Shown here one piece after another: positions 1 through 64,000 of a DNA stretch of 64,000 bases. The stretch comes from Eledone cirrhosa (Eukaryota). Location of the stretch: positions 344,224,001 to 344,288,000 of the forward strand of contig OZ024743.1 of the NCBI GenBank assembly GCA_964016885.1, read 5' to 3'. Each line of letters begins with the position of its first letter. Position 1 is the first letter of the stretch. Below the pieces are notes generated by a model. That model was not told where the DNA came from. It was given only the letters and a program-made list of their open reading frames with translations, and did not search any database. A program made the position numbers and the translations under genes.

Positions 1-14015: not shown

Positions 14016-14637
14016 AAAGGCACATAGCATAAAGTTTTGGCTTTTCTGCAAAGACCTCGGGTTCTAAGTTAATATTAATGAAAGAATAACGTCAACCACA
14101 ATTACAACAACAACAGTCACAACAACAACAATTCTCGCAACAACAACTACAAAAGCAATCAAAGGCAAATTTCGTGTTTCCCGCTGGCAGATGAAAATCT
14201 TTGTTAGCCGACAACAATACATGACAACATATAAACATTTATATAAATGTTTGTGTGTGTGTATGTGTGTATATATATATATATATATATGTATACATGT
14301 GTGTGAGAGAATGTATGTGTGTGCACTTGCACAACATAATCTACGCAAATACACAGACACACGAAGACACATACACATATATATATATGTATATATGTAT
14401 ATATACAACCAACATGAACACACACATATATAGAATACACAATTATAAACGTATATACGCACATTTCATTAATGAAAACCGACGAGTTTTCACATACCAG
14501 TTCTAATATTGTGTTTAAATGCATACACACACAAATTCACACAAAGCCGTGCACTCACGCACACACACAACATACAAATATATATGTATGTGTGTATGAA
14601 TATCATATATATATATATATATATATATATGAATATC

Positions 14638-14668
<31 letters not shown>

Positions 14669-14992
14669 AGTTTTTATATACGCACACACACACGTATGCG
14701 CATGCGCATACACTCACACACAAGCAACATATACATACATACACACATATATACATATAAACGCATTCATACTCACACACACACACATATATATTTATAT
14801 ATATATATAACATTTTACGTGTGCGAGGTTTTGTATTCCCGCTTACTTTTGCATATATCTATGTACTAATACACAAACATGTTTACTAAAGGAAAATGCT
14901 TCATATACGTACAACGTATAAAATAGTGAAAGATAAATAGATAACTACATATACATACATATATATACACACATACATACTTATATACATAC

Positions 14993-15030
<38 letters not shown>

Positions 15031-15067
15031 CAGACTCACACACAAACAAACATATATAAGCAGAGAG

Positions 15068-15106
<39 letters not shown>

Positions 15107-15476
15107 GTGAGGGAGGGAGGGGAGGGAGAGAAAGATGGGGTGATAATACAAATACATACATACATATACATATAGATAAATAGAGAGACGGTTAGATATA
15201 AATGAAAATAGAGAGAAATATAATAAGGGGATAAGAGAAAGCTAGACTTTAGAGCCGGAGAGAATGTGAGATAAAGGGAAGTATTGCAAAACAAACACAC
15301 AAAAATAGAATACACTGAGGAAATTGAAGACAATACTGGCTGTAACACGCATATTAAAATGGCCTTCCGTGACTTGGCTAAATGACGGTGTTATACATCG
15401 AGGCAGATGTGCTGCTAAGAAAAAAGATTTGGTTGTGGCAACCATCTTGTTTCACGCAGGAAACAGTATTAACCTT

Positions 15477-15525
<49 letters not shown>

Positions 15526-15571
15526 AAACATATATATATTTATATGTATGTAATATGTATATATATATAAT

Positions 15572-15622
<51 letters not shown>

Positions 15623-15668
15623 AAACATATATATATTTATATGTATGTAATATGTATATATATATAAT

Positions 15669-15739
<71 letters not shown>

Positions 15740-15790
15740 ATATATATATTTATATGTATGTATTATGTATATATATAATATATATATATA

Positions 15791-15866
<76 letters not shown>

Positions 15867-15986
15867 ATATGTATATATATATAAATATATTTTTATATAA
15901 AGATATATATATATTTACACACACACACACACATAGTGTGAGAGTGTATTTATACAGATATAAATAAATAAATAAATATATGTTTG

Positions 15987-16040
<54 letters not shown>

Positions 16041-16273
16041 TGTGTGTGGGGAAAATATATATGATTATCGTGATCATGATCATAATCATCATCATCCATT
16101 TTGTCTATGTTTATTTTACCTGTGTATTTTCCGTTTTTTCTATTTTTTTACTGTATATAGTCAAAACGTAGATTCTGCAGCATAATTTGCAATTGTAAAA
16201 GATTGTATAATTCGGAAACTCACTTCAAGTGAAGTCCGTGCATAGAATATTGTTCTTGGCTGGATAGACATAC

Positions 16274-16315
<42 letters not shown>

Positions 16316-16496
16316 GCATGTTTGTATTTTATTCGTATATTGTTTGCATATCAAGGAAATAGTTCTTTTAATATCTATCCATGTCTTGTGATTCTGATTC
16401 TTCTCATTGTTGTTGCTGTTGTCGTCGTCGCTGAACGTTTGTTTACATTTAATATTATATATTTATATGCATATTTGCAAGTATATATACGTTTAC

Positions 16497-16682
<186 letters not shown>

Positions 16683-16900
16683 CGATGGACACATGTGCTG
16701 AGCTCGCTCGGTAAGTTTTTGTTTAAATTCATACGGAAATTGTAAACTGTAAACTTTCATTTTTGTATCATTTTGTAGAGGGACTGCCAGGTCAAATTTT
16801 GATCTGGTCGGTCTCTCAAAATATTCTGCGCCTTTGGGCGAAATAGTATTGTGAACATTTTATCTTTCGAAAAACTTCGAAAAACCCTATTTTGATAAAA

Positions 16901-17080
16901 ATGGCTGAAGCATCTTCACCATCAATCAAAGAAGGAAAGGGGAAGTCATACTCACAGCTTCCCCCTGCCACTGTCACAGCAGCAGATGCCAAAGGCAGAG
17001 GTCAGAGAGAGGAAGAATTGTCTTCACCTGTTGACCGACCACTAGATGTAGCCACAACTACACAAGAATTTGAAAACAAC

Positions 17081-17111
<31 letters not shown>

Positions 17112-18755
17112 GCAACAATAAAGACAACAAAAACAACAACAACACAAACGTCACAAGTATCCACACACGAAACGAGAAAGACAACAACAACAACAAAGAT
17201 GAAAACAACTCAAACGACGAGAAACAAAACAATACTAATATCCAAAACGAAAACAAAATATCTTTTGCACAAACGGCTAAATTATCAGTCGCTTATGTGC
17301 TGGAAGATATTTCAAAAGCAAAAGAAATGCTGGAAAAAGCCAAGAAATATGTGTCTTTTGGCGAAAACGGATCGTTTTCTATACATTCACCTCCGGAGCT
17401 AAAAAGACAGACGGAATTACGAACTGTCGTATTCCGAACAATTTTAAATAAAACAAAGAAACCAGCGCAACCATCTCAAGCGGAAACTCAGTTAGTCTTG
17501 AAAGACGCGATGAGAGACATCACTTTCATACAAAAGGATAAACTCTATGGGAGTTTATCCATATTGATGAAAGACGAATTGGCGGCAAAAAAATACTCTG
17601 TGTCGCCAATTCGGTCCACACACTACACCTTCTTCCCCACCTACATGGGTAAAAAAACCCAGAGGATATGGATAACCACCATCACCCCAAACATAAACTA
17701 CTGGTGGTTACTAACCGGTTTCCTCAATTTAGACGAGGACAACCTCATCTCAATAGGGAAGGCATCCGGCGACGCGTTCAGTGGAACGAGCCTCGAAGTT
17801 CTGACCCAAATAAGGCCAGAACGCATCGCCCAAATCCCTGAGCGCGTCATGCTGGATGACCGTACCCACCTCAACATTATTGTGGAGGGTAGGCGTCCCT
17901 CCTGTTACCTCTGTTGCAATAGAGGTCACCTGAGGGCTGCCTGTCCCCAGCTCACACAGAAAAAAACACTGCTACCAACACCAACACCACCCCAACTACA
18001 ACAACAAAAACAACCACAACAACAACAAAAACCAACAACCCCACCACCACCACCACAACAACAACAACAACAAACACGTGAAAAAATAACACAGAATACT
18101 GTCCCACCCAATCCCTCCCCACCCAAAACAAATACAAAAACACGCACACCGCAAACACTACCAGAAAACATACCCCTCCCACCCAACAAGGAAGACGAAC
18201 CTCTTTCGTCGCAAGACGAAAAAGATCCCTTCCAACAAGTAAAAAGAAAGAAGAGGAGACGCACCACAGACACACATGTTAACTTTAACCCCCCCCCAAG
18301 AGAACACAAACTACACACAAACCACCCCTCCCTGTCACACAACACTAACTGCTACACAAAAAAAGACCTTACAATACACATACATGAACACAGACAACAA
18401 AGAATTACGGAAAACAATTTCAGCAAACCCTTCGGTCCAAACTGAAGGGCCAAACTTTATAACTGCTGTGGGACTACCTCATTTGAAAATGATAAAAGTC
18501 CCAATGCACTTGTACAAAACACTGAAAATAAATTTCACGGAGGACGTGGGCCCCCCCTGCGCCAAACCAATCAACCGCGTCCTCCTAAAAAATTTCACCC
18601 CCCCACCCCACCCAGACACCCACTCAACGACAAACACCCCAACCCCACAACACACCGATGCCCCTTCACTTCCACAAACCACCACCCCACCCAACAACCC
18701 ATCCCCAACCAGCATGGAAATTGAGCGGCCCGTTTCCCGGGACGCAGAGAGGTAA
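16901..18755 (+). pseudogene. ORF1 (gag-like nucleic-acid-binding protein), variant A, frameshifted near the C-run at ~18288-18297
   Basis: MAEASSP start, poly-Asn, CYLCCNRGHLRAAC (CX2CX4HX4C) and KRKKRRR. The C-terminal part homologous to copy 2 continues in another frame (ORF track 18276-18755). Confidence 0.88.
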
Positions 18756-18779
18756 GTGCCTTTTCTCTTTACCACCAAC

Positions 18780-21700
18780 ATGGCTGTGCTAAGAGTAGGG
18801 TGTCTAAATGCGCGTGGCCTGGGCTCGTCTTGGAAGCAAGCAATGCTTCTAAATGACCTCAGGTCACAATCTATAAATGTGATGGTTATCTGCGAGGCCC
18901 GGATCAGCAGCATGCGACAGCTAGCCCCCACCTTTGACGACTTTGAGATGCACGCATCTCTCTGTCAGCCCGGAGGTGGGGGTGGGGTTGTCGTTCTGCT
19001 GCAAAAACATATGGGCCTTGCAACACAGATAGTTCACTTGGACCCAGGGGGTCGACTGGTGGTGCTGGACCTTGGCAGTGGTGAAGGTAGAGCCCTTAGG
19101 CTGATAGCCGCATATGCCCCTTTTGGGACAGAGCGGCCCGACTTTTTCCAGCGTCTGGAGTCTTTTCTAGGGACGTCTCGTTCCCTGCTTTTAGTGGGGG
19201 ATTGGAATGGTATCCTGGATGCACGTTGGGACTATGCAGGGGCATGTCCCGATAGAGAGGGGTGCAACAGCCTCAAGGGGTTACTCGGCCGATTTGACCT
19301 GGCCGATAGATTTCGACTAGATTTTCCGACGGTGCCAACCTGGTCTTGGTCAAATCGCAGCGGATCATCTAGATCGTACCTAGATAGATTTTTAGTTAGA
19401 AATAAGGACAGGGACTTTTTAAGTTGTCCAGAAATGCTCATGGTTGGCTATTCAGACCACAAGTTGGTGACCTGCATGGTCAACCTTGATAGAACGCATA
19501 GACAGGGCCCCGGTTACTGGAAGCTCAACTTGTCCTTGCCGGCAAGTAGAGCCTACAGGAATCGGATTAGTACGTTAGTTAAGGAACGGTTGACTGGAGC
19601 GATCGTCAACAGCAGGTGGTGGGTATCTCTAAAGAGAGAGATTAGAGTAGTCTCGATTGAATTTAGTAAGGTTCTAGCTGCGGATAGGAATAGGAAGGAA
19701 AGGGAGCTAATAGATAGAGTAGAAGAGGCAATTAGAAGCGGCGACGTGGCCAGAGTGCTAGCGTCGAGAACGGCTTTGAGCCAGTTTTTCGACGCGAAGC
19801 ACGAAGGCTGCGTTGTCCGAAGTAAAATACGTGCTCTAGGGAACGAGGGGGCCAAAGCTGTTAGCTGGACCCGCGTGACAGAGGCCAACAGTGGAACTAA
19901 ATCCACCATCCGGTCGTTGCGAGACCTGGATGGACGGGCGATTCTTGAGCCTAAGCAGATGTGTGAGGCCTTTCAAAGGCACTTTGCCCGACTGTTCGGG
20001 AGGGGCGGGGAGCCGGTTGGAAACGTGGACTTCGGTCCATACCTCGACGGCCTGCCGCGCCTCTCGGACAGGGAGGCGAAGTCTTGCGAGGAGCCGATTT
20101 CGGCCGCTGAGATAGAGGACGTGCTGGGCCAATGCGGCAAACGCAAATCCCCGGGTCTCGATGGTCTTCCTTACGAATTATATCTAGCTATGCCGGACTT
20201 GTTCCCCGATCTCCTCGAGGCGGTCTACTGCAACTGGCAACAGAACGGGAGAATTCCCTGTACTGTGACCAAGGGCGTAGTCACGCTAGTGAGGAAGGAC
20301 GAGAACAAGGGGGACGAAATAAGTAACTTCAGGCCCATAACTCTGCTAAATACAGAGTTACAGATTTTGGCCAAGGTGCTAGCAAAGAGGTTGGCGCTTG
20401 TCGTGGGCAACCTGGTGGGAGATGCGCAGACATGCGCTATCCCGTCCAGGTCCATCCATGACAACCTCCACCTCATGCGATACATCATAGAGAGGGTTGG
20501 GAACGAACCCGGCTTTGGTGGGGCTCTGATCAACTTGGATCAATCTAAGGCGTTCGATAGGGTCGACCATGGTTACCTGAATGCGGTGCTAGCGGCGGCA
20601 GGCTTCGGACCCGTTTTCAGGGGCTGGATCACTGCTATGCACAGCAGCCGCATCTGCTCTAGGGTCAAGGTGAACGGCTACCTCTCGGAGCCGTTCAAAA
20701 TCGCGCGGTCCATCCGACAAGGGTGCCCTCTCTCCTCCCTTCTGTATGTGTTGACTCTCGAGCCACTACTGCGGAAGTTGGAGTTGTTGCAGGGCATCCC
20801 TTTGGAACCGGAAAGCGGTGTCGGCCTACGCCGATGATGTGACAGTAATGGTGTCGACGGCCTCCGAAATCGAGGCGGTCGGCACCTTACGGGAGGAGTA
20901 CGAAAAGTTCACAGGGGCTAAGCTGAACCGGGACAAGTCGATCGGTTTGCAACTCGGCACGTGGAGGGGCAGACCGATGCCCTCCGATGGCGTCGTCGGA
21001 CGCTGGACGGAGGGCCCGGTGAAGTTGCTCGGGGTCTGGTTCGGACCGGACCTCCAGGTGGAGAAAAACTGGGCGGAGGTTACGAACAGGGTGTTTGCAC
21101 TGACCCAGAAGTGGGCCAGTTGCAAACTATCCCTGAAAGGTCGGGCGGAGGTGGCGAACACTTATATAGCGTCCGTCATCTACTACCGCCTGACCGTAGT
21201 GCCCTGCCCAAGGGAAACCCTCACCAAGATGGAGCGCGCGCTCTTCCAATTCCTTTGGAAGGGGCGGGCTCCTATGGTGAGGAGATCCATCTGCTGTCAA
21301 CACCCTTCGAAAGGAGGGCTGGGGATGCCGTGGCTAATGATGCGTAAACACGCATTAAGGCTACGGCACCTCTACGTATTCCTCACCGGACAACCGGTGT
21401 GGGCCTCGTTTGTGAGACGAACCTTTCCCAGACTCGTCTCACTCACCGAGCTGCAATCCTGGGTCAAGCAAAGACCGAGAAAACTGGGCGCCTGGCACAC
21501 TGAGTGTGCCCAGGCGCTCACCGCCCTCTGGCAGGCGGATCCGGTTATCAGTGGAGACTCCACCGCAACATTCTATAGAGGGCTGGTACGCAGCAGGTGC
21601 GACGACGCCCTCGGAGAAGCCCTAGACATGGAGGAGGACGAACTGGCCAGCCTGTTCGGTAGGACATTCAGCCCGGGACCTATGGACAACTTCCAGAAGT

Positions 21701-22209
21701 CCCTGGCCTGGCAGTGCTACCGAGGGGCTTTACCCGTTCGAGAAAGGCTCTACAGACACGGGCGCCCGGGTAGGGACCCCGCCAAAAAGATCTGTCCCAG
21801 ATGCGTGTGCGACGAGGAAACCGTTGCACACGCATTGGTACACTGCTCGGGCGTAGCCGATCTGTGGGGCTATGTCGAACAACTGCTGTCAAGGGTGGGA
21901 CCGATCCGGTTGACCACCGAGTCTATTGTAATGATCAAGCCGCCTCCCCCCTTCAAAGATGAAGCAGAGGCGGTGTTTCTGTGCGTAATAGCCATGGCGA
22001 AAGAGGTTGTATGGTGGACGCGTCTGAAAGGACTGAGGTCAGGCACCTTTCTCTCTGGCCAACAACTGGTCCGTTTCTTCCGATATCATTTCGGAAGAAG
22101 GATCAGGATGGAGAGAGAGGTGCTGCACCCCAGTCGTTTTTATGAAAGGTGGGTGAAAGTGGCGAGAATGGCCCGTGTGAATGGGCCTTCTTTTTACATA
22201 AGCCTGTAG
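18780..22209 (+). pseudogene. ORF2 (AP endonuclease, reverse transcriptase, C-terminal zinc finger) broken by an 8-bp deletion at ~20810
   Basis: Motifs LNARGL, GDWN, YLDRF, SDH, KSPGLDGL, FRPITLLN, DQSKAFDRV, RQGCPLS, YADD and CPRC...HALVHC. It lacks GATTGCGG relative to copy 3. Confidence 0.93.
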
Positions 22210-22706
22210 GTGGAAAAGAGGAAGGAACGAGGGAGCACCCCCTCTCTGTGCTCCTGAGGAAAAGGGTTGCACACTTTTTTCGGGGGTGTGTGCGACCCCC
22301 CAAGGCGCCTCCTCTCTATTGAGGATTTTGTTAAAAATTTTATTTTTGTTATATCTTATTTTATTTTTATATTTTGTTATTGCCTCCTCCTTATTGAGGA
22401 CGCCTTTTTTGTGTAAACTCCCCCCTTTGTACTTGTCCCACTTTTGATGCCCTAGTGGCAAATAAAAGAAACTTATCTATCTATCTATCTCTGGGATGGA
22501 CACACGCGTATAACTTGCTGAGTAAGTTCTGTTTAAATTTCTATAGAAATTCTTGTCTGATAACTTTAATTTTTGTACCATTTTGTAGAGGGACTGCCAG
22601 GTCAAACTTTGATCTAGTCAGTCTCTCAAAATATTCTACGCCTTTAGGCGAAATAGTTAAACAAAAAAAAAAAGTTTTTTCTTGTTGAAAAGTCAATATT
22701 TTTTAA

Positions 22707-24503
22707 ATGGCCGAAGCTTCTTCACCAAAATTCGAAGGAGGAAAGGGGAAGATGAACTTACAGCTTCCCCCTGCCACTGTCACAGTAGCAGAGGTCAAGA
22801 AGAAAGGTCAGCCAGAGGAAGAATTCTCTCCACCTGTTAACCGACAACTTGACGTTGCCATGGCAACAACCCAAAGAATCAGCAGCAACAGCAACAACAA
22901 CAACAATGCGACGGACGAAAACAACACCAATAACAATAACAATAACAACAACAACAACAACAAGACCAATAACGGTGACAACAACAACAATGATAACAAC
23001 AACACCACTAACGACAACAACAACACAAACAAACAAAATTTCTCCTTCGCCGAGACGACAAGGAAAACCCTCGACTATCTGCCAGTAGATATAACAAAAG
23101 CGAAGGAGCTACTGGCGGATGCGAAAAAATATATAGTGTACGGGGAAAATGGTTCATTCACAATCCATTCCCCCCCGGAACTAAAAAGCCAGAGACTCCT
23201 AAACACGGTCATGTTTAGGACAATCTCGAACAAAAGTAAAAAACCAGCTCAACCATCACAGAGCGAGATAGAGCTGGTTTTAAAAGACGTCATGAAGGAC
23301 ATCACCTTCATTCAGAAGGATAGACTCTACGGGAGTCTATCCATTCTCATGAAGGACAGGGACACAGCAGTGAAACTGTCCATCAAACCAATCACATCCA
23401 CCGCATACACCTTCTACCCTACGTACATGGGTAGAAGAACACAAAAAATAAAAATCCACACCATCCTGCCGATTATAGACATATGGTGGGTTTTGACAGG
23501 TTTTCTGGACCTGGAGGATGACATGCTGGTGTCCATGGGAAAGGCATCGGGTGACGCGTTCAGTGGAACGAGCCTCGAACTTGTAGTTCAAATGAGGCCC
23601 GAAAGGATCGCCCAGATCCCTGAACGCGTCATACTGGATGATCTAACCTTCATCAACATTACCGTTGAGGGTAGACGGCCCTCGTGTTACCTCTGCGGAA
23701 CCAGAGGTCACCTGAGGGCTGTCTGTCCCCAACTTAATAAGAAAACCCCAATCCTGCCTACACCACCAACAACTGCACAACCAACACAATCACCACAACT
23801 ACCACTACAAAAACAACCACCACAGCTCAAACCAAAACAAAACAATGTCCAACCCATCCCCTCCACTCAAAAAACAAAAACAATTTCCAAAACACCCGTA
23901 CCGCAAACACAACCCGAAAATATACCCCTCCCTTCCAACGCGGAAGATGACCCTAGTTCGTCGTCAGACGAGGAGGAGCACTTCCACACAATCAAAAGAA
24001 AAAAAAGAAAACACACCTCAGACACACAAATGAAAAAAAACCCTCCCCAAAACATAACACTGACACCAACACAAAAGAGCTCACAACAGCAAACAAAAAA
24101 CACCACACAAAAACAAAAACATGCATACACATACATAAATACAAGAAACAAAAAACTGTTAAACATTGTGTACAACAACAATCTAATAAAAACACAAGGG
24201 CCTAACTTCACCCAGGCAGGGGATTTCCCCCACCTCAAAATGATTAAGGCTCCACAGGACACCTATAAAACTTTAAAAAACAATTTTAAAGAGGACGTGG
24301 GTCCCCCCTGCGTCGGGCCCATTAACCGCGTCCTCCTAAAAAACTATCCCACCCCCTCCCCAAACACCCACACAACTCCAAGCTCCCCAACCACACAACA
24401 CACTGATGCCCCCACACTTCCACAAACCACCACCCCACCCAACAACCCATCCCCCACCCTAATGGAAATTGTGCAGCCCGATACCCGGGACGCAGAGAGG
24501 TAA
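22707..24503 (+). CDS. ORF1 protein, variant B (598 aa), CCHC zinc knuckle
   Basis: Intact ATG..TAA frame with CYLCGTRGHLRAVC, a poly-Asn N-terminal tract and a KRKKRK basic patch. Confidence 0.9.
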   Translation: MAEASSPKFEGGKGKMNLQLPPATVTVAEVKKKGQPEEEFSPPVNRQLDVAMATTQRISSNSNNNNNATDENNTNNNNNNNNNNNKTNNGDNNNNDNNNTTNDNNNTNKQNFSFAETTRKTLDYLPVDITKAKELLADAKKYIVYGENGSFTIHSPPELKSQRLLNTVMFRTISNKSKKPAQPSQSEIELVLKDVMKDITFIQKDRLYGSLSILMKDRDTAVKLSIKPITSTAYTFYPTYMGRRTQKIKIHTILPIIDIWWVLTGFLDLEDDMLVSMGKASGDAFSGTSLELVVQMRPERIAQIPERVILDDLTFINITVEGRRPSCYLCGTRGHLRAVCPQLNKKTPILPTPPTTAQPTQSPQLPLQKQPPQLKPKQNNVQPIPSTQKTKTISKTPVPQTQPENIPLPSNAEDDPSSSSDEEEHFHTIKRKKRKHTSDTQMKKNPPQNITLTPTQKSSQQQTKNTTQKQKHAYTYINTRNKKLLNIVYNNNLIKTQGPNFTQAGDFPHLKMIKAPQDTYKTLKNNFKEDVGPPCVGPINRVLLKNYPTPSPNTHTTPSSPTTQHTDAPTLPQTTTPPNNPSPTLMEIVQPDTRDAER

Positions 24504-24527
24504 GTGCCTTTTCTCTTCACCACCAAC

Positions 24528-27500
24528 ATGGCTATGCTAAGAGTAGGCTGTTTAAATGCGCGTGGCCTGGGCTCAACTTGGAAGCAAGCAATGCTTCTAA
24601 ATGACCTCAGGTCACAACGTATAGATGTGATGGTTATTTGCGAGGCCCGGATCAGCAACGTGCGACAGCTGGCCCCCACCTTTGATGACTTTGAGATGCA
24701 CGCATCTCTCTGTCAGCCCGGAGGTGGGGGTGGAGTTGTCGTTCTGCTGCAAAAACATCTGGGTCTCGCAACACAGATGGTACATTTGGACCCGGAGGGT
24801 CGACTAGTGGTTCTGGACCTTGGCAGTGGTAAAGGCGGAGCGTTTAGGTTGGTAGCCGCCTACGGCCCTTTCGGGTCAATGCGGCCGGACTTCTTCCATC
24901 GTCTGGAGACTTTTCTGGGGACGTCCCGCTCCTTGCTATTAGTGGGGGACTGGAATGGTATCCTAGATGCACGCTGGGACTACGTAGGGGCCTGCCCCGA
25001 TAGAGAGGGGTGTAATAGCCTCAAAGGGTTAATCGGTCGATTTGACCTGGCCGATAGATATCGACTAGATTTTCCGACTGCGCCAACCTGGACTTGGGCA
25101 AATCGTAGCGGATCATCTAGGTCGTACCTAGATAGGTTCTTAGTTAGAATTAAGGATAAGGACTTTTTAAGTTGTCCAAAAATGTGCATGGTTGGCTATT
25201 CAGACCACAAATTAGTGACCTGCATGGTCAACCTTGACAGAACTCATAGACAGGGCCCCGGTTACTGGAAGCTCAACTTGTCCTTGCCGGCAAGTAGAGC
25301 CTACAGGAATCGGATTAGTACGTTAGTTAAGGAACGGTTGACTGGAGCGATCGTCAACAGCAGGTGGTGGGTATCTCTAAAGAGAGAGATTAGAGTAGTC
25401 TCGATAGAATTTAGTAAGGTTCTAGCTGCGGATAGGAATAGGAAGGAAAGGGAGCTAATAGATAGAGTAGAAGAGGCAATTAGAAGCGGCGACGTGGCCA
25501 GAGTGCTAGCGTCGAGAACGGCTTTGAGCCAGTTTTTCGACGCGAAGCACGAAGGCTGCGTTGTCCGAAGTAAAATACGTGCTCTAGGGAACGAGGGGAC
25601 CAAAGCTGTTAGCTGGGCCCGCGTGACAGAGGCCAACAGTGGAACTAAATCCACCATCCGGTCTTTGCGAGACCTGGATGGACGGGCGATTCTTGAGCCT
25701 AAGCAGATGTGTGAGGCCTTTCAAAGGCACTTTGCCCGACTGTTCGGGAGGGGCGGGGAGCCGGTTGGGAACGTGGACTTCGGTCCATACCTCGACGGCC
25801 TGCCGCGCCTCTCGGACAGGGAGGCGAAGTCCTGCGAGGAGCCGATTTCGGCCGCTGAGATAGAGGACGTGCTGAGCCAATGCGGCAAACGCAAATCCCC
25901 GGGTCTCGATGGTCTTCCTTACGAATTATATCTAGCTATGCCGGACTTGTTCCCCGATCTCCTCGAGGCGGTCTACTGCAACTGGCAACAGAACGGGAGA
26001 ATTCCCTGTACTGTGACCAAGGGCGTAGTCACGCTAGTGAGGAAGGACGAGAACAAGGGGGACGAAATAAGTAACTTCAGGCCCATAACTCTGCTAAATA
26101 CAGAGTTACAGATTTTGGCCAAGGTGCTAGCAAAGAGGTTGGCGCTTGTCGTGGGCAACCTGGTGGGAGATGCGCAGACATGCGCTATCCCGTCCAGGTC
26201 CATCCATGACAACCTCCACCTCATGCGATACATCATAGAGAGGGTTGGGAACGAACCCGGCTTTGGTGGGGCTCTGATCAACTTGGATCAATCTAAGGCG
26301 TTCGATAGGGTCGACCATGGTTACCTGAATGCGGTGCTAGCGGCGGCAGGCTTCGGACCCGTTTTCAGGGGCTGGATCACTGCTATGCACAGCAGCCGCA
26401 TCTGCTCTAGGGTCAAGGTGAACGGCTACCTCTCGGAGCCGTTCAAAATCGCGCGGTCCATCCGACAAGGGTGCCCTCTCTCCTCCCTTCTGTATGTGTT
26501 GACTCTCGAGCCACTACTGCGGAAGTTGGAGTTGTTGCAGGGCATCCCTTTGGAACCGGAAAGCGGTGTCGGCCTACGCCGATGATGTGACAGTAATGGT
26601 GTCGACGGCCTCCGAAATCGAGGCGGTCGGCACCTTACGGGAGGAGTACGAAAAGTTCACAGGGGCTAAGCTGAACCGGGACAAGTCGATCGGTTTGCAA
26701 CTCGGCACGTGGAGGGGCAGACCGATGCCCTCCGATGGCGTCGTCGGACGCTGGACGGAGGGCCCGGTGAAGTTGCTCGGGGTCTGGTTCGGACCGGACC
26801 TCCAGGTGGAGAAAAACTGGGCGGAGGTTACGAACAGGGTGTTTGCACTGACCCAGAAGTGGGCCAGTTGCAAACTATCCCTGAAAGGTCGGGCGGAGGT
26901 GGCGAACACTTATATAGCGTCCGTCATCTACTACCGCCTGACCGTAGTGCCCTGCCCAAGGGAAACCCTCACCAAGATGGAGCGCGCGCTCTTCCAATTC
27001 CTTTGGAAGGGGCGGGCTCCTATGGTGAGGAGATCCATCTGCTGTCAACACCCTTCGAAAGGAGGGCTGGGGATGCCGTGGCTAATGATGCGTAAACACG
27101 CATTAAGGCTACGGCACCTCTACGTATTCCTCACCGGACAACCGGTGTGGGCCTCGTTTGTGAGACGAACCTTTCCCAGACTCGTCTCACTCACCGAGCT
27201 GCAATCCTGGGTCAAGCAAAGACCGAGAAAACTGGGCGCCTGGCACACTGAGTGTGCCCAGGCGCTCACCGCCCTCTGGCAGGCGGATCCGGTTATCAGT
27301 GGAGACTCCACCGCAACATTCTATAGAGGGCTGGTACGCAGCAGGTGCGACGACGCCCTCGGAGAAGCCCTAGACATGGAGGAGGACGAACTGGCCAGCC
27401 TGTTCGGTAGGACATTCAGCCCGGGACCTATGGACAACTTCCAGAAGTCCCTGGCCTGGCAGTGCTACCGAGGGGCTTTACCCGTTCGAGAAAGGCTCTA

Positions 27501-27957
27501 CAGACACGGGCGCCCGGGTAGGGACCCCGCCAAAAAGATCTGTCCCAGATGCGTGTGCGACGAGGAAACCGTTGCACACGCATTGGTACACTGCTCGGGC
27601 GTAGCCGATCTGTGGGGCTATGTCGAACAACTGCTGTCAAGGGTGGGACCGATCCGGTTGACCACCGAGTCTATTGTAATGATCAAGCCGCCTCCCCCCT
27701 TCAAAGATGAAGCAGAGGCGGTGTTTCTGTGCGTAATAGCCATGGCGAAAGAGGTTGTATGGTGGACGCGTCTGAAAGGACTGAGGTCAGGCACCTTTCT
27801 CTCTGGCCAACAACTGGTCCGTTTCTTCCGATATCATTTCGGAAGAAGGATCAGGATGGAGAGAGAGGTGCTGCACCCCAGTCGTTTTTATGAAAGGTGG
27901 GTGAAAGTGGCGAGAATGGCCCGTGTGAATGGGCCTTCTTTTTACATAAGCCTGTAG
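24528..27957 (+). pseudogene. ORF2 APE-RT with an 8-bp deletion frameshift just before YADD
   Basis: Same motifs as copy 3. GAACCGG^AAAGCGG at ~26560. Confidence 0.93.
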
Positions 27958-28454
27958 GTGGAAAAGAGGAAGGAACGAGGGAGCACCCCCTCTCTGTGCT
28001 CCTGAGGAAAAGGGTTGCACACTTTTTTCGGGGGTGTGTGCGACCCCCCAAGGCGCCTCCTCTCTATTGAGGATTTTGTTAAAAATTTTATTTTTGTTAT
28101 ATCTTATTTTATTTTTATATTTTGTTATTGCCTCCTCCTTATTGAGGACGCCTTTTTTGTGTAAACTCCCCCCTTTGTACTTGTCCCACTTTTGATGCCC
28201 TAGTGGCAAATAAAAGAAACTTATCTATCTATCTATCTCTGGGATGGACACACGCGTATAACTTGCTGAGTAAGTTCTGTTTAAATTTCTATAGAAATTC
28301 TTGTCTGATAACTTTAATTTTTGTACCATTTTGTAGAGGGACTGCCAGGTCAAACTTTGATCTAGTCAGTCTCTCAAAATATTCTACGCCTTTAGGCGAA
28401 ATAGTTAAACAAAAAAAAAAAGTTTTTTCTTGTTGAAAAGTCAATATTTTTTAA

Positions 28455-30251
28455 ATGGCCGAAGCTTCTTCACCAAAATTCGAAGGAGGAAAGGGGAAGA
28501 TGAACTTACAGCTTCCCCCTGCCACTGTCACAGTAGCAGAGGTCAAGAAGAAAGGTCAGCCAGAGGAAGAATTCTCTCCACCTGTTAACCGACAACTTGA
28601 CGTTGCCATGGCAACAACCCAAAGAATCAGCAGCAACAGCAACAACAACAACAATGCGACGGACGAAAACAACACCAATAACAATAACAATAACAACAAC
28701 AACAACAACAAGACCAATAACGGTGACAACAACAACAATGATAACAACAACACCACTAACGACAACAACAACACAAACAAACAAAATTTCTCCTTCGCCG
28801 AGACGACAAGGAAAACCCTCGACTATCTGCCAGTAGATATAACAAAAGCGAAGGAGCTACTGGCGGATGCGAAAAAATATATAGTGTACGGGGAAAATGG
28901 TTCATTCACAATCCATTCCCCCCCGGAACTAAAAAGCCAGAGACTCCTAAACACGGTCATGTTTAGGACAATCTCGAACAAAAGTAAAAAACCAGCTCAA
29001 CCATCACAGAGCGAGATAGAGCTGGTTTTAAAAGACGTCATGAAGGACATCACCTTCATTCAGAAGGATAGACTCTACGGGAGTCTATCCATTCTCATGA
29101 AGGACAGGGACACAGCAGTGAAACTGTCCATCAAACCAATCACATCCACCGCATACACCTTCTACCCTACGTACATGGGTAGAAGAACACAAAAAATAAA
29201 AATCCACACCATCCTGCCGATTATAGACATATGGTGGGTTTTGACAGGTTTTCTGGACCTGGAGGATGACATGCTGGTGTCCATGGGAAAGGCATCGGGT
29301 GACGCGTTCAGTGGAACGAGCCTCGAACTTGTAGTTCAAATGAGGCCCGAAAGGATCGCCCAGATCCCTGAACGCGTCATACTGGATGATCTAACCTTCA
29401 TCAACATTACCGTTGAGGGTAGACGGCCCTCGTGTTACCTCTGCGGAACCAGAGGTCACCTGAGGGCTGTCTGTCCCCAACTTAATAAGAAAACCCCAAT
29501 CCTGCCTACACCACCAACAACTGCACAACCAACACAATCACCACAACTACCACTACAAAAACAACCACCACAGCTCAAACCAAAACAAAACAATGTCCAA
29601 CCCATCCCCTCCACTCAAAAAACAAAAACAATTTCCAAAACACCCGTACCGCAAACACAACCCGAAAATATACCCCTCCCTTCCAACGCGGAAGATGACC
29701 CTAGTTCGTCGTCAGACGAGGAGGAGCACTTCCACACAATCAAAAGAAAAAAAAGAAAACACACCTCAGACACACAAATGAAAAAAAACCCTCCCCAAAA
29801 CATAACACTGACACCAACACAAAAGAGCTCACAACAGCAAACAAAAAACACCACACAAAAACAAAAACATGCATACACATACATAAATACAAGAAACAAA
29901 AAACTGTTAAACATTGTGTACAACAACAATCTAATAAAAACACAAGGGCCTAACTTCACCCAGGCAGGGGATTTCCCCCACCTCAAAATGATTAAGGCTC
30001 CACAGGACACCTATAAAACTTTAAAAAACAATTTTAAAGAGGACGTGGGTCCCCCCTGCGTCGGGCCCATTAACCGCGTCCTCCTAAAAAACTATCCCAC
30101 CCCCTCCCCAAACACCCACACAACTCCAAGCTCCCCAACCACACAACACACTGATGCCCCCACACTTCCACAAACCACCACCCCACCCAACAACCCATCC
30201 CCCACCCTAATGGAAATTGTGCAGCCCGATACCCGGGACGCAGAGAGGTAA
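28455..30251 (+). CDS. ORF1 protein, variant B (598 aa)
   Basis: Translation is identical to copy 2 ORF1, including the CCHC knuckle. Confidence 0.92.
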   Translation: MAEASSPKFEGGKGKMNLQLPPATVTVAEVKKKGQPEEEFSPPVNRQLDVAMATTQRISSNSNNNNNATDENNTNNNNNNNNNNNKTNNGDNNNNDNNNTTNDNNNTNKQNFSFAETTRKTLDYLPVDITKAKELLADAKKYIVYGENGSFTIHSPPELKSQRLLNTVMFRTISNKSKKPAQPSQSEIELVLKDVMKDITFIQKDRLYGSLSILMKDRDTAVKLSIKPITSTAYTFYPTYMGRRTQKIKIHTILPIIDIWWVLTGFLDLEDDMLVSMGKASGDAFSGTSLELVVQMRPERIAQIPERVILDDLTFINITVEGRRPSCYLCGTRGHLRAVCPQLNKKTPILPTPPTTAQPTQSPQLPLQKQPPQLKPKQNNVQPIPSTQKTKTISKTPVPQTQPENIPLPSNAEDDPSSSSDEEEHFHTIKRKKRKHTSDTQMKKNPPQNITLTPTQKSSQQQTKNTTQKQKHAYTYINTRNKKLLNIVYNNNLIKTQGPNFTQAGDFPHLKMIKAPQDTYKTLKNNFKEDVGPPCVGPINRVLLKNYPTPSPNTHTTPSSPTTQHTDAPTLPQTTTPPNNPSPTLMEIVQPDTRDAER

Positions 30252-30275
30252 GTGCCTTTTCTCTTCACCACCAAC

Positions 30276-33200
30276 ATGGCTATGCTAAGAGTAGGCTGTT
30301 TAAATGCGCGTGGCCTGGGCTCAACTTGGAAGCAAGCAATGCTTCTAAATGACCTCAGGTCACAACGTATAGATGTGATGGTTATTTGCGAGGCCCGGAT
30401 CAGCAACGTGCGACAGCTGGCCCCCACCTTTGATGACTTTGAGATGCACGCATCTCTCTGTCAGCCCGGAGGTGGGGGTGGAGTTGTCGTTCTGCTGCAA
30501 AAACATCTGGGTCTCGCAACACAGATGGTACATTTGGACCCGGAGGGTCGACTAGTGGTTCTGGACCTTGGCAGTGGTAAAGGCGGAGCGTTTAGGTTGG
30601 TAGCCGCCTACGGCCCTTTCGGGTCAATGCGGCCGGACTTCTTCCATCGTCTGGAGACTTTTCTGGGGACGTCCCGCTCCTTGCTATTAGTGGGGGACTG
30701 GAATGGTATCCTAGATACACGCTGGGACTACGTAGGGGCCTGCCCCGATAGAGAGGGGTGTAATAGCCTCAAAGGGTTAATCGGTCGATTTGACCTGGCC
30801 GATAGATATCGACTAGATTTTCCGACTGCGCCAACCTGGACTTGGGCAAATCGTAGCGGATCATCTAGGTCGTACCTAGATAGGTTCTTAGTTAGAATTA
30901 AGGATAAGGACTTTTTAAGTTGTCCAAAAATGTGCATGGTTGGCTATTCAGACCACAAATTAGTGACCTGCATGGTCAACCTTGACAGAACTCATAGACA
31001 GGGCCCCGGTTACTGGAAGCTCAACTTGTCCTTGCCGGCAAGTAGAGCCTACAGGAATCGGATTAGTACGTTAGTTAAGGAACGGTTGACTGGAGCGATC
31101 GTCAACAGCAGGTGGTGGGTATCTCTAAAGAGAGAGATTAGAGTAGTCTCGATAGAATTTAGTAAGGTTCTAGCTGCGGATAGGAATAGGAAGGAAAGGG
31201 AGCTAATAGATAGAGTAGAAGAGGCAATTAGAAGCGGCGACGTGGCCAGAGTGCTAGCGTCGAGAACGGCTTTGAGCCAGTTTTTCGACGCGAAGCACGA
31301 AGGCTGCGTTGTCCGAAGTAAAATACGTGCTCTAGGGAACGAGGGGACCAAAGCTGTTAGCTGGGCCCGCGTGACAGAGGCCAACAGTGGAACTAAATCC
31401 ACCATCCGGTCTTTGCGAGACCTGGATGGACGGGCGATTCTTGAGCCTAAGCAGATGTGTGAGGCCTTTCAAAGGCACTTTGCCCGACTGTTCGGGAGGG
31501 GCGGGGAGCCGGTTGGGAACGTGGACTTCGGTCCATACCTCGACGGCCTGCCGCGCCTCTCGGACAGGGAGGCGAAGTCCTGCGAGGAGCCGATTTCGGC
31601 CGCTGAGATAGAGGACGTGCTGAGCCAATGCGGCAAACGCAAATCCCCGGGTCTCGATGGTCTTCCTTACGAATTATATCTAGCTATGCCGGACTTGTTC
31701 CCCGATCTCCTCGAGGCGGTCTACTGCAACTGGCAACAGAACGGGAGAATTCCCTGTACTGTGACCAAGGGCGTAGTCACGCTAGTGAGGAAGGACGAGA
31801 ACAAGGGGGACGAAATAAGTAACTTCAGGCCCATAACACTGCTAAATACAGAGTTACAGATTTTGGCCAAGGTGCTAGCAAAGAGGTTGGCGCTTGTCGT
31901 GGGCAACCTGGTGGGAGATGCGCAGACATGCGCTATCCCGTCCAGGTCCATCCATGACAACCTCCACCTCATGCGATACATCATAGAGAGGGTTGGGAAC
32001 GAACCCGGCTTTGGTGGGGCTCTGATCAACTTGGATCAATCTAAGGCGTTCGATAGGGTCGACCATGGTTACCTGGATGCGGTGCTAGCGGCGGCAGGCT
32101 TCGGACCCGTTTTCAGGGGCTGGATCACTGCTATGCACAGCAGCCGCATCTGCTCTAGGGTCAAGGTGAACGGCTACCTCTCGGAGCCGTTCCAAATCGC
32201 GCGGTCCATCCGACAAGGGTGCCCTCTCTCCTCCCTTCTGTATGTGTTGACTCTCGAGCCACTACTGCGGAAGTTGGAGTTGTTGCAGGGCATCCCCTTG
32301 GAACCGGGATTGCGGAAAGCGGTGTCGGCCTACGCCGATGACGTGACAGTAATGGTGTCGACGGCCTCCGAAATCGAGGCGGTCGGCACCTTACTGGAGG
32401 AGTACGAAAGGTTCACAGGGGCTAAGCTGAACCGGGACAAGTCGATCGGTTTGCAACTCGGCACGTGGAGGGGCAGACCGATGCCCTCCGATAGCGTCGT
32501 CGGACGCTGGACGGAGGGCCCGGTGAAGTTGCTCGGGGTCTGGTTCGGACCGGACCTCCAGGTGGAGAAAAACTGGGCGGAGGTTACGAACAGGGTGTTT
32601 GCACTGACCCAGAAGTGGGCCAGTTGCAAACTATCCCTGAAAGGTCGGGCGGAAGTGGCGAACACCTACATAGCGTCCGTCATCTACTACCGCCTGACCG
32701 TAGTGCCCTGCCCAAGGGAAACCCTCACCAAGATGGAGCGCGCGCTCTTCCAATTCCTTTGGAAGAGGCGGGCTCCTATGGTGAGGAGATCCATCTGCTG
32801 TCAACACCCTTCGAAAGGAGGGCTGGGGATGCCGTGGCTAATGATGCGTAAACACGCATTAAGGCTACGGCACCTCTACGTATTCCTCACCGGACAACCG
32901 GTGTGGGCCTCGTTTGTGAGACGAACCTTTCCCAGACTCGTCTCACTCACCGAGCTGCAATCCTGGGTCAAGCAAAGACCGAGAAAACTGGGCGCCTGGC
33001 ACACTGAGTGTGCCCAGGCGCTCACCGCCCTCTGGCAGGCGGATCCGGTTATCAGTGGAGACTCCACCGCAACATTCTATAGAGGGCTGGTACGCAGCAG
33101 GTGCGACGACGCCCTCGGAGAAGCCCTAGACATGGAGGAGGACGAACTGGCCGGCCTGTTCGGTAGGACATTCAGCCCAGGACCTATGGACAACTTCCAG

Positions 33201-33713
33201 AAGTCCCTGGCCTGGCAGTGCTACCGAGGGGCTTTACCCGTTCGAGAAAGGCTCTACAGACACGGGCGCCCGGGTAGGGACCCCGCCAAAAAGATCTGTC
33301 CCAGATGCGTGTGCGACGAGGAAACCGTTGCACACGCATTGGTACACTGCTCGGGCGTAGCCGATCTGTGGGGCTATGTCGAACAACTGCTGTCAAGGGT
33401 GGGACCGATCCGGTTGACCACCGAGTCTATTGTAATGATCAAGCCGCCTCCCCCCTTCAAAGATGAAGCAGAGGCGGTGTTTCTGTGCGTAATAGCCATG
33501 GCGAAAGAGGTTGTATGGTGGACGCGTCTGAAAGGACTGAGGTCAGGCACCTTTCTCTCTGGCCAACAACTGGTCCGTTTCTTCCGATATCATTTCGGAA
33601 GAAGGATCAGGATGGAGAGAGAGGTGCTGCACCCCAGCCGTTTCTATGAAAGATGGGTGAAAGTGGCGAGAATGGCCCGTGTGAATGGGCCTTCACTCTA
33701 CATCAGACTATAG
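30276..33713 (+). CDS. ORF2: apurinic-like endonuclease, reverse transcriptase and CCHC (1145 aa from the first ATG)
   Basis: Uninterrupted frame with the ATG in ACCAACATGG context. All APE and RT motifs are present, including YADD and CPRC...H...HC. Confidence 0.95.
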   Translation: MAMLRVGCLNARGLGSTWKQAMLLNDLRSQRIDVMVICEARISNVRQLAPTFDDFEMHASLCQPGGGGGVVVLLQKHLGLATQMVHLDPEGRLVVLDLGSGKGGAFRLVAAYGPFGSMRPDFFHRLETFLGTSRSLLLVGDWNGILDTRWDYVGACPDREGCNSLKGLIGRFDLADRYRLDFPTAPTWTWANRSGSSRSYLDRFLVRIKDKDFLSCPKMCMVGYSDHKLVTCMVNLDRTHRQGPGYWKLNLSLPASRAYRNRISTLVKERLTGAIVNSRWWVSLKREIRVVSIEFSKVLAADRNRKERELIDRVEEAIRSGDVARVLASRTALSQFFDAKHEGCVVRSKIRALGNEGTKAVSWARVTEANSGTKSTIRSLRDLDGRAILEPKQMCEAFQRHFARLFGRGGEPVGNVDFGPYLDGLPRLSDREAKSCEEPISAAEIEDVLSQCGKRKSPGLDGLPYELYLAMPDLFPDLLEAVYCNWQQNGRIPCTVTKGVVTLVRKDENKGDEISNFRPITLLNTELQILAKVLAKRLALVVGNLVGDAQTCAIPSRSIHDNLHLMRYIIERVGNEPGFGGALINLDQSKAFDRVDHGYLDAVLAAAGFGPVFRGWITAMHSSRICSRVKVNGYLSEPFQIARSIRQGCPLSSLLYVLTLEPLLRKLELLQGIPLEPGLRKAVSAYADDVTVMVSTASEIEAVGTLLEEYERFTGAKLNRDKSIGLQLGTWRGRPMPSDSVVGRWTEGPVKLLGVWFGPDLQVEKNWAEVTNRVFALTQKWASCKLSLKGRAEVANTYIASVIYYRLTVVPCPRETLTKMERALFQFLWKRRAPMVRRSICCQHPSKGGLGMPWLMMRKHALRLRHLYVFLTGQPVWASFVRRTFPRLVSLTELQSWVKQRPRKLGAWHTECAQALTALWQADPVISGDSTATFYRGLVRSRCDDALGEALDMEEDELAGLFGRTFSPGPMDNFQKSLAWQCYRGALPVRERLYRHGRPGRDPAKKICPRCVCDEETVAHALVHCSGVADLWGYVEQLLSRVGPIRLTTESIVMIKPPPPFKDEAEAVFLCVIAMAKEVVWWTRLKGLRSGTFLSGQQLVRFFRYHFGRRIRMEREVLHPSRFYERWVKVARMARVNGPSLYIRL

Positions 33714-34069
33714 GTGAGGAAGATGAAAGACCAAGGGAGCACCCCTTCTCTGTGCTCCTGAGGAGAAGGGTTGCACACTTTTTTCGGGGGTGTGTGCGAC
33801 CCCCCAAGGCGCCTCCTCTCTATTGAGGATTTTGTTAAAAATTTTATTTTTTGTTATATCTTATTTTATTTTTATATTTTGTTATTGCCTCCTCCTTATT
33901 GAGGACGCCTTTTTGTGTAAACTCCCCCCTTTGTACTTGTCCTACTTTTGATGCCCTAGTGGCAAATAAAAGAAACATATCTATCTATCTATCTATCTAT
34001 CTAACTATCTCTCACTCTATATATATGTATGTATATATATGTATATATATATATGTATATATAAATATG

Positions 34070-34109
<40 letters not shown>

Positions 34110-34161
34110 CATCTATATATACATATATATATATACATACATATATATACACATACATACA

Positions 34162-34253
<92 letters not shown>

Positions 34254-34256
<3 letters not shown>

Positions 34257-34604
34257 TCAATGATATTAAATAAATGTAAACTATATTTATAAAACCATAT
34301 TTATTCTATTATATATATTTCAAGGGTACCAAAACTTTGGTACGCTCTCATCAGATAAAATACAAAGTTTGTTTTATAAATATTGACATAACCAGGAAAG
34401 AAGAACTTAACGGTTCAAGTTTTTTCTGGATAGAAAAAACTTGAACCGTTAAGTTCTTCTTCCTTGTTATGTCAATATTTATAAAACAAACTTTGTATTT
34501 TATCTGATGAGAGCGTACCAAAGTTTTGGTACCCTTGAAATATATATAATAGAATAAATATGGTTTTATAAATATAGTTTCCATTTATTTAATATCATTG
34601 AATA
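34254..34604. repeat. ~350-bp near-perfect palindrome, each arm carrying a hammerhead fold (family P3)
   Basis: The arms are reverse complements around the centre TTTTTTCT-GGAT-AGAAAAAA (~34429). A diverged single arm occurs at 51888-52020. Confidence 0.9.
34496..34556 (+). ncRNA. Minimal type I hammerhead ribozyme fold (mirror copy on - strand at ~34302-34362)
   Basis: TATTTTAT-CTGATGA-[GAGCGTACCAAA GT TTTGGTACCCTT]-GAAA-TATATA-TA-ATAGAATA. Confidence 0.7.
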
Positions 34605-34692
34605 TTATACTCCAGAAAACTTGTCGAGTGCTTCGAATCAGTTATAAACATATATATTTGTTGAATTACCAACAAATTAAATATTCCTTTTG

Positions 34693-35024
<332 letters not shown>

Positions 35025-35272
35025 CATATATCTACATATATATATATATATATATGTATACATACACATATATATATATACACATACACACACACACACA
35101 TCGGGGGTAACCACAATAGGTAAGGTATTCAATGTATTTCTACATTATATATATATATATAATAAAAATGATAATCAATCATAAAAATTGTAAGAGAAAT
35201 ACCGCTACAACAGCAACATCATCATCATCATCATCATCATCAACAACAACAACAACAACAACAACAACGACG

Positions 35273-35316
<44 letters not shown>

Positions 35317-35380
35317 AATAATAATAATAATAAAAATATTTTTATTATTGTTGTTATTCTTATTCCTATACCCCTTGACG

Positions 35381-36060
35381 TATCAGGTTGTCCGGTATGT
35401 TCCGAGCGATTTCAAGATTTATGTCTTTAAACCCTTCATGCAACAATCTTTGTACGACTCGTATTTCAGAATTGCCTGCAGTATTGTACCCTTTCTAACT
35501 AAGTTCCACGTAAAAAATCAGCATATATTTTACATGCCTTTGAAATGGATAACCAAAAGTTGTATATTCAGCGCGTAATGCTTTTTCTTTTTCTTTAAAA
35601 AAGTGAAATGCTGTGGAAACGTGTAAAATCATTTGTGGAGTTTATAGTGAAGAATCTTTAGGTGATCCAACTATTCTTCGAAGGCGGTTTGCCAGATTTA
35701 GACTTGGTGAGTTCAGCTTGCAAGATGGCAGTCGCTGTAGAGGACCCTCAACTTTAGATGACAATATTTTAAAGGTAATCCTTGGAAAAAAAACTCTAAC
35801 ATTCCGACGAACACTTTGTGAACCTAGGGTACGATTCTCTCTATGATATTTGTGTTTCTTACAAACTGTAAGAACAAAACTGAATGGATCGGTATTCCAT
35901 CTGTGATATGCTTCTGAAACGCAATGAAAATAAGCCTTTCCTGAAACAACTGGTAACTGGAGATGAAGAATGGATTGTTTACGATAATATAGTAAGAAAA
36001 AGATCCTGTAGTTTGCGTGAGGATCCTCCAAAGCAGAATATTCATTAAAAAAAGTCACTG
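35381..36060 (+). mobile_element. Degenerate mariner transposon (5' part)
   Basis: ETCKIICGVYSEESL...RRRFARFRLGEFSLQDGSR (HTH region) and FLKQLVTGDEEWIVYDN (first catalytic-D motif), with a TIR-like start TA|TCAGGTTGTCCGG. Confidence 0.8.
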
Positions 36061-36094
36061 TTTGTGTCTTGTGGGATTTCAAAGTTATTATTTA

Positions 36095-36548
36095 CACCTG
36101 CCGGTTTTGATACCTGGATGTATATGTCAATCCTCATCATGAAGATTTTTAACAGAAGAGGAGAGAATACACACCCTTGTCGGAGTTTGACACCCACATT
36201 GAATAAGTTTGACTTAGCCACATTTATCCGAACACAAATACTAGGGCATTCATATCGGGACTTCAAAGCAACAAGAAACTGTCCATGAAGAATCCCATAC
36301 TCCTGCAGAAACTTCCACAACAAATCCCGTGGAACACCGTTGTATACCTTTTCGAAGTCTACAATCAAGCATACTCCTCCGGACAATACTCTTTCGATGT
36401 ATCGAAGACCTGCCGCAGTGTGAATATTTGGTTGTCTGTGCTACGTCCAGGGAGAAACCACTCAGTTCGTTAGTTAGCTTGGACTTGACAATATCCATAC
36501 ATCTCTTTGTCAGACACTTAGGCATAGACCTTACCGGGGAGGCTTAAC
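36095..36548 (-). mobile_element. Degenerate RTE-type LINE reverse transcriptase fragment
   Basis: VDFEKVYNGVPRDLLWKFLQEYGI...VRINVAKSNLFNVGVKLRQGCVFSPLLLKIFM. Confidence 0.8.
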
Positions 36549-36649
36549 AATATACCGATTCATGCAATACACACGCACACACAAATAATTATATAAATAA
36601 ATAAATAAATAAATATATATATATATGTATGTATGTATATATATGTATA

Positions 36650-36703
<54 letters not shown>

Positions 36704-36736
36704 GGATTATAATGGATACAGTTTAGTTAAAAGGAA

Positions 36737-36858
36737 TTTATTGACACGTGTTTCTATAACAGTTACATAACCTGAAAACAGCTGCTATCTACAAAGTATT
36801 AGTTATGCAGACATTCAATATTTCAATGTTATTATCAACTGTCATTTCATCGGAATAA
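36737..36858 (-). ncRNA. Hammerhead-like fold with a long stem II and one core substitution
   Basis: Minus strand: TTATT-CCGATGA-AATGACAGTT...AACTGTTATA-GAAA-CACGTG-TC-AATAA. Confidence 0.5.
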
Positions 36859-36960
36859 TTTTACTGAGGACCTGCTTGGTTTTTATAGAGAATATTAGGA
36901 GGGAGGGGTGAAGTTGTTAGAAGAATATATATATATATATATATATGTGTCGGTAAGTAA

Positions 36961-37037
<77 letters not shown>

Positions 37038-37253
37038 AAAGGTAAACAGAAATAACAACACAATCGGTACTTTATATATATATTATGGGATATATTATAT
37101 TAACGCCTGATATAGCAGAAAGAGGATCTTAACGTTTCGTACGCTAGTCCTTCATCAGAGGAAAGAATGAGAAATAAGATAGATTGAGGACGGGCGGGAT
37201 GGAATTGGAAAAAATGTCTTTAGATAAAAATAACAGGGCAATTCATGTTGACA

Positions 37254-37315
<62 letters not shown>

Positions 37316-37332
37316 GCACACACACACACACA

Positions 37333-37380
<48 letters not shown>

Positions 37381-37699
37381 AAATACATGCATAAATATAT
37401 ATATGACCAGTTCTATCCAGTGGCGAACCCCTAAACTTAAGTATATATATATATATATATTGTTATTATTAACTTTTCGTACACCAATATGGAATAAAGT
37501 GTCTCAGAGTAACATCGCTCATTAAACACTTAGGCAAGGTAACACACATGCATGTACAGATCCTGTGTAGCTAATCGCATGTAATGGAGATAGTTAAATT
37601 TCTTTATTGCTTTAACTATATTTTATCTGTTATTGTGTTTAACTGACGCGACAGGGGATTAATAATCCTATGGTTAATACAAACTTTAGACTTGAACGA

Positions 37700-38055
37700 A
37701 CGATTGATCAATGCGTCTCCATCAGTTTCAACGACCAGTATTCCACTAGTTTAACCAACGGCACACCGTGCTCGTAAACACTCTCCTCGTAAAAATAGCT
37801 GAGTATTCCATAGATATGTTTACCCTTTACGTAATTCTCAGTGAGATGCAGCATGACACTGTGTGACAAGACTGGCTCTTTTGAATTATTGTTTCAGTCA
37901 ATCAGACGGCCTTCCAAACAGTTTCCGTTTACACAATTTCACTAACAAGGCACGGGCCGACCCCAAGTTATGATAACTCACACATATCTAACATGCAGTA
38001 TATTGGGGTCAAATCCAGGAATTAATGATCACGAAGCGAACACCTTAACCATTCG
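37700..38055 (-). mobile_element. Old SINE-like repeat (family C)
   Basis: Reverse match to 8160-8480 (GTGTGACAAGACTGG; CTTCCAAACAGTTTCCGT). Confidence 0.6.
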
Positions 38056-38184
38056 ATTATTTTGTCTCCACATTGAGCCGGAAATATAACATATATGTCT
38101 ATCTGACGTTAAAATATTACTGAATGCTGTCTGCATATACAAGCACAAAAACTCTATTTTATTCATAATAATTAATGATTTCTA

Positions 38185-38392
38185 ATTTACGCACAAGGCC
38201 AACATTTGGAGGTCGGAGAGGTCATGTGAATTATATCGACCTCGGTGTTTTACTGGTATTTTATTTTATCGATCTCGGAAGGATAAAAAGCAAAGTTGAC
38301 CTTGGTGGAGTTTGAAATCAAAACGTAAAAACCCGGAAACAATTATGCAAAGCATTTGTCAGATGCTCTAACATCCAAGCCAATCAACCGCC
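38185..38392 (-). mobile_element. Diverged SINE (family A)
   Basis: CTGGTATTTTATTTTATCGA...GGATAAAAAGCAAAGTTGACCT...TTTGAAATCA. Confidence 0.7.
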
Positions 38393-38539
38393 ATTTTTCT
38401 TTAACAATTAAAGCATATTATTTTAGACAGGTTAGGCACTGTCAAATTTGCTCACTCTGCCGATACGTTCCTTATTTATACATGTGTATTAGTGTGTTTG
38501 CGTGTCTGTGTGGGATATATGTAAAGTTGTGTATATGTA

Positions 38540-38638
<99 letters not shown>

Positions 38639-38686
38639 CTATCCATCTATCCATCGATGCATACACGCGCATACACACACAAGGGC

Positions 38687-38752
<66 letters not shown>

Positions 38753-39392
38753 ACATATATACAAAGAAAATCTGATAAAAAGGAATGAAAATATTGAAAG
38801 TAGAAAGGCGATGTGATATTAGAGAGGGTTATCAACGTCGATCATCTAAAATTGTTTTGTAGTCAATGTTGCGAGAAACTTTTACCGACACATAGCGGAG
38901 AAAGCGTTGGTCGCTTGCCTACCGGCTAAAATGCTAAGCCTTGTGTTTCCGAAATGTTTCCATGCGTTTTCCAGAACATTCTGCCAGCAAATAACGGAAA
39001 TTAACTCCCCTTGCCCTCCGGTCGTTTAGTAAATCAACCATTGGCGTTCTCGATGGGAAAATGCTATCCGATTGGTCGACGTCTCTGTCAAGAGGAAGTG
39101 ATGTCATCACATACAATGCCTGAAATAATTGCAAGCCATTAATGCTTTCCTTTGTAAGTAAATTAGGTCGTTCGTCAGATACATCTTCATTGCCCTTTAT
39201 CTGCTCCTCCCTCTATCTATCTCTCTTTCTCTCTCCCCCTTCGCTGTGTCTCTCTTCTTTTAAATCACTTTACCTTCACACTTTTCTCCTTCATTTCTTT
39301 TTAAATTCTCGTTACATTCTTTTCTTCTCTTTCGCTTCAACATTCTTTCTCTTTCACATTACACACATATACCCAACTCATACATATGTATG

Positions 39393-39445
<53 letters not shown>

Positions 39446-39460
39446 ATATATATATGTATA

Positions 39461-39504
<44 letters not shown>

Positions 39505-39558
39505 TTATATCATATATATTATATACATACATATTATATATATATTATATATATGTAG

Positions 39559-39594
<36 letters not shown>

Positions 39595-39599
39595 AATGT

Positions 39600-39678
<79 letters not shown>

Positions 39679-39679
39679 A

Positions 39680-39775
<96 letters not shown>

Positions 39776-39778
<3 letters not shown>

Positions 39779-39842
39779 GGTGTCCCCGAAAATGTATACA
39801 CATACTTATTAGAATGCTGTTGTATTTTTTAGGGACACCTTG
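39776..39842. mobile_element. Tiny Tc1/mariner-type MITE (67 bp)
   Basis: TA|CAGGGTGTCCC ... GGGACACCTTG|TA terminal inverted repeats within (TA)n. Confidence 0.6.
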
Positions 39843-40479
39843 TATATATATATGCATATATATATATATATATGTATATATATGTATATAGTGAGAGAGA
39901 GAGATTTTGAGTATATATTGAGTATATATATATAGATTTTGAGTATATATAGCAGTAATAAATGAAGCTAAATTTTAAACATTTGACTTATTTATTTTAT
40001 TTTATTTTACATATATATATATACATATATATATACACATACATATATATATATAAATATATATGTATATACATATATATATATTTGTTTTTATCATTTA
40101 TTTTGTTTGACCTGTTTAGCTTGATTTGTTTTTTTAGCTTAGGTGGTTAATGCCTTCTTAACCACTTTTTCAGTTTGTATGGCGTTTTAACACATTGTTT
40201 AGCTCTAGTTTTCTTAACTAGTGGAGCGCTTGCCAGCATTTCTACGATTTTGCGTTTCGTTTCGCTTTTTCTACCGGCCGAAATACGATTCTCGCTGAAT
40301 TATATTTATATATTTATATCTACTGATTCTTTGTAATTTTATTTTTTATTTTTTTTAAATTTTATTTTCAACCTAAAAATTTCCGGACTTTCGCAATTAT
40401 CTCCCTTACATCTCCCGCACGCAGTCTAGTATTGCCTGTGTGAAGTGACCGGGTTTCTGCGCATGCGCGTTCGTACGGT

Positions 40480-40650
40480 TGTCCTTCTTGTTCCTATAAC
40501 CATACACATCCCGAGATGAAGATCCGCGAAGGTGAAACAATTGTTCTCGGTATGGTGAACTAACTGTTGTGTAACCACTTCTACCTAACTCGTCCCATGG
40601 ACTGAGTGCTCTACCACTACGGATATTACCTTCCAGTGTTCTACCACTAT
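40480..40650 (+). mobile_element. Family P2 element with a hammerhead-like motif at 40511-40550
   Basis: CCGAG-ATGAAGA-TCCGCGAAGGT-GAAA-CAATTG-TT-CTCGG. The 3' part is shared with 12850-12965 and 58260-58370. Confidence 0.65.
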
Positions 40651-40706
40651 ATATATATATATATACACACATGTACATACACACACTCACATATATATAT
40701 GTATAT

Positions 40707-40908
40707 ATAGGAACAAGTATGACCCCGACGGCAGAGCTCAAGCTGTTTTGACGGCATTTTCTGGACTCTGTCCAGAAATACCCGTCGAAACGGCTTGAGC
40801 TCTGCCGTCGGGGTCATACTTGTTCCTATTACCCACTCTACTACCCTAAGTATTGAGTACTCTGGTGCGTTATGGTCCTTCTGGTTCCTTACCACAATTC
40901 CTTCGTCA
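40707..40908 (+). mobile_element. Family P1 palindromic element
   Basis: ~60-bp inverted arms (40707-40829) plus an ~80-bp tail, flanked by TA repeats. Confidence 0.8.
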
Positions 40909-40956
40909 TATATGTATATGATGGCTGCCCCCTCGTTATCGAGTATGCCGTCCTCC

Positions 40957-40988
<32 letters not shown>

Positions 40989-40991
40989 TTC

Positions 40992-41023
<32 letters not shown>

Positions 41024-41084
41024 CTTCTATCATCATCATCATCATCAACAACCTCTTTATTTTCTTCCTCTTCTAGCTTATCCC

Positions 41085-44000
41085 CCCCTACTTCCTTCTC
41101 TTCCCACCATATTATACTCCCCCTACTTCCTTCTCTTCCCACCATACTATGCTCCCCCTGCTTCCTTCTCTTCCCACCATACTATGCTCCCCCTACTTCC
41201 TTCTCTTCCCACCATACTATGCTCCCCCCTACTCCCTTCTCTTCCCACCATATTATACTCCCCCTGCTTCCTTCTCTTCCCACCATATTATGCTCCCCCT
41301 ACTTCCTTCTCTTCCCACCATATTATACTCCCCCTACTTCCTTCTCTTCCCACCATACTATGCTCCCCCTGCTTCCTTCTCTTCCCACCATACTATGCTC
41401 CCCCTACTTCCTTCTCTTCCCACCATACTATGCTCCCCCCTACTCCCTTCTCTTCCCACCATATTATACTCCCCCTGCTTCCTTCTCTTCCCACCATATT
41501 ATACTCCCCCTACTTCCTTCTCTTCCCACCATATTATACTCCCCCTACTTCCTTCTCTTCCCACCATACTATGCTCCCCCTACTTCCTTCTCTTCCCACC
41601 ATATTATACTCCCCCTACTTCCTTCTCTTCCCACCATACTATGCTCCCCCTACTTCCTTCTCTTCCCACCATACTATGCTCCCCCTGCTTCCTTCTCTTC
41701 CCACCATACTATGCTCCCCCTACTTCCTTCTCTTCCCACCATACTATGCTCCCCCTGCTTCCTTCTCTTCCCACCATATTATACTCCCCCTACTTCCTTC
41801 TCTTCCCACCATACTATGCTCCCCCTACTTCCTTCTCTTCCCACCATATTATACTCCCCCTACTTCCTTCTCTTCCCACCATACTATGCTCCCCCTGCTT
41901 CCTTCTCTTCCCACCATACTATGCTCCCCCGTACTTCCTTCTCTTCCCACCATATTATACTCCCCCTGCTTCCTTCTCTTCCCACCATATTATGCTCCCC
42001 CTACTTTCTTCTCTTCCCACCATACTATGCTCCCCCTACTTCCTTCTCTTCCCACCATATTATACTCCCCCTACTTCCTTCTCTTCCCACCATACTATGC
42101 TCCCCCTACTTCCTTCTCTTCCCACCATATTATACTCCCCCTACTTCCTTCTCTTCCCACCATACTATGCTCCCCCTGCTTCCTTCTCTTCCCACCATAC
42201 TATGCTCCCCCTACTTCCTTCTCTTCCCACCATATTATACTCCCCCTACTTCCTTCTCTTCCCACCATACTATGCTCCCCCTGCTTCCTTCTCTTCCCAC
42301 CATACTATGCTCCCCCTGCTTCCTTCTCTTCCCACCATACTATGCTCCCCCTACTTCCTTCTCTTCCCACCATATTATACTCCCCCTACTTCCTTCTCTT
42401 CCCACCATACTATGCTCCCCCTGCTTCCTTCTCTTCCCACCATACTATGCTCCCCCTGCTTCCTTCTCTTCCCACCATACTATGCTTCCTTCTCTTCCCA
42501 CCATACTATGCTCCCCCTACTTCCTTCTCTTCCCACCATATTATACTCCCCCTACTTCCTTCTCTTCCCACCATACTATGCTCCCCCTGCTTCCTTCTCT
42601 TCCCACCATACTATGCTCCCCCTACTTCCTTCTCTTCCCACCATATTATACTCCCCCTGCTTCCTTCTCTTCCCACCATACTATGCTCCCCCTACTTCCT
42701 TCTCTTCCCACCATATTATACTCCCCCTACTTCCTTCTCTTCCCACCATACTATGCTCCCCCTACTTACTTCTCTTCCCACCATACTATGCTCTCCCTGC
42801 TTCCTTCTCTTCCCACCATACTATGCTCCCCCTGCTTCCTTCTCTTCCCACCATACTATGCTCCCCCTACTTCCTTCTCTTCCCACCATACTATACTCCC
42901 CCTACTTCCTTCTCTTCCCACCATACTATGCTCCCCCTGCTTCCTTCTCTTCCCACCATACTATGCTCCCCCTACTTCCTTCTCTTCCCACCATATTATA
43001 CTCCCCCTACTTCCTTCTCTTCCCACCATACTATGCTCGCCCTGCTTCCTTCTCTTCCCACCATACTATGCTCCCCCTGCTTCCTTCTCTTCCCACCATA
43101 CTATGCTCCCCCTACTTCCTTCTCTTCCCACCATATTATACTCCCCCTACTTCCTTCTCTTCCCACCATACTATGCTCATCCTGCTTCCTTCTCTTCCCA
43201 CCATACTATGCTCCCCCTGCTTCCTTCTCTTCCCACCATACTATGCTCCCCCTGCTTCCTTCTCTTCCCACCATACTATGCTCCCCCTGCTTCCTTCTCT
43301 TCCCACCATATTATACTCCCCCTACTTCCTTCTCTTCCCACCATACTATGCTCCCCCTGCTTCCTCTCTTCCCACCATACTATGCTCCCCCTACTTCCTT
43401 CTCTTCCCACCATACTATGCTCCCCCCTACTCCCTTCTCTTCCCACCATATTATACTCCCCCTACTTCCTTCTCTTCCCACCATACTATGCTCCCCCTGC
43501 TTCCTTCTCTTCCCACCATACTATGCTCCATCTGCTTCCTTCTCTTCCCACCATACTATGCTCCCCCTGCTTCCTTCTCTTCCCACCATACTATGCTCCC
43601 CCTACTTCCTTCTCTTCCCACCATATTATACTCCCCCTACTTCCTTCTCTTCCCACCATACTATGCTCCCCCTGCTTCCTTCTCTTCCCACCATACTATG
43701 CTCCCCCTGCTTCCTTCTCTTCCCACCATATTATGCTCCCCCTACTTCCTTCTCTTCCCACCATATTATGCTCCCCCTACTTCCTTCTCTTCCCACCATA
43801 CTATGCTCCCCCTACTTCCTTCTCTTCCCACCATATTATGCTCCCCCTACTTCCTTCTCTTCCCACCATACTATGCTCCCCCTGCTTCCTTCTCTTCCCA
43901 CCATACTATGCTCCCCCTACTTCCTTCTCTTCCCACCATACTATGCTCCCCCCTACTTCCTTCTCTTCCCACCATATTATACTCCCCCTGCTTCCTTCTC

Positions 44001-44762
44001 TTCCCACCATATTATGCTCCCCCTACTTCCTTCTCTTCCCACCATACTATGCTCCCCCTACTTCCTTCTCTTCCCACCATATTATACTCCCCCTACTTCC
44101 TTCTCTTCCCACCATACTATGCTCCCCCTACTTCCTTCTCTTCCCACCATATTATACTCCCCCTACTTCCTTCTCTTCCCACCATACTATGCTCCCGCTG
44201 CTTCCTTCTCTTCCCACCATACTATGCTCCCCCTACTTCCTTCTCTTCCCACCATACTATGCTCCCCCCTACTTCCTTCTCTTCCCACCACATTATACTC
44301 CCCCTGCTTCCTTCTCTTCCCACCATATTATGCTCCCCCTACTTCCTTCTCTACCCACCATACTATGCTCCCCCTATTTCCTTCTCTTCCCACCATATTA
44401 TACTCCCCCTACTTCCTTCTCTTCCCACCATACTATGCTCCCCCTACTTCCTTCTCTTCCCACCATATTATACTCCCCCTACTTCCTTCTCTTCCCACCA
44501 TACTATGCTCCCCCTGCTTCCTTCTCTTCCCACCATACTATGCTCCCCCTACTTCCTTCTCTTCCCACCATACTATGCTCCCCCCCTACTTCCTTCTCTT
44601 CCCACCATATTATACTCCCCCTGCTTCCTTCTCTTCCCACCATATTATGCTCCCCCTACTTCCTTCTCTTCCCACCATACTATGCTCCCCCTACTTCCTT
44701 CTCTTCCCACCATAATATACTCCCCCTACTTCCTTCTCTTCCCACCATACTATGCCCCCCCC
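41085..44762. repeat. 35-bp minisatellite, about 105 units
   Basis: Unit CTCCCCCT(A/G)CTTCCTTCTCTTCCCACCATA(CTATG/TTATA). Confidence 0.97.
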
Positions 44763-44877
44763 CCTTCCCGCAAACCACTAAAGATGAAACGTCTATAATA
44801 TTTCCAAAGCAAGTTAATTAGAAGTCGTGCAAATATATGTTCATGCGTGAGTAACGTTTCAAATTTCGCCGATCTGC

Positions 44878-45892
44878 CTCACCATCACTACCACCACCAC
44901 CACCACCATCATCACTACCACCACCACCACCACCACCATCACTACCACCACCACCACCACCATCATCACCATCACCACCACCATCACCACCATCACCATC
45001 ACCACCACCATCACCACCACCACCACCACCACCATCACCATAATCATCATCACCATCACCATCATCATCATCACCATCACCATCACCATCACCATCACCA
45101 TCACCATCACCACCACCACCATCATCATCACCACCACCATCACCAGCATCACCACCATCATCACCATCACCATCATCACCATCACCATCACCACCACCAC
45201 CATCATCACCATCACCACCACCATCATCATCACCATCACCATCACGATCATCACCATCACCATCACCATCACCATCACCACCATCACCACCACCATCATC
45301 ACCATCACCATCACCATCATCATCACCATCATCACCACCATCATCACCATCACCATCACCATCATCATCATCACCACCATCATCACCATCACCATCACCA
45401 CCACCACCATCATCATCACCATCACCATCACCACCACCGCCATCATCACCATCACCACCACCATCATCATCACCATCACCACCACCATCATCACCATCAC
45501 CACCACCACCACCATCATCATCATCACTACCATCATCACTATCACCACCACCATCATCATCATCACCGCCACCACCATCATCATCATCATCACCATCACC
45601 ATCACCATCATCATCAACAACAACACCATCATCATCATCATCAACAACAACATCATCAGTATCATAATCATCATGATCATCATAACCACCGTCAATTTTA
45701 GTTACCACCACCACCACCACCACCACCACCACCACCACACCACCACTACATTCACCACCACCACCACCAACACCACCACCACCACCGCCACCACAACTAC
45801 ATTCACCACCACCACCACCACCACCACCACCACCACCACCACCACCACCACCACCAACACCACCACCATCACCAACACCACCACCACCACGA
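44878..45892. repeat. (CAC/CAT)n trinucleotide low-complexity tract
   Basis: Seen directly in the sequence. Confidence 0.95.
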
Positions 45893-46004
45893 TCACATAC
45901 CCAAACATGCATACACACAAACATGTACTCCCATACACATAATAACACATACTCACAGGGACCCACAAACACACGCACTTACACACATATCTCCTTATCT
46001 ATCT

Positions 46005-46175
<171 letters not shown>

Positions 46176-46283
46176 TGTATGTATATACATGGGTATATAT
46201 TTATGTAATATACGTGTATGTATATATATATATATATATATATGCGTATATATATATTTATGTATGTACATACATAAATATGC

Positions 46284-46323
<40 letters not shown>

Positions 46324-46332
46324 ATATTACAT

Positions 46333-46377
<45 letters not shown>

Positions 46378-46645
46378 CATATACATATGTATGTATATAT
46401 TATATATATACATATATATACATATATACATACATGCATATATATATATATATATATAAAGAGACGAAGAGAAACATGTATGTGTGCATATATATGTGTG
46501 TGTGCGTGTATACATATATATATATATATACACGCATATGTTCATATATATATATATGTATAAATATATATATATATATGCATGTATGTATATATGTATA
46601 TATATGTATATATATAATATATACATACATATATATATATATATG

Positions 46646-46691
<46 letters not shown>

Positions 46692-46731
46692 CATGCATAT
46701 TTATGTATGTACATACATAAATATATATATA

Positions 46732-46769
<38 letters not shown>

Positions 46770-46810
46770 CACGTATATTACATAAATATATACCCATGTA
46801 TATACATACA

Positions 46811-47072
<262 letters not shown>

Positions 47073-47277
47073 TATGTGTGTGTGTAAATACATACATATA
47101 TACATACACATACATACATCCTTAATAACACATAGAATTATTTCTTCATTGAAGTTTAAATTAAATCTTAATCCAAATTATAAATGGAGCTAGGTGTTTT
47201 AAAGATGGCGGTGAAGGATGGAGGGTTGAGGCTGGAAGGTGAAGTGTAGAACTGTGGCGTATAGAATTTGAGGATAG

Positions 47278-47503
47278 ATGAAGTAAAGGGATGGTGGTGG
47301 CTGGGATGGAGGTGGCTGGGGTGGTGTGGAAGAGGTTGAGGAAGTAAAGGGATGGAGGTGGCTGGGGGTGGTGTGGAAGAGGTTGAGGAAGTAAAGGGAT
47401 GGAGGTGGCTGGGGGTGGTGTGGAAGAGGTTGAGGAAGTAAAGGGATGGAGGTGGCTGGGATGGTGGTGGCTGGGCTGGTGTGGTAGAGGTTGAGGAAGT
47501 AAA
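47278..47503. repeat. 47-bp G-rich tandem repeat, about 4 units
   Basis: GAGGTTGAGGAAGTAAAGGGATGGAGGTGGCTGGGGGTGGTGTGGAA recurs at 47332, 47379 and 47426. Confidence 0.85.
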
Positions 47504-48200
47504 GAGAAAGGTTATTTGAGTGAGAGGCAACTTGGAGGAGAGCCAATGATGTTTCATCAGTAGGTAGAACATTGAAATGGCTGGAGGATAATATGGTGGC
47601 GTTATTGGCGCTGATGTCGGTGATGGTGGGGATGGTGGTGATGGTGGTGATGTCGGTGATGGTGGTGATGGTGGTGATGGTGGTGATGGTGGTGATGGTG
47701 GTGATGGTGGTGATGTCGGTGATGGTGGGGATGGTGGTGATGGTGGTGATGGTGGTGATGGTGGGGATGGTGGTGATGGTGGTGATGTCGGTGATGGTGG
47801 GGATGGTGGTGATGGTGGTGATGGTGGTGATGGTGGTGATGGTGGTGATGTCGGTGATGGTGGGGATGGTGGTGATGGTGGTGATGTCGGTGATGGTGGG
47901 GATGGTGGTGATGGTGGTGATGGTGGTGATGGTGGTGATGGTGGTGATGGTGGTGATGTCGGTGATGGTGGTGATGGTGGTGATGGTGGTGATGGTGGTG
48001 ATGGTGGTGATGGTGGTGGTGGTGGTGATGGTGGTGATGATGGTGGTGGTGGTGATGGTGGTGATGATGGTGGTGATGATGGTGATGATGGCGTCGGTAG
48101 CGGTGTCATCGTGATGACACTGATGGTGATGACGACGATGATGACGATGATGATAATGATGATGATAATGATGATGTGGATGACGACGATGATGACGATG

Positions 48201-48377
48201 ATAATTGTTTCTACTTTAGGCACAAGGCCAGCAATTACCCAGTGCATTACTGGTACTTTATTTTATCGACCCCGTAAGGATGAAAGGCAAAGTCAACCTC
48301 GGCGGGATTTGAACTCAGATCGTAAAGGGACGTAACTATGCTGGAAAGCATGGCGTCCGACCCTCTACCGATACTGA
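48201..48377 (-). mobile_element. tRNA-derived SINE (family A)
   Basis: Near-identical reverse complement of 9197-9386. Confidence 0.9.
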
Positions 48378-48573
48378 TGATGTGGATGATGATGATGACG
48401 ATGATGATGATGTGGATGATGATGATGACGATGATGATGATGATGATGATAATGATGATGATAGCGATGATTATGGTGATGGCTGTTTCATTATGATGAT
48501 GATGTTGACGACGAGGAGGAGAGGGGGGTTGACATTATGATGGCAATGATGGTGATGTGGGTGATGATGATGC

Positions 48574-48604
<31 letters not shown>

Positions 48605-48629
48605 AGCGATGATTGTGGTGTTTCGTTAT

Positions 48630-48763
48630 GTTACGGCCCTTGCCATTCTGAGTTCAAATGCCGCCGAGGTTGATTTTGCCTTTCATCCTTACGGGGTCGA
48701 TAAAATAAAGTACCAGTAATACACTGGGTATTTGCTGGCCTTGTGCCAAACGTAAAAACAATT
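48630..48763 (+). mobile_element. SINE family A, 5'-truncated
   Basis: GAGTTCAAATG...GCCTTTCATCCTTACGGGGTCGATAAAATAAAGTACCAG. Confidence 0.85.
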
Positions 48764-49576
48764 ATGATGGCGATGGTGATGGCGATGGTGATGGTGATGA
48801 TGATGATGATAATGAGGAGGAGGGGAAGAGGAGGGGTGAAGGAGGAGGACGACGACATTATGATGACACTGATGACACTGATGGATGACCGATGATGATG
48901 ATGGTGGTGATGATGGTGGTGATGATGGTGATGCTGATAATGGTGATGATGATGGTGATGGTGGTGATGGTGATGATGATGGTGATGATGGTGGTGATGA
49001 TGATGATGGTGGTGATAGTGATGGTGGTGATGGTGATGGTGATGATGATGATGGTGATGATGGTGATGGTGGTGATGGTGGTGTTGGTGATGATGATGGT
49101 GGTGGTGATGATGATGGTGGTGGTGATGGTGATGGTGATGGTGATGGTGGTGATGATGGTGGTGATGATGGTGATGGTGATGGTGATGGTGGTGATGATG
49201 GTGGTGATGGTGGTGATGGTGGTGGTGATGGTGGTGATTATGGTGGTGATGGTGGTGGTGATGGTGGTGATGGTGATGGTGGTGGTGATGGTGGTGATTA
49301 TGGTGGTGATGGTGATGGTGGTGGTGATGGTGCTGATGATGGTGGTGATGGTGATGATGGTGGTGATGATGGTGGTGATGATGGTGGTGTTGATGATGGT
49401 GGTGATGATGATGGTGATGGTGATGATGGTGGTGATGGTGGTGGTGATGATGGTGGTGATGATGGTAGTGATGATGGTGGTGATGATGGTGGTGATGATG
49501 ATGGTGGTGATGATGGTGAACGAGGAACATAATAGCGAAACGAAGTAGAAGAAGAAGGAAAAAATTCATGATAATG

Positions 49577-50392
49577 TGAAGAAACAGAAGAAACAGAGGA
49601 GAAAGAAGAGAAAGAAGAAACAGAAGAGAAAGAAGAGAAAGAAGAGAAAGAAGAGAAAGAAGAGAAAGAAGAAAAAGAAGAAAAAGAAGAAAAAAGAAGA
49701 AAAAAGAAGAAAAAGAAAAAGAAGAAAAAGAAGAAAAAGAAGAAAAAGAAGAAAAAGAAGAGAAAGAAGAAAAAGAAGAAAAAGAAGAAAAAGAAGAAAA
49801 AGAAGAGAAAGAAGAAAAAGAAGAAAAAGAAGAAAAAGAAGAAACAGAAGAAAAAGAAGAAAAAGAAGAGGAAGAAGAGAAAGAAGAGAAAGAAGAGAAA
49901 GAAGAAAAAGAAGAAAAAGAAGAAAAAGAAGAAAAAGAAGAGAAAGAAGAGAAAGAAGATAAAGAAGAAAAAGAAGAAAAAGAAGAAACAGAAGAAAAAG
50001 AAGAAAAAGAAGAGGAAGAAGAGAAAGAAGAGAAAGAAGAAAAAGAAGAAAAAGAAGAAAAAGAAGAGGAAGAGGAGAAAGAAGAGAAAGAAGAGAAAGA
50101 AGAAAAAGAAGAGAAAGAAGAGAAAGAAGAGAAAGAAGAAAAAGAAGAAAAAGAAGAAAAAGAAGAAAAAGAAAAAAAAGAAGAGAAAGAAGAGAAAGAA
50201 GAGAAAGAAGAAAAAGAAGAAAAAGAAGAAACAGAAGAAAAAGAAGAGGAAGAAGAGAAAGAAGAGAAAGAAGAGAAAGAAGAGAAAGAAGAAAAAGAAG
50301 AAAAAGAAGAAAAAGAAGAAAAAAGAAGAAAAAGAAGAAAAAGAAGAAAAAGAAGAAAAAGAAGAAAAAGAAGAAAAAGAAGAAAAAGAGAT
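49577..50392. repeat. (GAAAAAGAA)-type purine repeat
   Basis: Seen directly in the sequence. Confidence 0.95.
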
Positions 50393-50649
50393 GAAAGAAA
50401 ATATAAGAAAGAGAAGAGAGCGGGAGAAGAGATAGATTATTGAGGGGGAGGGAAAGAGAGAGCGGTGGTGGTTGCGATGATGAGTGGCAGAAAGAGGAGA
50501 TAGGGTGAGTGGAGGAGATGAGGAAAGTAAGAGAGGAGGAGGGAAGTGGGTGAGAGAAGGGGGCGTGTACAGAGTGAGTTACAGATAGAGAGAACGACAT
50601 TGAGAGGTAATAAGGGAGAGAAAGAAGGCAGTAGTCTATTTCCTCCTCC

Positions 50650-50689
50650 TTGTTGTTATTGTTGGTGGTGTTGTTGTTGTTGGTGGTGG

Positions 50690-50722
<33 letters not shown>

Positions 50723-50890
50723 CTTTGTTGTTGTCTTTGTTGTTGGTGTTGTTGTTGTTGGTGTTGTTGTTGTTGGTGGTGGTGTTGTTGTTGTTGTTGC
50801 TGTTGCTGTTGTTGTTGCTGTTGTTGCTGTTGTTGTTGCTGTTGTTGTTGTTGTTGTAGTTGTTGTTGTTGTTGTTTATGTTGTTGTTGC

Positions 50891-50921
<31 letters not shown>

Positions 50922-51193
50922 ATTGCTGTTGTTGCTGTTGTTGTTGTTGTTGCTGTTGTTGCTGTTGTTGTTATTGCTGTTGTTGCTGTTGCTGTCGTTG
51001 TTGTTGTTGTTGTCGTTGTTGTTTTTGTTGTTGTTGTTGCTGTTGTTGTTGTTGCTGTTGTTGCTATTGTTGCTGTTGCTGTTGTTGCTGTTGTTGTTGC
51101 TGTTGTTGTTGTTGTTGCTGTTGTTGTTGTTGCTGTTGTAGCTGTTACTGTTGTTGTTGTTGTTGTTGTTGTTGTTGCTGTTGTTGCTGTTGC

Positions 51194-51245
<52 letters not shown>

Positions 51246-51322
51246 CTTCTTCTTCTTCTTCTTCTTCTTCTTCTTCCTCGTTCACCTTCGTCATCATCAT
51301 CATCATCAATCATCATCATCAA
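50650..51322. repeat. (TTG/CTG)n, (TTC)n and (ATC)n tracts
   Basis: Seen directly in the sequence. Confidence 0.95.
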
Positions 51323-51648
51323 TGAGAGAAAGAAAGAATGCAGTAGTCTGAGAGGGAGAGACTAGCAGACGACAAAGTCAATGACAATAAGCAGCAAAGT
51401 CAGTGTCTGTATACCAGTAGATAGTATCAGCAATGGAGAGACCAATTGAAACAATGTTTTCTTAGTCCGATTAGAAATACTTCCACCCCACCCGGTAGGC
51501 GAATGAGGTTTGGGATTTTGTTAATCGATCGATAAATATGCATATATATTTATAAATATGCATATATATTTATAAATATGTATATATATTTATAAATATG
51601 TATATATATTTATAAACATGTATATATATTTATGAATATATATATATG

Positions 51649-51717
<69 letters not shown>

Positions 51718-51742
51718 GTATATATATATATGTGTATATATG

Positions 51743-51806
<64 letters not shown>

Positions 51807-51917
51807 GAGGTTATATTTAATTTGTTAGGATTCAACAAGTTATCCAGGAAGCTCCAACCGGTAGGGTTGTCTTTTTTTTTTCCGGGTATGTCAATATTTA
51901 TTTATAAAACTAATGTG

Positions 51918-51983
51918 TATTTTATCTGATGAAAGCGCACCATAATTTGCCTTGGTTGCCCTTGAAATATATATAATAAAATA
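51918..51983 (+). ncRNA. Minimal type I hammerhead ribozyme fold (family P3 arm)
   Basis: TATTTTAT-CTGATGA-AAGCGCACCA...TGGTTGCCCTT-GAAA-TATATA-TA-ATAAAATA, with a perfect 8-bp stem I. Confidence 0.7.
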
Positions 51984-52021
51984 AATATGGTTTTATAAAT
52001 ATAGTTTCCATTTATTAATAT

Positions 52022-52072
<51 letters not shown>

Positions 52073-52141
52073 GTATATACTTACTGTCATTCCCCCTCTC
52101 CCTATGTATATCTATATCTATATCTATTTATCTATCTATCT

Positions 52142-52552
52142 AGGTTAAAAGGGCTGAGGGCAGAGACATTTCTCACCGGCCAACAACTGATTCTTTTTTT
52201 TCAAATATCACTTTAGAAGAAGAATCAGGATGGAGAGAGAGGTGCTGTACCCCAGCAAGTTTTATGAAAGGTGGGTGAAAGTGGCGAGAATGGCCCGAGT
52301 GGTTGGGCCTTCTCTCTATATCAGCCTGTAGGTTGAGGAAAAAGAGGAACAGAGGAAAGCGGGTACTCACTCTTCGTACTCCTGGAGATGAGGGTTGCAC
52401 ATTTTTTCGGGAGTATGTCTCCCCCTATTGGGGAAAATCGATTGTGTTTTAAATTGCATTTGTGATAGTATTTTACACGTTTTTTATTGTATGTAAACTT
52501 CCCCCTTTGTATTTGTCCCCTTCTTTTGTGCCCTTGTGGCTAATAAAGAAAC
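52142..52552 (+). mobile_element. 5'-truncated diverged copy of the Tx1-like element
   Basis: Encodes RLKGLRAETFLTGQQL.../YHFRRRIRMEREVLYPSKFYERWVKVARMARVVGPSLYISL*. The 3' UTR ends AATAAAGAAAC, and TATC repeats lie on both sides. Confidence 0.93.
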
Positions 52553-52561
52553 ATATCTATC

Positions 52562-52594
<33 letters not shown>

Positions 52595-52603
52595 TATATA
52601 TAT

Positions 52604-52743
<140 letters not shown>

Positions 52744-52744
52744 G

Positions 52745-52818
<74 letters not shown>

Positions 52819-53274
52819 TGCGTGTATATATATACAAATATACATATATATATACACTATATGCATATATACATATATACATACACTATATACATATATG
52901 TATACACACACACAAACAAAAACACACACACATACGTATTCAAAATTTTGTTCTGCGTGTTTGTTGTGTGTATGTAAAAGAATGTTCACTGTGTGTTTAT
53001 GTGTGTAATATATGTATTTGTAGGCATGTGTTGCATGTTTGTGTCCAGTTTGTGTTCATGTATTTTTTGTGTGTTTAATCAGTGAGGGAATGGCAACCCC
53101 CACGACACTTTTAAAGTGGGCGCTGGGGCCTAAGTGGGCAGTGGGGTGGGTGGGTGGATGGTAGACATGGTATAATAATATATTAAATATCAAATGATTA
53201 TTATATATAAATATAATAAAATGAAGAATATATAATATTTATTTATACATAGTATATATTATATATATATATAG

Positions 53275-53452
53275 TGGCTTGGCAGTATCGGTGGAGAGTC
53301 AGACTTTGTAGTATAGAGTTACATCCCTTTACGTTCTCAGTTCAAATCCCACCGAGGTTAACTTTGCCTTTCATCCTTAAGGGGTCGATAAAATAAAGTA
53401 CCAGTAATGCACTGAGATAGTTGCTGGCCTTGTGCCTATGTAGTAACTATTA
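53275..53452 (+). mobile_element. SINE family A
   Basis: TGGCAGTATCGG...GTTCAAATCC...GCCTTTCATCCTTAAGGGGTCGATAAAATAAAGTACCAG. Confidence 0.88.
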
Positions 53453-54845
53453 TATATATATTAACTATTTTATTTATATATCATTTATATATCATTTACA
53501 TTTGAGTGTAGACAGGTCTCTCTGGAAATAGGGTTTGCTCTGAGGGTTTTACGTGGTCATGAAGGAGGGAAGGGGGTTCCCCTAAAAAGTTTGAGACCTT
53601 CTGCGCTAAATGAACTTAGGTCCCAGATGGTAGTGCAAAACATGTCAAGAGATTGAATATATGTCGCGAGTATGTTTCAGCAGGATTTGAACATAGAATG
53701 CAAAACACCGCAATAAATATCATAAATGATCACGTTCCCTACCCTAACGATACTGCCAAACTGGTACTTTGTTTTATGAACCTCTGAAGGATGAAATTTA
53801 CTGTGGTGGGATTTGAACTCAGAAAACAGACGTATGCGTAAATATATTACAAACGTGGTCCTCACGTTTTTTTCCTGTGTGCAGGGAACCCACGAAGAAT
53901 ATCTAACGTAATTTTAAGAGTGTAACTGGGCTGCTATTTCTAGTAGGCAGAGCGGCCACATAGCATGTTACATGAGTTTGTGTGCAGTGGGTTGTACGTG
54001 TGTGTGTGTATGCGTGTGTGTGTGTGTGTGTGTGTATGCTGTATGTGTGTGTGTATGTGTATATGTGTGTGAATATGTGTATCTGTCAGTGTGCATTTAT
54101 GTTCAAGGTGTACGCGCGCGCATATCTCTGTGTGTCCATATGTGTTTGCTTGCTATGGGTGTGTGACGTGTGTCTTTATGTTTAGTGTGCTACGGGTATA
54201 TATGTGTGTGTTTGGTTTGTATGTTATGTGTGAGTATGTGTGTATGTGTGTGTATGTGTACCTGTGTCTGTTTATTATGAAACATCTGTGTGAGTGTTTG
54301 TGATTAGTGTCACACATATGTATATGTATGTGTGTGTGTGTGTGCATGTGTGTGTGTGTGTGTGTGGTTTCCTGTGTCTGTTTATTGTGAAACATCTGAA
54401 TGTTTGTGGTTAGTGTCACACATATGTATGTGTGTGTGTATGTGTGCGTGCGTGTGTGTGTATGTGTGCGTGCGTGTGTGTCTGTGTGCGCTAATGGTAT
54501 TATTGGGCAAGTGTGTGTATGTGTGTGTGTGTGTGTGTGTGTGTTGGTTAGCGTGATATTGCGTATGCATGTGTACATATGAGTGTGTGTGACTGTATGT
54601 CTGTGTGTGTTTACTGTGCTACATATGTTCGTGTTTGTGGTTAGTGTGTTACGTATGTGAATGTGTTTAATGTGTAATGTGTATGTGTCTGTGTGTTTAT
54701 GTATGTATGTGTGTGTGTGTGTGTTTGTGTATAGTGGGTTATGTGTCTTGGTGTATATGTGTTTAGTGTGATACAAATGTGAGTGTGGATATTTTTAGAG
54801 TATTATGTGAATATATATGTGTTCTGTGTGTTACGTGTGTGTGAT

Positions 54846-55196
54846 GAGGGCCGTTTTAACGCATGGGCACGCTGGGAAGTTTCCCGGGGGCTCCACGAGG
54901 ATAGGGGGCCCATTTGTATTTTTATTCCTGTGAGTGGTTGTGTAGGTAGGGGCCCCAGTGCCGGGGGCCTATATATATGTTTCTACTTTTGGCACAAAGC
55001 CAGCCATTAACCAGTACATTACTGGTACTTTATTTTATCGACCCCGTAAGGATGAAAGGCAAAGTTGACCTCGGCGGGATTTGAACACAGAATGGAAAGG
55101 GCCGTAACTCTATACGTCAAAGCATAGCTGCCGACCCTCTACCAATACTGCCAATCCGCCCGGGGTGGGGCCTATAATGCTGTTAAGACGGCCCTG
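54846..55196. mobile_element. Non-autonomous hAT-like element containing a SINE A insertion (54978-55162, -)
   Basis: TIRs GAGGGCCGTTTTAAC / GTTAAGACGGCCCTG. The flanks TGTGTGAT / TGTGTTAT match at 7 of 8 positions, consistent with an 8-bp TSD. Confidence 0.7.
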
Positions 55197-55340
55197 TGTG
55201 TTATTGCTTATGGTTAGTGTGTTACACGTGTGTACCTGTGTGTATTTGTGTATATACGACTGTGTTACGTTTATGTGTAAGTATGAAGTATGATTGCATT
55301 TAGTGAATGACATTTGTGTATATTATTGTGCTTGGCAGTG

Positions 55341-55750
55341 GGGCGGTGGATTGGCAGTATCGGTAGAGGGTCGGACGTCATGCTTTGACGCATAGAGTTA
55401 CGGCCCTTTCCATTCTGAGTTCAAATCCCGCCGAGGTTAACTTTGCCTTTCATCCTTACGGGGGGTCGATAAAATAAAGTACCAGTAATGTACTGGGTAA
55501 TTGCTGGCCTTGTGCCAAAAGTAGAAACAATTGTTGTGCTTGGCAGTATCGGCAGAGCGTCGGATACAATGCTTTGTAGCTTAGAGTTACGGCCCTTTAC
55601 GGTCTGAGTTCAATCCCACTGAGGTTAGCTTTGCCTTTCATCCTTACGGGTGTCAATAAAATTAAGTACCAGTAACGTACTGGGGTTGAATTATCGACTT
55701 GGCCCTCCCCCAAAATTACTGGCCTTGTGCCTATACTAGAAATCATTATT
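55341..55750 (+). mobile_element. Two tandem SINE A copies (55341-55532 and 55541-55750)
   Basis: Each has TGGCAGTATCGG, GAGTTCAA(A)TCC and the GCCTTTCATCCTTACGG core. Confidence 0.88.
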
Positions 55751-55909
55751 GTTTGATATGTTAGGTATGTGTGTGTGTGTGTGTGTGTGTATGTGTGTGT
55801 GAGTGTGTTTGAGTGTGTGTGTGTGAGTGTGTGTGTGAGTGTGTGTGTGTGTGAGTGTGTGTGAGTGTGTGTGTGTGTCTGTGTGTGTCTGTGTGAGTGA
55901 GTGTGTGTG

Positions 55910-55944
<35 letters not shown>

Positions 55945-56521
55945 AGTGTGTGTGTGTGTGTGTGTGTCTGAGTGTGTGTGAGTGTGTGTGTGTGTGTGAG
56001 TGAGTGTGTGTGTGTGTGTGTGCGAGCGCAGCGCGTGTGTATGTGTGTGTGCGTGTGCGTATGTGCATATACATTCAGCGGCGTACATAAAGTTTTCTGC
56101 CTACCCTTAATGAAAGTCACTATGCAATATGGAGCAGAAGTGTTACCCTCACCCGGGGCAGGATGCCAACCCTTTCATCCCATATCTAAGCTAATGTGGG
56201 CGTCTATGATGAATATGTGTAGGTGTATTTCGGTTTCTATGAAGCTGTGTGTTATGCATCCGTATTTGGTTGTTGTATAGCCCTAGGTAAACCTTAAACA
56301 AGCAGAACTAAGATGAAAGACTTTCCAGCCGTGACCAACACGTCTCGGTTTTTCTTCTTTTTCAGACACACTGAATATAGCTACATCTAAGACTACTATA
56401 TCCAGGAGATTCGGCTGATAAGCAAGAGCTACGTATATATATGTATATATTTTATATATAAACATATATATGTGGCTGTATATAGGATGTATATAAATAC
56501 ACACGCATTTATATATATATA

Positions 56522-56710
<189 letters not shown>

Positions 56711-56749
56711 CTATCTATATATATTTATATATATGTATATATATATATG

Positions 56750-56819
<70 letters not shown>

Positions 56820-56826
56820 CATACAT

Positions 56827-56913
<87 letters not shown>

Positions 56914-56955
56914 CATATATGTATATGTATATGTACAAATGTATACATAAATATA

Positions 56956-57003
<48 letters not shown>

Positions 57004-57056
57004 TATATATAAATACATATATGTGTGCCTATATGAATATATACACACACACACAG

Positions 57057-57121
<65 letters not shown>

Positions 57122-57170
57122 TAAATACATATATGTGTGCCTATATGTATATATAGACTCAAACACACAC

Positions 57171-57209
<39 letters not shown>

Positions 57210-57379
57210 TAAATATTGTTTTATTCATTATTTTTTTTAATATTTTATCTTGACTCTGTATTCCGTTTATCTTTCACCGAAAGTGATTTTTCATTGCATC
57301 TCTTCTTTCCATGATATCCGGACTACATTGAGTTCTTCATACGGATTGGACACTACCGTAAACTCTTGGTAGATTTATC

Positions 57380-57413
<34 letters not shown>

Positions 57414-57479
57414 TATATATGCGTATATATATATAAATACATGTATGTGTGCCTATATGTATATATAGACTCACACACA

Positions 57480-57530
<51 letters not shown>

Positions 57531-57942
57531 TTAAGGATACTATTTATGGTTATGTATGTAATAAAACCTTTTATGGTTATATATTTTTTATACAAACCCC
57601 AAATAGTGAAAGAGAGTCATTAATTACTATCTTATTACCAGTAATATTACTCTCTCTCTATATATATATATAAGTACATGTATGTGTGCCTATATGTATA
57701 TATAGACTCACACACAGAGGCAAGAACATAAACACACACACAAACACAGATTATGTATATATTTATTGTTCGAACATTAAGTGAGTAGTGTGTTAGTTTT
57801 GCTATGTGCATCTATAACATATTGGCTGCTAGCATGAAGTTTCTATTTATCTGTGTGTTTGTTATGTCAGACCGTAAATATGTTCATATATATACGTAGT
57901 TGTTGTGTATCTGTGTACCATGTGTGGGGCCATGTTGCTTGT

Positions 57943-58018
<76 letters not shown>

Positions 58019-58023
<5 letters not shown>

Positions 58024-58210
58024 AGTAAGTAAGACCCCGACGGCTGAGCTCAAGCCGTTTCGACGGCTACTTCAGTACAGAATTAGCCGTCGAGACGGCT
58101 TGAGCTCAGCCGTCGGGGTCTTACTTACTCCTATTACCCTCTCTACTACCCTAAGTATTGAGTACTTTGGTGCGTTATGGTCCACCTGGTTCCTTACCAC
58201 TTTTCCTTCG

Positions 58211-58212
<2 letters not shown>
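58019..58212 (+). mobile_element. Family P1 palindromic element
   Basis: Inverted arms 58019-58135 plus tail, embedded in (TA)n. Confidence 0.8.
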
Positions 58213-58261
<49 letters not shown>

Positions 58262-58289
58262 TGGTTACACAACAGTTAGTTCACCATAC

Positions 58290-58327
58290 CGAGAACAATT
58301 GTTTCACCTTAGCGGATCCTCAGCTCG
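58290..58327 (-). ncRNA. Minimal hammerhead fold in a family P2 element (58260-58370)
   Basis: Minus strand: CGAG-CTGAGGA-TCCGCTAAGGT-GAAA-CAATTG-TT-CTCG. Stem II is weak. Confidence 0.6.
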
Positions 58328-58363
58328 TAAATGACATGGTTCTACGGAACAGGAAGGACAAAC

Positions 58364-58403
<40 letters not shown>

Positions 58404-58410
58404 GTGTGTA

Positions 58411-58580
<170 letters not shown>

Positions 58581-58593
58581 CATATATACACAC

Positions 58594-58643
<50 letters not shown>

Positions 58644-58699
58644 GTATATATATACATGTATATATATATATATTTATGTATATATATATATATACACAT

Positions 58700-58778
<79 letters not shown>

Positions 58779-58791
58779 CATATATACACAC

Positions 58792-58858
<67 letters not shown>

Positions 58859-58871
58859 CATATATACACAC

Positions 58872-58921
<50 letters not shown>

Positions 58922-58977
58922 GTATATATATACATGTATATATATATATATTTATGTATATATATATATATACACAT

Positions 58978-59047
<70 letters not shown>

Positions 59048-59050
<3 letters not shown>

Positions 59051-59224
59051 GAAGGAAGTGTGGTAACGCACCAGAGTACTCAATACTTAGAGTAGTAGAG
59101 TGGGTAATAGGAAAATGTTTAACCCCGACGGCAGAGCTCAAGCCGTTTCGACGGCTATTTCTGTACTCAGAAATAGCCGTCGAAATGGCTTGAGCTCTGC
59201 CGTCGGGGTTAAACTTTTTCCTAT
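59048..59224 (-). mobile_element. Family P1 palindromic element
   Basis: Tail followed by arms centred on CTATTTCTG-TACT-CAGAAATAG. Confidence 0.8.
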
Positions 59225-59371
59225 ATATATATAGTCCCGGGTTCAGTCGGGAGTGCCCACAGTAAGTAAGGTACTCAATACATTAGTAGAGTGTAAACAT
59301 CAAATTTAATATAGAAATGGCTTCTAGGGTGAGGGAGTTCTAGTCGTGTAGAAGCCATTTCTATATTAAAT

Positions 59372-59428
<57 letters not shown>

Positions 59429-59487
59429 TACTATCCCGGTGGAATACTGGTATTGTTACCAAATCAAGCATTCTATGTACATGCAGA

Positions 59488-59546
<59 letters not shown>

Positions 59547-59915
59547 CTGTATGTGGTTGATAGGTGAGAGAAAAGAGTACACAATCCCAAAGTAGAGTTT
59601 TAATATTCATCATACTAAGGCTAAATAGTATGTCTTGTTACTCTCGAGTTTCGCCTGTGATAAACAATTTTATGTAAATATTGTTCGCCCCTGTGGCAAA
59701 TACATAACCACAGATATCCCTCTCTCTCTCTCTCTTTGCATATATATACATACATATATATATACATACATATATAAATATATATATATTACATCGATGT
59801 TGACCATACGGAATGACCAGTTCTATCCAGTGGTGAACCAACAAACCTATATATATATATATATATGTATATACTGTATATATATATATGTATATATATA
59901 TCTATCTATATATAT

Positions 59916-60035
59916 AACGAAGGAAATGTGGTAAGTAACCAGATGGACCATAACGCACTAAAGTACTCAATACTTAGAGTAGTAGAGTGGGTAATAGGAA
60001 CAAGTATGACCCCGACGGGGTCATACTTGTTCCTA
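59916..60035 (-). mobile_element. Family P1 element with an internally collapsed palindrome
   Basis: ATAGGAACAAGTATGACCCCG-A-CGGGGTCATACTTGTTCCTAT. Confidence 0.75.
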
Positions 60036-60075
60036 TATATATATATATGTATATACATATATATATATACTTGTT

Positions 60076-60117
<42 letters not shown>

Positions 60118-60204
60118 GGATCGATCGACTTTCGTCAAATCGGACCGCGGAAGCAATGTTTCCGTTGGTCTTTCGAGTTGCTAGTAGTATCTATCGGTCG
60201 CAAC

Positions 60205-60333
60205 TCCAGGTAGAGGGAGCAACGTGAAAATAAAGTGTCTTGCTCAAGGACATAACGCATCGCCCGGTCCAGGAATCGAACTTACAACCTCAAGATTGTG
60301 AATCCAATTCTCTAACCACTCAGCCACACGCCT
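60205..60333 (-). mobile_element. tRNA-derived SINE head (family B)
   Basis: Minus strand: TGGCTGAGTGG...GTTCGATTCC...CTTGAGCAAGACACTT...CACGTTGCTCC. Confidence 0.8.
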
Positions 60334-60369
60334 TCACATATATAGTTATATATATATATGTATATACAA

Positions 60370-60401
<32 letters not shown>

Positions 60402-60593
60402 TAATTGTGGCTTAATGAAGTTCGTCCTTCTAGTACCATACAGTATATTTGGTTGTTTAGTTTTATCTTTGGGTATGGCTGCATGAGGAAAAATTATATT
60501 TTAACATTTTTAATAGTTCACGATTTTAAACACCCCACTGCCACAAACATATAAACCTATCGTGTAAACATATGGGTACACTCTATATAGAAG

Positions 60594-60631
<38 letters not shown>

Positions 60632-60636
<5 letters not shown>

Positions 60637-60748
60637 AGATTCAGGACCCCAACGGCTGATCTTCGGCCGTTTCGACAGCTTGATCCGAATTTTCGGATCT
60701 AGCTGTCGAAACGGCCGCTGCTCACCCGTCAGAGTCCTGAAATTTTTC
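60632..60748. mobile_element. P1-like palindrome with a diverged sequence
   Basis: CGGCCGTTTCGACAGCT-GATCCGAA-TT-TTCGGATC-AGCTGTCGAAACGGCCG within (TA)n. Confidence 0.65.
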
Positions 60749-60751
60749 ACA

Positions 60752-60821
<70 letters not shown>

Positions 60822-61013
60822 TGTATGTGTGTGTGCGTGTATCGTTTCTGTTTTTATACGGTTGTGGGTGACTTACGTGCCTCGAACAATTACAGTATTT
60901 CATACGGATTTAGGCCTATATCAAATGGCACCTCAGATGTTTCTAGATGTCGAATATTCGGACGGGGTATTGGAGATGACAAAGTGAACACACACAAACA
61001 AATCACATGCACA

Positions 61014-61146
<133 letters not shown>

Positions 61147-61485
61147 GTGTATGTGTGTATATATATATATAAGTATGTATGTATGTATACGTACATACAT
61201 ATATGTATACAGATGTACAGTAGTATGTATATATATACATACATGTACACATATATATATATGCACGTATCGGTTTACCGAACATTTATTATAATGCTCG
61301 GTTTGTTTGTAAACAAACAGCCCGAATTACGCCGTACAGTGTTTAGGCAACCACGTCACCTTTTTGTTCAAATCAGACACAGGAATGATGTACATATATG
61401 TATGTACGTATACGTACATACATACTTACATATAAGTAACTGCCGTACGACGAGTGAGAAATGAAATTTCGTTTCATTCTATTAC

Positions 61486-61527
<42 letters not shown>

Positions 61528-61559
61528 AGATCAAAAGATGGTTAAAAGAGTTCCAAGTA

Positions 61560-61626
61560 TTTTATTATGCGCATTTCAAAAACAAATATCATCATGAGAT
61601 GATATCTGCGTTTTCATCAGATAAAA
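61560..61626 (-). ncRNA. Complete minimal type I hammerhead ribozyme fold
   Basis: Minus strand: TTTTAT-CTGATGA-AAACGCAGATATCATC(TCAT)GATGATATTTGTTTTT-GAAA-TGCGCA-TA-ATAAAA. Stem I has 6 bp, stem II has 15 of 16 positions paired, and stem III is palindromic. Confidence 0.75.
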
Positions 61627-61844
61627 AACACTTGTGAACAGTGAAGTTTTAAATCAACATATCAACATAAAAACTCACCTCCTACACATATATATATATA
61701 CACATAAAATATAATGGATAAAGATCCTATAACTCCTTGTGGAATCGTGGAGGCATCGTCATACGGCGGGTCCAGGACCCTTTTAAACCTGGCGGAGCCC
61801 AACCCTCTCCAGGTCTGAACACAGACGATTTTTTCTATAGAGGG

Positions 61845-61992
61845 AGAATTGACCCCAATACTGGACTGGTACTTTTTATCGACCTTGAAAGGATGAAAGA
61901 CAAAGGATTTGTCCACGGCAGGATTTGAACTCAGAGTGCGCAATGAGGTAGAACGAATACCGTAAAGCATTCTATCCGACGTCTTAACGACT
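61845..61992 (-). mobile_element. Diverged SINE A
   Basis: CTGGTACTTTTTATCGACC...GGATGAAAG...GGATTTGAACTCAG. Confidence 0.7.
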
Positions 61993-62084
61993 TAATACAT
62001 ACACATACAAACACACAAACACCCACAACACACAAACACACACACACACAAGCACATGCACTCATATATAATAGTCGCGACATG

Positions 62085-62380
62085 TCCACTTCGCAATCAT
62101 TAGGTTCAAATCACGGTCTACTGCGTGACACCTTGGCCCAGTGTCATTTTCCATAGCATATGGTTGACGCACATCCTCTGTCTGGAATTAAGTAGACGGA
62201 AACGGTGTGAAAGCCCGTCGGATTGATTTAACTGTACTTTAAATGGCTAGCCTTGTCACACACCTCGGGTTACTCCTCCCTGAGAATTCTTCTAAGGGTA
62301 CAACTATCTGGAATATGCTCAGCCACTTACACGATAATTTCATTAGAAGGCAATTCCGTTGATCGAACAAATGGAACATT
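62085..62380 (+). mobile_element. Old SINE-like repeat (family C)
   Basis: Matches 8160-8480. Confidence 0.6.
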
Positions 62381-62611
62381 ATATATATATATATGGTGTG
62401 GGATGCTTAAAGCGTCCGTATGCGGTAGGCCGTTTGAGCACTCGATGCTCTTACAGAGCAGAGTATAAGATCACATAAGAAACGGAGAATCAGTGGTGCG
62501 ACGAATTAGAATTTATTAGACATATTACAATCGTTTCTCCGGCGACCAGCTCGAGGCACGATCGATGCAAGGATCGAACCTGACTCTGAAATCGCAAGTT
62601 CTCCCGATACG

Positions 62612-62647
<36 letters not shown>

Positions 62648-62665
62648 CACGTCTCTCTCCCCCTC

Positions 62666-62718
<53 letters not shown>

Positions 62719-62720
<2 letters not shown>

Positions 62721-62898
62721 CCCCGACGGCTGAGCTCAAGCCGTTTCGACGGCTAATTCTGTCCAGAATTAGCCGTCGAAACGGCTTGAGCTCAGCCGTC
62801 GGGGTCTTACTTGTTCCTATTACCCACTCTACTACCCTAAGTATTGAGTACTTTGGTGCGTTATGGTCCACCTGGTTCCTTACCACATTTCCATCGTT
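62719..62898 (+). mobile_element. Family P1 palindromic element
   Basis: Perfect arms around CTAATTCT-GTCC-AGAATTAG, followed by the tail and (TA)n. Confidence 0.8.
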
Positions 62899-62975
62899 AT
62901 ATATATTTATATATATACATACATATATATATATATATCTATAGATGTTTATGTATAATGTTTATATATATACAT

Positions 62976-63101
<126 letters not shown>

Positions 63102-63131
63102 ATATATATATATACATATATATATATAAAC

Positions 63132-63258
<127 letters not shown>

Positions 63259-63276
63259 TATATAAATATATATATG

Positions 63277-63339
<63 letters not shown>

Positions 63340-63633
63340 GTTTATATATATATATGTGTGTGTGTGTGTATGTACACCATCTCTTCCAATCTTCTTTCCG
63401 AATGTGTGTTAAGAAACGTTGAGCGATGGGAAAGTTACATTAAATATAGAACATTGGTATAAATAATAAGACAGTAACTATCATTGGACTCAAACCCACA
63501 CTTTAATGCACATCAGGCAGAAATACTACCATTACGCCCATGTGCACGTTATTTTGAAGTCATACATGCATAGCGTACTTTGATCATTTATACACACTGT
63601 TCCACTTCATCGACTAACATTCTTTCTAATTTA

Positions 63634-63817
63634 ATTGTTTTTACTTTTTGGCACAAGGCCAGCAAATACCCAGTGCATTACTGGTACTTTATCTTATCGA
63701 CCCCGTAAGGATGAAAGGCAAAGTCAACCTCAGCGGGATTTGAACTCAGATCGTTAAGGGACGTAACTATGCTGGAAAGCATGGCATCCGACCCTCTACT
63801 GATAGTGCCAATCCACT
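63634..63817 (-). mobile_element. SINE family A
   Basis: Reverse complement of the 9197-9386 consensus. Confidence 0.9.
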
Positions 63818-64000
63818 AATTTAATACCAAATGCCACGTGATAGTGATGCTGTACTTCACTTCACTCTTTAAACTATCTAACCCATCCATACTTCTTCCA
63901 TTCCTTGTTCATCTCTGTGTCAGAATTATACAAAATGAAGTACACAATATCATACAGATTTGCCATCAGTAATGCAAACTTGGTATAACAACGCAGTACT

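Follow-up and report, generated by a model that had tools for sequence, protein, structure and literature searches.

Introduction

LINEs require ORF1p in large excess over ORF2p, and this excess is thought to come from inefficient translation of ORF2 on bicistronic RNA. Splicing of L1 has been described as harmful to the element. HAL1, a genomic LINE derivative, has ORF1, lacks ORF2 and keeps the 3' UTR.

Gag-only spliced RNA is already known from LTR elements. By the account in PMC5580714, Drosophila copia has an intron of about 3 kb that spans the enzymatic ORF and uses its unspliced RNA as the genome, and plant Ty1/copia elements keep a conserved U1 site. Like copia and the Ty1/copia element EVADE, the LINE described here conserves a U1-type donor close to where its structural ORF ends, and we propose a similar intron and a similar role for the unspliced RNA. 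By contrast, copia and EVADE are LTR elements that have a single gag-pol frame and whose spliced RNA is proven (PMC5580714), whereas ours is a two-ORF non-LTR element in which splicing is proposed and which lacks the early poly(A) site of EVADE.

In LINEs, incidental splicing has been described for human L1 (SpIREs, PMC5860796; SpORF2, PMC2896524) and for the antisense RNA of TART (PMC1636488). As these accounts present human L1, most RNA is unspliced, and splicing starts in the 5' UTR, removes the UTR or ORF1 and keeps ORF2. The spliced forms are treated as dead ends and leave genomic copies (PMC5860796), which make up 1.8% of full-length human L1 and retain ORF2 (section 17 of the same paper). 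Our element shares with human L1 its place in the L1 clade and the conservation of a 5'-proximal donor. Unlike in human L1, a conserved donor stands at the end of ORF1, its use would take out ORF2, and exact patterns detected no processed copy in families A, B, C and F. Drosophila telomeres carry genomic ORF1-only elements that lack ORF2 and keep the 3' UTR (PMC13534243). In contrast to HAL1 and these elements, the searches made here found no genomic copy joined at this donor. Among titles and abstract openings in the literature, with subscription papers and Repbase notes lying outside the search, no conserved ORF1-end donor or ORF2-removing intron was reported in a LINE.

Results

The element and its relatives

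The window, by which we mean the whole 64,000-nucleotide stretch of Eledone cirrhosa DNA that was analysed, contains a head-to-tail array of three copies of a 5.7-kb LINE on the + strand (copy 1, 16684..22490; copy 2, 22492..28238; copy 3, 28240..34010), and the finding sits in the third. Copy 3 is full-length and intact, belongs to family A and ends in a (TATC)n tail. Its ORF1 (28455..30251, +; 598 aa, ending in ...DAER and the stop) matches a CCHC zinc knuckle weakly (zf-CCHC, E 0.051, which is below cut-off). A pyrimidine-rich spacer of 24 nt (30252..30275, +) leads from the ORF1 stop to the ATG of ORF2 (30276..33713, +; 1145 aa), which is the candidate intron. The 3' UTR (33714..33977, +) is purine-rich in its first 25 nt and has AATAAA at 33965. 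ORF2 encodes an APE endonuclease, a RT and a C-terminal zinc domain, for which Pfam returned Exo_endo_phos, RVT_1 and, below cut-off, zf-RVT. The best solved-structure match of ORF2 was human L1 ORF2p (E 7e-48; R2 gave E 8e-20). With these domains following an ORF1, the element is a non-LTR retrotransposon of the L1 clade.

Copy 1 differs in its ORF1 (a variant at 87% overall), has its two donors at 16711 and 18752, and carries a broken ORF2. Copy 2 has a donor GT at 24500, an AAG-type 3' end and an 8-nt deletion that breaks ORF2. The three copies are mutually 87–99% identical and hence are not independent. A fourth piece near 52 kb (52148..52579, +) is a 5'-truncated 3' fragment of another, sister subfamily (D/E) at 71% identity; it lacks ORF1, and its candidate CAG ends at 52324. 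Copies 1 and 2 are mosaic in that they differ at the start of ORF2 and are identical over the last 2082 nt. At 41084–44768 the window contains 105 copies of a 35-bp tandem satellite, beyond which long arrays of tri- and nonanucleotides extend to 51300.

The ORF1-end junction of family A has 1487 exact matches in the 3.0-Gb genome, and 40 of the 40 listed matches to a 401-nt junction are 100% identical, which together indicate that the family is young. Among 20 fetched family-A copies, the 3' end was of the copy-3 type in 16 and of the copy-1/2 type in two, and none was found in the remaining two. TATC repeats surround all 19 copies that have a 5' end, a target preference of the kind used to characterize the Tx1 group, namely a single sequence type in >20% of flanks (PMC4494074). 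The Tx1-group elements Kibi and Koshi also have an APE-RT ORF2 and insert into microsatellites, with targets different from those seen here and no mention of splicing that we came across (PMC4494074). The Tx1 label for our element would rest on this resemblance, the tree having contained only unnamed sequences and no named Tx1 element.

At least five young families coexist, with (TATC)n as the target of A, F and G versus (ATT)n for B, C and C2 (L104, L103 and L390 compared with the window); the target of family H is also (TATC)n. At least four young families have hundreds of near-identical copies each. A long head-to-tail array of family B (G000:C1:423365588-423418120) has ten junctions at a spacing of about 5.8 kb, and such elements insert into one another's microsatellite tails. 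Two loci, L406 and L407, are mosaics of a C2 body and a C 3' end.

A donor motif at the end of ORF1

The ORF1 stop of copy 3 is covered by a 5' splice-site consensus, GAG/GTAAGT (30245..30253, +; GT at 30248). An earlier reading of the window, made from the sequence only, had described GAGAG/GTAAGT over the ORF1 stop with GT at 18752, 24500 and 30248, and we find it at all three positions, with the TAA within it ending ORF1. By chance an element should contain AGGTRAGT 0.17 times; it has one, at the ORF1 end. Given the stop, the chance of AGG before it and GT after it is about 0.001. On the sense strand of A3, A1 and D, GTRAGT occurs solely in the 5' UTR and ORF1-end motifs.

To compare subfamilies, we gathered sisters through 3'-end DNA, distant proteins and neighbours in fetched loci, never through the motif, and built a tree with FastTree. 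G/GTRRGT was present at the ORF1 end in 11 of the 11 subfamilies with the junction visible, including one family known from two decayed copies. With the donor cut at the slash, the junctions are GAG/GTAAGT in A and F, GAG/GTGAGT in older A and in D, AAG/GTGAGT in E1, GAG/GTRAGT in E2, AAG/GTAGGT in G (22 of 23 matched loci), AAG/GTAAGT in B and C, and ACG/GTAAGT in C2. Family H is represented by two old copies, each one mismatch off the motif, and individual old copies carry point changes in it. When one hand-picked copy from each of 10 subfamilies was compared, A-2, G+1, T+2, G+5 and T+6 were identical in all 10, and positions +8 to +12 agreed in at most seven. Identity to family A over ORF2 is 83–85% for F and G and 68–70% for B, C and C2; among the 11 subfamilies, ORF2 identity goes down to 67%. 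For the older D, E and H, the comparison was made on DNA. A protein query, P0008, recovered family B again, and more distant relatives (P0004–P0007) showed 41–43% identity.

A, C, C2, D, E and G have the donor in phase 2, B has it in phase 1 and F in phase 0. The stop inside it may be TAA, TGA or TAG, each of which fits the donor consensus. In family B (338 copies) the stop comes after the donor. In family F (360 copies) the donor lies 36 nt, or 12 codons, upstream of the ORF1 stop, and the motif is present in 25 of 25 loci; ORF1 is open across it in four of 10 fetched loci and broken earlier in the others. Both are young families that have the donor without a stop inside it. Because the donor occurs in three phases and, in B and F, apart from the stop, stop-codon constraint does not explain it. 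Family F is only 14% diverged from A, so its retention of the donor is by itself weak evidence.

The ORF1 proteins of A, B and C are 30–33% identical, and their four-fold sites are saturated (26–37% agreement pairwise and 1 of 32 three-way); the three-way agreement at four-fold sites of ORF2 is 122 of 333. AG/GTAAGT is identical in A, B and C. At the ORF2 silent rate, this would occur with a probability of about 0.0003 for 8/8 positions, or about 0.007 for the 5/5 positions outside the stop. The earlier reading had left it to sister families to show whether the donor is conserved beyond coding constraint, and across 11 subfamilies and three phases it clearly is, so that the donor is kept beyond coding need. 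We also chose by eye 15 distant L1/Tx1 metagenome elements in which both ORFs could be seen, out of 28 shown from 80 loci; just one of the 15 had GGTRAG near the ORF1 stop. The ORF1-end donor is thus, on these sequences, a trait of this lineage and not of the L1 clade.

In the family-F locus L460:2586-6090 (G000:C3), ATA overlaps the TAG stop of ORF1 in a way that resembles an AUGA stop-start. The 1167-codon ORF2 frame is intact in L460 and L465, and its first Met is 55 codons in. This points to reinitiation at a non-AUG codon, to a frameshift or to dependence on other families for ORF2.

Candidate acceptors at the end of ORF2

Two candidate acceptors lie at the end of ORF2 in copy 3. The first, proposed in the earlier reading, is a pyrimidine tract followed by CAG (33690..33706, +), which ranks 6 of 264 AGs. 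The ORF2-end strings quoted there match those in copies 1, 2 and 3 and in the 52-kb piece, and removal of 30248–33706 (3459 nt) would indeed yield ORF1 plus one residue. The second is the TAG stop of ORF2 followed by G (33711..33714, +); it ranks 44 of 264 here, and a join to it would leave ORF1 unaltered. In copies 1 and 2 the acceptor is a weak AAG and the candidate intron is 3451 nt owing to the 8-nt deletion. The intron length had also been noted as a multiple of 3. This is true of copy 3, and we rejected it as evidence: any such length results when ORF1 and ORF2 are in one frame, as they are in family A, and the 3451-nt cases, which are not multiples of 3, give the same join outcome.

AGs from -16 to +10 of the ORF2 stop were ranked with a simple, home-made and untrained score. 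In eight of 10 elements scored, C and C2 being the exceptions, an AG lying no more than 7 nt from the ORF2 stop was in the top 9 of about 260 (ranks: A3, 6; A2, 9; B, 9; F, 1; G, 3; E2, 4; two D copies, 4 and 4). A, D, E and H have the AG first proposed; B, C, C2, F and G lack it. In B, F and G the best AG is within the ORF2 stop codon itself. In C and C2 the ORF2 stop is TAA, the best nearby AGs rank 34 and 38 and the join meets no stop before the poly(A) signal, and these two families, both young, have no convincing acceptor.

A join made in the element's own donor phase stops within 1–3 codons in seven of 10 cases, including phase-1 B and phase-0 F; the exceptions are C, C2 and a single decayed copy of D. 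For the old D copy L083 we took phase 2 from its sisters; L083 itself reads phase 1. In the other two phases, the join in B leaves 81 or more codons open. The 25 nt past the candidate acceptor are 76–92% purine. Shuffling of synonymous codons gave P from 0.02 to 0.84, with values below 0.05 in two of 10 cases (F and E2), and the pyrimidine tract is therefore largely explained by the encoded residues. Thus, conservation of the terminal pyrimidine tract and AG, which the earlier reading had proposed to check in related families, holds in part: a high-ranking AG recurs, whereas the exact AG is gone in five subfamilies and the shuffles are seldom beaten. Which of the nearby AGs to take was decided with the data already in view. 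The acceptor is weaker than the donor, and the link between acceptor and phase, spotted post hoc, is suggestive.

A second donor in the 5' UTR

The 5' UTR of copy 3 contains an intron-like segment of 67 nt (28267..28336, +) with GTAAGT at 28270, a T-rich tract and a TAG ending at 28336. By the same home-made score its AG ranks 1 of 372, and it is top-scoring in A3, A2, A1 and D (rank 1 of 359–372). The counterpart in copy 1 is 16711–16778. The segment was unspliced in 19 of 19 fetched copies having a 5' end, and searches with exact patterns found no processed copy lacking it. GTRAGT near the 5' end was also found in B, F, G and H, with weaker AG/GT forms in C and C2.

Three contigs of distant L1/Tx1 metagenome elements (L244:27, L246:18 and L263:23) have G/GTRAGT <30 nt from the contig start, and a 5'-proximal donor may be more widespread. 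In families D and B a strong AG lies just 5' of the ORF2 ATG (L083:3577-3625, L095 and L184), which is a possible acceptor for an ORF2-only RNA made from the 5' UTR donor.

Search for spliced copies

Retrocopies were searched for with exact patterns. No processed copy was found in family A among 1487 intact and 29 variant-junction copies, in B among 338 intact copies, in F among 360 intact copies, or in C. After the family-A donor, exons starting GTA+C/G/T or GTAA+A/C/T were covered only by a gap pattern from the donor exon to the 3' UTR, which had no match in the genome. Non-consensus continuations after this exon (22, 7 and 9) comprised 29 element copies and nine unrelated matches, and all 29 copies run on into the spacer. 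The retrocopies lacking exactly ORF2 that the earlier reading predicted were thus absent from the exact-pattern genome searches in A, B, C and F, and its idea of an ORF1-only non-autonomous element, for which no genomic copy with a precise junction was found, is unsupported. The absence of retrocopies says less about mRNA, because under the cis preference described in PMC5860796 (section 17) an RNA that lacks ORF2 should be a poor template.

We also looked at contigs from four sequencing runs whose kind is not on record. On copy 3, an X4 contig bridges 28238–28604, and an 86%-alike contig bridges 30134–30402 unspliced. Among the 15 joints listed, none led from 30247 to the end of ORF2 and none removed 28270–28336. 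The depth of X4 is uneven, which might mean RNA.

Discussion

The motif, its conservation in three phases and the unspliced genomic copies are observed directly; all later steps are what we infer from them. The ORF1-end motif is probably a U1 site. We propose, with a probability of roughly 0.4, that a fraction of transcripts is spliced from this donor to an AG at the ORF2 end to give an ORF1-only mRNA, much as in copia. The donor would be recognised by U1, and the AG used would be the upstream one in A, D, E and H, whereas B, F and G would use the TAG of the stop codon. ORF2 and the template for transposition would come from unspliced RNA, and RNA lacking ORF2 would go uncopied owing to a preference of ORF2p for the RNA that encodes it. 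Such splicing would serve to make more ORF1p than ORF2p, in the way that copia uses its gag-only RNA.

Several observations weigh against splicing. The 5' UTR segment looks the better intron, yet all genomic copies examined retain it, so donor-like motifs in this element may go unspliced. Also, exact patterns found no processed copies in A, B, C and F, and C, C2 and an old copy of D lack a fitting acceptor. Either both introns are excised together and the resulting ORF1-only RNA is never copied, or the donors bind U1 without much splicing; DNA alone cannot separate the two. A fuller form of the first option, which we put forward tentatively as a possible one, is a retrovirus-like LINE in which ORF1 would be an exon between two conserved donors and the RT gene a retained intron, the acceptor would shift between two AGs with donor phase, and fully spliced RNA would make ORF1p while only unspliced RNA would be copied.

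The second option, that the 5' UTR and ORF1-end donors bind U1 snRNP, are rarely or never spliced, and support transcription or shield full-length RNA from early termination, is the main rival, though somewhat unlikely in our estimate. It would account for the conservation of donors and not of acceptors, for the lack of processed copies of either candidate intron and for the donor-like motif that A, B, D, F and H carry 27–70 nt from their 5' ends. In EVADE, U1 suppresses early termination as reported in PMC5580714, and mutation of the rarely used 5' donor of human L1 lowered RNA about 5-fold, an effect ascribed in that account to a RUNX3 site (PMC5860796). However, the scored copies of A, C, D and E2 have no AATAAA or ATTAAA in ORF2 for U1 to suppress and B has one, where about one is expected, and the prompt stop of the join in B and F, each in its own shifted phase, is left unexplained.

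Partial splicing also has to be weighed against a role in translation. The motif lies 27–45 nt upstream of the ORF2 start in the subfamilies compared, the spacer is 71–77% pyrimidine in six of them, ATA replaces the ORF2 ATG and overlaps the ORF1 stop in 25 of 25 family-F loci, and SART1 uses reinitiation (PMC10275272). Motif and spacer could then form a termination–reinitiation signal for ORF2, or a site for another RNA- or DNA-binding factor, with a likeness to a donor only. We consider this improbable: the variation that is tolerated (A/G at +3 and +4, A/C at -2, position -3 free) tracks the U1 consensus, and the distances to the stop and to the start both vary. A hairpin presenting the donor appeared in several minimum-energy folds, but it was above shuffles in only one of eight, and seven folds of the 3' UTR, made in search of a hairpin, shared no structure.

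It is already disfavoured, and quite improbable, that an Arg codon and stop made GGTAAG by chance in an ancestor and the motif simply persisted. The FastTree tree gives all subfamilies a single ancestor, ORF1 ends Arg-stop in most of them and 14 of the 15 distant elements lack the motif; against this, the flanks of A, B and C are unalignable as DNA outside ORF2 save for short pieces, silent sites in ORF1 are saturated, and B and F retained the motif after it parted from the stop. Least credible is that the donor is spliced elsewhere, to an AG inside ORF2, to downstream host exons or across a mini-intron of 34–58 nt, shorter than usual animal introns, that fuses ORF1 to ORF2: the top-ranked AG in D lies 32 nt past the donor in frame with ORF2, as read from the sequence, and the third-ranked AG in B lies at 34 nt, but the B join is out of frame, A, C, E, G and H have no AG ahead of the ORF2 start, and fused copies, which should retrotranspose in cis, were not found in A or B.

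The donor has been kept through saturation of silent sites and through three phase shifts, which suggests that selection has favoured the use of U1 or the spliceosome in a non-LTR element.
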